Shown: positions 1 through 64,000 of the stretch, piece by piece
Numbering within the stretch: position 1 is the first letter of the stretch
How the letters are laid out: the number at the start of each line of letters is the position of its first letter
Assembly (NCBI GenBank): GCA_002347965.1
Contig: DDYN01000057.1
Span: 11,365-75,364 of the forward strand
Direction: 5' to 3'
DNA length: 64,000 bases
Origin: Nitrospirae bacterium UBA2233
GTDB lineage: Bacteria > UBA2233
Notes under the pieces: model-generated
What the model was told of the DNA's origin: nothing
Seen by the model: only the letters and a program-made list of their open reading frames with translations
Databases searched by the model: none
Position numbers and translations under genes: made by a program

Positions 1-1221
1 CAACTCGCCGGAGATCAGCTTGGGCAGCAGGGTGTCACGGAGCTGGGCGAGGGTGCGGGAGTCTTCGGTATTGTTCCTGACCTTATCATCCAAGGCGCCA
101 CAAACCCTTTCGTAGAAATCTATCAGCCTTTGATCTGGCTCAACGAATGGCAGAACCTCAAACTGCTTTCTGTTTATCGCACCAAACACTGTCCCAGTAT
201 GTTCAAATTGTTTCAATTCTTCTTGCAGTGACCATATTGCGTGGTATGTGAATGACCTCGCCCCGGAAGCGTGCCGGACAGCAGCTACACCGCGACCTAT
301 ACAGCACTTCTCCCAAGCCAGATTTATGTCTCCAACCGGTGCGCGAACACTCACCAAGGTGTCTTCGGCGTTTGCAATCCTTGTCGGCGCTGAACAGTAC
401 TTCCTATTTTCCGGGTAGCGAAATCCGAAGTCCGTCTTGCCCTGAAAAAATGGCAAACCATCGCCAATGTCGTTGTATGTGTCGCCGGGAGGTGACTGCC
501 CCATCGTTAAGCTGAAGCACTCACCAACCTTTTTTCTCTCCCACCCCTCCGGCTTGCCCTCGTCGTCAAGGCGGTCGGGGAAAAGCTGCCAGAGCTCGTC
601 GGGGAGGTAGGGCTCACGGCCTTCCATCTTGGCGCGGATGGGGCCGAAGTCGACGAACCAGTCCTTGAATAGGGCGCGGGCCATAGCCTCCAGGGTCTGG
701 TTGCGGCGACGGTTAAGTTCAATCTTATCATCCAGCGTGCCCAGGATATGAGCGATGGCGCGCTGTTCGGGGAGCGGTGGCAAATCAATCTCAAAACGAC
801 CGAAAGCTGACTTGCTCAAGATCGGTTGAGCCGAACCACCGGCGGAACCGCAGATTTCCGATTTCCTTGTACTAAGGTTGTAGTAAACAAAAAGTGGTGA
901 ATCATCCGTCTCAATGATGATGCTGTTGATTTGCTGGTTGGTTACGCAATCGGTCCCGGCCAATGCAGCCTTGCCCATATCGGAGCCAATGCAGGACACC
1001 ATGACTGCATTCTTTGGAATCGCAGCGTTTTTCACCAACGATCGGCCGGATGTGGACAAGGTCCTTGCCGTGGTCGAGATGGTGCGAGCGCCATTCATGT
1101 CTGATGGCGTAATGAAAGGAATATTTCCCCCGAAAGCATCAACAGCGCTTGATGGCGGCGTCTTTCCTGTCACGATGCGACCAAGCTGGTTGAGTGTCTT
1201 CGTCTTCCACTCACCCTCCAT
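1..1221 (-). CDS. hsdS: Type I restriction-modification specificity subunit HsdS, two target-recognition domains; 3' end runs off the window start
   Basis: Manual minus-strand translation from ATG at 1221: MEGEWKTKTLNQLGRIVTGKTPP... The central conserved region GRFEIDLPPLPEQRAIAHILGTLDDKIELNRRRNQTLEAMARALFKDWFVDFGP is a hallmark HsdS motif. The frame stays open to position 1. It is absent from the ORF track because no stop lies inside the window. Confidence 0.8.
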   Translation of the reverse strand, partial: MEGEWKTKTLNQLGRIVTGKTPPSSAVDAFGGNIPFITPSDMNGARTISTTARTLSTSGRSLVKNAAIPKNAVMVSCIGSDMGKAALAGTDCVTNQQINSIIIETDDSPLFVYYNLSTRKSEICGSAGGSAQPILSKSAFGRFEIDLPPLPEQRAIAHILGTLDDKIELNRRRNQTLEAMARALFKDWFVDFGPIRAKMEGREPYLPDELWQLFPDRLDDEGKPEGWERKKVGECFSLTMGQSPPGDTYNDIGDGLPFFQGKTDFGFRYPENRKYCSAPTRIANAEDTLVSVRAPVGDINLAWEKCCIGRGVAAVRHASGARSFTYHAIWSLQEELKQFEHTGTVFGAINRKQFEVLPFVEPDQRLIDFYERVCGALDDKVRNNTEDSRTLAQLRDTLLPKLISGEL

Positions 1222-1370
1222 ACCCAAACCCCCCCCTAGATTGACCTTGATGGCCGCATCCTGCCTCACCACTTCGGCCTGCCACCACCCCACCTCAGCC
1301 AACAAATTCACGCGCCGTCCAAATAAATGCACGCGTGCATTTCGCGTGTATTTGCGTGCTTTTCTAACGC

Positions 1371-3068
1371 TCATTTCGGTGCCTTTCGGTAAGCAACGCT
1401 CCGTCCACGTTCACCTTCGCGAACGACAAGACCTTGCTGTGCCAACCGATCGAGCAGCCGGTAGGCTTGCGGGCCTGTAATCCGGCACAACTCCGTCGCC
1501 TCGCGCCGGGTGATCCGTCCGTGCTTTTCCACGTACTGCAATACCATCTGCTCCTGCTGTAGCGGCTCGAAGCCTCGCTGCCGAACGTAGCCCGCCTTGT
1601 CGTCCAGCAGACGATAGAGCGCCGCGGACAAATGCCATGTGCGGCCTTTCTTTTGACCGCGCTCTTCCACCAGACCCGTCTCCACCAGGCGGTGCAGCAC
1701 GCCGCGCCCGTCGGATTCCGGCTTCTGGACGAGCCGGGCCGCCTCCTCGGTGGTCAGTTCGCGCGTTTGCCACAAGGCGTTGAGGATAAGTAGTTCGTCG
1801 AGCGCAAGATCGCGCCCTTGCTGGGCTTCGGTGACCAGTAACCGCACGAAATCGAGATTGGCCGCTCCACCCGGGATAACGACGCTTACCGTGGCTTCGT
1901 TGCTGCGTGCGTAGGACGGCGCCGGACGGCCGTTGCGCAACTGTTCATAGAAGATGGTGTCGATGCCGCGCGCGGTGCGCTCGACGATGCCGGCGCGCTT
2001 GAAAGCGTCGGCGAGCAAGGGGTTACGCGGGCGTGGCGCGGTGACGAGCAAGTTATCCAGCCGCACGCCTTCGGGAAAGCCGCCGGGGTTGGTGATCTCG
2101 ATGTGATCGCTGTACCACTGAAAATGCACGGCTCCTAGGCGGAGATAGTCGCGGTGGATGAGCGCGTTGGCCAGCGCTTCGCGCAGGGCGCGCTCGGGAT
2201 AGTCCGGCACACCCACGCGCAGCAGCCCGACCATCAGCTCCTGCTCGCGATTGCGCGCGCGGATGCGCGCTTCGATCTCCTCCACGACTCGCAGGAGAGG
2301 CCAGCGAAAGAAATCGTTGACCTCCACGTCGAGCCCGCGCAGCACCTGGAACGCGACTTCATGCGCAGGGACGAAGCGGCGCAGCGCATCTTCCTTTCCA
2401 AACAGCAGCAGCGCCGCGAGGCGCACGCCGTACACGCTGCCATTAGCCTCCACCACGCCCAGCGCCTTGGCGAGCTCCAGATCCGGCAGCACTAGCAGGC
2501 TTTCGTCGCTGCGGCCACGCCGCTCGCGTACGCTGCGCCGGAAGCGCTCGAACTCCAGAGGGTCGAGGTTCTCCCAGCGCGCCTCGGCGACGAGTTGAGC
2601 CGATGGATCGAGCAACCTCCGGCCGGATTGCAGCGACTGTACGGCGTAGGCGTCCATCGGCACGCAGGCGGGTTTGCCATCACCGCCTATCACGCGCCGC
2701 AGAAACACACCGTCGGCAGTCGCCACCGGTTGCTGCTGGGGCGGTATTTCGATGACCAGTACCGTCGCATCGTTCACCTTCACTGTTTGGACTTGCACCG
2801 ATAAGGAAGGTCGGGTACGACTCGCGACCAGGGCAGCAAGCCGGTCAAGATCAGTGGTTGTGCCGTGTCTGGGGTGTGCGCCGGTGATCCGGCCATCATC
2901 CTCGACGCCAATGAGCAAACGACCCGGCTCGCCGTCGGACCTGTTGGCTAAGCATGCGACAGCCTCAACGAGGTCACGGTCGTTAAGCGAACAGCGCTCC
3001 TCGCCCTTGAACTCGACAGCCAGTGTTTCACCCCTCGTAATCAGGCGCTGAAGTGCATCGGGTGTCAT
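1371..3068 (-). CDS. Schlafen/AlbA_2-like putative DNA-binding domain + HATPase_c_4 (RecG C-terminal-like ATPase) + two winged-HTH protein (COG2865-like), embedded between hsdM and hsdS
   Basis: 565-aa ORF. The N-terminus LAVEFKGE...DLVEAVACLANRSDGEPGRLLIGVEDDGRITG matches the AlbA_2/Schlafen fold. The C-terminus carries HTH-like segments (LLILNALWQTRELTTEEAARLV; HGRITRREATELCRITGPQAYRLLDRL). It is co-oriented with hsdM and hsdS and tightly spaced. Confidence 0.65.
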   Translation of the reverse strand: MTPDALQRLITRGETLAVEFKGEERCSLNDRDLVEAVACLANRSDGEPGRLLIGVEDDGRITGAHPRHGTTTDLDRLAALVASRTRPSLSVQVQTVKVNDATVLVIEIPPQQQPVATADGVFLRRVIGGDGKPACVPMDAYAVQSLQSGRRLLDPSAQLVAEARWENLDPLEFERFRRSVRERRGRSDESLLVLPDLELAKALGVVEANGSVYGVRLAALLLFGKEDALRRFVPAHEVAFQVLRGLDVEVNDFFRWPLLRVVEEIEARIRARNREQELMVGLLRVGVPDYPERALREALANALIHRDYLRLGAVHFQWYSDHIEITNPGGFPEGVRLDNLLVTAPRPRNPLLADAFKRAGIVERTARGIDTIFYEQLRNGRPAPSYARSNEATVSVVIPGGAANLDFVRLLVTEAQQGRDLALDELLILNALWQTRELTTEEAARLVQKPESDGRGVLHRLVETGLVEERGQKKGRTWHLSAALYRLLDDKAGYVRQRGFEPLQQEQMVLQYVEKHGRITRREATELCRITGPQAYRLLDRLAQQGLVVREGERGRSVAYRKAPK

Positions 3069-3164
3069 GCCAAATCTTCCCTATGCTTTCTCGAAACGGT
3101 GTGTGTCTTTATTCAACGCTGCGTTTATCACAGTTGGGGGCGTGCCTCATGTTCAACGCACCGT

Positions 3165-4746
3165 TCAAAACCCAAGCGCCTTTAGGTTGGCCTTAATGGC
3201 TGCGTCGAGCTTGGCGGCTTCCTGCTGCTGCTCGCGCCACTGGCTTGTCAGGCGCTGCATCTTCTCCTCGAATGGCTCGTCATCGTCTTCGATATCGGCC
3301 GCACCGACATAGCGGCCAGGGGTGAGCACATGGCCGTGCTGGCGGATTTCCTCTAGGTTGGCTGATTTGCAAAAACCGGAGATGTCTTTGTATGCCCCCT
3401 CACCCCGACCCTCTCCCAGTGGGAGAGGGTCGGGGTGAGGGTCAACGGTACACCAGGCGTGGTAGGTGTCGGCGATCCTGCGAATGTCCTCCTCGGTCAG
3501 TTCACGGTGGGTGCGATCCACCATCACGCCCATCTTGCGGGCATCGATGAACAGCACCTCGCCACGCCGGTCACGCAGGCCCTTTCCGGGGTTCTTGTTG
3601 CGGGCAAGGAACCACAGGCAGGCGGGAATCGGTGTGGAATAGAACAACTGGCCGGGCAGGGCGACCATACAGTCCACAACGTCGGCTTCGATCATCGCTT
3701 TTCGAATCTCGCCTTCGCCAGACTGGTTGGAGCTCATAGAGCCATTGGCCAGCACCACGCCTGCTGTGCCATTGGGCGCCAAGTGATAGAAGATATGTTG
3801 TAACCACGCGAAGTTGGCGTTCCCGGCTGGCGGTGTGCCGAATTTCCAACGCTTGTCGTCTTTGAGTAGTTCCCCACCCCCAATTGGAATCGTTGAAGAA
3901 CGGATTAGCCAGCACGTAGTCAGCTTTGAGGTCAGGGTGCAGGTCGCGATGGAAACTGTCGGCGTGCTCTTTCCCCAGGTTGCCCTCAATTCCCCGGATG
4001 GCGAGGTTCATTTTAGCCAAGCGCCAGGTGGTGTAATTTGATTCTTGACCATAGATGCTAATATTGCCGATTCTGCCTCCGTGGGCCTCGACAAATCTTT
4101 CCGACTGGACGAACATACCCCCAGAGCCGCAGCAGGGGTCATAGACCCTGCCACTATAAGGGGCCAGCATCTCCACCAGCACGCGAACGACACAGCGGGG
4201 CGTGTAGAACTGGCCACCCTTCTTGCCCTCAGCGCTGGCAAACTTGGAGAGGAAATACTCGTAGACCCGGCCGATGATATCCTTGGAGCGGTTGGCTTCA
4301 TCCCCCAAGCCGATGGTGCCGATCAAGTCGATCAGCTGACCAAGGCGCTGTTTATCCAAGTTTGGGCGGGCGTAGTCCTTGGGCAGCACACCTTTGAGCG
4401 AGGGGTTATCGCGCTCGATGGCGAGCATGGCGTCATCGAAGACCTTGCCGATGGTCGGCTGCTTGGCCACGGATTGGAGATAAGACCAGCGCGCCTCTTT
4501 GGGCACCCAGAAGATGTTGGCAGCCCGGTACTCGTCAGGGTCTTCGGGGTCGGCCCCTTGGGCACGGTCCGCTTCGAGCAAGGCATGCTGCTCTTCAAAG
4601 GCATCAGAGATGTATTTAAGGAAGATTAAACCGAGTACGACGTGCTTATACTCGGCGGCGTCCATGTTGGAGCGGAGCTCGTCGGCGGCAAGCCAGAGCT
4701 TGGATTCGAAACCGAGGTTCGCGCCGTTGTTTTTGGTTTTTGCCAT
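3165..4746 (-). pseudogene. hsdM: Type I RM N6-adenine DNA methyltransferase HsdM, split into two overlapping reading frames by a 1-nt frameshift; an authentic frameshift or a sequencing error
   Basis: ORF 3571..4746 carries the HsdM N-terminal domain ([52 protein letters not shown]) up to the catalytic [13 protein letters not shown] 3165..3989 continues the methyltransferase ([28 protein letters not shown]...LFIDAR...) in another frame. The switch maps to the tract ccccaccccc at about 3872-3883. Confidence 0.8.
3397..3441. repeat. Perfect 21-bp-arm inverted repeat (CCCTCACCCCGACCCTCTCCC-agt-GGGAGAGGGTCGGGGTGAGGG) lying in frame inside the hsdM C-terminal coding region
   Basis: Read directly from the sequence; the arms are exact reverse complements. 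It encodes the Gly/Pro-rich segment [13 protein letters not shown], and its 45-nt length preserves the frame. Confidence 0.85.
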
Positions 4747-5003
4747 GTCTGATTTCCTGTAAGAGAGCCTTGCCCCGTTTGCCCAGGCCCAGGGCTAGGT
4801 CCTCGACCTGTTTGAGCGCCGGCGGCGAGGTCTTGATACAACCGTTCATGGCTGGGTAGGTCACGCCAAACTTGGCCACAAGTTTTCCTTCTTGTTGGCT
4901 TAAGTATCGCCGTCGGTCCCCCCTACCCAGGGTCAGGCCTCTAAATACTGAAAATGAATAGGCCAGGGGCTACCATCGCTAAAAAACTAACTCAGGCCCT
5001 GGA

Positions 5004-5144
5004 CTAGGAAGGATAAGGATAATATCCACCTTGAGTACCTCCTAGAAGAGCCATACTGCCAAGAAAAGGAATGGCACTTATGAAGGCCAGCAAGAAACTT
5101 TCTGTAGACACCCACAAAGAACCAATTAAACCAAGAGTTAGCAT
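5004..5144 (-). CDS. Small hydrophobic 46-aa peptide (MLTLGLIGSLWVSTESFLLAFISAIPFLGSMALLGGTQGGYYPYPS) in a low-GC intergenic segment; candidate membrane peptide
   Basis: ATG at 5144 is preceded by GGGAGGAG at 6 nt spacing, and TAG lies at 5004-5006. The peptide is largely one predicted transmembrane helix. No homology is claimed. Confidence 0.3.
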   Translation of the reverse strand: MLTLGLIGSLWVSTESFLLAFISAIPFLGSMALLGGTQGGYYPYPS

Positions 5145-5203
5145 GGCTTCTCCTCCCTTACGTTTCCACGCGTTACTCTCACATTTTAACGCAATTCCTT
5201 GAG
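5081..5203 (+). CDS. Small 40-aa hydrophilic ORF (MKASKKLSVDTHKEPIKPRVSMASPPLRFHALLSHFNAIP) antisense-overlapping the 46-aa peptide gene
   Basis: ATG at 5081 with AAGGA 9 nt upstream. It overlaps the 5' half of the minus-strand peptide gene. Speculative. Confidence 0.15.
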
Positions 5204-5555
5204 TACTATTTTATCATTTCCTTTATCCGCCTAAGGAGCTTAAGCCTCATCGGCGATGTTCTCCTTGCCGATGCCCAGACCTCCAAGCGCGTCTATGTAG
5301 GCCCCGAGAACGGTGTTCTTGCGACCCTTTCCTTTTTGCTCGCGAATTCCTGCCGGCCATGGTCTCACAGCCTACCGTAATCCGGACAAATGATGGCGTG
5401 AGCGGCTTGCCCGTGCTTCGTCAACCCTGGAGAAAGAAGGTTCGACATAAGGTCTGCTTGGTGCTCGGCGCACATCCCTAAAGAACCCTGGCTTGGCTGG
5501 CAATAGGTATGCTAAATTAAAAGCTGCAATCACAAGACAGTAGGACATCGAAGCC

Positions 5556-6329
5556 GTGGCCTCAAAACTGTCCTCTAAGGTGCAGCTTATTGCCATAGAC
5601 TTAGATGGGACGCTTCTTGACGGGGAAGGATCCCTCGATGCAGCGGCCTTGCCCCTTATTTCTAGCATCTTGAGCAGGGGGGCCTGTGTAACCCTGGCTA
5701 CAGGCCGCGACCCCCATAGCGCAACTCACTTAAGCAGGCCGATCACATGGAGCGCCCCGCTCGTGACCTGCAACGGGGCCGTTCTTTGGGATGTCGGCCG
5801 GCAAAGGCCTTTGATTAAGCGCACAATTCCTCTGGAGGCCGTCCGAAGCTGTCTTGGCTGCCTTCCAGAGTTTGGGCTTGTGCCTTTTGTCATGGAAATC
5901 ACCGCAGACCTCCGCTTCGTCGTCCGGCCAACAACCCAAGACGACAACTTCCACGAAGTCGTCAAACTCTACGCCTCCGGCGATGTTGCCAGCGTAGAAT
6001 CGGCCAAGGCCGAAATCAAGGCGCTCTTGGACGGCACCATTTACACGACCTCCTCGTTCCACGGCAACTTGGAGGTTTGTCCGGCGGGTGTAAGCAAGGC
6101 CTCCGGCCTGGATTCCGTGGCCAAGGCGTTGGGGATCCTGCCCGAAGAAATCGCCTGCATCGGCGATGGAGAGAACGACCTCGAGCTTTTTGGCTACGCG
6201 GGAGTCCGCGTTGCGATGGGGAACGCAATCGAGCCGCTCAAGGCCATGGCGGACTTCATTGCGCCCGCCAATACCGAGCATGGCGTGGCGGCGGCCCTCG
6301 CTTGGATCTTGTCGGCAACACAACCGTAG
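5556..6329 (+). CDS. Cof-type HAD-IIB family hydrolase (sugar-phosphatase-like)
   Basis: IAIDLDGTLL motif I near the N-terminus and IGDGENDLELFGYAGVRVAMGNA motif IV at the C-terminus. Confidence 0.8.
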   Translation: MASKLSSKVQLIAIDLDGTLLDGEGSLDAAALPLISSILSRGACVTLATGRDPHSATHLSRPITWSAPLVTCNGAVLWDVGRQRPLIKRTIPLEAVRSCLGCLPEFGLVPFVMEITADLRFVVRPTTQDDNFHEVVKLYASGDVASVESAKAEIKALLDGTIYTTSSFHGNLEVCPAGVSKASGLDSVAKALGILPEEIACIGDGENDLELFGYAGVRVAMGNAIEPLKAMADFIAPANTEHGVAAALAWILSATQP

Positions 6330-6436
6330 AATTTTCTCCTAGCCCCTGTTTCCCGTCTTTACGACAACCATCTCGAAGGGAGTATCCCGTGCTCATACAA
6401 AACGTAAGGTCGTCCGGGCAAAACGGAAACGACCTG

Positions 6437-9400
6437 ATGTCTAGGCTTACCTCTAACGCGCTGAAAGTTTTAGAAAAACGCTACCTGAAAAAAGACGAAA
6501 CAGGAAACGTTGTCGAGACACCATCCGAGCTCTTCGGGCGCGTGGCCGGAGCGATCGCCCAAGCCGAGGAGATATACGGGAAAGACCCGGGGGATGCCTA
6601 TCCAAGGTTCCTCGAACTCCTGACATCGCTTGATTTTCTCCCGAATTCGCCCACGCTGATGAACGCGGGCAGGCCTTTGGGCCAACTTAGCGCCTGCTTC
6701 GTCCTCCCCGTGGAAGACTCGCTGAACGGCATCTTCGAGACGGTGAAGCACGCCGCCCTGATCCACAAATCCGGCGGCGGCTGCATTGCCGGCGATGCTA
6801 GGGTCTGGAGCACGTTTTGTGGGCTGGAGCCTATCGAAGTGCTGTTCCATCGGACCACGGCGGACGGCCGCCCGGGCATCCGTCGCGGTTTTGGCGTCGC
6901 TTATGACGTGAACGACCTCAACATTCAGACCGCGGCCATGGACCCCGCCACTGGGTCCATGGGGTTGCGCAAGGTTACCCATGTCTGGAAGTTTGATGTC
7001 CCGGCTGCAGATCAAATGACGGTCCGAACGCGCGAGGGCACGGTCATCCAGACTAGCGCCTGGCATCCGTTCATGGTGCTGCGGGATACTGGCTTTGCCG
7101 AAGTCCGCGCTGATGAGCTCGCGCGAGGGGACGTGATCCTCGGACCGGACCGCCCGGATTCCTACTGGCCATGGTCTGAGTACCGTACGGCAGGCACTCT
7201 GACGATCGACCCCTGGATGGGCTGGCTCATCGGCTTTACCTTGGGCGACGGGTCGTTTGACTACGTGCCCTCTCTGAGGCAGTACAGGGTGCGTTGGTTC
7301 TCCGGCACCCGCGACGTGCTGGAGCGCGTGCAAGAGGTCCTGGCCTCGAGGGACATTCACGTCGCCATCCAGCGGGACAACCGGAGCACAGAAAGCTTTT
7401 TGCTGACTACCCTGTCTCAGCGGTTCGTGCATGACCTGCTGGAAGCCTGCGGGCTCGGCGCAATCGGCGTCAAGGAGGACCACATCCGGGTTCCAGAGGC
7501 TATCGCCAAGTCGCCCCTGCCGGTCGTGCGCGCGTTCCTTGCCGGGCTTCTGGACAGCGACGGCTACGTCGCCAAGGATGGCAGTCCGTCCTACTCCACG
7601 ATTTCGGAAGAGTTTGCCCAGGACTTGGCCGCGCTTGCCGCCCTGATGGGCTACCGTCCCACGGTATCCAAGGAGAACCCGCGGGGTAGGGGAAAGCGGG
7701 CGGTGTTCAACGTGCAGGTCTGTCCCCTGCCCCAAGTCCTGCAACTCGCCGACGACCTGCAAGTCTACCTGGCCAACCGCTTCCGGCTCGCCCGGCTCTC
7801 CACGGAGAGCACAAGAGAAACCGCGCTGCGACTCCCGTTACGGGCCTGGCGTGACCGGATGGCGGAGCTGGGGCTGGTCCGGCTAAGGGGTGATAAGTCA
7901 ACCGGACCCGGATCCTGCGCCGTAGAGCTTAAGCGATGGTCCTGCAACGCCAATCATCGCTGCCGCCGCGATGACCTGCGCACCATTGCCTCGCAGGTGC
8001 GGCTCCAAGACCCGGACCTGGCAGCGCTCATGGAGCGTGTCGCGGCACGCGGCCAGGAAATTGCTCGTGTAGGGCGGGCGACAACGCCCAAGCCCTACTA
8101 CGACCTTTCCGTGGAGGGTTGGAACACGTACGCTGCCGGACAGTCTGGCCTAGCCATGGTCCACAATACCGGGTTCTCCTTCTCGCGCCTAAGGCCCGAA
8201 GGAGACCTCGTCCACTCGACCAAGGGGGTGTCCTCCGGCCCGGTCTCGTTCATGGGCGTGTTCGATGCCGCGACCGACACGATCAAGCAAGGGGGGACAA
8301 GGCGCGGTGCGAATATGGGGATACTTAGGGTCGACCACCCCGACATCGAAGCGTTCATTGTCTGCAAGCGCGACGGCAAGCGGTTTCAGAATTTCAACAT
8401 TTCCGTAGCCATCACGGATGCGTTCATGGGGGCACTCGAGACGGGTGCCGAGTACGCGCTGATCAACCCCAGGGACGGCAGCGTCGTCCGGATGGAGAGT
8501 GCCAGGCGTATCTTCGAGCTTATCGTCGAGAACGCCTGGGCTACGGGAGACCCGGGCATCGTTTTTATAGATAGGGTAAACGCCAAAAACCCGACGCCCC
8601 ATGCGGGCCAAATCGAGAGCTGCAACCCCTGCGGCGAGCAGTTCCTTTTGCCCTACGAGTCCTGCAACTTGGGCTCGATCAACCTCTCCAACTTTGTCAA
8701 GGACGGCCGGATTGACTTCGGTAGGCTCCAGGGGGCCGTAGGGACCGCTGTCCATTTTCTGGACAACGTGATTGACATGAACCGCTACCCGCTGGAGGAG
8801 ATTTCCAGGGTAACGCTCGCGAACCGCAAGGTCGGGCTCGGTGTGATGGGGTTCGCCGACATGCTGATCCTTCTTGGCGTGCCCTACGACTCCCGGAGGG
8901 CGCTCGAGATCGCCGGCGAGGTGATGGGCTTTATCCACGAGGAGGCCGTCTTGGCATCCCGAAAGCTTGCCAAAGATCGAGGGCCTTTCCCCAACTTTGA
9001 AGGGAGCGTTTACAGCATCCCCCAGCGCAACGCGATGGTTACGACCGTCGCGCCGACGGGGACGATCAGCATCATCGCGGGGTGTTCTTCCGGAATCGAG
9101 CCTCTGTTCGCCGTCAGCTACGTTCGGAACGTGCTTGACGGCCATAGGCTGATCGAAGTGCACCCGGAGTTTGCGCGGATCGCCAAAGAGCGTGGGTTTT
9201 ACTCCGAAGCGCTCATGGAGAGGATCGCGTTCGAGGGTAGCGTTGCGCACGTCGAGGAGGTTCCAGAAGACGTGCGAGGGCTGTTCGTGTGCGCCCACGA
9301 CATTCCATCGGAACAGCATGTAAGGATGCAGGCGGCCTTCCAGGCGCACGTGGACAACGCCATCTCCAAAACGGTGAACTTTCCGTTCGAAGCGCCGCCG

Positions 9401-10003
9401 GAAGCCGTCGAAAAGGTCTACCTTTTGGCCTGGGAACAGGGCTGCAAGGGGGTAACGATCTACAGGGACGGCTCTAGGGAAGCCCAGGTGCTAGAGACGG
9501 GTAAGACGCGGGTTGTACGAGAGGGCGGGCAAGCGCCGCTAGTCCAAGCCAGACCAGCCAAGCGCAAGCGCCCCAAGGTCCTCAATGGGACGACGATCCA
9601 GATGGATACGGGCTGCGGACCGATGTACGTGACGATCAACGAGGACGAGCGGGGGCTATTCGAGCTGTTCAACACGATCGGAAAGGCGGGTGGCTGCGCG
9701 GCATCACAGTCCGAGGCGATCGGCCGTCTGGTATCGCTCGCCTGGCGGAGCGGGATTCCTGCGGAAGAAACCACCAAGCAGCTTATCGGAATCCGCTGCC
9801 ACAAGCCCGTCGGGTTTGGGGACAATCAGATTACCTCGTGCGCCGATGCTATCGCGAAGGCCGTTCTTACGCACTTGGGGGAAGACAAACACAAATATCA
9901 AGACCCTCCATCCTACGGTGCCTGCCCCGAGTGCGGAGGTACGCTCGAGCCAAAAGAGGGCTGCGCGACTTGCAAAGAGTGTGGATATTCTGAGTGCGAA
10001 TAG
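6437..10003 (+). CDS. nrdJ: Adenosylcobalamin-dependent (class II) ribonucleoside reductase NrdJ, intein-containing. Start chosen at [17 protein letters not shown]; an in-frame GTG at 6389 with a stronger SD is an alternative start
   Basis: N-extein ...[24 protein letters not shown]...IHKSGGG and C-extein [33 protein letters not shown]... reconstruct the class II RNR GGGTGFSFS core. The C-terminal Cys-rich tail CPECGG...[12 protein letters not shown] is present. The track ORF 6077..10003 includes a spurious 5' extension overlapping the HAD gene. Confidence 0.9.
   Translation: [1188 protein letters not shown]
6782..8167 (+). mobile_element. Intein (462 aa) with two LAGLIDADG-type homing-endonuclease motifs, inserted in the NrdJ GGG^TGFSF active-site region
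   Basis: Begins with Cys (CIAGDARV...) immediately after GGG and ends ...LAMVHN before Thr+1. Internal motifs are [11 protein letters not shown] and [11 protein letters not shown]. Confidence 0.85.
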
Positions 10004-10020
10004 GAAGGCCCAAAAAAGGA

Positions 10021-10053
10021 ACCCCCCGGGAGTCGACGACTTCCTCGGGGGGT
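10021..10053 (+). terminator. GC-rich hairpin just downstream of the nrdJ stop (ACCCCCCG...CGGGGGGT stem); possible terminator, no clear U-tract
   Basis: 8-bp G/C stem with an internally structured loop, read from the sequence. Confidence 0.3.
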
Positions 10054-10067
10054 GGGTTACTTCGTCG

Positions 10068-10364
10068 TTAGCGGGAGCGTGAGAGCGAAACGACGTAGTT
10101 CGAGACAAGCTCGAGTTCGGTGTCGCTCAACTCGGGAGCGATCGGGCAACGGTCCATCGCTCTAGCAAACGACGTCCATGTTTTGTAGTGGTTGATGGGT
10201 GGAGCTTGTGAATCCCCGGTACCATCAGTCTTATGGCAGCTTGTACAACGCCGCTCGTAGAACTCTTTGCTCACGACGGAGGAACCCTGGGCATAGGCGA
10301 AGCAGGCGCTTAAGAATACACATCCCCATATTACTAAGGCGCTTATCCTACGTAGCCCCTCCAT
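10068..10364 (-). CDS. Secreted mono-haem c-type cytochrome (CxxCH = CTSCH)
   Basis: Signal-peptide-like N-terminus, single CXXCH, 98 aa. Confidence 0.65.
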   Translation of the reverse strand: MEGLRRISALVIWGCVFLSACFAYAQGSSVVSKEFYERRCTSCHKTDGTGDSQAPPINHYKTWTSFARAMDRCPIAPELSDTELELVSNYVVSLSRSR

Positions 10365-10391
10365 GCGTAGCCCCCCATGGAATTTTTGCCT

Positions 10392-10715
10392 TTATTTTTT
10401 TAGCGTGACAATGTAGGATGCCAACGCTTCGAAGTCTGCATCCGACTTGCCTTTTGCGTAAGGCTCCATGATGGCCTTCAAATCGCCGCCTTTGCCTTCA
10501 CGGTAGTCTTTGAGCTTTTGGACCACCTGCTCTTTTGAAAGGGAAGCAAGGGGCGGGTAGATACCTTGGCCTTTAGCGTTCTGCTGATGGCAGGCGGCGC
10601 ACTCCTTTGAGTAAAGTTCCTTCCCCGTGTTGCCGGCGGCAAAGAGCGAAGACGCCCCAAAAACCCCCAAAAAACAAGCACTCCACAGAGCCCTTCTTGG
10701 AAAGTCCCTAGACAT
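10392..10715 (-). CDS. Class I c-type cytochrome (c552/c6-like), CAACH haem motif
   Basis: Signal peptide, CAACH, and the ...GIYPPLASLSKEQVVQKLKDYREGK... pattern typical of small soluble cytochromes c. Confidence 0.75.
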   Translation of the reverse strand: MSRDFPRRALWSACFLGVFGASSLFAAGNTGKELYSKECAACHQQNAKGQGIYPPLASLSKEQVVQKLKDYREGKGGDLKAIMEPYAKGKSDADFEALASYIVTLKK

Positions 10716-10727
10716 GCCAACTCTCCG

Positions 10728-11057
10728 CTATTTTTTTAGCGTTGCCATGTATGCGGCAAGGGCCTCGAGCTGTTGGTCTGTCTTGCCTTTGACGAACGGC
10801 ACCATAACCGATTTCATGCTTCCGCCGTAGGTGCCGTCCCTGTAGCCTTTGAGCATTTCCAGGCCTTTTTCTTTGGAGAGGTTGTTGACGGCGGGGTAGA
10901 TCCCCGAGCCAGCCCCGTTAGCCATGTGACAGCTTGCGCATTCTTGCTCGTACATCTTTTTGCCTTCTGCAACCGGGTCTTGAGCAATTGCCAATCCAGT
11001 AAGAGAGAGGGTGTAAAGCGCGGTTAAGCCCGCAAGCCCTACAGCTGCCTTTTTCAT
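10728..11057 (-). CDS. Class I c-type cytochrome, paralog of the adjacent gene (CASCH motif)
   Basis: ...ECASCHMANGAGSGIYPAVNNLSKEKGLEMLKGYRDGTYGG... is closely parallel to the neighbouring ORF, indicating a tandem duplication. Confidence 0.75.
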   Translation of the reverse strand: MKKAAVGLAGLTALYTLSLTGLAIAQDPVAEGKKMYEQECASCHMANGAGSGIYPAVNNLSKEKGLEMLKGYRDGTYGGSMKSVMVPFVKGKTDQQLEALAAYMATLKK

Positions 11058-11507
11058 GCCGTCTCCTCCTTTTAGGTTTATCGGTCCACGTACGCAAAAA
11101 ACTCGCTGCCATTATACTACGGCCAGGCGTGTCCTTCAAGCATGCCAATCGTGCGTTATCGCTCGGAAGCGATCGGGGGTTAGTCCCCATCCTCCGCCAC
11201 CCGAGGCATCGGCAAACCCGGCTAGCAACCCGAGCGGCACAAGGAAGCATCGGATAGGTTTGTCGCCGCCCGGCAGCGTGGAAACCCGGCGTGGAACGAG
11301 AAACTGGACAAAAAGGTATCCGCCCGAAAAAATAAGAGCAGGGCCGTAAAGGGCCATTCTTCCAGAGTGCGATCTATTTTATAATTTACAGGTAAACGGC
11401 CAAGGGCTTGTGTCAACGTGCCTAAGGGTGGTTTCATGATAAGAAAGGCTCTTTTTATGACGCAACCGAACGGCGTGATCCCGTGATCCAAAGGAGAGAC
11501 AAAGCCC

Positions 11508-13196
11508 ATGCGCAAAGATTCTGATCTTTCAAAAATCGAGGAGATTAAGAAAAACAGCTCCTACCTCCGACAACCCCTTTTTGAGGAGTTAGAAAACCAC
11601 GAAGAGGCTTTCTCGGACGAGGGCGCCCAGGTTATCAAGTTTCACGGGGTTTACCAGCAAGATGACAGGGACCAAAGGAAGTCAAGGAGGAGCGAGGGCT
11701 TGGAACCGGCCTACCGGTTCATGGTCCGAGTAGGTTCGGCGGGCGGGGCTTACACGGCCGAGCAGCTCCTTGCCATGTTTAAGTTTGCCGATGCCTACGG
11801 AAACAAAACGCTTAGGCTTGCCTCCAGGCAAAGCGTCCAACTCCACGGTGTCCTCAAACAAGGCTTGAAGCCGCTCATATCTGGGATTATCCGACACCTC
11901 TTGAACACATACGGCAGATGCGGCGACGTCCTAAGGAACGTGACGCTCTGCCCCGCGCCGCCAGGAGCAGTCCTTGCGCAAACCTTGATAGAGACAGCCA
12001 AGGAGATTGAGGCCTTCTTTAAGCCAAAATCCAACGCCTACCTTGAAGTTTGGCTGGACGGCAAGCTAGCGGCGAGCACGGAGGGCGAGGAAGAGCCCCT
12101 CTACGGCAGGACTTACCTCCCCCGTAAGTTTAAGATCGGCATCGCTTCGCCTTTTGACAACTGCATCGACGTCTATGCGAACGACATCGGCATCGTTCCT
12201 GTCGAGAACGGCCGGCTAGAAGGGTTTGTTCTTTTGGCGGGAGGCGGAATCGCCTTTAGCCATGGTGAGCGCACCACCTACCCCAGGCTTGCAGAACCGC
12301 TGGGGTTCGTCGTGCCGGATGACCTGCTTGCCACGCTCGAGGCTATCTTCACAATCCAGCGGGATTTTGGCGACAGGTCCAAGCGAAGTCATGCAAGAAT
12401 GAAGTACACGCTCGATCGCCTTGGACTTTTGGGGTTCAAAGATGAGCTCGAAAGAAGGCTTGGCAAGCCTGTTGCCCCGGCGCGTAAGCCTATCTGGAAG
12501 ACTTCTCATGACCATCTGGGCTGGCAAACGCTCGAAGACGGAAGGCTCATGCTTGGGCTCCCCATCCCATCGGGAAGGGTTCAGGATGCGCCAGAACATC
12601 GCTACAAAAGCGCCGTCCTGGCGCTGCTCGAGGCCTTCCGGCCGGATGTCCGGGCCACTCCGCAGCAAAACATGCTGTTTGTTGGCCTCCTGCCAGGAGA
12701 CAGGCGTAAGGTCGAGGAGTGTCTAAGCGATTTCGGGGTGCCCATGGCCGAAAGTCTCAAGCCCTTCGAGCGCACCGCGATGGCCTGCCCCGCTCTTCCA
12801 ACCTGTGGGCTCGCGATTGCCGAGGCCGAACGGGCCTTTCCCGGCCTTCTAGAAGAGCTGCTAGCGGTGCTGGAAGAGTTCGGGCTTCAAGACGAGCCGC
12901 TAGCCGTAAGAATGACGGGCTGCCCGAACAACTGCGTAAGGCCGCTTTTGGCGGAGATAGGAATCATAGGCAGGGGCCTTGATTCCTACAACATCTACCT
13001 TGGCGCCAGTCATCTCGGAACGCGCTTAGGGGCACTTTTTGCGGAAAAGGTGCCGAAGAAAGAGGTCGTGGAGACTCTAAGGCCCGTGCTCTACCTCTGG
13101 AGCCGGACTAAGCTCGAAGGCGAGCGCTTTGGCGACTTCTACAACCGCGTCGGGCTGATCCCTCTTCGAAACCTTGCCGTCCGGGAAATAGTTTAG
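11508..13196 (+). CDS. Sulfite (or nitrite) reductase hemoprotein, siroheme/[4Fe-4S], CysI/Sir-like
   Basis: Cys clusters MACPALPTCGLAIAEAERAF and TGCPNNCVRPLLAEIGIIG match the CysI pattern ACPxxxTCxLAxAEAER / TGCPNGCxRxxLAEIG. Confidence 0.8.
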   Translation: MRKDSDLSKIEEIKKNSSYLRQPLFEELENHEEAFSDEGAQVIKFHGVYQQDDRDQRKSRRSEGLEPAYRFMVRVGSAGGAYTAEQLLAMFKFADAYGNKTLRLASRQSVQLHGVLKQGLKPLISGIIRHLLNTYGRCGDVLRNVTLCPAPPGAVLAQTLIETAKEIEAFFKPKSNAYLEVWLDGKLAASTEGEEEPLYGRTYLPRKFKIGIASPFDNCIDVYANDIGIVPVENGRLEGFVLLAGGGIAFSHGERTTYPRLAEPLGFVVPDDLLATLEAIFTIQRDFGDRSKRSHARMKYTLDRLGLLGFKDELERRLGKPVAPARKPIWKTSHDHLGWQTLEDGRLMLGLPIPSGRVQDAPEHRYKSAVLALLEAFRPDVRATPQQNMLFVGLLPGDRRKVEECLSDFGVPMAESLKPFERTAMACPALPTCGLAIAEAERAFPGLLEELLAVLEEFGLQDEPLAVRMTGCPNNCVRPLLAEIGIIGRGLDSYNIYLGASHLGTRLGALFAEKVPKKEVVETLRPVLYLWSRTKLEGERFGDFYNRVGLIPLRNLAVREIV

Positions 13197-14908
13197 CGCG
13201 CCTGCTGGGACGTCTGCGCAAACTGCCGGGCGAAAAATTCTGGGGTTAAGGGCTGGCCTGTCGCTTGCTTAATCAATTCGTCCCAGCGGTACCTGGCGCC
13301 GTGCCTAAATATCTTTTCGATCAAAAACCCCTTAAGCCTCGGGTCGGCCACGAGTGAGGGCTCGGCATCCGGGTTGGCTCCTAAAACATCGCTCAGTACC
13401 GTGGCGTAGAGCTGGCTGGCCAAAAGCTCGCCCAGCAGGTAGTTGTGGTAGTACGCGGGCGAGGAGCTGAAGTGGATCTTGGCCGCCCAGTCGGGGTTCT
13501 TGCGCTTTGGTGGCTTGAGGCCTTGGTATTCATGGACGAGCCGCCACCAAAGGGCGTCTAAGTCTTGGTCGGGGTCTTCGTACAGTTGGCGCTCGAAGCG
13601 GGCCATGACCATGTCCCAGCGGGCAAAAACAAGCTCGTCCGCACGAAGCGAGACCTTGAGGCTGGGGGCAAGCCTTTTTGCCCCGCTCGGGTCAAGAAGG
13701 CCCATGTCCAAAAGCCAGGCGGCAGACTTGGGAAGCCGTTCAAAGAACATGGCGATCGCCTCGGTCACGAACGTATGGGCCGCGATACGGAGCGTGTAGG
13801 GCAGTTCCGGGTCGATGTAGCGGTCGTAGATCGCATGGCCGAACTCGTGCAAGAGCGTGTCCATCCAGTAGGCGTCGTTCTCGACGTTCAAAAAGACCCT
13901 GATGTCGCCCAATCGGTCTATGTCGATCGTGTAGGCGTGAGGGTTCTTGCCGGGCGCAGGCGTGATCGGCTGGGATCTTGCGAGGATGTCGTAGATCGGG
14001 ATTCCAAGGCTTGCGTAATAAAACTTGTTGAGTTCGATGACGTCCTTGCCCTTGAACAGCGCCTCGGTTTCGGCGCCGAACACGTCCGGAGCGGCCTGGA
14101 AGAAGGGGTCTTGGTAGTGCCAGGGCATGAGTGCATCCTTTTGGATGCCGTAGCGGACGGCGAGCGCTTGGTCGAGCGTTTCTTTTAGAGCCCCGTAAGG
14201 CCCGTCCGTAAGCGCCTTGAGCTCATCAAACAGCGCATGAACCTTGCCCGCGTCCTGTTCGTCTAGTTCGAGGCTCATCGTGTAGTAATCTGGAAACCCA
14301 AGGTAGCTTGCCGCTTCGTTCCTTAGCCTGACGAGCTCCAAAAGCTCGGGGGCCACGGCCTTCCCCGCGGCCTTCTGCGCCTCGTAGGCCTTTTCCAACC
14401 GTGTGGAGTCGGTCTCTTCTTTGAGGACGCGGTTGATCTCGTTGTTGCTGACGCGCTGCCCCTCGATTTCGTAGGGGAACGTGTTGAAGGTCTCCTCGAC
14501 GCTCGCTTCCTTGCGCGTGATGCGCTCAAGGAGCTCGGGCGGGATCTGGTTTGCCAAGAAGGCGTTGTACAAAAGGGTAAGCTGCCTTGCGAGGGTCGGG
14601 TCTTGAACCTCGCCCTTGTCCTTGAACGCCTTGATGCGCCCGAATGCCTCCGGGTCGGCGTAGATGAGCCTTTCTACGAGGCTTAAGTCGGCGTAGCGGT
14701 CGTAGGCTTCCTTTTTGCCCGTCTGGGTCGCCTCAAAGTAGGAAAGCGCGGCTTGCTTGTTTAAGGGGGTAATCAGGCGGTTGTGGGCATCTAGGAAGGA
14801 CTGAAAGGCCATTTCGTCGTTTTGGGTGGATGCTCCATGAGACATGACAACTCCTCCTAGAAAAAGCGCAAAAGCAATTCTGCGAATGGTCCCTTGAACC
14901 CGCCTCAT
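13193..14908 (-). CDS. Secreted zinc metallopeptidase, gluzincin HEXXH...E (ACE-like M2 / M32 carboxypeptidase clan)
   Basis: HEFGHAIYD followed 24 residues later by TEAIAMF, the third zinc ligand Glu. The N-terminal signal peptide MRRVQGTIRRIAFALFLGGVV was chosen as the start at 14908; the ORF is open to 15001. Confidence 0.55.
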   Translation of the reverse strand: MRRVQGTIRRIAFALFLGGVVMSHGASTQNDEMAFQSFLDAHNRLITPLNKQAALSYFEATQTGKKEAYDRYADLSLVERLIYADPEAFGRIKAFKDKGEVQDPTLARQLTLLYNAFLANQIPPELLERITRKEASVEETFNTFPYEIEGQRVSNNEINRVLKEETDSTRLEKAYEAQKAAGKAVAPELLELVRLRNEAASYLGFPDYYTMSLELDEQDAGKVHALFDELKALTDGPYGALKETLDQALAVRYGIQKDALMPWHYQDPFFQAAPDVFGAETEALFKGKDVIELNKFYYASLGIPIYDILARSQPITPAPGKNPHAYTIDIDRLGDIRVFLNVENDAYWMDTLLHEFGHAIYDRYIDPELPYTLRIAAHTFVTEAIAMFFERLPKSAAWLLDMGLLDPSGAKRLAPSLKVSLRADELVFARWDMVMARFERQLYEDPDQDLDALWWRLVHEYQGLKPPKRKNPDWAAKIHFSSSPAYYHNYLLGELLASQLYATVLSDVLGANPDAEPSLVADPRLKGFLIEKIFRHGARYRWDELIKQATGQPLTPEFFARQFAQTSQQAR

Positions 14909-15098
14909 GCAAGCCCCGCATGGATTTTTGACCCTACAAGCATACCACGCGGCAGGCCAAGCGTTAAGGTAGGCTTTGGCCCCAACGGGCCCGGCCGGCA
15001 TTCCAGGCGGAGTGCCGTAAGCCAGAACCTCGCGACCCGCTAGGGTAAATTGAAGAGGGATGAAAACGCGGGCAAGCAGAAGGTGCTTGCCGTTGAGC

Positions 15099-15548
15099 CT
15101 ATACGCCGCGCTTTACGCCCTGAATTAACTGGTCGAGGTTCTGCAGGAACCGGGAGCGATCCCGCTTTTGGAAGGGCGGAGGCCCGCCGGACATGACCCC
15201 TGCCCCGCGGAGTTCGGACAAAAGGTTCCTTGTCGCCAGCATCGGCCCGATGTTGGCGTCGCTGATCACCCTGCCCGTTGGAGTGAGCACCCGTGCGCCT
15301 TTCTTGATGCACCTCGAAGCGAACTGGATGTCCGCGGTTACCACGATGTCGTTTGCAGAGGCACGTTCGGCGATCCAGTCGTCCGCGGCGTCGAATTGAC
15401 CCTTGACGACGACCCATTGCGCCGCCCAATCGCCCGGAAGGTGCATCGATGCGTTGGATACGAAGGTCACCCCAAGGCTGTAGCGCTTGGCCACCTTCAG
15501 AACCTCCTGCTTTACCGGGCAGGCATCGGCATCTACGTAGACCTGCAA
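15099..15548 (-). CDS. YaiI/YqgP-type UPF0178 (DUF188) protein
   Basis: N-terminal MQVYVDADACPVKQEVLKVAKRY is characteristic of the YaiI family. Confidence 0.65.
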   Translation of the reverse strand: MQVYVDADACPVKQEVLKVAKRYSLGVTFVSNASMHLPGDWAAQWVVVKGQFDAADDWIAERASANDIVVTADIQFASRCIKKGARVLTPTGRVISDANIGPMLATRNLLSELRGAGVMSGGPPPFQKRDRSRFLQNLDQLIQGVKRGV

Positions 15549-15552
15549 CTGG

Positions 15553-16398
15553 CTATCCGATCGCCGCTTTGAGCGCCTGCTCCAGCGTGGCGAAGGTAGG
15601 AACGTCCTTCAGGTCTACTCCGAGCCCCGTGAGCGTCCGGGACAACTGGGGCTTGATACCGCAAAGGGAGGTTTTTGACCCAAGCAGCCGGAGCGCCTGG
15701 ATGAGCCGGATCACCTCGGAGGCAACCTGGGTGTCCACGTGTGCCAAGCCGGAGAGGTCCAGAAGAACGGCCCTTGGTTTTTGCCCGGCCACGGCCGCCA
15801 GGAGGCGCTCGCTCAAGTCGTGCATACGCATCGAATCGTACCCGCCTAGCATCGGGACCATGAGAACCCTGCTCCAGACGGGGATGATGGGCGTAGAGAG
15901 CTCCTTGATCGTCTCATTTTGTGCTTCTAGGGCCTCTTCGAGCATCGCCTTGGTCTTGAAAAGCTCGTCCCTGGCTTGCCGAAGGATCGCGTCGTAGCGG
16001 AGGGATGTCTCCACTGTAAGCCTTTGGAGGTTCCTTTGAAAACGCCTGAACAGCCCTTCGGGCACCTCTGCGTGTGCCAGCTCCAGGATCTCGAAAGCGC
16101 CTTCGAGAAACGTTGCCGTCAGCACGTGAGCCCTGTAATGTGCGCTGGCCTGTCCCTCTGCAATCCTGGCAATGTCGGGCTCATCCACGCTAAAAAATTC
16201 AAAAAGAAGGTCCCTTATTTTTTCGATGAGCGCGTGGAACTGCGGATGCTCTCTTACTGCGTCCTGTCCCCGGACGCCGAGGAGTGCCTCCAAGAATTGC
16301 AGCCTACCCGGGTGATTAACATTGCCCAGCTCGAACGCCTCGGCCAGCTTCGCGGCAACCGTCTTCAAGCGGGTTCTATCCGAGATGTCTGCTTGCAT
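15553..16398 (-). CDS. RsbR-like STAS-domain protein (stressosome-type sensor)
   Basis: C-terminal STAS region ELSTPIIPVWSRVLMVPMLGGYDSMRMHDLSERLL...VLLDLSGLAHVDTQVASEVIRL. Confidence 0.55.
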   Translation of the reverse strand: MQADISDRTRLKTVAAKLAEAFELGNVNHPGRLQFLEALLGVRGQDAVREHPQFHALIEKIRDLLFEFFSVDEPDIARIAEGQASAHYRAHVLTATFLEGAFEILELAHAEVPEGLFRRFQRNLQRLTVETSLRYDAILRQARDELFKTKAMLEEALEAQNETIKELSTPIIPVWSRVLMVPMLGGYDSMRMHDLSERLLAAVAGQKPRAVLLDLSGLAHVDTQVASEVIRLIQALRLLGSKTSLCGIKPQLSRTLTGLGVDLKDVPTFATLEQALKAAIG

Positions 16399-16670
16399 TC
16401 CGATTCTCCTATTGCTGCGGCCTAGTCCTGGAAGTGCTCTCTAAGGGCGTGGTCGCTTGCGTTTTTGAGGCGGGAAGGCATTAACATGCGTTATTGTAGC
16501 CTTTTGGGGCATTTTTTTAAACGTTTTCACTCCTTCTGATGAGAACCTAGCCGTGGCCTTAGGGATCAAAAAATCTTGTCGCTTTTGGCCTGCTTGGGGT
16601 ATCTCTTGTGCAACAAGCTTCGTAGGTCGAGCCAAAAGGCCGCCGGACGGGGAGGCTTTTTGCGTTTAAT

Positions 16671-17831
16671 TCAATACTCCTCGAGGAGGTTTTTATAGCG
16701 ATCAAGACGCTCGATGAGCTCGCCCAGCGTATCGCCGCCCAATTTCTGAAGGTAGGCATCCGCCAAAACGAAGGCGACCATTGCCTCGGCCACGACGCAC
16801 ATCGCGGGCACGGCGCAAGTATCCGAGCGTTCGATCTCGGCGGGTTCCGGCTGCTTGGTTCTGACGTTCACGCTCGGGAGAGGGTTCATGAGAGTGGCGA
16901 TCGGCTTCATGAAGGCGCGTACAATCAGCTCTTCTCCCGTCGTCATGCCGCCTTCGAGGCCGCCGGAACGGTTTGTCTTCCGATAGAACCCCTGCTTTTT
17001 ATCGAAGAAGATCGCATCGTGCACCTCCGACCCTTTTTTTTCGGCCGCTTCGAAGCCTTCGCCGATCGCGACCGCCTTAATGGCCGGGATACTCATCAGC
17101 GCCCGAGCGAGCCCGCCATCGAGCTTCAAGTCCCACTGGACATGGCTGCCGAGGCCTGGCACGAGGCCGAGCACCCGGACTTCGGCCACGCCGCCCAGCG
17201 TATCGCCGTCTTTTTTGGCCTGCTCGATCGCCTCGATCATGTCCGTCTCGGCGTTTGGGTCTATGCAGGCTACTTCCGAAGCAAGCGCCCTTTGCCAGTC
17301 GGCCTCACTTAGGGTTTGCTTGCTTGGGGCCTTTGCCTTTCCGATCGACAGAACATGGCCCAGCACGCGAACGCCGAGCGCTTGAAGGAGCAGCTTGCAC
17401 AGAGCGCCGACGACGACCCTCGCTGCCGTCTCCCTTGCCGAGGCCCGTTCTAAGATGTCGCGAAGCTCGTGCGTGTGGTATTTGAGCCCGCCCGCCAGGT
17501 CTGCATGGCCTGGCCTTGGACGGGTAACGGCCCTTTTGTCCGTTTGTTCGCCGAACGGGGCCATGGCATCCTGCCAGCTCTGGAAGTCTTCGTTCTCGAT
17601 GCTCACGGCGATCGGAGATCCTAGGGTTTTGCCGAACCGTACGCCCGAGAGGAACTCGGGCGTGTCCGATTCTATCTGCATCCTCCGTCCCCTTCCGTAA
17701 CCTCCCTGTCTGCGCTTGAGCTCGGAGCGGACCCGTTCATTCTCGATGGGCAGCCCTTTAGGCATCCCATCCAAAATGACGACGAGCCTCTTGCCGTGCG
17801 ATTCTCCGGCCGTAAGAAACCGAAGCCCCAT
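16671..17831 (-). CDS. aroC: Chorismate synthase
   Basis: MGLRFLTAGESHGKRLVVILDGMPKGLPI... full-length AroC signature; TGA stop. Confidence 0.9.
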   Translation of the reverse strand: MGLRFLTAGESHGKRLVVILDGMPKGLPIENERVRSELKRRQGGYGRGRRMQIESDTPEFLSGVRFGKTLGSPIAVSIENEDFQSWQDAMAPFGEQTDKRAVTRPRPGHADLAGGLKYHTHELRDILERASARETAARVVVGALCKLLLQALGVRVLGHVLSIGKAKAPSKQTLSEADWQRALASEVACIDPNAETDMIEAIEQAKKDGDTLGGVAEVRVLGLVPGLGSHVQWDLKLDGGLARALMSIPAIKAVAIGEGFEAAEKKGSEVHDAIFFDKKQGFYRKTNRSGGLEGGMTTGEELIVRAFMKPIATLMNPLPSVNVRTKQPEPAEIERSDTCAVPAMCVVAEAMVAFVLADAYLQKLGGDTLGELIERLDRYKNLLEEY

Positions 17832-17833
17832 GC

Positions 17834-19702
17834 TCAGAGCGTGCCTCCCGTTTTGATGATTCTGGGCGTCATGAAGATTACTAGCTCCATCGTTGATTTT
17901 TGGAAATCGTGCCGTTTGAACGCGTATCCTAAGACCGGAAGGCTCGAAAGAAGAGGGATGCCGCCCTTGTTTTTCTGGTCGGCAAGCTGAAACACCCCAC
18001 CGATCACGGCCGTCTGGCCGTCGTCCACGATCATCTGCGAGCGCGCTTCTTGTTTATCTATGCCGTAATCCCCCGTCTCGGAGAGGTAGGTCGGCTGGTC
18101 GTTTGTGACGTGGATCTCCATGATGACCCTACCGTCCGGGAGGATGTGCGGCAGTACCTCAAGGAGCAGGTTCGCGTCTTTAAACTCCGTCTCGTACACG
18201 CTCTGCGTTTCAGGGGAGAGGTTCCTTACGGGCAGCTGTACGCCCTGTTTAATCATCCCCTGCGTGTGGTTGACGACGATGATTCGGGGCTGCGAGACCA
18301 GCTTGGCCTGGTTCTTCTGCTCAAGTGCCCGGATAATGGCATCGACGGTGACGGTGTTGGAGATGTCTGTAAGGCCGAACGTGAAAACGCCGCCTTGGTA
18401 GTCCGGCATCTGGTTTCCGCCGAATCGTCCCAAAGAGCCCTGAAGCCCTTGCCCGCCGCCTTGCTGCTGCGGGGAAAACGAGATGTTCGAGTCTGTCGCC
18501 ATATCGTGGGGAAAGACCGAGCCGAACGCGTTGCCGTGAGCCCTGTCGTTCCAGGTTTGCACCCTCCAGTCGATTCCGATGCTCTTTAGGGCATCGAAGC
18601 GCATCTGGACAATGCGCGATTCGATCAGACACTGCTGGGTTTCGATGTCGAGCGCCCTGTCCAAAAACCCTCGGATCGTTTCGATCCTTTCCGGCGTGTC
18701 GTGGATGATGAGCGCGTTTGTCCGCTCATCGAACCCGATGTAGGCATCCTCGCGGCGGCTCTTGAGGTTTGTCAGCTTCTTGGCGAGGTCGGAGGCGTTT
18801 CCGTACTTTATAGGAACAACCTCTATGTTCAAGGGCTTTTTCAAGTCTTCTTGTTTGAGCGCATCCCAGCTCGAGATAAGAATGACCCCGTTTTGCCTCT
18901 TCATGGCCAGGCCCTTCTGTTGCAAGACGACGTCCAGCGCCTTTTCCCAGGTCACGTTTCGCAGGTAGAGCGTAATCGTCCCGCCCACGTCCTCGCCCAC
19001 GACGATGTTCGTCCCCGAGACATCGGCCAGCACCCTGAAGACGTCCTTGACGTCCACGTCCTTGAAGTCGAGCGTGACAGGCTTGCCTACGTACTCTTTA
19101 GGCAGGACGTACTCGGCGGAGGGAACGAGGTCTTTGTTTTCCGGCGCCCGGAACCGCTCGGGTGCCCGGGTAGGCGGCTTGGGGAGCTCTTTTTTGTAAA
19201 GCTCCTTAGGGGGTTGTTGCTCTATCTGGAAAAGCGCCTCTCTAGGCCATACAGCGGCTTCTTCTTCCGCGCCTTGCGTCTTGGCGATCTTGTAGGGCTT
19301 TCCCTTCACGGGAGAAAGGGGGATCTGCGTAGGGGAATAGGAGTCAAGGGTAGCTTGGAGCGGCGGCATTGCTCGCAATGCTTCTTCTTTTTGGTCAGGG
19401 CGGGGATCAACGCCCTCTGGAGGGGCCGGCAAAGGATTCTGCTCCTGGACTGGCCGTTCGAACGATGAAACGGGTAGGGCCGCCGGTTGGAACAAAGGGC
19501 TAGGCGGCGCGTTTTTTAGGATTTCGCTGGCGTAGGATTTGAAGGTCTGCCAGTTCAGCAGGTAGGGGGGAGAAAGGAGGGGCTTAAGCAGTATCGTTTG
19601 GCCAGAATCTATCGCCTCGATAGCGCTTGCGTCGTGCGTCCCAAGCAAGGCCAGGATGCAGCAGGCTGCCCCTAGGGCGTGGCGGGTCAGCAAGGCGCTC
19701 AT
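17834..19702 (-). CDS. pilQ: Type IV pilus secretin PilQ
   Basis: Secretin and N-domain motifs (NIVVGEDVGGTITLYLRNVTWEKALDVVL; VSQPRIIVVNHTQGMIKQG) and position after pilMNOP. Confidence 0.85.
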   Translation of the reverse strand: MSALLTRHALGAACCILALLGTHDASAIEAIDSGQTILLKPLLSPPYLLNWQTFKSYASEILKNAPPSPLFQPAALPVSSFERPVQEQNPLPAPPEGVDPRPDQKEEALRAMPPLQATLDSYSPTQIPLSPVKGKPYKIAKTQGAEEEAAVWPREALFQIEQQPPKELYKKELPKPPTRAPERFRAPENKDLVPSAEYVLPKEYVGKPVTLDFKDVDVKDVFRVLADVSGTNIVVGEDVGGTITLYLRNVTWEKALDVVLQQKGLAMKRQNGVILISSWDALKQEDLKKPLNIEVVPIKYGNASDLAKKLTNLKSRREDAYIGFDERTNALIIHDTPERIETIRGFLDRALDIETQQCLIESRIVQMRFDALKSIGIDWRVQTWNDRAHGNAFGSVFPHDMATDSNISFSPQQQGGGQGLQGSLGRFGGNQMPDYQGGVFTFGLTDISNTVTVDAIIRALEQKNQAKLVSQPRIIVVNHTQGMIKQGVQLPVRNLSPETQSVYETEFKDANLLLEVLPHILPDGRVIMEIHVTNDQPTYLSETGDYGIDKQEARSQMIVDDGQTAVIGGVFQLADQKNKGGIPLLSSLPVLGYAFKRHDFQKSTMELVIFMTPRIIKTGGTL

Positions 19703-20223
19703 CTCGTCCTCCCGATCAGTGTGCGTTGCTCGTCTTGCGGCATACGAAGCTCTCTTTGAATTTCTTTAATCTTCCGGTCGTAGGTATAGTAGCGCTCGGT
19801 AATGACGAGCTTTCCTCTCTCGATTGCCGTGACGACCCCGCCAAAGGGCCCTATCGGTTCTTTTGGTCGAACGATGTAAGAATCGCCGTCCGGCGTCGCC
19901 ACAACGGCCATCGGCTGGCTTGCCACGAACGTCGCCTTGAGCCTAAGCTCGCGGATTGCGAAACGCTGCAGGGGCGACGGAGGCCCTTCGGTATGGATCG
20001 GGTATAGCATCCGCTCTCTTTCCGGGATCGAGAAAAAAATGTCCGGAATGCTTTCTTTTTTCACGGATGCAAGCGCATTTTTTAGGCGTTGAAGGTCCGA
20101 TAAGGGCGATTTGTCTTGCCCTAAGACGGGCGTCCAAAGGGCCGAAAGGCATACAAACAAGGCCCCTAGCAATCCAAAAATGCCGGGCCTTCTAAAGGCC
20201 TTTCTCATGGGCACCTCCTGCAT
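19699..20223 (-). CDS. pilP: Type IV pilus assembly protein PilP-like
   Basis: Small N-terminally anchored protein between pilO and pilQ, with a C-terminal beta-rich region. Synteny-based. Confidence 0.5.
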   Translation of the reverse strand: MQEVPMRKAFRRPGIFGLLGALFVCLSALWTPVLGQDKSPLSDLQRLKNALASVKKESIPDIFFSIPERERMLYPIHTEGPPSPLQRFAIRELRLKATFVASQPMAVVATPDGDSYIVRPKEPIGPFGGVVTAIERGKLVITERYYTYDRKIKEIQRELRMPQDEQRTLIGRTR

Positions 20224-20845
20224 GGCCCTCTGGATCGGTTCCCTCCGGAAGGACCCGAATGAACCCGACTTTTCCCTTGAGCGGGATTTCCGTGTAGAGC
20301 TCGCCAGGCTTTAGCTGCGCAGAGGGTTTGAGCGCAAAATTCTCCGGGATGTAAGCAAGACCCTCTAAGGGAAGCCTCGCAAGAGTCCAGGCAAAAGAAG
20401 GGTAGCTCGTCTCGACCGAAGCGCTGAGGCGCTCGAGCGGGGCCGGGTACTCTCCTTTTCTGGCCGGCTCGATGGAGGGTTCCTCTATAAGGGCAATCCC
20501 CCCTTCCTGGAACATCTTATCTAGGGCTGTTAACGAATCGTCTTTTTTGGGGCCCTTGAGGCGGCCGAGCGTCTGCTCTAGCCTTACTTTGAGGGCTTTG
20601 GCTTCAAGCTCTACGTGTCCCCCTTCTTGAATTTCTTCGCGGACACGCACCAGCCTGGCACGTGTCGTTCGTTCCTGGATGGATAGAAGGCTATAGTCTT
20701 GCAGTTTCGGGCGGATCAAGAGAACCTCGAGCGCGAGGACGATCGCTACTGCGGGCAGGATGCCGAGAACGACCCTTCCTACAGGTGGGAGGGCAAGGAG
20801 TAGGTTATCGAGGGCTTCTAGAAGGCCTTGCCGATTATTCGCCAT
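20192..20845 (-). CDS. pilO: Type IV pilus assembly protein PilO
   Basis: Single N-terminal TM followed by a coiled-coil; position between pilN and pilP. Confidence 0.6.
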   Translation of the reverse strand: MANNRQGLLEALDNLLLALPPVGRVVLGILPAVAIVLALEVLLIRPKLQDYSLLSIQERTTRARLVRVREEIQEGGHVELEAKALKVRLEQTLGRLKGPKKDDSLTALDKMFQEGGIALIEEPSIEPARKGEYPAPLERLSASVETSYPSFAWTLARLPLEGLAYIPENFALKPSAQLKPGELYTEIPLKGKVGFIRVLPEGTDPEGHAGGAHEKGL

Positions 20846-21395
20846 CTAGCCCCTCCTTCAGGCCGAGCTCTACTTCCAAGGAGGTCCGAAGGAACGAGCC
20901 TCCGTCGAGTTGAACGCCCTCCGGCTTGGAAAGGCTGACGCTCACGACGCAGGGGTACTCGTCGAATTTCTGCCGAAGGCTGGAAGCCGCCCCCGCGGAG
21001 GAAACGAGGACGTTTGCCCTAAGGCGGTTCTGCTCCAGCCTAAGCTCCTCAACCCACCCGTAGGGGAAGAGGTCTTTGGAGAACGAAGCCATGAAGTGCG
21101 GGACGCAGACGCGCCTTTGCTCGAGCCGATTTAGGGCCGTAAGGCGCTTCTGGTCTTGCTCGATCGTCCTTCTTGCGCTGCGGATGGCCCTTGCCCTGGG
21201 TTCGAGTTTGGAAAGCTCTACATTGAGCGAAGCCAGACGAACCCTGGCTGCCCGTGATTCTCGCGTCGCGAAAAAGCCGTGCAGCCCGGCGAGGAGAAGC
21301 CCGATCATGAGCGATGCGAACAGCGCCCGGGCGGCTTCCCTTCGGGCGTCCGTGCTTAGTTTGTCTTTGAGGGGTAGCAGGTTTACTTTGATCAT
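20835..21395 (-). CDS. pilN: Type IV pilus assembly protein PilN
   Basis: MIKVNLLPLKDKL... N-terminus typical of PilN; overlaps pilM and pilO. Confidence 0.7.
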   Translation of the reverse strand: MIKVNLLPLKDKLSTDARREAARALFASLMIGLLLAGLHGFFATRESRAARVRLASLNVELSKLEPRARAIRSARRTIEQDQKRLTALNRLEQRRVCVPHFMASFSKDLFPYGWVEELRLEQNRLRANVLVSSAGAASSLRQKFDEYPCVVSVSLSKPEGVQLDGGSFLRTSLEVELGLKEGLDGE

Positions 21396-22465
21396 GCGCG
21401 GACCCTCGCAAGGACCTCTTTGATCTCGTGCAAGCCAAGGCCAAAGGCCACGCTGAACAAGGGGGCCTTTTCTTTTAGCTCGCCCAAGTCGAGCTTGTCT
21501 TTTTGGACGCCAACCCTGGCGAACGGGTTCAGGGCCGAGGTGCGGGCGGGTGTCCGTCGCTGAAAAGCCTGCCTAAAATGTTCAAGGCATGCAAGCCCTC
21601 CAGAGAGGTAGATGGGCGTTCCTGGGTCCGTCAGCCTAAACCCTTCCCTGCCGAGTGTAAACGCGAGCGCTTCGAAAAGCTCCCCCAGGAAGGTTTCGAG
21701 CGCTCCTAGCGCTTGCTCGGCGGGCGGCCCCGGGGCTTCGAGCATGTCGGCCGCCTCTATGGGGCCGGTTCCGGTTGCAAGCTGGATCCGTTCGATGACG
21801 CCTTTGCCCCCAAGGGGGAAATCCTGGACGGTAAGCGGCCCTTCTTTGTCCGCGACAACGACCAAAGTTCGGACGTGGCCCGTGTGTACGACAATGGCTT
21901 GCCCGTCGAAGTCCGGCCCCTGGCTGTGCTGGAAGGCGTTGTAGAGGGCGAGGGCATCGAGGTCCACGGTGCGCACCTTAAGGCCGGCAAGCTCGACCAC
22001 GCGCACGTATTCATCGACGAACTCTCGTTTGGCTGCCGCCGCGGAGATCTCCACCTGTGCCAGCCCGCGCTCGTTGAGCCTAAGCGCGGCGAAGTCGAGG
22101 TAGACATCGTCGAGCTTAAAAGGAAAGGCGCTTGCGAAATTCTCTTTAATGTAGCTTGGGATGTTTTGCTCGGGCATGAAGGGCACCTCGAAGAGCCGGG
22201 TCATTACCTTCGATCCGGACACGGAGATGGCCACCTTCTTGTGGCTTGGCTTGATTTCGGTAAAGAGAGACCGGACTTCTCGTGCAACCTCTCTAGAGTC
22301 AACGAGGTCTTTTTCGACGATACACTCCGGGTTTAAACGAACACAGCCGATTTTGCCAAGAAGTAAACCTTTGCGTCCCCGCGTAAGCTCAAGGACCTTG
22401 ATATAAGACGACCCTACATCAAGCCCGACTAGGTACGGGCGAGTCCCAAGAATACTGCCGAGCAT
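21392..22465 (-). CDS. pilM: Type IV pilus assembly ATPase-fold protein PilM
   Basis: Actin-like fold signatures (LVGLDVGSSYIKVLEL...; FtsA-like), 357 aa. Confidence 0.85.
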   Translation of the reverse strand: MLGSILGTRPYLVGLDVGSSYIKVLELTRGRKGLLLGKIGCVRLNPECIVEKDLVDSREVAREVRSLFTEIKPSHKKVAISVSGSKVMTRLFEVPFMPEQNIPSYIKENFASAFPFKLDDVYLDFAALRLNERGLAQVEISAAAAKREFVDEYVRVVELAGLKVRTVDLDALALYNAFQHSQGPDFDGQAIVVHTGHVRTLVVVADKEGPLTVQDFPLGGKGVIERIQLATGTGPIEAADMLEAPGPPAEQALGALETFLGELFEALAFTLGREGFRLTDPGTPIYLSGGLACLEHFRQAFQRRTPARTSALNPFARVGVQKDKLDLGELKEKAPLFSVAFGLGLHEIKEVLARVRA

Positions 22466-22574
22466 CGGCTTACCTTATTTAGTTTGGACGCCCTAATGCG
22501 TACTTCGATCATTGCGCAGGCCAGACCATTTGTCAATTCGTCGAACAAACAACCGCTCTAATAGCCATTTTTAT

Positions 22575-24977
22575 TCACGAAGTGGGGGCTGGAAGGGCCG
22601 TAGCAGTTCCAGATTGGCCCCCTCCTAGCAACGAGGTTGCCTGGCCAAGAGTTTGAACGAGCATGTCGATGCCTTCGGACGTCGTCCTAAGAAGCTTCAA
22701 AAATGGGAGCGTCGCCTCGTAGGCGTTTCGGCTGAAAGGAAGCGCGGCGAACAGCGCGGCCAAAAGATCGCCCGCCGTGACGTTCTCCATGGAGTTGAGC
22801 ACCTGAATGTCGAACGGTTCGCCTTTGTTGATCGGCAAGGGGTGGGTGGGCGTCGACTGCCCGGGCATAAAATAGGGAGAGAACACAAAGACCTTCCCCC
22901 AGTCCTGCGAGGCGAACGTGTTTCCCTCGAATGTAAGCGCAGCCTGTCTGTTTTGATCGAGTCCGGCGTTCAAGGGGAGCCCTAGCAGGGCAAGGTATGG
23001 GTTTTGAGTCGTGGGGACAAACTGAATACCCGTGGCCTCTTCCGACCCAGACGCCTCTTCCGTGGCCACCCCTTGTTGAGCCCCTACTTGGCCGGGTTCT
23101 GGTTGTCCCTGGGGCTCGCCCGTTTTTTGAGGCTTGCCCGCTCTTCCGAACGCAAAACCCTGGCCCAGGCTTCGCCCTGGCAGGAAATCTCCGCGGCTTG
23201 GCCCTGCCTCACGTCCTTTAAGTCCGGAGCGGTTGCCAGGAGGAAGGGCGTTACTTGTCGCGTTCATCTCCTCTAGCGCTTGAACGCTCGGTTGTGTCCC
23301 GCCAAGCCCTGGCGGTGTCCCGCCAACGCCAAGGCCAACGCCCTCGGGCACGCCGCCTTGGGGCTGGGTGCCTACCGGTTGGGTGGCCTGCTGAATAAGC
23401 CCCGCCGGGTTCATCTCGGCGGGGTTAAACAAATATCCCTCGTACCTGGCCACGAAGAACCCCTTCGGGAGAAGCCAAGCCTCTTTCCACGGGCTCGTTT
23501 CGATCGCCTGCGTGAAGGTTGCCCTCCATGTCCCCGTGGCCACCCCTTGTTGAGCCCCTACTTGGCCGGGTTCTGGTTGTCCCTGGGGCTCGCCCGTTTT
23601 TTGAGGCTTGCCCGCTCTTCCGAACGCAAAACCCTGGCCCAGGCTTCGCCCTGGCAGGAAATCTCCGCGGCTTGGCCCTGCCTCACGTCCTTTAAGTCCG
23701 GAGCGGTTGCCAGGAGGAAGGGCGTTACTTGTCGCGTTCATCTCCTCTAGCGCTTGAACGCTCGGTTGTGTCCCGCCAACGCCCGCTTCAACGCCCTCGG
23801 GCACGCCGCCTTGGGGCTGGATACTTCCTTCTTCGCCGCCCGCTCCCGAACCGCCCGGGCTAATCGGGTTCGAGAGGGCGGCATCACAGTAGGCAACAAC
23901 CCCCGGGGTAGTCGTGGCGCGCAAGATGGGCTTGACGAGCCAATCGAAAAGCTTGTCCATAAGGGCCTCGACAACGGGCATGATCAGGTTAACCGCGCTG
24001 CCCAAAGCCGGGGCCACAACGGCCGCCCCGCCGCCTGCTGCCGCCCCGGCACCGGCCGTTACGGGTGCAGTGGCCGCCCCGCCGGCCATCGAGGCGACGC
24101 TCACGGCCAACTGGACGGCCTGGAGGCCGGCCTGCAGCGCCTCGGTGGTGACGGTTTTCACCCCCTCTGCGATGTAGTCCACCCTTTCCATGGCGTCACT
24201 CTCCGCTTTGGGCTGGGGCAACGAAACCCCCGACAGGGGCTTTGGGTTGACAAACGCCGCGTCGATGTTCCTTGGTTGGGCACGTGCGACGAACCGGTAG
24301 GGGCGGTAGTTCTGCCCGAACGTCCCGAGCATCCTTTGGCTTGCTCCCGTCTGGGCTAGCGCCTCGATCTCTAGCTCGGCATAGGCCAGGCGCTCGAGTT
24401 TGCCAGATGGAACGCTGTAGGGGTAGGTTTTATCCAGCCGGACAAGGGCGCCAGGGCCTGGCTCGGCCCTTTCGTTCAGGCCAAAGAGGTGCAACTCGGC
24501 TCTGGTCAAGGGCTTGAGCTCAAGACGGGATACCTCGATCATGCGCCCGTAGGCTTCCCGGTGCACGATCCGGTAGAGCGTCCAGTATGGGCCGGGGCGC
24601 GAGCCCTTCTTTGCCCCCCACACAACCCAGAGGGGCTGGAAGCCCGGCCTGCTGCTCTCGCTTAAGTATAGCCAGCGCTTGAAGCGAACGCCCCAGTTGA
24701 GCGTAAGCAACCCCTTGTCCGACTGCACGTAAAAAGACCCAGGCCTCGCCTCGAGGCCATTCGTGCTCTCGATCCCCCGGAAGTCCTCTTGAAACAGGTC
24801 GATGGCCAACTGGACCTTGTCGCGCACGCCCGCCCTTGCCCGCTCGAGCGCCTTGAAGCGGGCGTCCTGGGCTACCGTCCAGAAAAGGAGCAGCGCAACG
24901 AGCCCGGAGACGGCCACGCCCACGAGCAGCTCTACGAGCGTGAACCCGCTGGAACCCCTTGTTCGGCATGGTTTCAA
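22575..24977 (-). CDS. Large (800 aa) protein with a prepilin-type N-terminus (GFTLVELLVGVAVSGLVALLLF), internally duplicated; candidate tip/minor pilin adhesin
   Basis: Class III signal-peptide motif at the N-terminus. Gly/Pro/Gln-rich C-terminal half containing a 158-aa tandem duplication. Confidence 0.55.
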   Translation of the reverse strand: MKPCRTRGSSGFTLVELLVGVAVSGLVALLLFWTVAQDARFKALERARAGVRDKVQLAIDLFQEDFRGIESTNGLEARPGSFYVQSDKGLLTLNWGVRFKRWLYLSESSRPGFQPLWVVWGAKKGSRPGPYWTLYRIVHREAYGRMIEVSRLELKPLTRAELHLFGLNERAEPGPGALVRLDKTYPYSVPSGKLERLAYAELEIEALAQTGASQRMLGTFGQNYRPYRFVARAQPRNIDAAFVNPKPLSGVSLPQPKAESDAMERVDYIAEGVKTVTTEALQAGLQAVQLAVSVASMAGGAATAPVTAGAGAAAGGGAAVVAPALGSAVNLIMPVVEALMDKLFDWLVKPILRATTTPGVVAYCDAALSNPISPGGSGAGGEEGSIQPQGGVPEGVEAGVGGTQPSVQALEEMNATSNALPPGNRSGLKGREAGPSRGDFLPGRSLGQGFAFGRAGKPQKTGEPQGQPEPGQVGAQQGVATGTWRATFTQAIETSPWKEAWLLPKGFFVARYEGYLFNPAEMNPAGLIQQATQPVGTQPQGGVPEGVGLGVGGTPPGLGGTQPSVQALEEMNATSNALPPGNRSGLKGREAGPSRGDFLPGRSLGQGFAFGRAGKPQKTGEPQGQPEPGQVGAQQGVATEEASGSEEATGIQFVPTTQNPYLALLGLPLNAGLDQNRQAALTFEGNTFASQDWGKVFVFSPYFMPGQSTPTHPLPINKGEPFDIQVLNSMENVTAGDLLAALFAALPFSRNAYEATLPFLKLLRTTSEGIDMLVQTLGQATSLLGGGQSGTATALPAPTS
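23061..23774. repeat. Tandem direct duplication, period 474 bp; 23061-23300 is essentially identical to 23535-23774, inside the pilin-like gene
   Basis: Identical translated strings on the opposite strand in track ORFs 23004..23276 and 23280..23750 (GHPLLSPYLAGFWLSLGLARFLRLARSS...VTCRVHLL). Direct nucleotide comparison gives an offset of 474. Confidence 0.85.
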
Positions 24978-24990
24978 GGCGCGTCCTCCT

Positions 24991-25599
24991 TCATGGCGGT
25001 GTTTGCGAGCCTACCCAAGCTCCAGGGTTCCTTGCCCAGCCGAGGTCCGGGTTGCAAGCCCCTAGCGTAAGAAGCCTCCCCTGGGTGAGCGAGCCATTCC
25101 CCGTCTCGTTCATCTTTTGCCGAAGGTCTTCTTTGGATGCCGCCCCTCCAAACGGCACCCATTGGATGCGAACCGCAAAAAGGCTGCCATTCTGCGGGAT
25201 TTCGTCAGGCTGGATTAGGTATTCCACGAATTCCGCCTTTTCGTCCACGACGAGGTAATCCCGCCGGTCGTCTCGGTCTTCTTTCTTTCGCCTGACGACC
25301 CCGGCGCTTTGACCGGGCGCAACGAGCCCTAGGCCCGACCGGAGCCCTTCAAAGCTTTCGTCCGTCTCCATTTCATAAGGAAGGGCGCCAAAGCTCTCGG
25401 CCTGTGAACGGGCAAGCCAGAGTGCCTCGTAGGTCCGAAGCCTTTGGGCCAACACCCTCTCGCTAGAGGCCCGAAAGGGCAAAAGAAGCATCGCGCAGAG
25501 CGCGATCAGCGCGATCGCCACGACCACCTCGAGCAGGCTAAAGCCCTTGGGCGTCCGATTGCTCGGCTTTGCGCCCTCCTTCCCGCCTCCGTCTTTCAT
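24991..25599 (-). CDS. Minor pilin / pseudopilin (prepilin N-terminal motif KGFSLLEVVVAIALIAL)
   Basis: Start set at MKDGGG...; the track ORF carries a spurious upstream extension. Confidence 0.6.
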   Translation of the reverse strand: MKDGGGKEGAKPSNRTPKGFSLLEVVVAIALIALCAMLLLPFRASSERVLAQRLRTYEALWLARSQAESFGALPYEMETDESFEGLRSGLGLVAPGQSAGVVRRKKEDRDDRRDYLVVDEKAEFVEYLIQPDEIPQNGSLFAVRIQWVPFGGAASKEDLRQKMNETGNGSLTQGRLLTLGACNPDLGWARNPGAWVGSQTPP

Positions 25600-26186
25600 G
25601 GGCAATCCAGCCCAGGTTGGCAAATTCTTGCTCCCATGTTGTTTGTGTTGCTCACGACAACGCCGTAACTTGCGGCCTGGCCTGGGTCGGCCCCGGAGTC
25701 CATGCGGCCGAAATCGCGTTCCGTGAGCACCCAAAACACCCCCGTGCCGCTCGCAAACGTAGGCCTAGGGCCTGTCTGCAACGAAAGGTACGTTTGGGTC
25801 GAAACCCCCATGTCGGCCACGACGCGGGCGTCTTTGAACATGCGCAAAAAATCCCAAGAATCGATCAGCGCGTCTTTTTGCTTATCCAGAGATCCGCCCA
25901 AATCGTCGTCCCTAAAAAGCGAAACATTCACGATCGCACCCGAGCCGCCCGTTTCCCAGGAAAGAAAGACATCCCTGCCGTAGAAGCGCTCGAGCGTTCT
26001 TGTCTCTTCCAGGGCTGCAAGCAGGAAGTAGGCGGCCTGATGGGCGCGCTCTTTTTGCTGGGCGCCCGGGAACCAGGCCATCGAAAGCCCGGCGAACACG
26101 GCCAGAAGCCCCAGCAATGTGGCGACAACCATGGCCTCCATCAGCGTGAAGCCCGATTCTTTGGTCTTTTCCCTAATTGATTCCAA
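25596..26186 (-). CDS. Minor pilin / pseudopilin (GFTLMEAMVVATLLGLLA)
   Basis: N-terminal methylation motif; 196 aa. Confidence 0.65.
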   Translation of the reverse strand: MESIREKTKESGFTLMEAMVVATLLGLLAVFAGLSMAWFPGAQQKERAHQAAYFLLAALEETRTLERFYGRDVFLSWETGGSGAIVNVSLFRDDDLGGSLDKQKDALIDSWDFLRMFKDARVVADMGVSTQTYLSLQTGPRPTFASGTGVFWVLTERDFGRMDSGADPGQAASYGVVVSNTNNMGARICQPGLDCP

Positions 26187-27153
26187 ACGGCTCCTCTCTA
26201 AAACTTCCGAACCAGCATACGCCGTTTTGAAGTGGTTCTGCGCTTTCTTGGAGGCTTACACGCTCGAGCGTACCCGTTCCCGTGGCTTCGTAACCCATCA
26301 GCTCGACAGAAACCGCCTTCATGCCCGGCCTCTCTTCGGGCCCAAAGAAGGCCACGGCCATAAGCCTCGGGTGGTTTTTGAGGTCTCTTTCGTATGTAGA
26401 GGCCTTTACGAGCACGCCCCGGGCGATGTAGACCTTGGCAATGCCCGGCGCTTGGATACCCGTCTCCTGCGCGAAATCGTAGCAGTCGGCCTCGTTGCCG
26501 CCTTCATCCCTCATGTTCGACAGCCGGATGAACTCCCAGCGCCTCATGTAGGCCGTATTTCCCCCCACGACCTCCAGGAGGACAGAATTGCCTTCAATCG
26601 CCGTAAGAAGGTTTTTGACCTGGCCCTCTTGAAGGGCGTTCACCTCGATTCGCCTACCCGTGGGGGTTTGTAGGCTTGGATTGGCAGGGTCTTGCGTGTT
26701 GTCCAAAAAAAGCGTGGCGAGCATGAGCGGCAAGTCCCGGTAGGCCTCTGGAAGGTTCTCTTTCGTCGCCTTGATCTGCTCTAACCTTTCGACGTAGGCA
26801 CTGTTGGCCTCCACCCAGCCATTCTCGAAGGTTTCCTGCATTTTTTCGGGGTCTCCCGCGAGCAGGTCTGTAGGGGCTTGGGCAGACCCTAGCGAGACGT
26901 CTATACCCGGCGTGAACTCTCCGGCCTCATCCCCGATCGGCGGGGTCGTTTCGTCCAAAAGCCCGAACATCGCCTGTTTGAGACCCGTCTCGGCCATTAC
27001 AAGCCCTTCGTAGGCGCGCTTTTCGATGATGGGCGCCACAGACTCCCGCCCGGCGATCAAAAGCGTTCCGTAGGCCACGATACTCAAAAAGAACAGCACT
27101 ATGAGGGCAAGCCCCACGATAAACCCCGAATCTTGGCCCCTTACGCTTGCCAT
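26173..27153 (-). CDS. PilX-like minor pilin/assembly protein (N-terminal TM MASVRGQDSGFIVGLALIVLFFLSIVAYG)
   Basis: Start chosen at the internal Met. PilX-N-like hydrophobic segment. Confidence 0.45.
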   Translation of the reverse strand: MASVRGQDSGFIVGLALIVLFFLSIVAYGTLLIAGRESVAPIIEKRAYEGLVMAETGLKQAMFGLLDETTPPIGDEAGEFTPGIDVSLGSAQAPTDLLAGDPEKMQETFENGWVEANSAYVERLEQIKATKENLPEAYRDLPLMLATLFLDNTQDPANPSLQTPTGRRIEVNALQEGQVKNLLTAIEGNSVLLEVVGGNTAYMRRWEFIRLSNMRDEGGNEADCYDFAQETGIQAPGIAKVYIARGVLVKASTYERDLKNHPRLMAVAFFGPEERPGMKAVSVELMGYEATGTGTLERVSLQESAEPLQNGVCWFGSFREEPFGIN

Positions 27154-27893
27154 GGCATTCTTCCCAAGGGTAGGGCGCCAAGGAACGCGATCGTCCCTAA
27201 GGCGATGCAAAACCCGAAGGGAACGGCCGCTTTGAGGCCTTTCCCTTCTTTGATAATGCCAGTGAGCCCAAAAAGAAGGCCGAGCAGCGCGGAAAGCAAG
27301 ACAATGTTCCCAAGCGCAAACGGCCCCAAGAACACCCCGACCATTCCCATGAGTTTGACATCGCCAAGCCCCATCCCCTCGTGTCCTCGAACCCATCCGT
27401 AGACGAGCCTGATCAAAAGAAAGCTACCGGCCCCCACGATACCGCCCAAAAGCGCGGCCTTTAGGGGGACGACGCCAAGCCACGGCCCAAGAAAAAGGCC
27501 CAAGACCATGCCGGGGTAGGTGAGGGCGTCCGGGATGATCCAGTTTGTCAAATCGATCAGCCCGATCGGGATCAAAAGCATGGAGAGTACGGCTACGTGG
27601 ACGAACAAAGGGTTTGGTCCGTGAAGATGATAAAGCGCAAGCAGAATGGCCGGCGTGACAACCTCGATCAGCCAGACCCAAGCGGGAATCTTGGCCTTGC
27701 AAGACCGACATCGTCCTTTAAGCAGCAGGTAGCTAACGATCGGAATGTTTTCGTAGAAGGGGATCTGCCCGTTGCAGGCTCTGCATCGCGAGCGGGCCAT
27801 CAACACGGGCTCGTTTTTGGGCAGCCGCTCGATCAGGACCCCAAAAAGGCTTCCCAAGCAAGCGCCCAGGATGAAAAGGCATAAATTTACCAC
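27141..27893 (-). CDS. pilD: Prepilin peptidase (A24 family) PilD
   Basis: Cys tetrad (CRACNGQI...CRSCKAKI) and multi-TM peptidase domain with GLGDVKLMGMVGVFLG. Confidence 0.85.
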   Translation of the reverse strand: MVNLCLFILGACLGSLFGVLIERLPKNEPVLMARSRCRACNGQIPFYENIPIVSYLLLKGRCRSCKAKIPAWVWLIEVVTPAILLALYHLHGPNPLFVHVAVLSMLLIPIGLIDLTNWIIPDALTYPGMVLGLFLGPWLGVVPLKAALLGGIVGAGSFLLIRLVYGWVRGHEGMGLGDVKLMGMVGVFLGPFALGNIVLLSALLGLLFGLTGIIKEGKGLKAAVPFGFCIALGTIAFLGALPLGRMPWQA

Positions 27894-27908
27894 TGCTTGC
27901 TTCCTCCC

Positions 27909-28673
27909 CTACCGCACCAGGTTCCGTCTTTCGAACGTTATACAGGCAAGCAGCACGAAAACGGCCGACCACAGCGCAAGGTACAAAAGGCTCAAAAGCC
28001 ATACTGGACATGGAACGCCTAAAACCACCACAGCTTCCAGGTCCGCGGCCACGATGCCAAAATTGGGAAGAGCCCTGTACAAAGCAGGAACGACGGCGCG
28101 CATCCAGCCTATTTCAATGAACCTAGCGCTCGTGGCGGCGGGCTCAAGGCCCGTTGCGATAAGCCAAACGAACACGGTGAGCATGACAGACAGCGTGGGC
28201 GTGCTGAACGTGCCGAGGGCGAGCGCAAGGCTTCCCAAAACGCCTAGCTTTCCTACGTCGATCAGGGCGCCCAAAAAGAAAGCGGCATTCAGCGTTCCTT
28301 GGTAAACAAGCCCGTAGACGAGCGCGAACGGGATGAGCAGCCCTAATACCAAGAGGGCACCCACGAGCAGCAGGCCGAAGAATTTGCCCGTCACGAACCC
28401 GGAGCGGCTCAAGGGTTTGGCGAGCAAAAGGTATGCTGAGCCGCGCTCGAGCTCTTTTGGGACCATGCTTGCCCCAAACAGGATGGCCGTGAAGCAGCCA
28501 AACAGGTACATGCTTGCTTGGCCCGCGTCGTAGACGAACCGCTTTGGGTCGTAGAGCGCGCTGGTGCCAAACAGCACCCCCACCCCGATCAGCACGAGCG
28601 CAACTAGCGCGATCGCGTAGAAGAGCTTTTGCCGGATGATCTCTTTAGCCGTAACGAGCGCGAGCCTAGGCAT
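27909..28673 (-). CDS. ABC-2 family transporter permease (PilI-like position in the pil cluster)
   Basis: Six-TM ABC-2 type permease pattern, adjacent to the ABC ATPase. Confidence 0.6.
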   Translation of the reverse strand: MPRLALVTAKEIIRQKLFYAIALVALVLIGVGVLFGTSALYDPKRFVYDAGQASMYLFGCFTAILFGASMVPKELERGSAYLLLAKPLSRSGFVTGKFFGLLLVGALLVLGLLIPFALVYGLVYQGTLNAAFFLGALIDVGKLGVLGSLALALGTFSTPTLSVMLTVFVWLIATGLEPAATSARFIEIGWMRAVVPALYRALPNFGIVAADLEAVVVLGVPCPVWLLSLLYLALWSAVFVLLACITFERRNLVR

Positions 28674-29595
28674 GATTCAAAAACCGATCGACGAGAAGCT
28701 CTTCCAAAGACGGCCGGATGGGCTCCAGAGTTTCGATCGCACCGCCCATTTGGGTGAGCCGATTGATTGTCTCGCCAAGCAAGCCTTTTGGGACTTCGAG
28801 CGCCCAGCCCCCTTCTTGGGCCTCCAGAACCCGGACATCGGCTCCGAGGCCGTTGGGTGCAAGCTGGCCCAACCCTTTCAAGATGTAGCCGCGCGTGCTC
28901 TCGTCGAGGAAAGCCTTGGGGGAAAACTCGGAAATATTTTTTCCCTTGTCGATCAACACAAGTGCGTCGCAGGACTCCTCGATGTCGGGGATGATATGGG
29001 TCGAAAAGACGAGCGTTCTCCCCTCACTCTTGAGTTCGGCCATCAGGTTGCGCACAACCCCACGCCCGATGGGGTCGAGCCCGCTCATCGGCTCGTCCCA
29101 GATGAGCAGCTCCGGTGTACCCATTAGCGAAAACCCGAGCGCAAGCCGCTGCTGCATGCCCTTGGAGTACCCTTTGACTTCCCTTGTTTCGTGCCCCAAA
29201 AGGCCAAGGCGTTCAATCAGCCTCATGGCCTGCGTTCGGGCCGTTATTTTGCCCAGCTTAAGCAGGCTTCCTGCCAGCATTAGCGTCTCCAGACCATTCA
29301 AATGCGGGTAAAGCCCCGGGTTTTCGGGGGTGTACCCAATTTTTCCGGACAGCACGGCCTCCTTGGGCAAGCCGCCCAAGATCGCGAGCGTACCCTTGGT
29401 TGGCTTCAAAAACCCGAGCATTGTCTTGATGAGCGTGCTCTTCCCCGCTCCGTTCGGCCCGATCAGGGCATACGTCTTGCCCTTTTCGAGCTCTAAATTC
29501 ATCCCTTGGAGCGCAAAGAGGCGCTTTCCCCAAAACCCGACCCGAAACCCCACCCAGAGTTTAGCGACGCGGATCGCTTCAAGCCCAGCTCTCAT
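28666..29595 (-). CDS. ABC transporter ATP-binding protein (PilH-like position)
   Basis: Walker A LIGPNGAGKSTLIKTM, signature and Walker B present. Confidence 0.8.
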   Translation of the reverse strand: MRAGLEAIRVAKLWVGFRVGFWGKRLFALQGMNLELEKGKTYALIGPNGAGKSTLIKTMLGFLKPTKGTLAILGGLPKEAVLSGKIGYTPENPGLYPHLNGLETLMLAGSLLKLGKITARTQAMRLIERLGLLGHETREVKGYSKGMQQRLALGFSLMGTPELLIWDEPMSGLDPIGRGVVRNLMAELKSEGRTLVFSTHIIPDIEESCDALVLIDKGKNISEFSPKAFLDESTRGYILKGLGQLAPNGLGADVRVLEAQEGGWALEVPKGLLGETINRLTQMGGAIETLEPIRPSLEELLVDRFLNHA

Positions 29596-30488
29596 GGGTT
29601 CTTTGTCCCGCCAAGCGGTGAAAGCCCAGGCCGCTTGAAGTGCTCTTTGGGCTTGAGCGGGGTTGCTCCCGAGGTCGTGAATACCAAGCCCGTTTTAGGG
29701 TCAATCCTGAATTGACCCCCAAACGGGTCTTTGGGAATCTCCTCGAGCAGTCCCGAGGCCGTCAATACTCCAAGGTTTTTTGGGGGCCTGCCGAAACGCG
29801 TCCTGTAGCGCTCTATTGCGCCCTGGAGCTCTTGAAAGGCCGCGGTGAGCACGATCTCTTTCCTTCGCTCTTCGATCTGAGGCCGAAAGTCCGCCAGGCT
29901 CTCAAGGCCCATGACGGAATCGAGGAAGCTAAGCCCTTCTTTAGGTCTACCCGAAAACGCGTAGAGTTTGGCCGTAAGCCTGGAAACGTATACAGGGCAT
30001 CCGGGCTTAAGCGCGGCCAACCCTAAATAATTGGCCGCCCTGCCGGCATCGCCCTCGTAGAAATAGGCAAGAAACCCCAAAAAAAACGGGAATTTCCAGC
30101 TTTCCGGCGCCAAGAACTGTCCCCTTAAAAAGAGCTTCCCGGCAAGCCTATCCTCGTTCATCCATGCAGACAACACCACGCCCATCGCCTCTAAAGGGAA
30201 CGCAAAGCTGGGGTCAACCTCGTTTACGGCAAGGGCAGCCCGGTAAAGGCCTTGCTTTTGAGGCACCGTTGCCTGCCGCACGTCGAGCCTCCCAAGGGCT
30301 TGAACCGTACGGATCCAGAGCGCGTCCGCGGCAAGAGGCTTAAGCCGTGTATCTAGCAACGACAAGGGGGGGGCGGAAAAGAAAAAGGAAGAATCGTGAG
30401 CCCTGGCGGCGCCCAGCGCCGCCAGGCGAGGTTGGAGCCCCCAGGCTGCCCCCCACAGCACCACCGCAAAGGCGAGGGCTTTTCCCAT
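29592..30488 (-). CDS. Secreted hypothetical protein, accessory to the ABC module (PilG-like position)
   Basis: Signal peptide, no recognisable domain. Called from synteny only. Confidence 0.35.
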   Translation of the reverse strand: MGKALAFAVVLWGAAWGLQPRLAALGAARAHDSSFFFSAPPLSLLDTRLKPLAADALWIRTVQALGRLDVRQATVPQKQGLYRAALAVNEVDPSFAFPLEAMGVVLSAWMNEDRLAGKLFLRGQFLAPESWKFPFFLGFLAYFYEGDAGRAANYLGLAALKPGCPVYVSRLTAKLYAFSGRPKEGLSFLDSVMGLESLADFRPQIEERRKEIVLTAAFQELQGAIERYRTRFGRPPKNLGVLTASGLLEEIPKDPFGGQFRIDPKTGLVFTTSGATPLKPKEHFKRPGLSPLGGTKNP

Positions 30489-30507
30489 TCCCTGCCGTGC
30501 CGTTAGG

Positions 30508-31119
30508 TTAATATTCGCTGTTGACCTTCAAAAAGTTCTTGCCTTCCGTGATGGTGCTGCCGGTAAAGGGGGAGGTGTCCTGAGTAGTCGTTGTCGTTCC
30601 AGTTGTTGGGTCCGTCGCCGTTGTCGACCCCGGGGCCGTCGTGGCGTAGACCCACTCGGAGTTGTTCGAATTGGCATCCAAATCGCCGGCCGCGGCGATG
30701 ATTACCTCCGTGTGCCTGGGGAAAGACAACCCTTGGAAAGAAACGTCCGGGCTGATCTGTGTTCCTGCAACGCCCATTTTTGCAATCTGGTAGGAGTAGT
30801 AGGTGGGGCCGCTGGGCACAAACCCCATCGCGGCAAATTTCTTCTGGCCGTCGGTGTCCATTTTCCAAGAGACGCGTGCGCCAAGCGGTACCGTGCTTAA
30901 AGATGGCGGGACAACAGGGTAGCCGTCGTTCTCCGAGCTCCACATGAGCGACATGTCGTAGATCGAGCCAAGGTTGATTTTGGCCTCGGACTCCTTGGCC
31001 TTGAGCGTGTAGTTCTTGTAAACCGGGTAGGCGATCGAGGCCAAAATCCCGATGATGGCGACCGCGATCATCAGCTCGATGAGCGTAAACCCGCCGTCCG
31101 AGCGCTTGTTCTTTTTCAT
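30508..31119 (-). CDS. pilA: Major type IV pilin PilA (prepilin, Thr-rich C-terminal tail)
   Basis: [32 protein letters not shown] class III leader. Start at 31119 with an AAGGAGAAG SD. C-terminal [25 protein letters not shown]. Confidence 0.8.
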
Positions 31120-31369
31120 CGCAGCTTCTCCTTTGTTGCTGTTGCTGTTGGTAGCGGATGGTTCTGAAACTCGATTTTCTGACCTCCTAAGGAACATGCC
31201 TCCTCCTTTCAGTGCTTCGTCCGTCTCGGGCTGGGCTGAAAAGCCGCAGCTTATTGTTGTGGTTCTTCCTGGAAGACGCCGCTTGGTTTACGTCGGGCGC
31301 TTTGGGCAACGATCGTTTTTGGCGCGTTTAGTCTTTCATGGTCGAAGCCCTCTTTATGTTGACCGCTTC

Positions 31370-31645
31370 TCATGGCAGCAAAAATCCGTTCAAAACGAGC
31401 GGGTTTTGGGGCGCGTTGACATCCAAAAAAGGCGTAAGGAGCACGTCGTCAACGTAGTAAACGAACCACTCGAAAAAAGGGAGATAGCCCATGCTAGGGA
31501 TGAGCAGGTCGTTCAAGAACGTACTGAGGCCGGTGCCGATCAGGTTGATTGAATCCAACATGGAGCCTAAGCTTGCCTGTATGAGGCTGCCCGAAGCCCC
31601 GAGGACGTCTGTCGAGGCTTGGCCGGATGCCGTGAAAATCTCCAT
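31370..31645 (-). CDS. Small (91 aa) hydrophobic/aromatic-rich protein of unknown function, translationally coupled downstream of pilC
   Basis: ATG at 31645 preceded by AAGGAG at 5 nt spacing. Shares FLN-type motifs with the two peptides at 41.5 kb. Confidence 0.5.
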   Translation of the reverse strand: MEIFTASGQASTDVLGASGSLIQASLGSMLDSINLIGTGLSTFLNDLLIPSMGYLPFFEWFVYYVDDVLLTPFLDVNAPQNPLVLNGFLLP

Positions 31646-31660
31646 GCGTGCTCCTTTTTG

Positions 31661-32890
31661 TCAGCCTTGGATTTGATTCACCAATTCGCCCATCTTGAAA
31701 AGCGGCATGTACATAGAAATGAGTATGAACCCGATGATTCCGCCCATGCCCAAGAGTAGGGCGGGCTCCAAAAGGCTCAACATCGTCTCGATCGCGCTTT
31801 CTGTCTCGGACTCGTAGTAGGCGCTTACCTTTTGGAGCATTTGATCGAGCGTACCCGACATCTCGCCCGCAGCCACCATTTGAACGACCATTCCTGGAAA
31901 ATGCGGGTCCTTCCCCATCGAAGCGGCCATAGATTCACCTTGGCGTACGCTTTCGGCCACGCCCAGGATCGCGTCTTTTAGCGCGAGGTTGGAGATGGCC
32001 CGCGAGCTTGTCTCGAAGCAGCGCATGACGGGCAGGCCACAGGCCAAAAGCGTCCCGAACGTGTCGGCAAAGTGTGCCAGGCCGGATTTGTGCGCAACGG
32101 GCCCGATGGCCGGAAGTTTCAAGGCGAGCCTATGCCAAGCCCGCTTGATACGGGGCACTTTCATGAGCGCGTATGCCATAACGACAACCCAGACGAGCAC
32201 GGCCGCCGTGATGAACGCGTGGTCTCTTAGGGCATGGCTTGTTGCTAGCATGAACTTCGTGGTCGGGGGAAGGATCGTCACAAAGTCCTTGAACGTGGCC
32301 TCGAAGCTCGGGATTACCCAAAGGAGGAATAGCAGGATCACGCCCGAAGATAAGACGGCCAGCACGCTCGGGTAGACGATCGCCCCGCGGATCCTGCGCT
32401 TGATGGCGAGCGCCTTTTCGATGTGGGTGGCCAGCCTGCCCAGCACCCTGCCTAAAATACCAGAGCTCTCGCCCGCCTCTACGGTCCCCGCGTAGACCTC
32501 GTCGAACACTTTGGGGTGGGCTCCGAGCGCGTCATGGAGGCTCGCGCCTCCCTCGACCTCGGCGATGATGTCGGATAGGACCTTGGCGAAGTAAGGGTTG
32601 CGCTCTTCTTTCCTGAGCGTGCCAAGCGCGGTCAGAAGCGGCAATCCCGCCTCTATCATGGCCGCGAGCTGACGGGTGAAGGCAAGCAACTCTTTTGCCT
32701 TAACCCGTCCTTTCAAGAAGGGCACGCGAATCTCTCTTTTGAGGAGGCTTGGCTTTTTTTCCTTGAGCCCTACCAAAAGGAGGCGTTCGCTGTACATCCA
32801 GGCCTTGGCGGCCGCCTCGGAGCTTGCCTCGAGGGTTCCATGCTTGACCTCCCCCTCCTTCGTCCTTGCGGTGTAAGCGTATACCGGCAT
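31661..32890 (-). CDS. pilC: Type IV pilus inner-membrane platform protein PilC (GspF family)
   Basis: Two GspF repeats, 409 aa, between pilT and pilA. Confidence 0.85.
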   Translation of the reverse strand: MPVYAYTARTKEGEVKHGTLEASSEAAAKAWMYSERLLLVGLKEKKPSLLKREIRVPFLKGRVKAKELLAFTRQLAAMIEAGLPLLTALGTLRKEERNPYFAKVLSDIIAEVEGGASLHDALGAHPKVFDEVYAGTVEAGESSGILGRVLGRLATHIEKALAIKRRIRGAIVYPSVLAVLSSGVILLFLLWVIPSFEATFKDFVTILPPTTKFMLATSHALRDHAFITAAVLVWVVVMAYALMKVPRIKRAWHRLALKLPAIGPVAHKSGLAHFADTFGTLLACGLPVMRCFETSSRAISNLALKDAILGVAESVRQGESMAASMGKDPHFPGMVVQMVAAGEMSGTLDQMLQKVSAYYESETESAIETMLSLLEPALLLGMGGIIGFILISMYMPLFKMGELVNQIQG

Positions 32891-32910
32891 GGGCGCTTGT
32901 TCCTATTTTC

Positions 32911-34032
32911 TTAGGACGGCCGGCCCCGAAGAAGCGGGCCGTTGTTTTTCGTGTTCTTGAAAAGCTGGAGAGCCCGGTAGAATTCTTCCGCGTCGGAGGC
33001 CGCGTACAGTGCGTCCTCTTCGGATATTGTGCCCCTTGCGAACGCCTCGGCGAGCATTTGGCTCATCGTGACCATTCGGGTTTTTTCTTGGCCCATCTGC
33101 ATTTGGGAGTAGATCTGGTGGGCCTTGCCCTCCCGGATTAAGTTGCGGACGGCCGGAGTGGCTACGAGGAACTCGTAGACCATGACCCTGCCGCCTCCTA
33201 CCTTGGGCAGGAGCCTTTGGCAAAGGACGGCGTCCAAGACGAAGGAGAGCTGGATCCGCACCTGGGCTTGCTGGTGAGGCGGGAAGACGTCGATAACGCG
33301 GTTGATCGTCTGGACGGCCGAGTTGGTGTGCAGCGTCGAGAAGACCATGTGTCCCGTCTCGGCGATGTGCAGCGCGGCCTCGATGCTCTCCAAATCGCGC
33401 ATCTCGCCGATCAGCACGACGTCCGGGTCTTCGCGCAGCACGCTCCTTAACGCCCTCGGGAAGCTTACAGAGTCTTGGCCAATCTCGCGCTGGTTGACGA
33501 CGGAGCGCCTATGGCGGTGGAGGTACTCTATGGGGTCTTCGATCGTGACGATATGCGCCCTCTTGGCCTGATTGATGGCGTCGACCAGCGAAGCCAGCGT
33601 TGTCGACTTTCCTGACCCCGTCGGCCCGGCCACAAGGATAAACCCCTGGGGCTTTAGGGCCAGCTCCTCTAAGACTTGGGGCAGCCCAAGGGCGCGAAGC
33701 GGCCAAGGTTCGAACGGGATGAGCCGGATCGCCAGCGCAAGCGAGCCTCGTTGATGGTAAGCGTTGACACGAAACCTGCCGACGCCTTCAATCCCGAAGG
33801 AAAAATCGACCTCCATTTGAGTAGTGAGGGCCTCCCATTTGCCGGGGGCACTCACGATGTCCTTGGCGATAGCCTCGATTTGTTGGGGGGTCAAGGGGGC
33901 ATATCCTTCAAGCTCCACAAGTGCTCCGTCCACGCGGACCACCGGGGGTACGCCCACGGTCAGGTGAAGGTCGGAGCCTTTCTTGTCGGCGAGGACCTCT
34001 AGGAGGCTTCGTATCGCGATGTCCATGCTCAT
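32911..34032 (-). CDS. pilT: Twitching-motility retraction ATPase PilT
   Basis: MSMDIAIRSLLEVLADKKGSDLHL... Walker A GPTGSGKSTT, Asp box and His box. The ATG overlaps the pilB stop (ATGA). Confidence 0.9.
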   Translation of the reverse strand: MSMDIAIRSLLEVLADKKGSDLHLTVGVPPVVRVDGALVELEGYAPLTPQQIEAIAKDIVSAPGKWEALTTQMEVDFSFGIEGVGRFRVNAYHQRGSLALAIRLIPFEPWPLRALGLPQVLEELALKPQGFILVAGPTGSGKSTTLASLVDAINQAKRAHIVTIEDPIEYLHRHRRSVVNQREIGQDSVSFPRALRSVLREDPDVVLIGEMRDLESIEAALHIAETGHMVFSTLHTNSAVQTINRVIDVFPPHQQAQVRIQLSFVLDAVLCQRLLPKVGGGRVMVYEFLVATPAVRNLIREGKAHQIYSQMQMGQEKTRMVTMSQMLAEAFARGTISEEDALYAASDAEEFYRALQLFKNTKNNGPLLRGRPS

Positions 34033-35831
34033 CGGTCCGGCATGGTGGATGAGGCGACTTCTTCGATGCTCGTGACGCCCGCCTTGGCCTTTTCGAGCCC
34101 CATCTGCCTTAGCGTTCGCATTCCAAACCGCCTTGCCTCGCGCTTGACCTCCGCAATGGGCGCCCGGTCCAAGAACATTTCCCGGATCTCGTCGTTGACG
34201 GCGAGCACCTCGAAAATTCCTACCCTGCCCAAATACCCTGTGTTGAAGCACTTTGGGCAGCCTTTTGGGCCGAACAGGCTAAGGTCTGGAATATCCCTGG
34301 GGTCGAACCCCACCTGAATCAGCGCCTTGGGGGGAGGCTTGAGCGGAACCTTGCAATGGGGACATAGCTTTCTTAGGAGCCGCTGGGCCATCGTTAAAAC
34401 GACCGAAGAAGCGACCAGGTATGGCTCGACGTTCATGTTGGTCAGCCTTGCGAGCGCGGAAGGGGCGTCGTTGGTGTGCAACGTGGAAAGTATGAGATGG
34501 CCCGTGAGGGAGGCCTTTATGGCGATGTCGGCCGTTTCGAAGTCCCGGATTTCGCCCACAAGGATAATATCCGGGTCTTGGCGCAGGAACGAGCGTATCG
34601 CGGAGGCGAACGTGAGTTCGATCTCTTCGTGGACCTGCATTTGGTTGATTCCGGGCAAGTCGAACTCGATCGGGTCTTCGGCCGTCATGATGTTGACGGA
34701 TTCCTTGTTGAGCTCGATGAGCATGCTGTAGAGTGTCGTGGTTTTCCCCGAGCCCGTCGGGCCGGTTACGAGCACCATCCCTTGAGGGGCGTGGATCGCG
34801 CGCATCACGGAATAGAGCTCGTCTTGCTCCATGCCGAGCCTTCGGACATCGATCTGGAGGGCCGCCTTGTCGAGCAGCCGAAGGACCGCTTTTTCTCCGA
34901 AGAACGTCGGAATAACGCTCACGCGGATGTCGATAGTCCTGCCGTGGCCGAGCGCGTAGTGGATTCTCCCGTCCTGGGGGAGTCGCTTCTCCGCGATGTC
35001 GAGCTGGCTTAAGATCTTGATGCGCGAAACGACCGAACCCGCGATTGGCACGGGAAACGAGAACACCTTAACGAGCTTGCCGTCTAGTCTGTAGCGCACG
35101 CGGAACGTGTCCTCGAAGGGCTCGAAGTGGACATCCGAGGCCCCTGCGGCGATTGCTTTTCTCATCACGTAGTCGACAAGGTTGACGACCGCATCGTCCG
35201 TTTTTTGCTGGCCTACTGACCAAACCGCCGCGGCTGGCTTACGCTGGGATTCGCGCGCTTCCATGAGTGCCGTGTTGACGAAAATATCGAGGTTTGTGTC
35301 GTTCTCCTCGAACCGCCAGATACCCTTGGGTTCTGCGGTGAAACGCTCGCGGGTATAGTCCCTTAGCTGGATTGCCGGCTTGACGGCAGACTCTTGTTTG
35401 AGCGAGGGGTAGAGCGTTTCACGACAGGCCCGAACCTGGCCGAAGGTTGCCACGAGCGGACGAAAATGGTATTCAGTGGCGAACTCGAGGTCTTTTAGCG
35501 TACCGAGAGCCTCGATGTCGGCGACGAGCATCCAGACATCCCGGCCCTCTCTCTTGAGCGGGACGATGTAGGGGTTGTTCTTAATCAGCTCGGGAGGAAG
35601 CACGGTTGAAAGGGAAGCATCCGGGGTGAGGCTGCCTTGTTGTGCCCTTGGAACGTGGCTTATTTCGGCCAGAAACGCCGCAAGCTGCTCTTCGCTCGTT
35701 TCTTCCAGCATCAAGACGTGTTCCAAGAGGCTCCCGCCCTTGTGGCGCACCAGCCACTCGGCCTGGCTTACGGCAAGTTCCGAAGCAAGGCCCTTGGAGA
35801 TCAGCAAATGTCCCAAGTCTTTGGTTTGCAT
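34029..35831 (-). CDS. pilB: Type IV pilus extension ATPase PilB (GspE family, N-terminal GSPII_E_N domain, CxxC tetrad)
   Basis: GPTGSGKTTTLYSM Walker A, the CPHCK...CPKC zinc motif, 600 aa. Confidence 0.9.
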   Translation of the reverse strand: MQTKDLGHLLISKGLASELAVSQAEWLVRHKGGSLLEHVLMLEETSEEQLAAFLAEISHVPRAQQGSLTPDASLSTVLPPELIKNNPYIVPLKREGRDVWMLVADIEALGTLKDLEFATEYHFRPLVATFGQVRACRETLYPSLKQESAVKPAIQLRDYTRERFTAEPKGIWRFEENDTNLDIFVNTALMEARESQRKPAAAVWSVGQQKTDDAVVNLVDYVMRKAIAAGASDVHFEPFEDTFRVRYRLDGKLVKVFSFPVPIAGSVVSRIKILSQLDIAEKRLPQDGRIHYALGHGRTIDIRVSVIPTFFGEKAVLRLLDKAALQIDVRRLGMEQDELYSVMRAIHAPQGMVLVTGPTGSGKTTTLYSMLIELNKESVNIMTAEDPIEFDLPGINQMQVHEEIELTFASAIRSFLRQDPDIILVGEIRDFETADIAIKASLTGHLILSTLHTNDAPSALARLTNMNVEPYLVASSVVLTMAQRLLRKLCPHCKVPLKPPPKALIQVGFDPRDIPDLSLFGPKGCPKCFNTGYLGRVGIFEVLAVNDEIREMFLDRAPIAEVKREARRFGMRTLRQMGLEKAKAGVTSIEEVASSTMPDR

Positions 35832-35950
35832 CGAACGTGCGCAACCCTAACGTTCGTAATAGTATGAAATAAAGGGCAAAAGCTCAAAGGTGATTCATGT
35901 ATGAGCGTGGCACAAGCCCGGTGGAGGGTCAAGCAGTTTTCCTAGAGAGC

Positions 35951-36826
35951 CTATCTGACGCGCTTTTCGAGCGCTTCCAATAGGAGTCGATGATTTTTTT
36001 CGACCTTTTTTCCAAAAAACAGCCAGAAGGCCAAGAGCCCCTGGAACAGGAGCATGGGGAGGCCGTTTTGAATGCTCGCCCCGGCCCGCTTGGCCGCCTT
36101 GAGGAATGGGGTCAACGGGGGGTGATAGACCAAATCGACGGCCCGAACGGGACGGGGCGGGTTCATTGGAAAGCGGATGTCCAGCCTGCCTCCCCCCATT
36201 TCGGCCGAAGCGGTCTGGACGATCCAATCGAACCTCCCCACAAACTCGGGCTCAAGGAGCACGTCCAAGGGGTGGGCCTCGATGATCGTCGGGCCGAGGG
36301 CGCTCGCGGCCTCTTTGAGCATCCTGGCACGCTCGAGCGTTCGGTTGGCGATGACAAGGAGTCCTGGTCTTTGCCTTATGAGCCCGTAAGTGACCGCGCG
36401 GGCCGCCCCGCCGGCTCCAACGACCAAAATACGCGACCCCCCTATCGCCGCCCCTCCAAACCCGAAATCCAGCGCGGCCATGAACCCTTGGGCATCCGTG
36501 TTGTGGCCAAGATAGCCCCCGCCCACAAGCCGGACGACAGTGTTCACCGCCCCGATTGTACGGGCTTCATGGCTTAGGGCGTCCAGGTGCTCGAGCATGC
36601 GTTCTTTGTAAGGGACGGTTACGTTGAACCCATCGACCCCTAGCTCGTAGAGGCCCTCGACGGCCTTCGAGAAGCGCTCCGATGGAACTTCAAACGGGAC
36701 ATAGGAGCCTTTTTCGTGGGCAAGCTCCATGAAAAAGCCCTGCATCCACGGGGATAGCGACGCGGACACGGCGCTGCCCAAGATGCCAAGAAACCTGGGT
36801 GGAAGGGCGGGCTTTACTCGGGACAA
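35951..36826 (-). CDS. aroE: Shikimate dehydrogenase
   Basis: Rossmann GAGGAARAV and N-terminal shikimate-binding region. Confidence 0.8.
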   Translation of the reverse strand: MSRVKPALPPRFLGILGSAVSASLSPWMQGFFMELAHEKGSYVPFEVPSERFSKAVEGLYELGVDGFNVTVPYKERMLEHLDALSHEARTIGAVNTVVRLVGGGYLGHNTDAQGFMAALDFGFGGAAIGGSRILVVGAGGAARAVTYGLIRQRPGLLVIANRTLERARMLKEAASALGPTIIEAHPLDVLLEPEFVGRFDWIVQTASAEMGGGRLDIRFPMNPPRPVRAVDLVYHPPLTPFLKAAKRAGASIQNGLPMLLFQGLLAFWLFFGKKVEKNHRLLLEALEKRVR

Positions 36827-36843
36827 ACTTTATCGGCCTACCT

Positions 36844-37140
36844 TTAGGGTAAAACGTACCAAGCGCAAGGGAAATCCCACAGCCCGCCGCACGTGTGCCC
36901 GCCTGGCGGCGTCTGGGGGAGGGGGAGCGGACCCAACGAGGGCTCCTGCCCTTGCGGGGCGAAGAACGTGTAGCCCCCCGTTCCCTGAGGAAAGCCCGCG
37001 GGTTGGACCCCTGCGGGTCCGGCAGGCCTGGCCTGCGAGCCTCCCAACGCCTGCTGGGCATGAGCATGACTGAACCCAAGCGACACGAGCAACCCGCCCG
37101 CCGCGACCTTTAGAGCAAAACGCCTACCTTGCCGAGGCAT
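36844..37140 (-). CDS. Small secreted Gly/Pro-rich hypothetical protein
   Basis: Signal peptide MPRQGRRFALKVAAGGLLVSLGFSHAHAQQ. Overlaps an alternative-frame ORF; weak call. Confidence 0.3.
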   Translation of the reverse strand: MPRQGRRFALKVAAGGLLVSLGFSHAHAQQALGGSQARPAGPAGVQPAGFPQGTGGYTFFAPQGQEPSLGPLPLPQTPPGGHTCGGLWDFPCAWYVLP

Positions 37141-37822
37141 CCGAAGAATTGCCCTGCGCTGCCTGGAGCTGTTCTTTTTTCTTGCGCAGTTCCCGGGTTA
37201 AGACCCTGGCGCCTTCCATCGCGTTCTCCCAAACCAAGCTGCCGGCTTCGTCCGCATCCTTCTTGCGGAAGGCCTCTATAATCTTGGCGTGCGTCTTGAA
37301 CGTATCCCTACCGTCCTCGGTAAGCGAAATGGCAATGCGGTAGCGCCTGTATTGTCTAACGAGCTGCTCGTTGATCTGAACGATCTTGTCGTTTCCGCAG
37401 GCGTTGACAAAGACGGAGTGAAACTCGTTATGGGCCTTGAGGACGGCGGCGGAGTCCTCTTTGCCGGCCATGCGTTCGAGCTGCTCGTTGAGCTTCTCCA
37501 TTTTCTGAAGGTCCTTCTCCGTCAGCCTGTCCACGGCTTTCCTCGCGGCGTAGCTCTCCAGCAGCGCTTTTAGCTCGTAGAAATCCTCGACGTCTTTTTG
37601 GTCCCAGCTCGAGACGACGGCCCCCCTGTGTGGGTAGATGTCGATGAACCCCTCGGCCGCAAGCTCTCTGAAGGCTTCGCGCACGGGAGTACGCGAGATC
37701 TGGTATTGTTCGGCCATTTCTTCTTCGGTAAGCCGTTCGCCCGGCTTGAGCTGTCCCTTGACGATGGATTCCCTGATTGCCTCGACCACTCTTTCTCGTA
37801 GCGTCTTGTAAGCGCGCACCAT
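37124..37822 (-). CDS. GntR-family transcriptional regulator (FadR/FCD subfamily)
   Basis: N-terminal wHTH GERLTEEEMAEQYQISRTPVREAFRELAAEG plus a C-terminal FCD helical domain. Confidence 0.85.
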   Translation of the reverse strand: MVRAYKTLRERVVEAIRESIVKGQLKPGERLTEEEMAEQYQISRTPVREAFRELAAEGFIDIYPHRGAVVSSWDQKDVEDFYELKALLESYAARKAVDRLTEKDLQKMEKLNEQLERMAGKEDSAAVLKAHNEFHSVFVNACGNDKIVQINEQLVRQYRRYRIAISLTEDGRDTFKTHAKIIEAFRKKDADEAGSLVWENAMEGARVLTRELRKKKEQLQAAQGNSSDASAR

Positions 37823-37974
37823 ACCCCTCCTTGTTCAGAAGAGCCCCTTTAAAGCTCGGACTCCTTGACGGATAAATTTGATAGTGCACATTGTATCGTA
37901 TATATTGTTCCTTGCCAAGCCCCAGCATACGGATGGACTTTTTTGGAGGTGCCTTTTTCGAGCGGGATCCAAGG

Positions 37975-38340
37975 TTAAAACCCGATTAGCGGCCTTTCGT
38001 TGCGCTCTTGCTCGGCCTTACACTCTATGCACAAATCAGTGACGGGCCTGGCTTTTAGCCTTTCTATGCCAATTTCCTGCCCGCAGTGGATACAAAGGCC
38101 GAAAGTACCCGTCTCGAAACGCTCGAGCGCCTCGTCGATCTTCTTGATGAGCTTTCGCTCCCTGTCTTTGATCCTCAAAATTGGGATCCGTCCGTCCTCG
38201 ATCTGGGCCCGGTCTGTGGGGTCGGAAGTTTGCCCCGGATCAAGCTGGCCCTTTTGAGAAAGCTGGTTCGCCCCTTCGAGGAGCTCCTCTTTCCATCGAA
38301 GCAACGCCTCTTTGAGCAAGAGCAGTTCTTTTGTGTTCAT
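37975..38340 (-). CDS. DksA/TraR-family C4 zinc-finger regulator
   Basis: C-terminal CIHCGQEIGIERLKARPVTDLCIECK. Confidence 0.8.
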   Translation of the reverse strand: MNTKELLLLKEALLRWKEELLEGANQLSQKGQLDPGQTSDPTDRAQIEDGRIPILRIKDRERKLIKKIDEALERFETGTFGLCIHCGQEIGIERLKARPVTDLCIECKAEQERNERPLIGF

Positions 38341-38364
38341 GACGTCTCCGTTCGTGTGGCCTCC

Positions 38365-38934
38365 TCAACCGCCTTCCAGGTAGCGGGCAAAGCCGTTTAG
38401 GTCCTCCAAAAACCGCCGCATGAGCCTTTGGTGGCTTGCTTGGTAGTATACGCGCCCACAGCCTGGGCATGTCCAGAAGCGTTCCATGTTCCTTGCGACA
38501 TGGGTAGGAATACGGCCGATCACCTGCCGCTTTGGAGTAACGAGGAGCCTGGCGTTGCATACGGTGCAAAGGCCTCCCATGACCCTAGTCGGCTCGAGAA
38601 ACTTAAGCAACGGGGCGATCTCGAGAAGCTGGTCGCGGACAACGTTGCTATGCAGGAGGTAGAATGCAACCGGGGGGCGTTGGAGAGTAAGGAGCCGGTC
38701 CTTCGTAACCAGCACGCGGCTTTCCCGGAGCGTGAGCGCGACAAGCTGCTCGTCTGGCCCTTTTGGGTAGTAGCGGGCATCGAAACGGAGGATTCTAAGC
38801 CACCTTGCAAGCCTTCCTAGCATCGTATCCAGCATTAGCCCGCCGTAGGAAGCCCGGTTCATCATTTTTCTGCCTATGTTCATGTCAATTTGGAGGCTCC
38901 TTTGATCATAGCAAAACTTTCTCGGCCTTGACAT
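38365..38934 (-). CDS. Mut7-C RNase-domain (PIN-like, DUF82) protein
   Basis: LGRLARWLRILRFDARY motif and a C-terminal CxxC...CPGCGRVYY zinc ribbon. The true start is probably internal. Confidence 0.5.
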   Translation of the reverse strand: MSRPRKFCYDQRSLQIDMNIGRKMMNRASYGGLMLDTMLGRLARWLRILRFDARYYPKGPDEQLVALTLRESRVLVTKDRLLTLQRPPVAFYLLHSNVVRDQLLEIAPLLKFLEPTRVMGGLCTVCNARLLVTPKRQVIGRIPTHVARNMERFWTCPGCGRVYYQASHQRLMRRFLEDLNGFARYLEGG

Positions 38935-39024
38935 TGTTTCCTGGGCGCGTTGTAGAATTTGGAGAGGACGAAAGGAGAGTTTGACGACTATAGCCTTACC
39001 TAAGGAAACAACAGGAGACCTTGT

Positions 39025-40068
39025 ATGCCCAAGCGTGTGGGAATTTTAACCGGCGGAGGCGATTGTCCAGGCCTAAACGCCGCCATCCGTGCCGTTGTTC
39101 GTAGGTTGCTTCCCGAGAACATAGAAACGATCGGCATTCTCAAAGGCTGGAAGGGGGCCTTGGAAAAAGAAACCATGCCTTTGGGCGTGGACGAGGTAGC
39201 GGGCATCCTGCCCAGAGGCGGAACAATCCTTAGGACTTCCAGGACAAACCCGTTGAAGCACGATGGCGGGCTGGAGAAAACCGTTAAAAACCTGGAAGGC
39301 CTGGGCATTGAAGCGCTCGTGGCGATCGGAGGGGAGGATACGCTCGGCGTGGCCTCCAAGCTGTTCGAGGCGGGGGTGAAGGTCGTCGGAATCCCGAAGA
39401 CGATCGACAACGACCTTTCCGGTACGGACATGACGTTCGGGTTCGACACGGCCGTTTCCATAGCAACCGAGGCGATAGACAGGATCCACACGACCGCCGA
39501 GTCGCACGACCGGGTCATGGTCGTCGAGGTGATGGGCCGCTATACCGGATGGATCGCCGCTTACTCTGGGATCGCGGGCGGGGCGGATGCCATCCTTATC
39601 CCCGAAGAACCGTTTTCGCTCGAAGAGGTCGTCAGAATCGTAAAAAAGCGTCACGAGCGCGGCCGGGATTTCAGCATTGTCGTCGTCGCGGAAGGCGCCA
39701 AGTTTGGCGATGTGGCCGAGAAGAACATGCTGGTCGTTCAAGACGCCCGGATGGACGAGTTCGGGCATGTCAAGCTTGGAGGGATTGGCAATGTCCTGGC
39801 GCGGGAGATAGAAGATCAGACAGGCTATGAAACCCGGGTTACCGTCTTGGGGCACATCCAGCGAGGGGGGACTCCGACGGCGTTTGACCGTGTCCTGGCC
39901 ACTCGGTTCGGGGTTTTCGCCGCAGGTCTCGTGTTGGACGGCAAGTTTGGGCACATGGCCGCGTTACGAGGGATGCAGATTGCGGATATTCCGCTGAAAG
40001 AAGCCACGGGCCAGGTTAAAAAGCTCGACAAGAAGATATTCGAGGTTGCGAAGGTCTTCTTCGGCTAG
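39025..40068 (+). CDS. pfkA: 6-phosphofructokinase
   Basis: GILTGGGDCPGLNAAIRAVV, GGEDTL and PKTIDND motifs. Confidence 0.9.
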   Translation: MPKRVGILTGGGDCPGLNAAIRAVVRRLLPENIETIGILKGWKGALEKETMPLGVDEVAGILPRGGTILRTSRTNPLKHDGGLEKTVKNLEGLGIEALVAIGGEDTLGVASKLFEAGVKVVGIPKTIDNDLSGTDMTFGFDTAVSIATEAIDRIHTTAESHDRVMVVEVMGRYTGWIAAYSGIAGGADAILIPEEPFSLEEVVRIVKKRHERGRDFSIVVVAEGAKFGDVAEKNMLVVQDARMDEFGHVKLGGIGNVLAREIEDQTGYETRVTVLGHIQRGGTPTAFDRVLATRFGVFAAGLVLDGKFGHMAALRGMQIADIPLKEATGQVKKLDKKIFEVAKVFFG

Positions 40069-40108
40069 CCTTCTTGTTTTTCGCAAGCAACGCAAGGTGG
40101 GGCATTTT

Positions 40109-40138
40109 GGAGGGTTACACGGCAAACCTCCATTTTTT
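40109..40138 (+). terminator. Rho-independent terminator of pfkA (GGAGG...CCTCC stem followed by TTTTTT)
   Basis: Read from the sequence. Confidence 0.6.
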
Positions 40139-40165
40139 AACAAGACAACGTTGAACCTTACAACA

Positions 40166-40194
40166 CGGGGCACGGAAATGTGAACCGTGCCCCG
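40166..40194. terminator. Perfect 10-bp stem hairpin (CGGGGCACGG-aaatgtgaa-CCGTGCCCCG) between convergent pfkA and the rhodanese gene; likely terminator for the minus-strand gene
   Basis: Read from the sequence. Followed on the minus strand by UGUUGU. Confidence 0.45.
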
Positions 40195-40224
40195 TGAAAA
40201 CGGCTGGTGCCTATTATCCGCCCA

Positions 40225-41517
40225 TCAATAAACCACGGGGAACCCGGCGGCCGTCCAGTTGGTCGTCCCGCCGATTAAGTCGTACACCTGCGTGAAGCCC
40301 TTATCGATGGCCATCATGGAAGCTTCCGCCCCCCTTGGCCCGTTGGCACACACAAAGCAGATCGGGGCGTTCTTGTCGAGCTCGCCGGAATCCAAAAACT
40401 GCTCGACGTCCTCACCGAGCTCGTGGAACTGGATCTTGGCAATATGCAGCCCGTTGTACTCGAGCGCACTGCGTACGTCCACGACGGTTAGGTTCGGATC
40501 CTCTCGCCATTTCTCGTAGAGTTGGCTTGCGATCCAAGAGTGCATGTACTTGCCCTGGATCCAGCCCGTATTGGCGTAGTTGACGATTCTGTTGACCATC
40601 TCGATCAACGTGGGCCCGAAGTTGGGCGCTGGTACCCAGTTTTCGGAATCCGGCGTAGACCCGCCGATCGCCCGGTTGATGCCGGCGGCCCTTCCTTGAA
40701 CGCCAAGGAACGTGTTCAGCGTTTGCTCGGCAAGAGCTTGGTCTTTGGTGTTGACGATTTTTGCGGATTTTTTGAAAACAAGGTCCGGATAGGCATCGGC
40801 TAGGCTAGGAGCGCTTTGGTAGCCGAAGGCATCCTCTGACTGGGCCACAATTTGGCCTTTTTGGTAGACAACCGGCGCTTGACCCTTGGTCACATCAACG
40901 CCTTGCAAAGACAAGGGCATGCCGGCCCCGATCCATTCTCCGATGCCTGAATTCAGGTAGTAAACGTTGTCGTAACCATACGTAACCGTATGGTAGCCCG
41001 CTACAAGGGCTCGAATCCCTCAAGCACAGATGAGAATTTCTGGCTTGTCGGGGTCGAGCCTGCCCGATTTCACGAACTCGTCGTACTCAGAAAGCGGGAC
41101 GTTGATAGAGCCCGGGATGTGCATGCCGTCGAACTCGGCCTTGGAGCGTATGTCAACGATCTGAACCTCTTGGCTTGACATCATCCTGCGCATCTGGGCC
41201 GCCGTTACCGGGTTTGCCGTTACGCCCTCGAGCTTTAGCTGTAAGGGCGGAATCGCGCCCTCCATCCAGTAGCGCATGCCTCCCATCAGGTACATGAAGA
41301 ACGCGCCCACGTCGGTCGTGGCGATCTGGTTGGGCGTGAAGGAGAACATGTTGCCCGCCAAGGGCACGAACAAGTCGGCCATCGGCTGGGTCAAGCCCCG
41401 GACCATCAAGTCGTTCCTCGTTACCTCGTGGGCGTTTGCTTTGGTCCCCACAAACGGGGCTGCGCTAAAGATAAGCGGCAGGCCTAAGGCCAGCGCCTTG
41501 AACCATCGCTTTCGCAT
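40225..41517 (-). CDS. Secreted two-domain rhodanese-like sulfurtransferase whose single reading frame is interrupted by an in-frame TGA at 41020-41022 (+ strand coordinates) inside the first CX2GXR loop; pseudogene, recoding or sequencing error
   Basis: Track ORFs 41020..41517 and 40225..40920 are in the same frame. Manual translation across the gap reads ...PEILICA*GIRALVAGYHTVTYGYDNVYYLNSGIGEWIGAGMPLSLQG... Domain 2 has an intact CANGPR loop. Confidence 0.6.
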
Positions 41518-41546
41518 GGCTCCTCCTTATTTTGGTTGATTCTTTC

Positions 41547-41678
41547 CTACACCAGGCTTGTCAGCGAGGTGCTGGTAGCCGGGAAAGAGTTCGACAAAAG
41601 ATGCACGAACGCGTTCAGAAAGGCATTTAAGAGCTCGCTCAAGAGTCCAGGGTCGATCGGGGCAGGTTGGAATCCCAT
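41547..41678 (-). CDS. Small 43-aa peptide (MGFQPAPIDPGLLSELLNAFLNAFVHLLSNSFPATSTSLTSLV), second gene of a two-peptide operon
   Basis: ATG at 41678 preceded by AAGGAGG at 8 nt; TAG stop. Confidence 0.45.
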   Translation of the reverse strand: MGFQPAPIDPGLLSELLNAFLNAFVHLLSNSFPATSTSLTSLV

Positions 41679-41685
41679 AGAAAAC

Positions 41686-41826
41686 CTCCTTATTTCAGCC
41701 CATTAAACTAGTAATCGGGCTCGTCAAAAACCCAGAGAGCTGATCGCTCACACCAAGAAGCCCGGGCAAGCTCGGGGCCAGGTTGTTGACGAAGAACTCG
41801 TAGACCGTGTTCAGGAACTCGGCCAT
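41686..41826 (-). CDS. Small 46-aa peptide (MAEFLNTVYEFFVNNLAPSLPGLLGVSDQLSGFLTSPITSLMG), first gene of a two-peptide operon
   Basis: ATG at 41826 preceded by AAGGAGGTG at 7 nt; TGA stop. Paralogous to the peptide downstream and to the 91-aa gene at 31370..31645. Confidence 0.45.
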
Positions 41827-41865
41827 ACCATTCACCTCCTTTTAGGCTTGTTTATTATTGTATGA

Positions 41866-41894
41866 AGCATACTAAAATTGCACGTTTCTGTCAA
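41866..41894 (-). promoter_or_regulatory. Sigma70-type promoter (TTGACA-17 nt-TATGCT) driving the two-peptide/rhodanese operon
   Basis: Minus-strand read: TTGACAgaaacgtgcaattttagTATGCT, about 35 nt upstream of the first peptide ATG. Confidence 0.5.
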
Positions 41895-42288
41895 AGTATC
41901 GCCGTAGAGTATCCAGTTGGCTCGACAAGGCATGGAAGGATTACGTTGAAGGACGGGTTTTGTTCGGACGAACGATCGTCAAAAGGCCTATCGTCCTCCC
42001 GCTCGGAGATACGGGAAAACACCGCCACCCTTACGCACCCTGTAGAAATGGATGGATACGAGCGCGACGATCACCAGCGGCAACAGGACAATATCAAGCA
42101 CATAGAAGCGGACAGGCGCAAGCGGGCGATGGCAACCGACAGGCCTGGCGTGATCATCGTAGTGGACTACGAAAAACGCATCGGCTGCAAGTACTTTATC
42201 GTTCCATGCCCTTACGGGGCGCGCTTGTCCGCAAAGGGGAGTTCTTCACGGGGAATTGGTAGTTTTCACTTTCTTTTTCTTCCGCTCC

Positions 42289-43788
42289 CTAGGTCTTTGC
42301 CGTCACTTCCTGGCTAGCTCGGCTCCTCCCGGCCCTGTCTGTGACGCGGACCTGGTAGGTATGGGCGGCTTCCTTGGCAAGAGCGTCCGTCACGAAGAAT
42401 GGCTCTAGGCTGGTTTGAGGGGCTGCCTGAACCCGTTTGAAAGGCTTGCCGTCTTTCAGGACCTCGTAGAAAGCAAGCGGCTCGTCGCCGGCGTATGCGG
42501 TATCCCAGAAAATGCGTACATCCAGGTCTTTCTTGCCGTAAGGCATGTCCAGCTCGACCCTCACGTTCTTGGGCGCGCTAAGCCCTTCGTAGGGCCTTTG
42601 GAAGTAGTTCGTCGTCTTGCCCAGCGCATCTTTGGCCCGGCCCTCGATTGCGCGCAGTTCGGCTTCGGAGAGCGGCCCTTTGAGTTGCGAGGCCTGGATG
42701 TTGGCCAGCAGTTGCCGCTCGTTGCCGATCCCCATGATCGCCGTATCCACGCCGGGGATGCTCAAGGAATACCGAACGGCTAGCTTCGAAGGAAAGGCAT
42801 CGGACCCGATTGCGTGGACGACGTCCGAGGGCGCGCTGGAAAATCTTGGAGTCTTGCCGTAGAACGCCCCATCCGCAAACACCTTCATGGCGATGACTCC
42901 CATCCCCTTGGCCTTAGCAAGCGGAATGGCGTTGTACTGGTGGTTGAAGTAGAGCCTGTCGTTTGCGTTGATCGCGACAAGGAGCGTATCGAGAATCCCT
43001 CGGGAATCCTTTTGCATGGCGTACATGTGGGCTGGCGAATTCCAGTGTCCCGTAATGCCTATATGCCCGATTAGCCGCTCGTTGCCAGGGTTGAACCCCG
43101 TGCGGTTCGTCCCGTCGCGCAAGTCTAAAAGCCCCGCGAGCGCGCCAACAGGTCCCGCCTTGGGGTCTGGGTTCTCCAAGCCGGCATAGATCGCATCGAC
43201 ATGCTCAAAGCTCTGGATGTTGTGGACCTGAACAAGGTCCAGGTAGGAACCTTTAGGGTAATTGCCCTTGCCATCCCCGAAGATTAAAGAGAGCGAACGC
43301 TTGACATCGTCTATGGCGCCCCTGACGCTTTCTCCGTTCGAACGCGAGCCCGGGCCCAGGTCGCCTTCGAACGGCGCCGTATAGCGCATCATCGTCTTAG
43401 TTGCTAAAAAGATTTTGCGCCTCATGGGTTCGTTGTAGACTGGCTTACCGGGGATCAGGTCGAGCTTTTTAAAGGCCTTGCCGAAGTTTGCCTGGCTTGG
43501 ACCGTAGACGTTCGAGGTGTCGAGGTAGGTCGTACCGAGCATGATCGCCTTCGCGATGAGCGCCACGGGGTCGATCCCCTCGGGCGTCCACTGGAGCGAG
43601 GCTTGGCCGCCCAAACCAAATGTAGTAACGGCTCGGTTCGTTTTTCCCAGCGTTCGGGCAACTAGCGCCCTTGGCCCCTCTGTCGCCGAGGCGATTCCCC
43701 CGAAGAGGTCCCATGGCCTAGCGACCAGGACCGTTCCCAGTCCCAAGCCGTATCCAAAAAACTTCCTCCTTGGCATTCCCTTGCCCAT
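42289..43788 (-). CDS. Aldo/keto reductase-family oxidoreductase with a Tat signal, plus a C-terminal extra domain
   Basis: Twin-arginine motif MPRRKFFGYGLGLG. AKR core segments (GTTYLDTSNVYG...). Confidence 0.65.
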   Translation of the reverse strand: MGKGMPRRKFFGYGLGLGTVLVARPWDLFGGIASATEGPRALVARTLGKTNRAVTTFGLGGQASLQWTPEGIDPVALIAKAIMLGTTYLDTSNVYGPSQANFGKAFKKLDLIPGKPVYNEPMRRKIFLATKTMMRYTAPFEGDLGPGSRSNGESVRGAIDDVKRSLSLIFGDGKGNYPKGSYLDLVQVHNIQSFEHVDAIYAGLENPDPKAGPVGALAGLLDLRDGTNRTGFNPGNERLIGHIGITGHWNSPAHMYAMQKDSRGILDTLLVAINANDRLYFNHQYNAIPLAKAKGMGVIAMKVFADGAFYGKTPRFSSAPSDVVHAIGSDAFPSKLAVRYSLSIPGVDTAIMGIGNERQLLANIQASQLKGPLSEAELRAIEGRAKDALGKTTNYFQRPYEGLSAPKNVRVELDMPYGKKDLDVRIFWDTAYAGDEPLAFYEVLKDGKPFKRVQAAPQTSLEPFFVTDALAKEAAHTYQVRVTDRAGRSRASQEVTAKT

Positions 43789-43797
43789 GGCACCCTC

Positions 43798-44646
43798 CTA
43801 TGGAGTTGGATCGTAGGCTTCAAAAGCGACGACGACGAGCGTGATGTTGTCGTGTCCCCCCCGGGTGTTGGCCATGTTTACGAGCTCCGTGGCGATAAGG
43901 GGAGCAATTCTGAGCCTGTTGGCCACGTAGGCAACCTCGCTCGGAGGAACGAGATCGCTAAGGCCGTCCGAACAAAGGACCAGGCAGCCCTCTCTAGGGA
44001 TCTCGAACACGCCCGTTTCGGGCTCGATCGTATCGGGGGGCGAGATGCCGAGCGCCTGGATAAGCACGCCCGTTGCCGGGTCTTCCTGCTCGTGGGCTAG
44101 CTTTATAGCCCCCGTTTCGTCTACCCAAAGCATGGCAGAATCTCCGACGTTCAAAAAAACGACTGCGTCGCCAACGACAAGCGCCAACACGAGCGTCGTC
44201 CCCATCATCCAAGCGGGCCTTTTGCGCCCAAGAGATATGTTTTCTTTGTAAATCTTGTAGGCAAGCCCAAAGCAAACCCTTCGGATGCGGTTGCCCACGC
44301 AAGCGGGAAGGCCCGGCTCTGGGCCTTTGAATACATCGAGGGGCTTGAGGAGAGCGTCGAGCAAAGGACGCTGAAGCTTGTTCGCTACCAAAGGCCGACT
44401 TGGTTCAGTGTCACCGAGCAGCGGGAACACCTCGGAAACCGGAAGGCCCTCTAGGTACTCCTGCCCCAGAATGGCGGCGCGCTCACCCTCGGGGTGCCCC
44501 CCAAGCCCGTCTAGCACGGCGTAGAGCCCAAGCGGCAGGATACGACTACCGTCGTCGAGCGTTCGAACAACGTATCGGTCCTCATTTTTCGCCCTGCGCT
44601 TGCCTTGGTCTGTCAAGCAGCTCGTCTGGATGCGAAACCGTTTCAT
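43798..44646 (-). CDS. PP2C-family Ser/Thr protein phosphatase
   Basis: KNEDRYVV and AVLDGLGGHPEGERAA metal-binding motifs. Confidence 0.8.
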   Translation of the reverse strand: MKRFRIQTSCLTDQGKRRAKNEDRYVVRTLDDGSRILPLGLYAVLDGLGGHPEGERAAILGQEYLEGLPVSEVFPLLGDTEPSRPLVANKLQRPLLDALLKPLDVFKGPEPGLPACVGNRIRRVCFGLAYKIYKENISLGRKRPAWMMGTTLVLALVVGDAVVFLNVGDSAMLWVDETGAIKLAHEQEDPATGVLIQALGISPPDTIEPETGVFEIPREGCLVLCSDGLSDLVPPSEVAYVANRLRIAPLIATELVNMANTRGGHDNITLVVVAFEAYDPTP

Positions 44647-45550
44647 GCCTGGAGAGGGTCAAGCCCGAGCGCCCGAACCATCCGAAGCGTCCTTGAGCCC
44701 TCTTGCCCCTTTGCCGTAAGGTAATCACCCAAGAAGGCCGAATCGGCAACGAGAAACCCGATAGGTTCGAGCGCGCCTAAGTGCAGCTCCCTTCCCGCCG
44801 CCAAACGGACCTCGGTAGCGGGCAAAAGAAGGCGGACAACGCATAGCACGCGAAGGCATTGTTCTGGGTTAAGAGGCGGCGCACCCTCCAGCGGCGTTCC
44901 CGGGATGGGGATCAAAAAGTTCACGGGGATCGCATCCGGCTTGAGTTCTGCAAGGTCTTGTAGCAACCCCGCGAGCTCTTTTAGACTCTCGCCCAGCCCT
45001 ACGATGAACCCGCAGCAAAGCTCGAGCCCTCTTTCCTTGACGCGCCTTGCCATTTGGAGCCTGTCTTCGTAGGTATGGCTCGAGCAGATCCTTGGGTAGA
45101 CCTCTCTTGGGGCGTTGAGGTTGTGGTTGATGCGGTCGAGCCCGCAGGCCTTTAAAAAATCGAGGGCGGCATCGTCTAGAAAGCCCGAGGAAAAGCAGGT
45201 CTTGAGGCCGAGGTCGCGCGCCATGAAAGAAACGGCCTCCCCAACCACTCGCAAATCGGCCTCTACGGCACCCCGCCTGGCGATCGCCATGCAGAAGCGG
45301 TAAGCCCCGCTTGCCTGCGCCTCTTTGGCGCCGGCGATGAGCTCGCTTGCCTTGAGCGGCGCCGAGGGCGTGACGGGCGTAGGGAACTTAGATGACTGGC
45401 CGCAGTAGGAGCAATCCTCGCTGCATCCGCCCTTCTTGGCGTTTTCTAAGACATGGAGCTTGAAGCTGTTCCCAAAGTGCGCCCTCCTTAACCGGATAGC
45501 CTCTTTGAGGATGGGCTTGAGCGGCGTTTTTGGGTCCAGGAGGTTTTCGA
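44643..45550 (-). CDS. bioB: Biotin synthase-like radical-SAM protein; 5' end uncertain because the open frame runs into tRNA-Leu
   Basis: CSEDCSYCGQS radical-SAM motif and INHNLN...GFIVGLGES BioB-like core. No canonical start codon was found downstream of the tRNA 3' end. Confidence 0.7.
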
Positions 45551-45556
45551 TAAAGC

Positions 45557-45644
45557 TGGTGCCGAGGGCCGGAATCGAACCGGCACGGAGGAATCCCCCG
45601 AGGGATTTTAAGTCCCTTGCGTCTACCTGTTCCGCCACCCCGGC
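45557..45644 (-). tRNA. tRNA-Leu (anticodon TAA), class II long variable arm, CCA encoded
   Basis: Manual fold: acceptor GCCGGGG/CCUCGGC, anticodon arm AGGGA-CUUAAAA-UCCCU, T-arm CCGGUUCGAUUCCGG. Confidence 0.85.
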
Positions 45645-45663
45645 AACCTCCCGTTTTGTTCGT

Positions 45664-47106
45664 CTACACGGCGGCGTATTGGAGCCTGAGCCCCTTTTTG
45701 GCCACGAGATAGTCGTGAATTCCCTTAGCCGCGACCTTTGCCTGCCCCATTGCAGAAATAACGGTCGAGCCTCCCGTAATGACGTCTCCCGCCGCGAACA
45801 ACCCCGGGATAGAGCTCATGCCCGTTTCGGTGTTCACGACGACGATGCCGCTTTTGGTCAGTTCGAGCCCGGGCGTCGAGCGGGTAACCAAGGGGTTGAT
45901 GTCGCAGCCGAGCGCTATGATCGCCGTATCGCACTCTATGGTCCAGTTGGAACCCTCGATCGGGATGGGCCGGCGCCTACCCGAGCTATCCGGCTCCCCC
46001 AAGGCCATTTCCATCACCTCGATCGCCTTGAGCTTGTAATGGCTATCCCCGATGAATCGAACAGGGTTCGTTAAAAAGCGTGTCTTGACGCCCTCTTCTT
46101 CGGCGTGATGGAGCTCTTCTACCCTGCAGGGCGCCTCGGCCCGTGAACGCCTGTATACTAGCGTGACCGCCTCGGGCTGAAGCCGGATGGAAGTCCTGGC
46201 CCCGTCCATGGCCGCGTCGCCGGCGCCGATAACGACGATGTTCTTTCCGTACTCGATCGGCGTTGCATAGTCCGGGAACAAATCCGCCCGCATGAGGTTA
46301 AGCCTCGTTAGCCATTCGTTGGCCGAGTAGACGCCCACAAGGTTCTCGCCCGGAATTCCGAGCATTTTTGGAAGCCCCGCACCCGTTCCTAGCAAGATAG
46401 AATCGTAGCCCATCTTAAAGATGTCTTCGATACTCAGGGCCTTGCCGATGACGGCGTCTTTGAATATCTCCACGCCAAGGTATTCGAGCGCCTTCAGCTC
46501 GGACTCGATGACGTCCGAAGGAAGGCGAAACCGCGGGATGCCATAGTATAGAACGCCGCCAGGCTTGTGCATCGCTTCAAAAAGCGTCACCCGGTGGCCC
46601 AAGCGGGCAAGCTCGAAGGCGCCAGTGATGCCGGCCGGGCCGGACCCCACGATCGCCACGCTGCAACCGGTCGAAGCACCCGGCTTGGGGAGCTCAACAC
46701 GCCCGGAGAGCCTCTCGAAATCGGCCACGAACCGCTCGATCTTGCCGATGCTCACGGGCTCTCCGCGCTTTCCGATCACGCAGGACTGTTCGCATTGCTT
46801 TTCTTGAGGGCAGACCCTTCCGCATATGGCGGGCAAGATGTTCTTTTCTTTCAAAACGTGGGCCGCCTCGAGAATCGCGCCTTCGCCCACCAATTTGACG
46901 AACCTAGGAATGTCGATGCCGACAGGGCAGCCCGCAACGCAGGAAGGCTTCGGGCATTCGATGCAACGGAGCGCCTCCTCTTTGGCCTCCTCGAGGCCAA
47001 ACCCAAGGCACACCTCCTCAAAATTTCGGCTTCGAACCTCTGGCGGCTGCTCTGGCGCCTTGTGGCGCGGAATCTTGATGCGATCTTTTATGCTTAGGCC
47101 TGACAT
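45664..47106 (-). CDS. GltD-family NADPH-dependent FAD/[Fe-S] oxidoreductase (NfnB/SudA-like large subunit)
   Basis: N-terminal Cys clusters (CIECPKPSCVAGCPVGIDIP) and two FAD/NAD Rossmann motifs (VAIVGSGPAG; VVVIGAGDAAMD). Confidence 0.8.
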   Translation of the reverse strand: MSGLSIKDRIKIPRHKAPEQPPEVRSRNFEEVCLGFGLEEAKEEALRCIECPKPSCVAGCPVGIDIPRFVKLVGEGAILEAAHVLKEKNILPAICGRVCPQEKQCEQSCVIGKRGEPVSIGKIERFVADFERLSGRVELPKPGASTGCSVAIVGSGPAGITGAFELARLGHRVTLFEAMHKPGGVLYYGIPRFRLPSDVIESELKALEYLGVEIFKDAVIGKALSIEDIFKMGYDSILLGTGAGLPKMLGIPGENLVGVYSANEWLTRLNLMRADLFPDYATPIEYGKNIVVIGAGDAAMDGARTSIRLQPEAVTLVYRRSRAEAPCRVEELHHAEEEGVKTRFLTNPVRFIGDSHYKLKAIEVMEMALGEPDSSGRRRPIPIEGSNWTIECDTAIIALGCDINPLVTRSTPGLELTKSGIVVVNTETGMSSIPGLFAAGDVITGGSTVISAMGQAKVAAKGIHDYLVAKKGLRLQYAAV

Positions 47107-47939
47107 AGGCTTTGCTCCTTTTGTTTGAGGTACTCCTCCAGCGCGGCCCGCTCTTTTTCGGCGTACATCCGCTGCCTGGCGACAAGCTCGTCGTAGTCGA
47201 CGTCATGGCCGCTGAATTCTGGCCCGTGGATGCAAGAAAACCTCGTCTCCCCGCCCACCGTAACCCGGCAGGCGCCACACATTCCCGTACCGTCAACCAT
47301 CAGTGTGTTGAGGCTGACCATCGTCGGGATTCCGAGAGGCTTTGTCATGTCAGAAACGGCCCGCATCATCGGAACCGGCCCGACGGCGACGACGTAATGC
47401 ACCGGCTCATCGTCTAGAATGGCCTTCAGCGCGTCCGTTACGAGCCCTTGCATGCCGGCGCTGCCGTCGTTGGTCGTAATAAACAGCCTATCAAGAGCCG
47501 CTTGAAGCCTGTCCGCGAAGATGAGCAGCTCTTTCGTCCTGGCTCCGACGATGCCGTAAACCTTGTTGTCTAGCTCTTTGAGCTTCCTTCCCATCGGGAG
47601 GATCGCCCCGGACCCATACCCGCCGCCGATCAGAACGCACGTTCCGAACTTTTCGGCGTGGGTTGGAACCCCCAAGGGCCCTACGACGTCCAAAAAGCTA
47701 TCCCCTGCTTGCAAGTCGTAGATCTCGTGGCTCGTCCTGCCGACGGCCTGCACGATCAGCTCGAGCGTGCCGGCCTCGCGGTCAAACCCGCAGATGGACA
47801 GGGGAATCCGCTCGCCCTTTTCGTCCACCCGGACGATTACGAACTGGCCCGGCTGCACCTTTCGGGCGACCAACGGGGCCTCAATTTTAAGATGGACCGT
47901 TTTTGGTGCGATCTCTTGGCGCGTAAAGATTTGGAACAC
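47094..47939 (-). CDS. NfnA/SudB/PyrK-like FAD-[2Fe-2S] oxidoreductase small subunit
   Basis: FNR-like fold with a C-terminal Cys cluster (GTGMCGACRV...C), overlapping the GltD-like gene. Confidence 0.75.
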   Translation of the reverse strand: MFQIFTRQEIAPKTVHLKIEAPLVARKVQPGQFVIVRVDEKGERIPLSICGFDREAGTLELIVQAVGRTSHEIYDLQAGDSFLDVVGPLGVPTHAEKFGTCVLIGGGYGSGAILPMGRKLKELDNKVYGIVGARTKELLIFADRLQAALDRLFITTNDGSAGMQGLVTDALKAILDDEPVHYVVAVGPVPMMRAVSDMTKPLGIPTMVSLNTLMVDGTGMCGACRVTVGGETRFSCIHGPEFSGHDVDYDELVARQRMYAEKERAALEEYLKQKEQSLCQA

Positions 47940-48160
47940 CGCATGGACTCCTTCTGGCGGGTTCGGTTTAAATGGGGTAGAATGAACTACCCTATATTAC
48001 ACCAATCATTGGTGAATATTGAAGAACGACGGCATTGGCCTTTGTGGTATTTTTAGTTTATTGTAGCAGGTCCGCCCAACCCTTGACAATGCGGTCGTTT
48101 TACTATGGCTTTACAAGGGCGCGCGATCGGGCTACATTAAAGTAATAACTGCTATATCTC

Positions 48161-48237
48161 GTCCCCATCGTCTAGACGGCCCAGGACACAGGCCTTTCAA
48201 GCCTGAAACGGGGGTTCGAATCCCCCTGGGGACGCCA
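48161..48237 (+). tRNA. tRNA-Glu (anticodon TTC), CCA encoded
   Basis: GUCCCCA.../...UGGGGAC-G-CCA; near-identical architecture to canonical bacterial tRNA-Glu. Confidence 0.9.
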
Positions 48238-48241
48238 TTTT

Positions 48242-48316
48242 GGGCCGTTAGCTCAGTGGCAGAGCATCTGCCTTTTAAGCAGAGGGTCGCTGGTTCGAAT
48301 CCAGCACGGCTCACCA
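48242..48316 (+). tRNA. tRNA-Lys (anticodon TTT), CCA encoded
   Basis: GGGCCGUUAGCUCAGUGGCAGAGCAUCUGCCUUUUAAGCAGAGGGUCGCUGGUUCGAAUCCAGCACGGCUCACCA. Confidence 0.9.
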
Positions 48317-48433
48317 TTCTCTTTTTTCATTTCAACTCCCGTTTACCTTGAACCTCCTAAGGCCTACCCGTAGGCGTAAGCCCTCGTTACGCAAGGCCGT
48401 TGATCGAGGCGGCTTAGAAAATGCCTCGAGAGC

Positions 48434-48455
48434 ATTTCCTAGTTCTCCAGGAAAT
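48434..48455. promoter_or_regulatory. Dyad-symmetric element ATTTCCT-N8-AGGAAAT with neighbouring imperfect palindromes, upstream of the RsbR-like gene; candidate operator
   Basis: Read from the sequence; no cognate regulator identified. Confidence 0.2.
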
Positions 48456-48547
48456 ACTTCCTTCGTTATACAAGGCGTTTGCTTGAAAAGAGCGAGCCTA
48501 TGGTTTAAGCTAAAAAAGTCAGGATATACACATAACCCTATTTTGAA

Positions 48548-49411
48548 ATGGGAGATTCCACGATGTTGCAGGAGGCCGTAGTGTGCAGCCGTCCCGGAGA
48601 AGCACGGCCGAAAGGCTGCCCTGAAGCCGGTCAGAGTCAGTTTTTTGCCCTCAACGAAGCGCTGGACCAAGGCGAAGTGCGTCGGATTGCCAACGGCGTG
48701 ACCGACTTCCTGAAATCCGGGGGGTTTTCCAGTCCGTTCGAAGATCAAGCGTTTGAGGCCAAGTTCCGTAACGGGATGGAGCACTGGCTCGAAAGCCTGC
48801 TGGATGACGATCTTCCGGAAGAATCCTACGCCCAAGACCGGATCAGGATCGGGCGCTCCTACGTCAAGAGGGGGCTCGCCATGACCATGATCGTCAAATC
48901 TTACTCCTACATCCGAAACGAGCTGATGCGCCTGCTTGACAGTCCCACCGTTCCGATGCTTATCGTCCTGGGTCAAAGGCTCGATGACGACCTAAGCTTG
49001 GTTCTCATGGCCTACGAAAAAGAACAGGTTCGTCTTGTCGAGGAGAGCCTTTCCAACTACCGGACTATCCAGGAGCTCTCGAGCCCGGTCATTGAAGTCT
49101 CAAGGCAAACGCTGCTCGTTCCGCTCGTCGGCGAGATGGACGAGCAGCGCACGGACATCCTAGAGGATAAGCTACTTCAAGAGGTCGCCTCCAAAAAGGC
49201 CAAGCAAGTGCTGATGGAGTTCAGCGGCTGCGAAGTTAGGGATACCCACCTGACCAAGCGTCTTTTCGAAGCATGCAGGGCCGTAGAGCTGCTTGGGGCG
49301 CGCGTCGTGTTCGTCGGCATTCGTCCCTCTTTGGCGCGTACGCTCGTTTCGATCGGGGCGGACTCCGCCGGCTTTCGTGTCGTAAGGTCGCTAGCCGACG
49401 TCTTGGCTTAA
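48548..49411 (+). CDS. RsbR-like sensor with a C-terminal STAS domain (paralog of 15553..16398)
   Basis: ELSSPVIEVSRQTLLVPLVGEMDEQRTDILEDKLL...VLMEFSGCEVRDTHLTKRL STAS pattern. The N-terminal region has RIG..Y..RGL as in the non-haem globin sensor domain. Confidence 0.6.
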   Translation: MGDSTMLQEAVVCSRPGEARPKGCPEAGQSQFFALNEALDQGEVRRIANGVTDFLKSGGFSSPFEDQAFEAKFRNGMEHWLESLLDDDLPEESYAQDRIRIGRSYVKRGLAMTMIVKSYSYIRNELMRLLDSPTVPMLIVLGQRLDDDLSLVLMAYEKEQVRLVEESLSNYRTIQELSSPVIEVSRQTLLVPLVGEMDEQRTDILEDKLLQEVASKKAKQVLMEFSGCEVRDTHLTKRLFEACRAVELLGARVVFVGIRPSLARTLVSIGADSAGFRVVRSLADVLA

Positions 49412-49418
49412 AAAAGGC

Positions 49419-50921
49419 CTAGAGCCAGGCCTCACGGAGCCGATGCCTTAGTAGCTTGCCAGAGGCGTTCCTGGGCAGGCTGTCAACGAACCGCACGTGG
49501 GCCGGCACTTTGTAGCCCGCAAGCCGCTCCTTCAAGAATGCCTTGACATGGCCCTCATCAATCTTTTTACCCTCCCTAAGGAGCAGAAACGCCGCGACCG
49601 CCTGGCCCCAGCGGGCATCCGGCACGCCGATTACGCCCGCCTCTAGCACGTAAGGGTGGGACAGAAGGGCCGCCTCAACCTCCGCCGGATAGATATTCTC
49701 CCCGCCAGACACGATCAAATCACAGCGCCTGTCCGACACGTAAAGATAGCCCTCTTCATCCAGGGAGCCGACATCGCCCGTGTGCAACCACCCCCCTCGA
49801 AGGACCTCTGCCGTTTCCTTTGGCCTGCCAAAGTAGCCCGCCATGACGACCGGACTACGCACGAGGATCTCTCCGGCTTGTTCCGGCCCAAGGACGCGGC
49901 CGCACGTGTCCACGATGGATACCTCCGTAGGAAACAGCGGCTTGCCGGCCGAGCCTTGCTTTCTTGGGGCGTCCTCTTTGGAGAGGGTTGCCACCTGCGA
50001 GGCTGCCTCTGTAAGCCCGTACGTCTGAACGACGGGCGCGCCAAGCCTTTCGGCATCCTCTAGGAGCGAGAGCGGTACGGGCCCGCCGCCTACCAAAACG
50101 CAGCGAAGGCTGCCGGGGAACGGCCTGTGCCCCCTTGCGTCCAGGATTCTCGTCAGCATGACGGCCACGACAGATAGCATGCTCACGCCGTCCTCATCGA
50201 TCGCCCGGTTGATCGCCTCGGGATCGAACCCGTTGTGGACGATCGCGGGGATGCCGTAGATCACGCTGCGCAGAAGAATCGAGAGCCCCCCTACATGGTA
50301 GAGAGGAAGGCTCGTAAGCCAGCAATCTTCTTTCATGACACCTAGGTTGAGCGCGGAACCCGTAGCGCTGAAGAAGTGGTTTCCGTAGGTTAGCATCGCT
50401 CCTTTTGGCGTTCCTGTCGTGCCCGAGGTGTAAAGGATGGAATGCACTCGGGAAAGCCGAATCGCGGAGCGCTCCGCCGCCTTGGCTGGCCCTAATGGCA
50501 AGGGCAGCTCCTTTATGGATACGGCACGAACTTGGGTATTCTTGCGGGCAAGCAGCAATGCCCTGTCCGCGTTGGGCTCGTCGTGAAGAAGAAGGCTCGC
50601 CCCGGCATCTGCAAGCTGCCAGGCGAGCTCTTGCTCGGCAAGCCGGGTATTCAGCGGGACGAGGATGCCGCCGAGCTTGGGGAGGGCGTGGACAGCCAGC
50701 ACGAACTCTAAAGAATTGCCAGAAAGCAAGGCAACCCTTTGTCCGGCCCGAACGCCAAGGTCAAAAAGCCGCTTAGCGGTTAACCGTGCCAAACATTCCA
50801 GTTCGGCAAAGCAAACGCGCGTTTGGCCGCAGACAAGCGCCAGACGATCCGGCGTCAGCAGGGCGCGCTGGCTGAGCCACTCCGGCATGATGGCCTTTTG
50901 GTAAAAAGGCGGCTGCTTCAT
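49419..50921 (-). CDS. menE: O-succinylbenzoate-CoA ligase (AMP-forming acyl-CoA synthetase family)
   Basis: AMP-binding motifs (YTSGTTGTPKG; GYGLTE-like; Lys near the C-terminus). Start at the internal MKQPPFYQ; position in the men operon. Confidence 0.75.
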   Translation of the reverse strand: MKQPPFYQKAIMPEWLSQRALLTPDRLALVCGQTRVCFAELECLARLTAKRLFDLGVRAGQRVALLSGNSLEFVLAVHALPKLGGILVPLNTRLAEQELAWQLADAGASLLLHDEPNADRALLLARKNTQVRAVSIKELPLPLGPAKAAERSAIRLSRVHSILYTSGTTGTPKGAMLTYGNHFFSATGSALNLGVMKEDCWLTSLPLYHVGGLSILLRSVIYGIPAIVHNGFDPEAINRAIDEDGVSMLSVVAVMLTRILDARGHRPFPGSLRCVLVGGGPVPLSLLEDAERLGAPVVQTYGLTEAASQVATLSKEDAPRKQGSAGKPLFPTEVSIVDTCGRVLGPEQAGEILVRSPVVMAGYFGRPKETAEVLRGGWLHTGDVGSLDEEGYLYVSDRRCDLIVSGGENIYPAEVEAALLSHPYVLEAGVIGVPDARWGQAVAAFLLLREGKKIDEGHVKAFLKERLAGYKVPAHVRFVDSLPRNASGKLLRHRLREAWL

Positions 50922-52024
50922 GGCCCGACATGTCCGCTGAAAAGGGTATGGCGAAAGAGCGCATGCTCGTCTAGCTTTACTCCAAGACCCGGTAGGCCCA
51001 AGAGCGCCATCTTTCCCGCGGAAATCTCGGACGGCCGCACGACGATGTCGGAGCCGAGCAGTTCTCCCGTCGCCAGGCCGCAAGCCGGGCCGCCTTCAGG
51101 AAGCATGCAGGCAAGCTGTAGGGCGGCCGCGATGCCGACGGAAGAATCGAGCGTCGTGGTGACGTACGCCTTGAGCCCGGCGTCTTGAGCGAGCGATGTG
51201 ACATCGAGGGCTTTTTTAATGCCCCCCAAGATCATGGGCTTCAAGACGAGCACGCTTGCGGCGCCCATCTCAATCACCCGAGCCGCGCTTTGGACGTCAG
51301 CGATCGCCTCATCGGCCGCAATCACCGTTTGGACGGATTCTTGAACGCGCTCGAGCCCTTCTAGGTCGTCTGCGGAAACGGGCTGTTCGACCAGTTCGAT
51401 ACCGCAACCTTCTAGGGCTCGGATAGCCAAGATGGCCTGTTGGACGCCCCATGCACCGTTGGCATCCAGGCGGATCTTGACCCCTGGCCCTATAGCCTCT
51501 CGCACGGCGGCCACGCGCTCCTTTTCTTCTTGGAGGCTCGACGCCGCGCCCACCTTGAGCTTGATGCAGCCAAACCCCGCTTCCTTGGCGGCCTTTGCCT
51601 CGAGCGCCGCCCCGTTGGCCGACTCAGAAGCAATGAGCGCGTTCACTTCGACGGCGTTCCGCTTTGGGCCGCCAAGAAGCCCCGCGATGGGAGTGCCTCT
51701 ATGTTGGGCGAGGACATCCAGAAGCGCCGTTTCGATGCCAAAGGCGAGGGGTGGCGGTAGCACCCGCGGTCCTTGAGGCCAGGTCTCGGCCTTGGTTCCG
51801 ATCAACCCGGGGGCAAGCGCGGCAAGCGTGTTTGTCAAGCCATGCAGGCCGTCAGCACAAGAAGACAAGGGGTGCAAGGATGCCTCTCCAAGCCCTTCGA
51901 GCCCGGCATCGGTCCCGATCCGGATCAAAAGCCCCTCCCGGTACTCAAGGAGCCCTTTTGCCGTTCGAAGCGGGGTACGAAACGGCAGCTTAAAGGCCGT
52001 CCAGGTAACGGCCGCGATGTTCAT
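50918..52024 (-). CDS. menC: o-Succinylbenzoate synthase (enolase superfamily, MR/MLE)
   Basis: KLKVG...D.NG... enolase-superfamily metal ligands; start at MNIAAVTWT; overlaps the menE start. Confidence 0.75.
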   Translation of the reverse strand: MNIAAVTWTAFKLPFRTPLRTAKGLLEYREGLLIRIGTDAGLEGLGEASLHPLSSCADGLHGLTNTLAALAPGLIGTKAETWPQGPRVLPPPLAFGIETALLDVLAQHRGTPIAGLLGGPKRNAVEVNALIASESANGAALEAKAAKEAGFGCIKLKVGAASSLQEEKERVAAVREAIGPGVKIRLDANGAWGVQQAILAIRALEGCGIELVEQPVSADDLEGLERVQESVQTVIAADEAIADVQSAARVIEMGAASVLVLKPMILGGIKKALDVTSLAQDAGLKAYVTTTLDSSVGIAAALQLACMLPEGGPACGLATGELLGSDIVVRPSEISAGKMALLGLPGLGVKLDEHALFRHTLFSGHVGP

Positions 52025-52905
52025 AGGCAAAGCCCTAAAGCAAGGAGAATTCCGCAGGCCAAATGGAGCAGGGCCGTCTTCTTGAGCACTTCGTTGAGGG
52101 CCTGACCGTTCGTTCCTTTCAAGACTTGCCAGAGCGCTTGCATCCCGATCGGGGCCGTAAGCCAAGAAAGCCCCACCCACGGCCCGGCGCCAAGCAGCCA
52201 AAGCAAGGCCACAAAAGCGTAGGCGGCGACGATCAAAAGCGCATACTCAAGCCGGGTGAGCTCTGCCCCAAGCCGAACGGCCAGCGTCCTTTTGCCAGCC
52301 TTTTTGTCCGTTTCGATGTCCCTTAGGTTGTTGACGACCAAAATGGCCGTGACGCTGCACCCGACGGGCAAGGACGCCAAAAGGGCCAGGCGGCTCAGCT
52401 CGAGCGTCTGTAGGTAGGCGCTGCCCACGACGGCCACAACGCCGAAAAAGACGAACACGAAGGCATCGCCGAGCCCGTTATAGCCCAGCGGCCAAGGGCC
52501 CGCAGTGTACCAAACGGCGGATACGATGGATAAAGCACCGGCCGCCAGGATAGGCCAGCCGCCTGTAGAAACCAGGTACAATCCAATAAGCGCAGCCGCT
52601 CCGAAGACAATGCCCGTAGCAAGCCGGACGCTCGACGGGGATGCAAGCCCGCTTTGCGTGACCCTGACAGGCCCAAGCCTTCCAAGGTCATCGGCGCCAG
52701 CCTCGAAATCGAACACGTCGTTGGCCAGGTTGGCGCCAATTTGTATCAGGAGCGAGGCCAAAAGCACCGCCAGAAACACCAAAGGGCGAAAGACGCCCTC
52801 GCTAAGCCCGACAGCCGTTCCTACAAACACGGGGACAACGGCCGCAGAAAGCGTGTAAGGGCGGGCCGCCAGCACCCAAACCCGCCATGATGGCATTTTT
52901 TGCAT
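52021..52905 (-). CDS. menA: 1,4-dihydroxy-2-naphthoate polyprenyltransferase (UbiA family)
   Basis: UbiA-type multi-TM protein with an Asp-rich NDxxDxxxD motif (ANLANDVFDFEAGADD). Confidence 0.8.
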   Translation of the reverse strand: MQKMPSWRVWVLAARPYTLSAAVVPVFVGTAVGLSEGVFRPLVFLAVLLASLLIQIGANLANDVFDFEAGADDLGRLGPVRVTQSGLASPSSVRLATGIVFGAAALIGLYLVSTGGWPILAAGALSIVSAVWYTAGPWPLGYNGLGDAFVFVFFGVVAVVGSAYLQTLELSRLALLASLPVGCSVTAILVVNNLRDIETDKKAGKRTLAVRLGAELTRLEYALLIVAAYAFVALLWLLGAGPWVGLSWLTAPIGMQALWQVLKGTNGQALNEVLKKTALLHLACGILLALGLCL

Positions 52906-52914
52906 GTCGGCCCG

Positions 52915-53736
52915 CTAAGGAAACCTTGGAAACTTTGAAAAATCCGGGTCGCGCTTCTCCAAAAAGGCGGCTTTGCCCTCTTTTGCCTCTTCGGTCAGGT
53001 AGTAAAGCAGCGTTGCGTCGCCTGCCAGCTGCTGGAGGCCCGCTAGCCCGTCCGTATCGGCGTTGAAGGCCGCCTTGAGGAAGCGGATGGCCGTCGGGCT
53101 CTTCTTCAGGATTTCCCCGGCCCAACGGAAGGTTTCCTCTTCGAGACGCTCCAAGGGGACAACGGCGTTGACAAGCCCCATTTGGAGAGCCTCCTTGGCC
53201 GAATACTGCCGGCAGAGGTACCAGATCTCCCTGGCCTTCTTGTGCCCCACGATCCTAGCGAGCATCGTGGCGCCATAGCCCGCATCGAAGCTCCCCACCT
53301 TCGGACCTGTTTGCCCGAACACGGCGTTTTCGGCCGCGATCGTCAAGTCGCAGACCACGTGCAGTACGTGGCCCCCGCCGATCGCGTACCCAGCCACCAT
53401 CGCGATGACCGGCTTGGGTAGCGTACGAATTTGACGTTGAAGGTCGAGGACGTTGAGCCTTGGCACGCCGTCTTCGCCGACGTAGCCGCCCTCGCCCCGG
53501 ATGCGCTGATCGCCCCCCGAACAGAACGCCTCGTTGCCCTGGCCTGTCAGGATGACCACCCCTACGCCCGGATCGTCTCTTGCCTCTTCGAACGCCTCTT
53601 TGAGCTCGAGGATCGTAAGCGGCCTGAAGGCGTTCCGGACGTGGGGCCGGTTGATCGTAACCTTTGCCATCCCCTCGGCCTTCTCGTAGAGGATGTCTTT
53701 ATAGTCGCGGACCTTGTTCCAAGAAACGGTAGACAT
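52915..53736 (-). CDS. menB: 1,4-dihydroxy-2-naphthoyl-CoA synthase (crotonase fold)
   Basis: Strong MenB signature ([21 protein letters not shown]...FCSGGDQ...). Confidence 0.9.
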
Positions 53737-53749
53737 CGGAAAGCTCCCT

Positions 53750-55540
53750 TCAGGGTAGGTTTGTATCCCATCTGCAGGATTCGAGCGCCATAATCGCGGC
53801 CAACGAAAGCTTTTGATGCAGCCTAAGGTTCGTATCTCTGTTTGAGCTCACCTCTAGAAGGCTCACCCCGGGCGCAAGGAGGCTTTCCTTCAGCCCTTCC
53901 ATGAACGCTCGCTTCGTTGCAGGCTTTTGGTAGGCAAGGCCGTAAAGCGAGGCCACGTGGCAAAAATCCAGGCCAAGCGGGGTCCCGAACAGTTCCTCGA
54001 AGTGTTCGGCCTTTTTGGCCTGAGGAAGGAAAGAAAAAATCCCCCCGCCGTCGTTGTTCAACAAGACGACAGTGGCCCGAAGGCCGTGGCGTTTTGCGGC
54101 CAGAAGGCCGTTCATATCGTGATAGAAGGAGAGATCGCCCACGACCAAAACGAGCGGACCGGGCAGCGCGGCGGCCGCACCCAGCGCGGAGGAAACGACC
54201 CCGTCTATACCGCTAGCACCCCGGTTCGCCAGAAAACGGAGCCGAAATGGGGTCGAAAAGAAGAAGGCGTCCAAGTCGCGCACCGGCATGCTGTTTCCGA
54301 TAAACAGCGTGGCACCCTCCGGCAAGGCTTGAGGCAGGGTATTGAGAACCCAGGGCTCGGAGGGCGCGGGTTCGGCCTCAAGAGCGGCCACAAGCGCGCC
54401 GCGTGCGACAAGCGAAGCTTGAATCCAGCGGGTTGCGAACCCTCCTGGTTCAGCCTTTTGCCCAAGGATTCGGCAAAGCCCCTCCAAGAGCAGACGAGGG
54501 TGGGCTTGGAGCACGCTTGAGGTTCTAAGGCCAGGGTCGCTCCAGCCCTCCCCTCCGTCCACAAAGGTCTGCCTTGCGCCTTGGAGGCTTTGGAGGTAGG
54601 AAAGCAACGTCTTAGAAGTGGGTGTGGCACCAAAGCGCAGAACGAAACTCGGGGCGAGCGAAAGGGCTGTTCGCTCGTGGCCAAGGAGCGTATCGTAGGT
54701 GTCGATCGCAAGCGGGCAGGCATGCCCGCTACTTCTAACCTGCGAGAGCGGGTCGCATAAGATAGGGAACCCGAGCGCTTCTGCAAGGTCTATAACGGCC
54801 GAAGGAAAGCCCGGGTCGTCTTGCGGGCCGCACACGATCAGCCCTCTTTGGGTCTCGCCAAGCTCGGCTGCAAGCCCTTTGAGGGCATCTTGGGTAAGCT
54901 GGCCCGGTGCTTGCGAGGTGGTGACGTATGGCCTGTAGTCCTCTCTTGGGCTGTCCTGTGTGCTTGACCCGGAATCTATCGGCACGAGCGGCTCGCGAAA
55001 AGGGAAGTTAAGGTGGACGGCCCCCAGGGGCTTCGAGCGTGCCTCCGCCACGGCCCGGCAGGCCAGCATGCGCACGTAGCGGAGTGCTTCCTTGGAGGCT
55101 TCAGGGAGGGGAACTTCGATAGAAGCCTTGACGTGGACGCCAAAAAGCCTTGTCTGGTCGATCGTCTGGTTGGCCCCCACATCCCTTAGCTCGGGCGGCC
55201 TGTCTGCCGTAAACACCAAAAGCGGCACGCGGGCGTAGCGCGCCTCAACCACGGCGGGGGCAAAGTTGAGCGCCGCCGTACCCGAGGTAGAAACGATCGC
55301 GACGGGCTCTCTCAAGACCTTCGCCATTCCTAGACCAAAGAATCCGGCGGAGCGTTCGTCGATATGGACCCATACTTTGATGTCCGGATGTTTGCGCAAC
55401 AAAAGCGCAAGCGGGGTTGAGCGTGACCCGGGACACAAGCAGGCATTCCGGACGCCGGACCTTGCCAGCTCGTCTACGAAAGCACTCACGAAGGCATGGA
55501 GGGCCCTTTGGGCGGCTAGTTCTTGCCGTTCAGCGCCCAT
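53750..55540 (-). CDS. menD: SEPHCHC synthase (ThDP-dependent)
   Basis: ThDP-binding [12 protein letters not shown] and overall MenD length and order. Confidence 0.85.
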
Positions 55541-57030
55541 CGCATCGCTTCGAGCTTCAAGCGCGATTCTTCAAGCTCCGCCTTAGGGTCCGAGTCGGCC
55601 ATGATGCCGCAGCCAGCGTACAGAAGGGCTTCGTTGCCAGAAAGCAACGCGGAGCGTATCGCGACAAACATCTCCCCGTCGCCAGATCCATCCAGCCATC
55701 CGACAGGGCCCGAATACCAACCGCGGTCGAACCCCTCCAGCGTGCGGATGAGCCAAAGGGCCTTTTCCTTTGGCAGCCCCCCAACCGCTGGTGTTGGGTG
55801 CAGGAGGTCTATTAAGTCCAGCACGTTGGCCGGCTTTCGTTTTAAAGTGCCCAAGACCAGGGTGTGAAGGTGCTGGATGTTCCTGATGTAGGCCGGCGAG
55901 GGGGAGGGCGAGAGAGTGAGCTCGCTACATAAAGGCGTAAGCGCCTTTATTATGGCGTCCACCACCAGCGCATGTTCCAAGCGGTTCTTTCGGTCCGAAA
56001 GAAGCCCTTCTTTAAGCCTTAAGTCCTCCTCGCAATCAAGCCCACGTCCGGCCGAGCCGGCAAGGCAGCTTAGCAATACGTGAGAGCCGTCATAAAGGCT
56101 TACCAGACGCTCCGGCGTTGCCCCCAAGAAGCAGGCCTCGTCCTCCAAGAAGGCAAACAGGGTGCATTCGACGAAGCCTTGACGCATCCTGTCGAGGGCA
56201 AGGGTAGGGCTGATCCGGCCTTCCTGACGCATGCGGACCTGCCTGGCCAACACCACTTTTTGGAGCGTTCCTTCCCGTATCTTTTGGACTGCGGTGAAAA
56301 CCGCCCTTTTCCAGCTCTCCGGCGATTCATTCTCGTTAGAATCTTCGGCCAGGCTGCCGGCTTGAGGCTCCGGCAACGCGCCAACGCCCTTCGATGACCC
56401 ATCTAGGAGGCAGAATGCTTCATCAACCCGCTGCTTAAGCGTACCCTCGCTTTTCTTGCCGGCCATGAGATTCAGCGTAAGCCAAGAGAGGTTTCCTTTC
56501 GAGACGATAAAGATTTTTGGAAGCACGAGCCGGCCCTGGCCGAAAGAAAGCCAATGGTTGGCCGGGTTTGCAGGGGTATCGAACGCGAACCCTGCAAACA
56601 CGACCGGCCCTGGAAAAGGCGGGGCATCCCGATCGCTCACGATCGTTCTCGCAAGAAGGCTCTTCCAGGCACTGGAGGCCTTCTCAAACCGGCCCTCGCC
56701 GGCGCAATCCACCCGCCATAAGCTGCCTATCCCGACCATCGAAAGCCCCCTGGACGGCCGCTCAAAAAAGGTTCGCGCCCCTTTGGCTTGACCAAAGACC
56801 GCCAACGGGTCTACCCAAGGAATGCGAACCGTCACGCTCGTAAGCGCGGGCACGTCTGGATACAGCGCCTTGTCCGTTGCTTCCGCATAGGCACAACGCA
56901 ACTTCTCGACCCAGGACAAAGCCTCAATGCGCGCCCTCAAGGATCCCTTATCTCGAAGACCTGAACGTTGTTGTTTTCTAGTCACTCCAGCCATTCCTTG
57001 TATGGTAGCCCTGAGCGCCCGCGCATTCAA
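55516..57030 (-). CDS. menF: Isochorismate synthase (chorismate-binding enzyme)
   Basis: C-terminal chorismate-binding motifs (SPERL..., GCGIMADSDP...E). Confidence 0.8.
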   Translation of the reverse strand: MNARALRATIQGMAGVTRKQQRSGLRDKGSLRARIEALSWVEKLRCAYAEATDKALYPDVPALTSVTVRIPWVDPLAVFGQAKGARTFFERPSRGLSMVGIGSLWRVDCAGEGRFEKASSAWKSLLARTIVSDRDAPPFPGPVVFAGFAFDTPANPANHWLSFGQGRLVLPKIFIVSKGNLSWLTLNLMAGKKSEGTLKQRVDEAFCLLDGSSKGVGALPEPQAGSLAEDSNENESPESWKRAVFTAVQKIREGTLQKVVLARQVRMRQEGRISPTLALDRMRQGFVECTLFAFLEDEACFLGATPERLVSLYDGSHVLLSCLAGSAGRGLDCEEDLRLKEGLLSDRKNRLEHALVVDAIIKALTPLCSELTLSPSPSPAYIRNIQHLHTLVLGTLKRKPANVLDLIDLLHPTPAVGGLPKEKALWLIRTLEGFDRGWYSGPVGWLDGSGDGEMFVAIRSALLSGNEALLYAGCGIMADSDPKAELEESRLKLEAMRWALNGKN

Positions 57031-57118
57031 GGTTGTACGCCCAAGGGATCTTCGCTACACTAAAAAAGCTTCTTTTTTTTGGCCCTTTCGTCTTGTATGA
57101 CCCTGGAAGGAGGCCGGA

Positions 57119-57859
57119 ATGGTTTCGTTTTCGCTCGTAAACCTTCTCGTTGCGTTCGGGGCCGGGGTGCTCTCGTTCCTATCGCCCTGCGTTCTGCCGC
57201 TCGTTCCAGCGCACCTTTCGTTTGTCGGCGGGTTTGCGGGCAAGGACCTCGAACAGGCCTACGGGGCCGACCCTAAGGCATTCAGGGGGCGCATCTTTGT
57301 TCGTTCCCTCATGTTCGTTTTGGGGTTTTCGCTCGTGTTCCTCCTTTTGGGGCTCGTCGTCGTCGGGCTCTTGGGGCCGATCGGCCGCTATAAGGGCTGG
57401 TTCGAGCGTGCGGCCGGCGTGCTGATTTTGACCCTTGGCGCGCATCTTTTAGGGTTCATCCGGCTCCCGTTTCTTTCGCGCGACGTCCGCTACCATGGGG
57501 CCATCCAGGGCTCGGGCACGCTCGTCGCGTTCCTTACGGGCGCGGCGTTCGGGTTTGGCTGGACGCCGTGCGTAGGGCCTATTTTGGCGGGTATTCTCGC
57601 GCTCGCAACGTTCCAGCATACGTTCTGGCAAGGGTTTTCCCTTTTGATAGCCTACAGCTTAGGGCTCGCGCTCCCGTTCTTCTTGGCCGGCGTGTTCGTC
57701 CCGCAGTTCTTTTTTTTATTTAAGGGGCTTCGCTCGAAAACGCTCGTGTTCGAGAAGGTGTCGGGCGTGCTGCTTATCGGTCTTGGCATCGTGCTCGTTC
57801 TTGGCCAGATGGGAACGATCTCGAGCTATCTGGTCGAAATCGGCCTTCCCACAATCTAG
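57119..57859 (+). CDS. ccdA: Cytochrome c biogenesis thiol-disulfide transporter CcdA (DsbD family)
   Basis: Two conserved Cys in TM segments (LSPCVLPLVP; GWTPCVGPIL). Confidence 0.8.
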   Translation: MVSFSLVNLLVAFGAGVLSFLSPCVLPLVPAHLSFVGGFAGKDLEQAYGADPKAFRGRIFVRSLMFVLGFSLVFLLLGLVVVGLLGPIGRYKGWFERAAGVLILTLGAHLLGFIRLPFLSRDVRYHGAIQGSGTLVAFLTGAAFGFGWTPCVGPILAGILALATFQHTFWQGFSLLIAYSLGLALPFFLAGVFVPQFFFLFKGLRSKTLVFEKVSGVLLIGLGIVLVLGQMGTISSYLVEIGLPTI

Positions 57860-58518
57860 CCTGCCAGGCCAGGCCACCAAAACCCTTCGGGCGGAAGGCC
57901 CTTAAGCGCGTCCCCACCCTTCAAGGTAACCCGCCTCCCTTCGAGCTCGAGCAGGCCTTTGGAGAACCAATCGAGCGCGAGCGGGTAGATTTCATGTTCT
58001 TTTTGGAGAATCCTGCTGGAAAGCGCCTCTTCCGTGTCATCCTCGAGCACGGGGACGGCGGCCTGGATGATCGTCGGGCCGGAATCCACCCCCTCGTCCA
58101 CGAAATGCACCGTACAGCCAGATACCTTAACGCCGTATGCAAGCGCCTGCGCTTGTGGCTTCAGCCCCGGAAAAGCGGGCAAAAGGCTCGGATGGATGTT
58201 GAGGATCCGGTTCGGGCAGGCATTAAGAAGCGTAGGGCCCACGATTTGCATGAACCCCGCCAAGCATACCCCCTCGATCCGCCAGGCTCTAAGAAGCTCG
58301 ACCATGCGGCGTTCTTGTTCGGCTTTGGAGGGGAAATCCGCCCGGGCAAAGACTTCCGTGGCGATCCCCAAGTTTTTGGCCTTTTCAAGCCCAGGCGCTT
58401 TCTTGTCGTTCGAGACGACGAGCGCCACCTCGGCCTCGGCCCGCCCTTCCTTGCAGGCCCGCACGAGCGCGACCATGTTGCTTCCGCGCCCAGACAGGAA
58501 CACGGCAACCCGCTTCAT
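57856..58518 (-). CDS. purN: Phosphoribosylglycinamide formyltransferase
   Basis: VFLSGRGSNM and NIHPSLLPAF motifs. Confidence 0.9.
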   Translation of the reverse strand: MKRVAVFLSGRGSNMVALVRACKEGRAEAEVALVVSNDKKAPGLEKAKNLGIATEVFARADFPSKAEQERRMVELLRAWRIEGVCLAGFMQIVGPTLLNACPNRILNIHPSLLPAFPGLKPQAQALAYGVKVSGCTVHFVDEGVDSGPTIIQAAVPVLEDDTEEALSSRILQKEHEIYPLALDWFSKGLLELEGRRVTLKGGDALKGLPPEGFWWPGLAG

Positions 58519-59552
58519 GCAAGCTTGCCCTCGTAGCGAATGTGGGGCCCTTGGGGGTAGCGCTCCGCCAGCCGTCCGATCACGCTTGGCGTTTCACCGG
58601 CCTGGCCAAGCAGTTCCATCGCCTCTTCAAGCCTCGAGGGGCTTACGGCCACGACGAACCCCACTCCCATGTTGAACGTCCCAAGGGCGTCTTCTTCTTG
58701 GATCTGGCCTTTTTCCATCAGCCAGCGAAACAACGGCGGGACGGAAAGCGAGCCCAGCTCAACCACGGCCTGTACGTTGTTGGCCAGCATCCTCGGGAGG
58801 TTTTCCGTGATTCCCCCGCCCGTGATATGCGCCATTCCTTTGGGGATCCCCGCCGCAACGAGCCTTTGGACTGCATCCACGTAGATCTTCGTCGGCGCGA
58901 GGAGAACCTCCGAAAGAGGCTTGTTTTCAAGCTCGGGGAGTCTATCCCTTATTCCGTAGTGGTTTTGCTCGAAAAGAACCCTCCTTACGAGCGTGAAGGC
59001 GTTGCTGTGAAGCCCGCTGGATGCAAGCCCCACGAGCACGTCGCCCGGCGCGGGGTTGTCCGTCGTGATGAGTGCACGCTTGGGAACGCTGCCTATCCCA
59101 AACCCCGCAAACTCGAACAGGCCATCTTGATACATTCCAGGCATCTGGGCAGTTTCTCCGCCCACAAGGTCCATCCGGGCGGCTTCCAAACCCTGGGCCA
59201 GCCCCTTTGTCAGCTCATCGAGAGTGTTCTCCTCGAGCGAAGAGAACGCAAGGTAATCGAGGAAAAAAAGGGGCTTGGCCCCCGTCGTGATCAGGTCGTT
59301 GACGACCATCGCGACAAGGTCGACCCCTAAGCCCTGGTAAGCGCCGGCCATCCTGGCAACGAGGATCTTTGTGCCGATGCCGTCGCTCGAGGCAACGAGG
59401 AACGCCCCCTCTTCCATCCCGAGCACCGCCGCAAACCCCCCCATTCCGTGGCTAACCTTGTCGGCATGCAATATCTTCGTGCGAAACCGGAGCTTTTCGA
59501 TGAACCTCTTGGCGACGTTGCGGTCAACTCCCGCGGCCCGGTAAGCGTTCAT
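58515..59552 (-). CDS. purM: Phosphoribosylformylglycinamidine cyclo-ligase (AIR synthetase)
   Basis: MNAYRAAGVD...; start at 59552 with an AAAGGAG SD. Confidence 0.9.
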   Translation of the reverse strand: MNAYRAAGVDRNVAKRFIEKLRFRTKILHADKVSHGMGGFAAVLGMEEGAFLVASSDGIGTKILVARMAGAYQGLGVDLVAMVVNDLITTGAKPLFFLDYLAFSSLEENTLDELTKGLAQGLEAARMDLVGGETAQMPGMYQDGLFEFAGFGIGSVPKRALITTDNPAPGDVLVGLASSGLHSNAFTLVRRVLFEQNHYGIRDRLPELENKPLSEVLLAPTKIYVDAVQRLVAAGIPKGMAHITGGGITENLPRMLANNVQAVVELGSLSVPPLFRWLMEKGQIQEEDALGTFNMGVGFVVAVSPSRLEEAMELLGQAGETPSVIGRLAERYPQGPHIRYEGKLA

Positions 59553-59695
59553 GGCTTCTCCTTTGCTGCGTACGCTGTTCATTCTCCTTCCTATATATAC
59601 CATCCCTAAACCCGGATGTCCTAACGGGCTGCCTTTTGGACAGGCTTTGTGGTATAATTTATTTTCTAGAAAAACGCGCGCTTCGGGGAGGGTGA

Positions 59696-60058
59696 ATGGT
59701 GCTAAACCCCTACGTGTTTCCCGTTCAAGTAGGCATGCCTAAGGAAATGGCAGGGCTTTTGCAAGCGCTTGGGACGACGGCCATGAGTGGCGTTTCCCCT
59801 TTTAGCGCGGTATCGCCCATAGGCGCCTACACAACCCGCGTCGTCGACCGCGTGACGCTTTCCGAGGGTATACAGCAAGGGCGGTTCAGGCGTTTCGCCA
59901 ACCCGGAACTCGGGCTTGAACGTGCCTACCGAGAGGCCTGGGCGGCCTCTTCTTCTACCGAACCCGGCCCCGAAGGGACGTTCGTCGCCTACGGGGCAGA
60001 CCGGCTCGTACGGACCTTTGGCGGCTCTAGCAGGCCAAGAATCGACGTAGTCGTTTGA
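59696..60058 (+). CDS. Hypothetical protein (120 aa)
   Basis: ORF only; ends adjacent to the marR start. Confidence 0.3.
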   Translation: MVLNPYVFPVQVGMPKEMAGLLQALGTTAMSGVSPFSAVSPIGAYTTRVVDRVTLSEGIQQGRFRRFANPELGLERAYREAWAASSSTEPGPEGTFVAYGADRLVRTFGGSSRPRIDVVV

Positions 60059-60573
60059 CCAAGATGAGCTCCCCCCTCAAGGCAGCCCCTTCGCCAAAAA
60101 AGGCGAGCTCGGCCTCGTTCAACCAAAGAAATAGCGCCCGGGACGAGCTTGTGTATTTTCGGATGGTCAGAGTCCTGCACGGGATCTACAACCGCCTTCA
60201 GCGCGTGCTTGTCCAGGCCGGCGTAACGGCCCCCCAGTTCGAAGTCATCTCGCTGCTCGTTCGGATGAACGACGCCAAGCTCAAAGAAATCGGCAAAAGG
60301 CTGCTGATCACCGGAGGAAACGTCACGGGCATCATGGACAGGCTAGAAAAAATTGGCCTTGTCCTTCGAGTGCGCGATACGGACGACAGGCGAATCATCA
60401 AGGCCAAGCTTACCCAAAAGGGGCTAGAAACCTTCTACAACGCGGATGCTCTGTATAAAATGGAGCTCAAAGAGGTTTTTGGGGCCTTGAACAAGCAAGA
60501 AAAACGAATCTTGGCCGGCCTCCTTCGGAGGACTGAGCTTCGGGCTAGGCGCAGGGCGGCGTCCTCCCTTTGA
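60055..60573 (+). CDS. MarR-family transcriptional regulator
   Basis: wHTH pattern (APQFEVISLLVRMNDAKLKEIGKRLLITGGNVTGIMDRLEKIGLVLRVRDTDDRR). Confidence 0.8.
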   Translation: MTKMSSPLKAAPSPKKASSASFNQRNSARDELVYFRMVRVLHGIYNRLQRVLVQAGVTAPQFEVISLLVRMNDAKLKEIGKRLLITGGNVTGIMDRLEKIGLVLRVRDTDDRRIIKAKLTQKGLETFYNADALYKMELKEVFGALNKQEKRILAGLLRRTELRARRRAASSL

Positions 60574-60705
60574 TCGCCTAAAAAGTCGCCTTTCATCCTT
60601 CGCCCCCTTACGTGCCAGACAATCTCAAGCTTCCCCTTGCAAAAACATTTCTAGCGCGAAGATTAAAAGGGGATTTTCCCTTTTGGGCCATCTTGCGATG
60701 AGTTT

Positions 60706-60714
60706 TGCTATAAT
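60706..60714 (+). promoter_or_regulatory. Extended -10 element (TGcTATAAT) upstream of the ftsE-like gene
   Basis: Read from the sequence; no good -35. Confidence 0.3.
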
Positions 60715-60755
60715 CAAGCCTAGGTGTTTGAAATACCAAGGCGGCTTCAGGGGCG

Positions 60756-61445
60756 ATGGCTTTTGCGCAAACGAGCGTCCATCAAGATTGTCTCGCATTC
60801 CTTCGTGTCTCCGGCTCAAAGGCGGGGGGGCGGATGGCTGCCGAGGCGTCTTTTTCCCTCCCAAGGGGTGGAATCCTGGGCGTTTTTGGCGGTCCAGGAA
60901 CTGGCAAGAGCACGCTCACCAGGCTCGCCGCCCTAAGGGAGATGCCCTCCGAAGGCTACATCGTGTGCTTTGGCCGGAACGTGCTCAAGTGCCAGTTGGC
61001 ACAGCTACAGCAGATGCGCCTTAGGATCGGAGCGGTGCTGGAAGGAAGCAGGCTAATCGAAGAGGCCAGCGTGGCGTTCAACCTCAAGTGCCTAGCCCCT
61101 TTGGCAGAGGGGTGCCCTAAGGGGACTCTTAGGGAGCGCACCGAAGCACTTCTAGAGCTTTTGGAATGTCCCGGCAGCTTGCAAGCTTTCCTGAAATCGC
61201 GGGTAAGCATCCTGCCTGAGAGCTTAAAAAGGAGGGTGCTGTTCATGAGGGAGTGCCTTCTTGCGCCGGAGCTCCTCGTCCTCGATTGCCCGTTCGAGCT
61301 GCTCGGACATCGCCTTGGCCAACGCTTCCTCCGCGGCGTTCAAGGGGTGCTTCAGGAGACGGCGGGCATCCTCTTGACCGCCTCGAGTCCGGAAACGCCC
61401 AGGGCGCTGCAAGACCGCTTCCCCTGGGTTAGGCTCGAATCGTAG
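60756..61445 (+). CDS. FtsE-like ABC ATPase with a degenerate signature motif
   Basis: Walker A GGPGTGKSTL, Q-loop and Walker B-like LLVLDCP. The LSGGQ signature is degenerate (ILPESLKRR). Confidence 0.55.
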   Translation: MAFAQTSVHQDCLAFLRVSGSKAGGRMAAEASFSLPRGGILGVFGGPGTGKSTLTRLAALREMPSEGYIVCFGRNVLKCQLAQLQQMRLRIGAVLEGSRLIEEASVAFNLKCLAPLAEGCPKGTLRERTEALLELLECPGSLQAFLKSRVSILPESLKRRVLFMRECLLAPELLVLDCPFELLGHRLGQRFLRGVQGVLQETAGILLTASSPETPRALQDRFPWVRLES

Positions 61446-61448
61446 ACG

Positions 61449-62267
61449 ATGGAAAGACTCAAAGGAGCCGTATTCTGGGTTCGCTCTCTGGGCTGCATCT
61501 GGTGGGCCATCACCAAGGATACCTCGGACACACCAAGATTCTTGGGGCGGGTAATCCTTGTCTTTTCCATGCTATGGGGGGTGCTCCTCATCGGGGAGCC
61601 GATGGGCTTCTGGATTATCCAGCCAAAAACGCATGCCTGGGTCTTGGCGGACCCAGGCATGGCCTCCGACATGCAAACCCTCACCAGTCGCCTTGCCGGC
61701 CTCCAAAAACGCCGCAAAGACCTGGTCCTCACTCCCGAACGCTTGCCCGAACATCCAGAAGCAAGAGTTTGGAGGCTTACGGCGCGAACCGCCCTTCAGC
61801 CCAACGGGCGCGTAGCTCTCGAACGCCCGCTGCTCGAAGGACTGCAAGGGGTACGGGTTCTCTGGCAAGAACCTGCCCCGCTTTTGGGGTTCGACGGCCC
61901 GACGGCCGCCAGGCGTTTCCTTGCCGTTGCGTTCGCTTGGGTTGCTTCGCTCGGGTTCCTGTACGCGGTATTGCTCGCCCCAGGGCTCGAGCGAACCCGC
62001 CCCCTTTGGAACGTGTGGTTTTGGCATGGGCTTGGGCCTTCCAGGCTAAAAATCCTCATGGGCGGGCATCTTGTAGCTACGGGGTTGCGCGATAGCCTGC
62101 TGGCGGGCGCGGCAAGCGCTTGGCTTGCCTTTTGGTTTAAGCTCGTCGCCCTCCGGGACTTTCTAGTCGTAGGGGGCGCTTGGGTGGCGCTTGTCGTCGG
62201 CCTTAGCGGGTTGATTCTTGTAAGGCGTTTTATGAGGAAAATCCTTGAAGATTCTTGTGCGGCTTAG
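61449..62267 (+). CDS. FtsX-like membrane protein (divergent)
   Basis: Four predicted TM segments with a large first periplasmic loop. Called from synteny with the FtsE-like and LytM genes. Confidence 0.4.
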   Translation: MERLKGAVFWVRSLGCIWWAITKDTSDTPRFLGRVILVFSMLWGVLLIGEPMGFWIIQPKTHAWVLADPGMASDMQTLTSRLAGLQKRRKDLVLTPERLPEHPEARVWRLTARTALQPNGRVALERPLLEGLQGVRVLWQEPAPLLGFDGPTAARRFLAVAFAWVASLGFLYAVLLAPGLERTRPLWNVWFWHGLGPSRLKILMGGHLVATGLRDSLLAGAASAWLAFWFKLVALRDFLVVGGAWVALVVGLSGLILVRRFMRKILEDSCAA

Positions 62268-62781
62268 GGCCCTTTTCTTACCTATTGCCGCACTCCTCCT
62301 TGTACCTTGTGCCGGCTTGGCATGGCTTCGAGGCGCTGTACCGCCCATTCCCTTGCAAGCCTTCCATCGCGGGCATGTTCAAATACGTACGATGCCCCAA
62401 GGCCAACCTGTAGAGCTCTCGGAAGCTTGGCTGGCGCTCCAGCGAGAGGCGAAACAGGCGCTGGACATCGGGCTTCCATCCGAGCCGGCAGAACCCCCCA
62501 AGCCGCTGTGGGGTGGTGTTATAATAAACGCTGAGGATCCTTTGGTAGTCGCCGGAGCGTCTGGAAGGCCGATTTACATAGGGTTCGTGAACGGCCTTGG
62601 TTATGTCGTCGTACTAGACCACGGAAACAGGACATACACGATTTATGGCCTCCTTAAAGAAGTGTTGATCCACAACATAGAGCGCGTCGCGAAGGGCCAG
62701 GCGATAGGGCTTGCCCACACGGAGCCTATCAGAGGCCTCTATGCCACGTATTTTGCCGTGCGAAAAGAGGCAACGCCCTGA
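62245..62781 (+). CDS. LytM/M23-domain protein (EnvC-like murein hydrolase activator; short form)
   Basis: C-terminal GRPIYIGFVNGLGYVVVLDHGNRTYTIYGLLKEV... LytM fold pattern. Confidence 0.6.
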   Translation: MKILVRLRALFLPIAALLLVPCAGLAWLRGAVPPIPLQAFHRGHVQIRTMPQGQPVELSEAWLALQREAKQALDIGLPSEPAEPPKPLWGGVIINAEDPLVVAGASGRPIYIGFVNGLGYVVVLDHGNRTYTIYGLLKEVLIHNIERVAKGQAIGLAHTEPIRGLYATYFAVRKEATP

Positions 62782-62845
62782 AAACCCAAGCCCTGGGGCC
62801 AAGCCCCCTGTATCCAAACCCATACCAGAAAGGAGTTTTGTCCTT

Positions 62846-64000
<1,155 letters not shown>

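Follow-up and report, generated by a model that had tools for sequence, protein, structure and literature searches.

Selenocysteine (Sec) has been described in several rhodanese-like proteins. The NCBIfam family NF041203 (rhodanese_LYCAU) consists of CxU rhodanese selenoproteins (form 3, or COG0607 form 2; for example, TKB26178.1), and rhodanese selenoproteins with UxU are documented as well. In the UxU and UxxG rhodanese-related selenoproteins from Olavius symbionts and the Sargasso Sea, Sec can be present at the catalytic and +2 positions. Sud, a periplasmic polysulfide-sulfur transferase from Wolinella succinogenes (PDB 1qxn), is an exported protein with a rhodanese fold and without Sec; it forms a homodimer, and its 137 aa make up a single domain with one Cys. 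MccSep has been shown to reduce polysulfide in a Sec-dependent manner, and the MccSep/ExtKL multihaem polysulfide reductase with the ExtH rhodanese (Geobacter) combines periplasmic chalcogen respiration with S-Se chemistry of Sec, as is proposed below for a different protein. MccSep/ExtKL is a cytochrome family with Sec outside the rhodanese, whereas the protein described here is proposed to carry Sec within the rhodanese.

The window analysed is a 64-kb stretch of DNA from a member of the Nitrospirae that includes a gene for a tandem rhodanese interrupted by a TGA codon (Table 1). The original prediction that two listed open reading frames are one is borne out by ORF translation, given that the minus strand from 41517 to 40225 is a single continuous frame of 430 codons with one internal stop. 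A strong Shine-Dalgarno sequence, AAGGAGGA, lies 5 nt ahead of the ATG at 41517. Translation through the TGA reads PEILICA, then the stop, then GIRALVAGYHTVTYGYDNVYYLNSGIGEWIGAGMPLSLQG. TGA is an ordinary stop elsewhere in the window, as had been claimed: it closes 12 of the 24 confident genes, including aroC (16671..17831), and a scan of the whole window gave no other credible coding frame interrupted by TGA. As judged from the sequence, the in-frame TGA most likely codes for selenocysteine and has an insertion hairpin of its own. It is very probable that the gene encodes one exported tandem rhodanese of 430 residues, with UGA166 read as Sec via a downstream SECIS, and with a function that may resemble that of Sud. 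The selenocysteine reading is preferred because orthologues have Cys at the same codon, because both TGA and frame persist across deep divergence under purifying selection, and because a SECIS-type hairpin follows the TGA.

Table 1. Coordinates of the tandem rhodanese gene, its proposed recoding signals, and adjacent features in the window.
Feature	Position	Strand	Description
Full tandem-rhodanese ORF	40225..41517	-	430 codons including one UGA, plus terminal TGA
Sec-type signal peptide, residues 1-29	41431..41517	-	MRKRWFK, hydrophobic core, A-N-A cleavage motif; assigned by eye
Rhodanese domain 1, residues 105-196	40930..41205	-	Pfam; spans the UGA
Catalytic Cys164, TGT codon	41026..41028	-	Aligned to active-site Cys of solved rhodaneses; canonical, domain 1
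In-frame UGA, proposed Sec166 (codon 166)	41022..41020	-	+2 from catalytic Cys, loop C-A-U-G-I-R
Hairpin 1, AGCCC-(7 nt loop)-GGGCU	40995..41011	-	nt 12-28 counted from the U of UGA; -7 kcal/mol
Hairpin 2, proposed SECIS core, ACCAUACG-GUUA-CGUAUGGU	40975..40994	-	8 bp stem; -11 kcal/mol
Rhodanese domain 2, about residues 325-430	40228..40545	-	Loop C387-F-V-C390-A-N-G-P-R at 40359..40333
Conserved 43-aa small ORF, MGFQPAPIDPGLLSELLNAFLNAFVHLLSNSFPATSTSLTSLV	41547..41678	-	Directly upstream of the rhodanese
Second conserved 43-aa small ORF, MAEFLNTVYEFFVNNLAPSLPGLLGVSDQLSGFLTSPITSLMG	41695..41826	-	ORF conservation
Promoter-like TTGACA-17-TATGCT	41866..41894	-	Upstream of small ORFs and rhodanese; consensus match only
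12-bp perfect inverted repeat, CACGGGGCACGG / CCGTGCCCCGTG	40164..40196	.	Between convergent rhodanese and PFK genes; terminator-like

The stop falls within a rhodanese fold at the position suggested by the original prediction, since the match to PF00581 (Rhodanese), which scores 112 bits in two stretches against a gathering threshold of 22.2, runs across the TGA in domain 1. The active-site loop of domain 2 is intact, as had also been noted, with C-A-N-G-P-R at 40350..40333 and a CxxC motif that overlaps the catalytic Cys. An AlphaFold2 model has pLDDT values of 87-94 for residues 101-205 and of 87-97 over both rhodanese domains, and Foldseek matches the tandem-rhodanese model to rhodanese structures. 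In the model, each domain has a C-X4-R loop, with C-A-U-G-I-R after the strand at 160-163 and C-A-N-G-P-R after the strand at 388-391. The rest of the protein consists of an N-terminal region of about 70 aa and a linker of about 120 aa between the rhodanese domains.

Like the NF041203 proteins, the window protein would carry Sec at +2 from the catalytic Cys, in L-I-C-A-U here versus the L-Y-C-A-U of the family name, and Cys-containing homologues exist in both cases. The NF041203 HMM matches domain 1 with 69.6 bits for the Cys orthologue P0001 and 59.2 bits for the window protein, both under the curated cutoff of 115. The family comprises single domains of about 126 aa, whereas the window protein, at 430 aa, combines a putative signal peptide with two rhodanese domains, and differs as well by its N-terminal region, linker, domain 2 CxxC, and link to a Psr/Phs-like operon. 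The CxU type is known already, and the window protein is a new, misannotated member with a different architecture. PGAP-type models would not name the tandem rhodanese, and databases list two ORFs. The UxU and UxxG proteins differ in that Sec replaces the catalytic Cys; the window protein keeps the catalytic Cys and only the +2 residue would be Sec. Domain 1 matches Sud by sequence (E = 1e-7) with detectable similarity of fold, and both proteins are exported, by prediction for the window protein. The Sud and window protein families are each coupled, functionally or genomically, to a molybdoenzyme of the polysulfide/thiosulfate-reductase type, although the enzyme linked to the window family is PhsA-like by a sub-threshold score only. 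The window protein differs from Sud by its tandem domains and its C-A-U motif.

The comparison with orthologues, to which the original prediction had pointed, gives Cys at codon 166 in some relatives and the same TGA in others. Six distinct alleles have TGA (the window, L002, L006, L007, L010 and L101). Their contigs, about a dozen, belong to independent metagenome assemblies that include a German oil-field metagenome, and the alleles lie on at least three local haplotypes. Codon 166 is TGC in L001 and TGT in L008/L009, which make up two Cys alleles. Orthologues with Cys at this codon are called as one protein of 431-433 aa, and C-A-C-G-I-R is found in five full-length proteins (P0001, P0228, P0230, P0232 and P0245). 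The split fragments in public databases all terminate at ILICA, and with more than 30 split sequences against five of full length, the TGA alleles are the majority. The most diverged allele, L101, comes from a lineage of 39% GC, as compared to 59% GC for that of the window; its protein is 58% identical to the window protein, and the TGA, the frame and both domains are kept. Its N-terminus is of a similar type to the signal peptide assigned by eye in the window protein. A search of genome contigs with P0001 found no relative, and a homologue search with the L101 protein gave nothing new; the protein clusters of L101 are singletons. In a PilB scan, the fragmentary MAG Nitrospirae bacterium WOFB21, the only relative in GTDB, matched at 93% and the next relative at 43%. 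MenB was uninformative on taxonomy, with about 81% identity to many phyla.

The coding frame is maintained on both sides of the TGA, with dN/dS of 0.06-0.25 both upstream and downstream, and with dS among TGA alleles of up to 0.65. No secondary stop or frameshift is present in the roughly 264 downstream codons of the six TGA alleles, five of which read to the terminal stop, with L006 ending at a contig edge 7 codons short. The alleles are mosaic by recombination. Between L001 (TGC) and L007 (TGA), for instance, dS is 0.35 in the upstream part and 0.006 in the downstream part; the Mo enzymes of the two share 99.8% identity. Some of the low dN/dS among TGA alleles could therefore date from before the TGA was acquired.

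Two hairpins can be formed downstream of the TGA. One of the hairpins in the original prediction, CCAUACG-GUUA-CGUAUGG at 40993..40976, was retained as hairpin 2 with an extra A-U pair that extends it to 40994..40975. The other, GUAGC-GG-GCUAC, was rejected, given that a loop of 2 nt is impossible and that the pairing is not conserved (GUA is ACA in other alleles); AGCCC pairs with GGGCU instead, as hairpin 1. The published bSECIS model (PMC13188914) calls for a loop of 3-9 nt with G within its first two positions, a stem of 4-16 bp, a spacing of 16-37 nt, and an MFE of -7.5 kcal/mol or lower. The SECIS check that had been suggested was made by a simplified bSECIS scan, and hairpin 2 fits the model: its apical loop at 40986..40983 is GUUA (G then U), its stem has 8 bp, its energy is -11 kcal/mol, and its loop begins 33 nt after the UGA, which is close to the upper limit of the spacing range. 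In that scan, a downstream hairpin this stable follows 16 of the 1379 TGA trinucleotides in the window (1.2%). Rfam at gathering thresholds found only three tRNAs in the whole window, and at permissive E-values gave no SECIS family within 40930..41060, where the only match was a meaningless one of 15 nt to a plastid entry.

The region of the hairpins is strongly conserved at the nucleotide level. Within the gene, synonymous variation is lowest at codons +1 to +21 after the TGA, with one to two variants per 15 codons versus a mean of 8.5. The window and L101 share 12 of 13 codons for conserved residues at +4 to +17, as compared to 36% gene-wide (p = 3e-5), and hairpin 2 is the best-conserved 39-nt stretch of the gene, with 38 of 39 positions identical. 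Hairpin 2 is invariant in all eight alleles, and hairpin 1 varies between alleles in loop bases only. All 13 base pairs of the two hairpins are invariant and variation is confined to unpaired columns; there are no compensatory changes in the stems among the eight alleles, only invariance. Minority codons (CAT, GTT, TAT and GGT) are used in the stem. The two Cys alleles conserve both hairpins to the same degree, so this conservation is not confined to TGA alleles; a recent conversion of Sec to Cys, or another role for the hairpins, could account for it.

The original prediction had listed five options without commitment. Selenocysteine insertion stands, whereas error, pseudogene formation and reinitiation are contradicted by the alleles, the selection, and the non-conserved ATG. 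A sequencing or assembly error, which has only its a priori possibility in its favour, is exceedingly unlikely, given that three other assemblies from different samples (L003-L005) are 100% identical to the window over 1.65-1.7 kb, TGA included, that about a dozen independent contigs share the TGA, and that it recurs in the five further diverged alleles. A genuinely split gene would produce two functional proteins, a 165-aa exported N-terminal one and a 231-aa C-terminal one that is initiated separately and stays in the cytoplasm. Neither product would hold a complete domain 1, and the 33 codons between the TGA and the restart ATG are conserved as protein and complete the domain 1 fold in the AlphaFold2 model (helix 167-179, strand 185-188, helix 191-197). 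The weak GGAGA that had been noted ahead of the MPLSLQ ATG (40920..40918) is present, but it lies 16 nt from the ATG, and the ATG is not conserved: L101 has Gln where the window has Met201, and its own Met aligns with Ile196 of the window. The C-terminal piece would be without a signal peptide, and the Cys alleles are unsplit. Although gene callers do give two ORFs and both halves are under purifying selection, two separate products are thus highly unlikely.

There is little probability that the TGA marks a nonsense pseudogene, in which a null allele made by a TGC/TGT-to-TGA change was spread by recombination and the low dN/dS was inherited from functional Cys forms. The single-base difference between TGA and TGC/TGT, the clear mosaicism of the alleles, and the loss of the adjacent Mo operon from the window and L002 fit such a history. 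However, the TGA alleles are the majority and occur on several haplotypes, no further lesion has accumulated downstream in six alleles, where dN/dS is about 0.1-0.2, the hairpin is ultra-conserved, and L101 keeps the frame and both domains across its protein divergence and a 20-point difference in GC. The related idea that the gene decays after loss of its Mo-enzyme partner was dropped because TGA alleles sit beside intact Mo operons. The UGA might also be recoded via the same SECIS-like element as cysteine, by a selC*-type tRNA-Cys with UCA anticodon, or be passed by near-cognate readthrough, to give a full-length protein free of selenium. The conserved frame and hairpin fit this equally well, as does every other observation at the sequence level, and the alternate alleles carry Cys. 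Genes for selC* tRNA-Cys(UCA), some with a second SelB, have been reported in anaerobes including Thermodesulfovibrio and in Nitrospirae-like contigs. Nevertheless, recoding as Cys is improbable: the selC* system is rare and co-occurs with the full Sec apparatus in the cited work, CxU rhodanese selenoproteins are an established class, and retention of a costly UGA over TGC/TGT across deep divergence is hard to explain if the product merely contains Cys.

With the UGA read as selenocysteine, SelB with Sec-tRNA(Sec) would bind the conserved stem-loop just 3' of the UGA. The putative SECIS core would be the 8-bp hairpin with the GUUA loop, stacked on the 5-bp hairpin, and the SelB-bound stem-loop would lead the ribosome to decode the UGA as Sec, to give a C164-A-U166 active-site loop in domain 1. 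No gene for selA, selB, selD or tRNA-Sec was found within the window or about 15 kb of flanks, and the flanks past both ends encode a type I R-M system, ABC and FtsEX-like proteins, a protease, and RNase HII. In some members of the Nitrospirae, selB and selC have been reported.

In relatives, the gene is directly upstream of a PhsA/PsrA-like molybdoenzyme, which suggests that the protein is a Sud-like periplasmic carrier of sulfane sulfur. The PhsA-like enzyme adjoins the gene in L001, L007, L008/9, L010-L013 and L101, with scores of 279 and 501 bits, under the PhsA cutoff of 694. In L007 and L010-L013, the TGA allele is directly upstream of the Mo enzyme, an FeS subunit and cytochrome b, and in L101 the rhodanese gene is followed by a Mo enzyme with a TAT signal. 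Genes for an ExtH-like rhodanese and an ExtM-like cytochrome are also neighbours in relatives, with all matches to Ext models sub-threshold. The adjacent Mo operon is absent from the locus in the window and L002. In a functional model built from context and homology only, Cys164 would capture sulfane sulfur from polysulfide or thiosulfate, or possibly selenium species, as a persulfide. Sec166 would serve as a more reactive nucleophile or as a resolving partner that forms a selenenylsulfide (Cys-S-Se-Sec), and the sulfur would then be handed to the PhsA/PsrA-like molybdoenzyme encoded next door in most relatives. A broader and rather doubtful proposal is that one Nitrospirota population maintains a natural polymorphism of Sec and Cys, with the C-x-U rhodanese as a selenenylsulfide catalyst or carrier that feeds sulfane sulfur or selenium to a Psr/Phs-type molybdoenzyme, with the allele tracking selenium, and with the frozen two-hairpin SECIS as a lineage-spanning ligand for SelB.

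If the TGA is a Sec codon, the two fragments given in public databases are wrong and belong to a single selenoprotein gene. The reading proposed here would correct a recurrent misannotation, in which NCBI, JGI and ENA list a 165-aa "hypothetical protein" and a 231-aa "rhodanese-related sulfurtransferase", and would enlarge the small group of CxU rhodanese selenoproteins by an exported protein with two domains and a distinct structure. Adjacency to a respiratory Psr/Phs-type molybdoenzyme suggests that selenium takes part in the periplasmic traffic of sulfur (or of selenium) in oil-associated Nitrospirota that have not been cultured, a role that can be tested. Sec/Cys exchange and the recognition of SECIS by SelB could be studied beyond model organisms with the natural Sec and Cys alleles and the 37-nt recoding element, which has stayed frozen despite the 20-point difference in GC.

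At the window locus itself, the rhodanese gene is accompanied by two small ORFs and has a promoter-like site of its own and a repeat that resembles a terminator. The inverted repeat was missed by the hairpin scan because its loop is 9 nt, and the scan covers loops of 3-8 nt. The 39% GC lineage also has a homologue of the small ORF at 41547..41678 upstream of its rhodanese gene.

The tandem rhodanese is encoded, as had been predicted, in one continuous frame of 430 codons with a TGA as its sole internal stop, and gene callers give this frame as two ORFs of 165 and 231 amino acids. In the read-through protein, Pfam Rhodanese matches twice, and the first match (residues 105-196) spans the TGA. 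The stop lies inside the active-site loop of domain 1, at +2 from the catalytic Cys (E-I-L-I-C164-A-[TGA]-G-I-R), and the loop of domain 2 is intact (C-A-N-G-P-R), both in agreement with the original prediction. TGA also proved to be a normal stop in this genome, as claimed; it terminates 12 of 24 confident genes, including aroC, and therefore is not globally reassigned. No other TGA-interrupted genes were found in the window. The gene has a strong Shine-Dalgarno sequence, AAGGAGGA, and a promoter-like site lies upstream of the two small ORFs that precede it. An inverted repeat on its 3' side, overlooked by the terminator scan, is probably a bidirectional terminator.

Positions of features in the window and of the hairpins that follow the UGA
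Feature	Position	Strand	Description
Tandem rhodanese frame	41517..40225	minus	
In-frame TGA	41022..41020	minus	codon 166 of the tandem rhodanese
Hairpin 1	nt 12-28, counted from the U of UGA		AGCCC(7)GGGCU, -7 kcal/mol
Hairpin 2	nt 29-48, counted from the U of UGA		ACCAUACG-GUUA-CGUAUGGU, -11 kcal/mol
Domain 2 active site	40333..40359	minus	C387-F-V-C390-A-N-G-P-R, CxxC overlapping the catalytic Cys
Inverted repeat	40164..40196		12 bp, perfect, 9-nt loop; between convergent rhodanese and PFK genes
Paralogous 43-aa ORFs	41547..41678 and 41695..41826	minus	directly upstream of the rhodanese
Class II ribonucleotide reductase gene	6077..10003		
SLFN/AlbA_2-domain gene	1371..3068		

Sixteen homologous loci (L001-L014, L101 and L102) were fetched and reduce to eight distinct alleles. 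Six have TGA, namely the window (identical to L003-5), L002, L006, L007, L010 (identical to L011-13) and L101 (identical to L102), and two have Cys, L001 (TGC) and L008/L009 (TGT), each a single step from TGA. At this codon full-length orthologues have Cys, and other orthologues also have TGA. The full-length orthologue P0001 (432 amino acids, 88% identical) reads C-A-C-G-I-R. In public clusters Cys is present in five of five full-length proteins, and many split entries terminate at ...ILICA. Sequencing error is excluded, given that the same TGA is found in three contigs from other samples and assemblies (ENA ERZ27315072, JGI 3300001580 and JGI 3300035454), at 100% identity over 1.65-1.7 kb. 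L001 (Cys) and L007 (TGA), from two samples of one study, are nearly identical downstream (dS 0.006; Mo enzyme 99.8%) and divergent upstream (dS 0.35), a pattern that indicates recombination and a Sec/Cys polymorphism inside one population.

The gene is very probably a genuine, unannotated selenoprotein gene. That it might instead be a pseudogene is contradicted by the deep and broad conservation of the TGA and by the intact operons that TGA alleles adjoin. On either side of the TGA, dN/dS is 0.06-0.25 for every allele pair (Nei-Gojobori), dS among TGA alleles reaches 0.65, and no secondary stops or frameshifts are present in any TGA allele. The most telling allele is L101, from an organism of 39% GC (versus 58.6% for the window). 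Its protein is 58% and its DNA 62% identical to the window. It keeps TGA at this codon and a frame intact through domain 2, and its neighbours are a homologous small ORF on the upstream side and, downstream, a molybdoenzyme with a TAT signal.

A split gene that yields two separate products by reinitiation is likewise contradicted. The window's putative restart ATG (Met201) corresponds to Gln in L101, whose own Met aligns with window residue Ile196; the restart is therefore not conserved, and the C-terminal product would lack a signal peptide. The fold also argues against two products. When the Cys orthologue is modelled with AlphaFold (pLDDT 87-97 in both rhodanese domains), residue 166 lies between strand 160-163 and helix 167-179, and on this model neither split product would have a complete domain 1. 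Foldseek and sequence searches matched rhodaneses, including Sud (1qxn). Both selB/selC and a selC* tRNA-Cys have been reported in some Nitrospirae. Decoding of the UGA as Cys through selC* is an unlikely alternative that would fit the sequence data equally well. No sel genes or tRNA-Sec were found within the 64-kb window or its flanks. The public clusters carry the name 'Nitrospirota bacterium'; the sole close GTDB genome is a fragmentary Wietze oil field MAG, 'Nitrospirae bacterium WOFB21', with the next relative at 43%.

Selenocysteine insertion at codon 166 would draw on the RNA that follows. The two hairpins are adjacent and jointly reach -18.9 kcal/mol (z = -3.4). The bacterial SECIS model has an apical loop of 3-9 nt, a stem of 4-16 bp, first two loop positions that include G, then usually G or U, a UGA-to-loop spacing of 16-37 nt and an MFE <= -7.5 kcal/mol (PMC13188914). 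Hairpin 2, among the small hairpins predicted originally, agrees with four of four model requirements, at a spacing of 33 nt. A simplified scan covered all 1379 TGA trinucleotides of the window, of which 5% fit the model and 1.2% have a hairpin as stable as -11 kcal/mol; Rfam SECIS families do not match the region. Codons +1 to +21 show the gene's lowest synonymous variation (1-2 variants per 15 codons versus a mean of 8.5; seven high-GC alleles). Of the 13 conserved-residue codons at +4..+17, 12 are the same in the window and L101, versus 36% elsewhere (binomial p = 3e-5), and the gene's best-conserved 39-nt stretch (38/39) is hairpin 2. All 13 hairpin base pairs are invariant across alleles, equally so in the two Cys alleles, and the stems have no compensatory changes. 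Over the 63 nt that follow codon 166, each of the 11 variable columns is unpaired (hypergeometric estimate about 0.001). Stem codons are minority codons (CAT 0.34, GTT 0.20, TAT 0.20, GGT 0.08), and codon bias does not explain this invariance. These comparisons show a region constrained at the RNA level.

Rhodanese selenoproteins are an established group. A 2026 review lists five forms, of which 'form 3', NF041203 with motif CxU, is the 'COG0607 form 2, CxU' of a 2022 review; a UxU form is from Olavius symbionts. NF041203 bears the name rhodanese_LYCAU, and the motif here is L-I-C-A-U. This model covers a single domain of about 126 amino acids and scores 59-70 bits, below its 115-bit cutoff. 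The tandem rhodanese is therefore outside curated NF041203; its architecture differs, although the Sec site is of the same kind. It would belong to the known CxU kind, with a distinctive tandem, probably exported architecture and a respiratory context. An exhaustive HMMER search across 1.84 billion representatives gave no further close full-length relatives; its only hits were the two halves of the split L101 gene and proteins with a generic rhodanese domain. The family is small.

In L001, L007 and L010-13, the genes directly 3' (L007 10703..15230) encode a PhsA-like molybdoenzyme of 845 amino acids with an FeS subunit and a cytochrome b; next come a Rieske/cytochrome b pair and then a multihaem cytochrome resembling ExtM. 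In L008/9, the gene is preceded by a PsrA/NrfD/FeS set and by a rhodanese resembling ExtH. Models from the Geobacter selenite/tellurite-reduction operon score below threshold: ExtH at L008 1101..2531, minus strand (168 bits, cutoff 200), and ExtM at L007 16770..18155 (167 bits, cutoff 800). The PhsA-like operon is strain-dependent. In the window (40069..40224) a convergent PFK gene takes its place, L002 has just a 176-aa Mo-enzyme remnant upstream on the opposite strand (2150..2680), and the window-strain rhodanese may work with a partner encoded elsewhere. The arrangement beside the molybdoenzyme mirrors Wolinella Sud with polysulfide reductase, and also recalls MccSep, whose polysulfide chemistry depends on Sec. 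The protein could be a periplasmic carrier of sulfane sulfur, possibly of selenium, in which Cys164 would carry the persulfide and Sec166, as a hyper-reactive partner, would form a selenenylsulfide. The domain 2 CxxC, unchanged in all alleles including L101 (VVFVCANGPRG), suggests a two-chalcogen redox pair in both domains.

The paralogous small ORFs occur wherever a high-GC locus extends far enough upstream, as a single 45-aa ORF in L008/L009, and as a 42-aa homologue (MGIQLAPIDPELLGQLLNAFFQMFIHFMSNSFPTASGSLGSI) at L101 750..878 in the 39% GC lineage. They have no NCBIfam match and represent a conserved small-protein family. Elsewhere, the ribonucleotide reductase gene (compare L095 3066..6680) has an intein with a LAGLIDADG homing-endonuclease domain, called from the Pfam list of an identical contig. 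Next to the SLFN/AlbA_2-domain gene, past the left end of the window (contigs L095/L096, 11695..18138), lies a type I restriction-modification system with AAA_21/DUF4276 genes interspersed.

Follow-up and report, generated by a model that had tools for sequence, protein, structure and literature searches.

The PSM-beta peptides and the enterocin pair L50A/L50B are leaderless helical peptides of about 43–44 residues, encoded in tandem and each provided with its own ribosome-binding site. In Escherichia coli, the pspABCDE operon encodes PspB and PspD upstream of the rhodanese PspE. PspE is a periplasmic rhodanese of this bacterium (PMC2593051). A further group of rhodaneses, known as "rhodanese-related sulfurtransferase" selenoproteins and represented by the NCBIfam family NF041203, carries a Cys-Ala-Sec loop in the rhodanese domain and has been recorded in surveys of prokaryotic selenoproteomes (PMC1794560, PMC9312934). 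The extHIJKLMNOPQS genes of Geobacter, which include one for a rhodanese-like protein, have been associated with selenite and tellurite reduction and with MccSep polysulfide respiration (PMC5877670, PMC13510729).

We analyzed a 64-kb stretch of DNA from the Nitrospirae bacterium UBA2233 (the window), in which two tiny open reading frames, designated P1 and P2, precede a tandem-rhodanese gene (Table 1). The arrangement resembles the psp operon in that small non-enzymatic proteins are encoded upstream of, and here predicted to be co-transcribed with, a rhodanese bearing a signal peptide. However, P1 and P2 share no sequence similarity with the Psp proteins and lack the transmembrane segment found in PspB, and no homologues of PspA, PspC, or PspF reside near them. 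The window rhodanese itself, which matches PspE only weakly in NCBIfam (E = 7.5e-6), has two domains and apparently contains selenocysteine, unlike PspE. P1 and P2 share with PSM-beta and L50A/L50B the tandem order, the leaderless helical character, the size, and the individual ribosome-binding sites, but their host is a Gram-negative-type Nitrospirota bacterium. Moreover, L50A and L50B are close paralogues, whereas hardly any similarity links P1 with P2. As in the Geobacter ext system, relatives of the window (L013, L014, and L022) carry ExtH-like, ExtI, and ExtM homologues beside the peptide-rhodanese operon; unlike in that system, P1 and P2 show no homology to the Ext proteins of NCBIfam, and the window itself lacks Ext genes except for a relic.

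Table 1. Features of the P1–P2–rhodanese locus in window coordinates.
Feature	Position	Strand	Details
Predicted sigma-70-type promoter	41866..41894	(-)	-35 TTGACA 41894-41889; 17-nt spacer; -10 TATGCT 41871-41866
P1 gene with Shine-Dalgarno (SD) site	41695..41841 (ORF 41826..41695)	(-)	SD AAGGAGGTG 41841-41833; ATG 41826; stop TGA 41697-41695; 43 aa MAEFLNTVYEFFVNNLAPSLPGLLGVSDQLSGFLTSPITSLMG
P2 gene with SD site	41547..41691 (ORF 41678..41547)	(-)	SD AAGGAGG 41691-41685; ATG 41678; stop TAG 41549-41547; 43 aa MGFQPAPIDPGLLSELLNAFLNAFVHLLSNSFPATSTSLTSLV
Tandem-rhodanese gene, third cistron	40225..41528	(-)	SD AAGGAGGAG 41528-41520; ATG 41517; 430 sense codons
Candidate SECIS-like hairpin	40975..40994	(-)	ACCAUACG-GUUA-CGUAUGGU; 8-bp stem, from 25 nt past UGA
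Relic of cytochrome b (ExtP-like) C-terminus	41988..42101	(-)	

An earlier note on this DNA had proposed a promoter-driven operon of two tiny reading frames upstream of the rhodanese gene, and this structural reading holds, strengthened by conservation in relatives. The near-consensus promoter was found on the minus strand, with its -10 element ending 40 nt before the ATG of P1; the region contains two promoter-like sites, compared with 1.1 expected from shuffled sequences. In the divergent relatives L017/L018, both hexamers and the distance to the ATG are identical to those of the window, and the spacer differs by three substitutions. The SD-like sites are likewise kept in the divergent relatives; in the lineage of L006 and L013, where the upstream region differs, other promoter-like sites and a separate SD site are present. 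Each reading frame is preceded by a strong SD site at the good spacing noted before, 6 nt from the ATG in both cases, and the peptide genes are indeed AT-richer than their surroundings (GC 0.46–0.52 vs. 0.55–0.62 in the flanks). P1 and P2 are separated by 16 nt, not by the 5 nt first read, and the rhodanese ATG follows 29 nt past the P2 stop codon. Because no terminator is predicted in either of these short gaps, the three genes are predicted to form one transcription unit of three cistrons behind its own strong promoter.

The substitution patterns against the divergent locus L018 show P1 and P2 to be genuine protein-coding genes under purifying selection, because their pN/pS values are as low as those of the neighboring enzymes. 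P1 differs from its L018 counterpart by 16.8 synonymous and 4.2 non-synonymous changes (pN/pS 0.08 at pS 0.54) and P2 by 18 and 7 (0.13 at 0.56), compared with a pN/pS of 0.14 each for the adjacent rhodanese and aldo-keto reductase. The synonymous excess spans the full length of both reading frames. Among 13 variants of P1, 30 of the 43 positions are invariant, and the C-terminus is conserved. The five variant clusters of P2 share 86–100% identity; residues 16–27 and 29–33 are invariant with L28 varying between them, and the N-terminus is as variable as the Ser/Thr-rich C-terminus (PATSTSLTSLV, PQASGSLAGLA, or PTASTSLTSLV). The presence of two tiny reading frames was thus correctly recognized from the outset, but at 43 residues each, they are slightly shorter than the approximately 45 residues originally given. 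An alternative 46-residue P1 initiated at a GTG codon was rejected; this codon falls within the SD site and is ACG in L018. A palindrome within P2, GAACGCGTTC, followed by a U-rich stretch, was considered as an attenuator; it appears terminator-like in L017 but was rejected because the nucleotide sequence of L001 does not preserve it. In public metagenome annotations, both genes have already been called under the label "hypothetical protein."

P1 and P2 are orphans, known only from metagenome sequences of one Nitrospirota lineage. No matches were found in Pfam, NCBIfam, PHROGs, PADLOC, PDB sequence profiles, or by Foldseek against the PDB, and hmmscan against Pfam-A returned no family for either peptide at E-values up to 10. 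A full HMMER search with P1 against 1.84 billion cluster representatives retrieved its own cluster alone, apart from three long repeat proteins whose scores sum weak repeats and which we judged spurious. The word-index search with P2 retrieved just five clusters, all at 86% identity or more. Among the GTDB species representatives, neither the rhodanese query nor the P1-alignment query found a match, JGI metagenome contigs contributed two further loci and no more, and viral contigs contained no P1/P2 loci. The two peptides had also been described as related to each other and to a 91-residue protein of the pil cluster (31370-31645). P1 and P2 do share one weak match of 21 residues (BLASTP E = 0.004 as a single comparison, shuffle p = 0.018), but with an hhalign probability of 8.6% their paralogy is not established. 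The kinship with the pil-cluster protein was not borne out, with shuffle p-values of 0.64–0.70, no tblastn match, and an hhalign probability of 0.2% for both peptides; this protein and P1/P2 have only an odd composition in common.

Neither peptide contains a single lysine, arginine, or cysteine, and their net charges are -3 and -2. AlphaFold2 predicted two helices for P1 (residues 2–24 and 27–42, mean pLDDT 75), and for P2 a coil (1–9) followed by a helix at residues 10–31 (pLDDT about 90) and another at 35–42. With maximum hydrophobic moments of 0.34–0.46, indicating moderate amphipathicity, these models suggest that P1 is an amphipathic helix-turn-helix and P2 essentially one long amphipathic helix, both acidic. 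We found no signal peptide, transmembrane segment, or double-glycine leader in P1 or P2, nor any GG, GA, or GS leader motif. The suggestion that they could be small membrane proteins in the transmembrane sense finds no support in their highest 19-residue Kyte-Doolittle means, 1.0 for P1 and 1.3 for P2, neither of which is transmembrane-grade.

The gene downstream proved to be larger than annotated. The two rhodanese reading frames of 165 and 231 residues are in frame, the conserved sequence continues beyond the intervening TGA (41022-41020, within the motif ILICA-U-GIRAL), and this TGA aligns with the cysteine codon TGC in L006, L013, L014, and L015 and with a cysteine in the variant P0165. 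Because the in-frame TGA corresponds to cysteine in relatives, the alignment indicates a selenocysteine in a Cys-Ala-Sec active-site loop and a single gene spanning both reading frames, with selenocysteine and cysteine interchanging among close relatives. The earlier note had missed that its rhodanese gene is such a UGA-interrupted selenoprotein gene, and the ORF list breaks it in two, as does public annotation, where the pieces are labeled "hypothetical protein" and "rhodanese-related sulfurtransferase." A candidate SECIS-like hairpin follows the UGA in all selenocysteine and cysteine variants, yet its conservation is not independent evidence because the stem also encodes the conserved HTVTYGY, nor does the local fold stand out (z = -1.27). 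No tRNA-Sec gene was found within the 64-kb window. Each half of the protein contains a Pfam Rhodanese domain. The protein shares the CAU motif with NF041203 ("rhodanese_LYCAU rhodanese-related (seleno)protein") but, by its score of 69.6 bits against a cut-off of 115, is not an equivalog; unlike that family, it is much larger (430 residues) and has a signal peptide, a second, Cys-type rhodanese domain, and a novel N-terminal region of 70 residues. The N-terminus (MRKRWFKALALGLPLIFSAAPFVGTKANA-HE) resembles a signal peptide by inspection, and it includes MRKRWFK in the window, MRRKWLR in L013, and MKGRWLK in P0165. Since these variants share no conserved twin-arginine motif, the enzyme is probably exported unfolded through the Sec pathway, and signal-less cytoplasmic P1 and P2 would therefore have no simple ride along into the periplasm. 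For the same lack of conservation, co-export of the peptides as Tat "hitchhikers" with the rhodanese was down-weighted.

The P1–P2–rhodanese trio is contiguous and in the same order in every locus that covers it (L001–L008 and L013–L021), and the rhodanese is the sole constant neighbor of the peptides, as the genes on either side change. Upstream of the trio lies either an aldo-keto reductase gene or a divergent Ext cluster (ExtI at 478.7 bits with a cut-off of 150; ExtM at 840.5 bits with a cut-off of 800), and downstream, depending on the context, a phosphofructokinase (PFK) gene, a PhsA-like molybdoenzyme cluster, or a split-Soret-like cytochrome gene with Rieske and cytochrome b genes. In L013, L014, and L022, Rieske and cytochrome b genes also accompany the divergently oriented Ext homologues, and in relatives the trio is found embedded in Ext-type sulfur/selenium respiration islands. 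No transporter, immunity, or modification gene travels with P1 and P2 in the window or in the contexts L001, L013, and L017/L018. No comparable peptides are encoded upstream of the distant rhodanese homologues L023, which follows a PhsABC-like cluster, and L024; the rhodanese partnership, if real, would therefore be recent and lineage-specific. The 390-nt spacer upstream of the window promoter holds the relic of a cytochrome b C-terminus listed in Table 1, which matches the C-terminus of the L013 cytochrome b (BLASTP, 13/27 identities, E = 6e-7 as a single comparison). In relatives, a weaker 4Fe-4S relic was seen on the opposite strand.

Our favored explanation, to which we give about an even chance, is that P1 and P2 are lineage-restricted small accessory proteins of the seleno-rhodanese module, heading its three-gene operon. 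The two peptides would work jointly, probably in a small hetero-oligomer of helices, as accessories to or partners of the rhodanese; they may escort or stabilize its precursor, or they may dock the enzyme at the membrane or at a respiratory complex. Because the searches gave no homologue of known function, the functional part of this explanation is drawn from gene linkage. We also put forward a more specific form of it, which we consider unlikely at present: the acidic helical peptides, free of Lys, Arg, and Cys, would represent a new class, a heterodimeric dedicated partner of a periplasmic seleno-rhodanese in Ext-type respiration. Such a heterodimeric bundle could accompany the seleno-precursor, anchor the enzyme at a membrane complex, or deal with hydrophobic S(0)/Se(0).

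The earlier suggestion of small regulatory or accessory proteins is viable, and its regulatory half has to be weighed against our favored explanation. P1 and P2 might tune a sensor, a transcription factor, a Sec-insertion step, or a secretion step and thereby the expression of the rhodanese or of the respiration island, instead of binding the mature enzyme. Modulation of larger proteins is a frequent role of small proteins of such length, P1 and P2 are predicted to be cytoplasmic whereas the enzyme is exported, and they persist in the strain of the window despite the absence of the respiratory genes downstream. However, no regulator gene is consistently adjacent, nothing points specifically to a target, and expression signals of such strength suggest abundant, stoichiometric proteins, so that we regard regulation as improbable.

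The peptides could instead be exported, leaderless and amphipathic, and act outside the cell as surfactant-like agents in the manner of the phenol-soluble modulins, as cytolytic or bacteriocin-like peptides, or as sulfur or selenium mobilizers. A tandem pair of leaderless helical peptides of about 43 residues with very strong expression signals would fit, and the size and tandem layout resemble those of the PSM-beta peptides and the enterocin L50A/B pair. Known leaderless bacteriocins, however, are strongly cationic, whereas P1 and P2 are anionic; none of the three contexts contains an ABC exporter or immunity gene; no Pfam family, including the Staphylococcus haemolytic/PSM-beta family, matches; and the hydrophobic moments are only moderate. 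For a two-peptide bacteriocin or pheromone, as once proposed, the peptides also lack a double-glycine leader, a GxxxG motif (by reading, P1 contains GLLG, a GxxG, and P2 nothing similar), and a linked C39/ABC exporter, immunity gene, or modification gene, which speaks against that proposal. In the mobilizer variant, they would wet or mobilize sulfur or selenium in the hydrophobic elemental form that feeds the Ext-type respiration module, in line with the sulfur/selenium respiration context, for which insoluble substrates are a known problem (PMC13510729). Taken together, these forms of export appear doubtful to us.

A still weaker case can be made for precursors of ribosomally synthesized, modified peptides (RiPPs), with a conserved helical leader followed by a Ser/Thr-rich C-terminal core. 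The nearly invariant central helix of P2 beside its varying C-terminus is suggestive of such a division, RiPP loci typically have tandem precursor genes behind a strong promoter, and the window contains a radical-SAM gene 3 kb upstream. Yet the product of this gene is BioB-like, with a BATS domain, and the Ext-type context L013 lacks the gene; no modifying enzyme, recognition element, protease, or exporter is linked across the contexts. Furthermore, neither peptide contains Cys, the C-terminus of P1 is conserved, the N-terminus of P2 varies like its C-terminus, and the NCBIfam precursor families gave no match, which makes this reading very unlikely. Leader peptides controlling the sulfurtransferase through translation itself, as the earlier note had considered, or chance reading frames in a structured 5′ leader would agree with the position directly upstream of the enzyme gene on the same transcript, but such leaders are hardly credible given overwhelmingly synonymous substitutions and amino-acid constraint along the whole reading frames, no terminator or antiterminator, an RNA fold no better than shuffles (z = -0.26), no Rfam family at the gathering threshold or at E-values up to 10, and no regulatory codon run of Cys, Met, or Sec. 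We infer that neither P1 nor P2 is an antimicrobial peptide, a precursor of a modified peptide, or a leader peptide with a regulatory role.

Proteins of fewer than 50 residues are routinely overlooked. The comparative evidence shows that two of them are real here and no less conservative in their evolution than the adjoining enzymes, and it ties them to a selenocysteine rhodanese in the sulfur/selenium respiration islands of uncultured Nitrospirota. The split annotation of the seleno-rhodanese is an error that passes into every metabolic reconstruction of the lineage. How electrons and chalcogens are trafficked in Ext-type respiration is reportedly only newly beginning to be understood, as with MccSep in 2026. 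If P1 and P2 indeed partner the rhodanese, they would offer an entry to how such enzymes are matured or positioned, and should the heterodimeric partner of the periplasmic seleno-rhodanese prove to be true, they would represent a previously unrecognized small-protein component of chalcogen respiration.

The two small open reading frames ahead of the rhodanese gene (P1 and P2) lie on the minus strand, and both this reading and a consensus scan, which recovered the same promoter with 10 of 12 positions matching, bore out the coordinates, the promoter and the Shine-Dalgarno (SD) sites of the earlier note. The region is indeed AT-richer, with a GC content of 0.46-0.52 across the peptide genes versus 0.55-0.62 in the surroundings. 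The products are 43 residues each instead of about 45, and the ORFs do not follow one another at 5 nt but at the larger distance listed in the table. A 46-residue P1 would need a GTG start, which we rejected because this GTG falls inside the SD sequence, and a relative has ACG in its place. No terminator was predicted between the P1, P2 and rhodanese genes. In L017 and L018, the most divergent related loci, both promoter hexamers and the 40-nt distance to the ATG of P1 are identical to the window despite substitutions in the promoter spacer and flanks. We conclude that P1 and P2 are presumably expressed from this conserved predicted promoter and co-transcribed with the rhodanese gene.

Coordinates of the P1-P2-rhodanese operon and of the features compared with it (window positions unless a locus is named)
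Feature	Position	Strand	Remarks
Promoter, -35 TTGACA	41894-41889	minus	reverse complement of 41960-41480 read
Promoter, -10 TATGCT	41871-41866	minus	17-nt spacer from -35
P1 SD site	41841-41833	minus	AAGGAGGTG, 6 nt ahead of ATG
P1 ORF	ATG 41826; TGA 41697-41695	minus	43 codons, product MAEFLNTVYEFFVNNLAPSLPGLLGVSDQLSGFLTSPITSLMG
P1-P2 gap	SD AAGGAGG 41691-41685	minus	16 nt
P2 ORF	ATG 41678; TAG 41549-41547	minus	43 codons, product MGFQPAPIDPGLLSELLNAFLNAFVHLLSNSFPATSTSLTSLV
P2-rhodanese gap	rhodanese ATG 41517	minus	29 nt, contains AAGGAGGAG
Rhodanese gene, full span	40225-41517	minus	
"165-aa" ORF	41517-41020	minus	same frame as "231-aa" ORF, divided only by TGA 41022-41020
"231-aa" ORF	40920-40225	minus	
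Spacer upstream of promoter	41895-42288		390 nt
Cytochrome b C-terminus relic	41988-42101	minus	HFYRVRKGGGV; E = 6e-7 versus L013 cytochrome b
91-aa gene	31370-31645	minus	between PilC-like and prepilin-like genes
Ext-type cluster, L013	564-7614		
Ext-type cluster, L022	4165-9074		
Ext-type cluster, L014			

Exact-sequence look-ups showed that both ORFs are already called as genes on many metagenome contigs, and in homology searches with cluster look-ups the P2 variants fell into five clusters and P1 showed about 13 distinct variants. Nei-Gojobori counts between the window and L017 and L018 were 16.8 synonymous and 4.2 non-synonymous for P1 (pS 0.54, pN 0.043, pN/pS 0.08), 18 and 7 for P2 (pS 0.56, pN 0.072, pN/pS 0.13), 90.5 and 43.5 for the rhodanese (pS 0.31, pN 0.044, pN/pS 0.14), and 57.5 and 24.5 for the aldo-keto reductase (pS 0.16, pN 0.022, pN/pS 0.14). 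The P1 result is free of selection bias because P1 was not used in retrieving these loci. The conservation in related genomes that the earlier note proposed to check is thus found for both ORFs, and the substitution pattern marks both P1 and P2 as genuine protein-coding genes.

Neighbouring proteins bear NCBI names from "Nitrospirota bacterium" MAGs, and the databases searched held no look-alikes of P1 or P2 outside this Nitrospirota lineage. When 1.84 billion cluster representatives were searched with P1 by full HMMER, only its own cluster came back, along with three repeat proteins, which we judged spurious; the P2 search gave variants at at least 86% identity and nothing further. JGI contigs added two loci, GTDB species representatives and viral contigs gave no match, and neither peptide matched Pfam, NCBIfam, PHROGs, PADLOC or PDB. 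By these searches, P1 and P2 fall in no described family.

The suggestion that the peptides are paralogous finds some backing in one stretch, in which residues 1-21 of P1 align with residues 13-33 of P2 (pattern xExLNxxxxxFVxxLxxSxP), but its statistics are weak. BLASTP lengthens the match by one residue with E = 0.004 for a single comparison, 1.8% of composition-preserving shuffles score equally well, and the hhalign probability is 8.6%. An old duplication is therefore suggested, short of proof. The proposed kinship with the 91-residue protein of the pil cluster dissolved (shuffle p 0.64-0.70, profile-profile probability 0.2%, no tblastn match). The three proteins share a composition, being acidic, rich in Leu, Ser, Asn, Phe and Pro, and free of Lys and Arg in their window copies; the 91-residue protein, which also lacks His, represents a conserved orphan family of 16 clusters at at least 69% identity. 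Another Lys/Arg-free small ORF (46 aa, MLTLGLIGSLWVSTESFLLAFISAIPFLGSMALLGGTQGGYYPYPS, ribosome-binding site GGGAGGAG) occupies 5004-5144 (minus), in an AT-rich spacer adjoining a type I restriction-modification methylase gene.

Neither peptide contains a signal peptide or Cys, and no 43-46-residue form of either contains Lys or Arg. The longer database entries P0044, P0057 and P0058 have Lys/Arg confined to N-terminal extensions, which we take to be mis-called starts. AlphaFold2 models (mean pLDDT about 75) predict helices at residues 2-24 and 27-42 of P1, joined by a turn, and in P2 an extended segment (1-9), a helix (10-31, pLDDT about 90) and a short helix (35-42). Hydrophobic pairs recur every four positions (LLxxLLxxFLxxFVxLL).

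The downstream gene, which public annotation breaks up into two entries, "hypothetical protein" and "rhodanese-related sulfurtransferase", reads through as ...PEILICA-[TGA]-GIRALVAGYHTVTYGYD.... The TGA is replaced by TGC in L006, L013, L014 and L015 and by Cys in the rhodanese homologue P0165, and these Cys-type loci yield single proteins of 431-433 residues. NCBIfam NF041203 ("rhodanese_LYCAU rhodanese-related (seleno)protein"), which the protein matches at 69.6 bits, under the cut-off of 115, takes its name from the very motif around this TGA. A hairpin (8-bp stem, GUUA loop) that starts 25 nt past the UGA would fit a bacterial SECIS element but is not decisive. With the halves in frame and Cys at this position in relatives, the gene most likely encodes one 430-residue tandem rhodanese with a predicted signal peptide and a Cys-Ala-Sec loop.

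P1, P2 and the rhodanese gene are contiguous in every locus spanning all three, while the flanks vary. Upstream lies either an aldo-keto reductase (window, L001-L005, L015, L017-L020) or a divergently transcribed Ext-type cluster (L013, L014, L022) with an ExtI porin (478.7 bits, cut-off 150), an ExtM cytochrome (840.5 bits, cut-off 800), an ExtH-like rhodanese (168.6 bits, under its cut-off of 200), a 74-residue protein, an ExtN-like multihaem cytochrome, and Rieske and cytochrome b genes. This cluster is homologous to the Geobacter cluster for selenite/tellurite and polysulfide respiration. Geobacter extHIJKLMNOPQS has been linked to selenite/tellurite reduction, and sulfur respiration there requires the ExtKL product MccSep, a polysulfide reductase containing selenocysteine (PMC5877670, PMC13510729). 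Downstream we found phosphofructokinase (PFK; window, L002, L007), convergent and directly following the rhodanese in the window (region 40069-40224); a PhsA-like molybdoenzyme with FeS subunit, cytochrome b, a 115-residue protein in which inspection showed three CxxCH haem-binding motifs, and Rieske and cytochrome b genes (L001, L006, L008, L013); or a split-Soret-like cytochrome with Rieske and cytochrome b genes (L017-L020). These downstream differences are strain-level variation. In L002, an IS605-type OrfB and a resolvase are inserted nearby. Remnants of decayed genes, the cytochrome b relic among them, lie in the window's spacer ahead of the promoter; the strand opposite the relic carries a weak 4Fe-4S-like fragment, called as a 56-residue gene in relatives. 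Because of its contiguity amid varying flanks, the trio appears to be a stable core within variable sulfur/selenium respiration islands, and in the window strain it seems to persist under selection though the respiratory genes were lost.

Elsewhere in the window, a ribonucleotide reductase large-subunit gene (6077-10003, plus) contains an intein that bears a LAGLIDADG homing-endonuclease domain (Pfam Intein_splicing, LAGLIDADG_3). The longest BioB-like radical-SAM ORF (44643-45638, minus; 331 residues versus 310 in the NCBI version) probably starts further downstream, because tRNA-Leu(TAA) (45557-45644, minus) overlaps its 5' end.

Coding status, operon organisation, rhodanese linkage and the Ext-type context are shown, and we infer a physical or functional partnership of the peptides with the rhodanese module, in which P1 and P2 would be abundant small helical proteins acting jointly as accessories. 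The rhodanese is probably exported unfolded by a Sec-type route, because no conserved twin-arginine motif is present in its predicted signal peptide; the signal-less peptides would therefore encounter only the rhodanese precursor or the membrane's cytoplasmic side. Owing to this topological difficulty, regulatory or escort roles and export of P1 and P2 by an unrecognised route are live alternatives. The leader peptides that the earlier note considered, or an attenuator, can be discounted, as the peptides are constrained over their full length and the region has no terminator or antiterminator; folding of the leader RNA is no more stable than that of shuffled controls (z = -0.26), and it matches no Rfam family. 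Small membrane proteins in the transmembrane sense were likewise discounted for insufficient hydrophobicity, the top 19-residue Kyte-Doolittle means being 1.0 (P1) and 1.3 (P2), with no transmembrane-grade window. A bacteriocin or pheromone pair was dismissed for its wrong charge (net -3 for P1, -2 for P2), the lack of GxxxG and of the double-glycine leader searched for in both, and the absence of exporter, immunity and modification genes from all contexts examined.

The probable seleno-rhodanese adds a new and larger relative to a kind of selenoprotein already known, and lineage-specific mini-proteins heading an enzyme operon are a familiar phenomenon. Demonstrating that the peptides form a complex with the rhodanese, or take part in sulfur/selenium handling, would raise the value of the finding.
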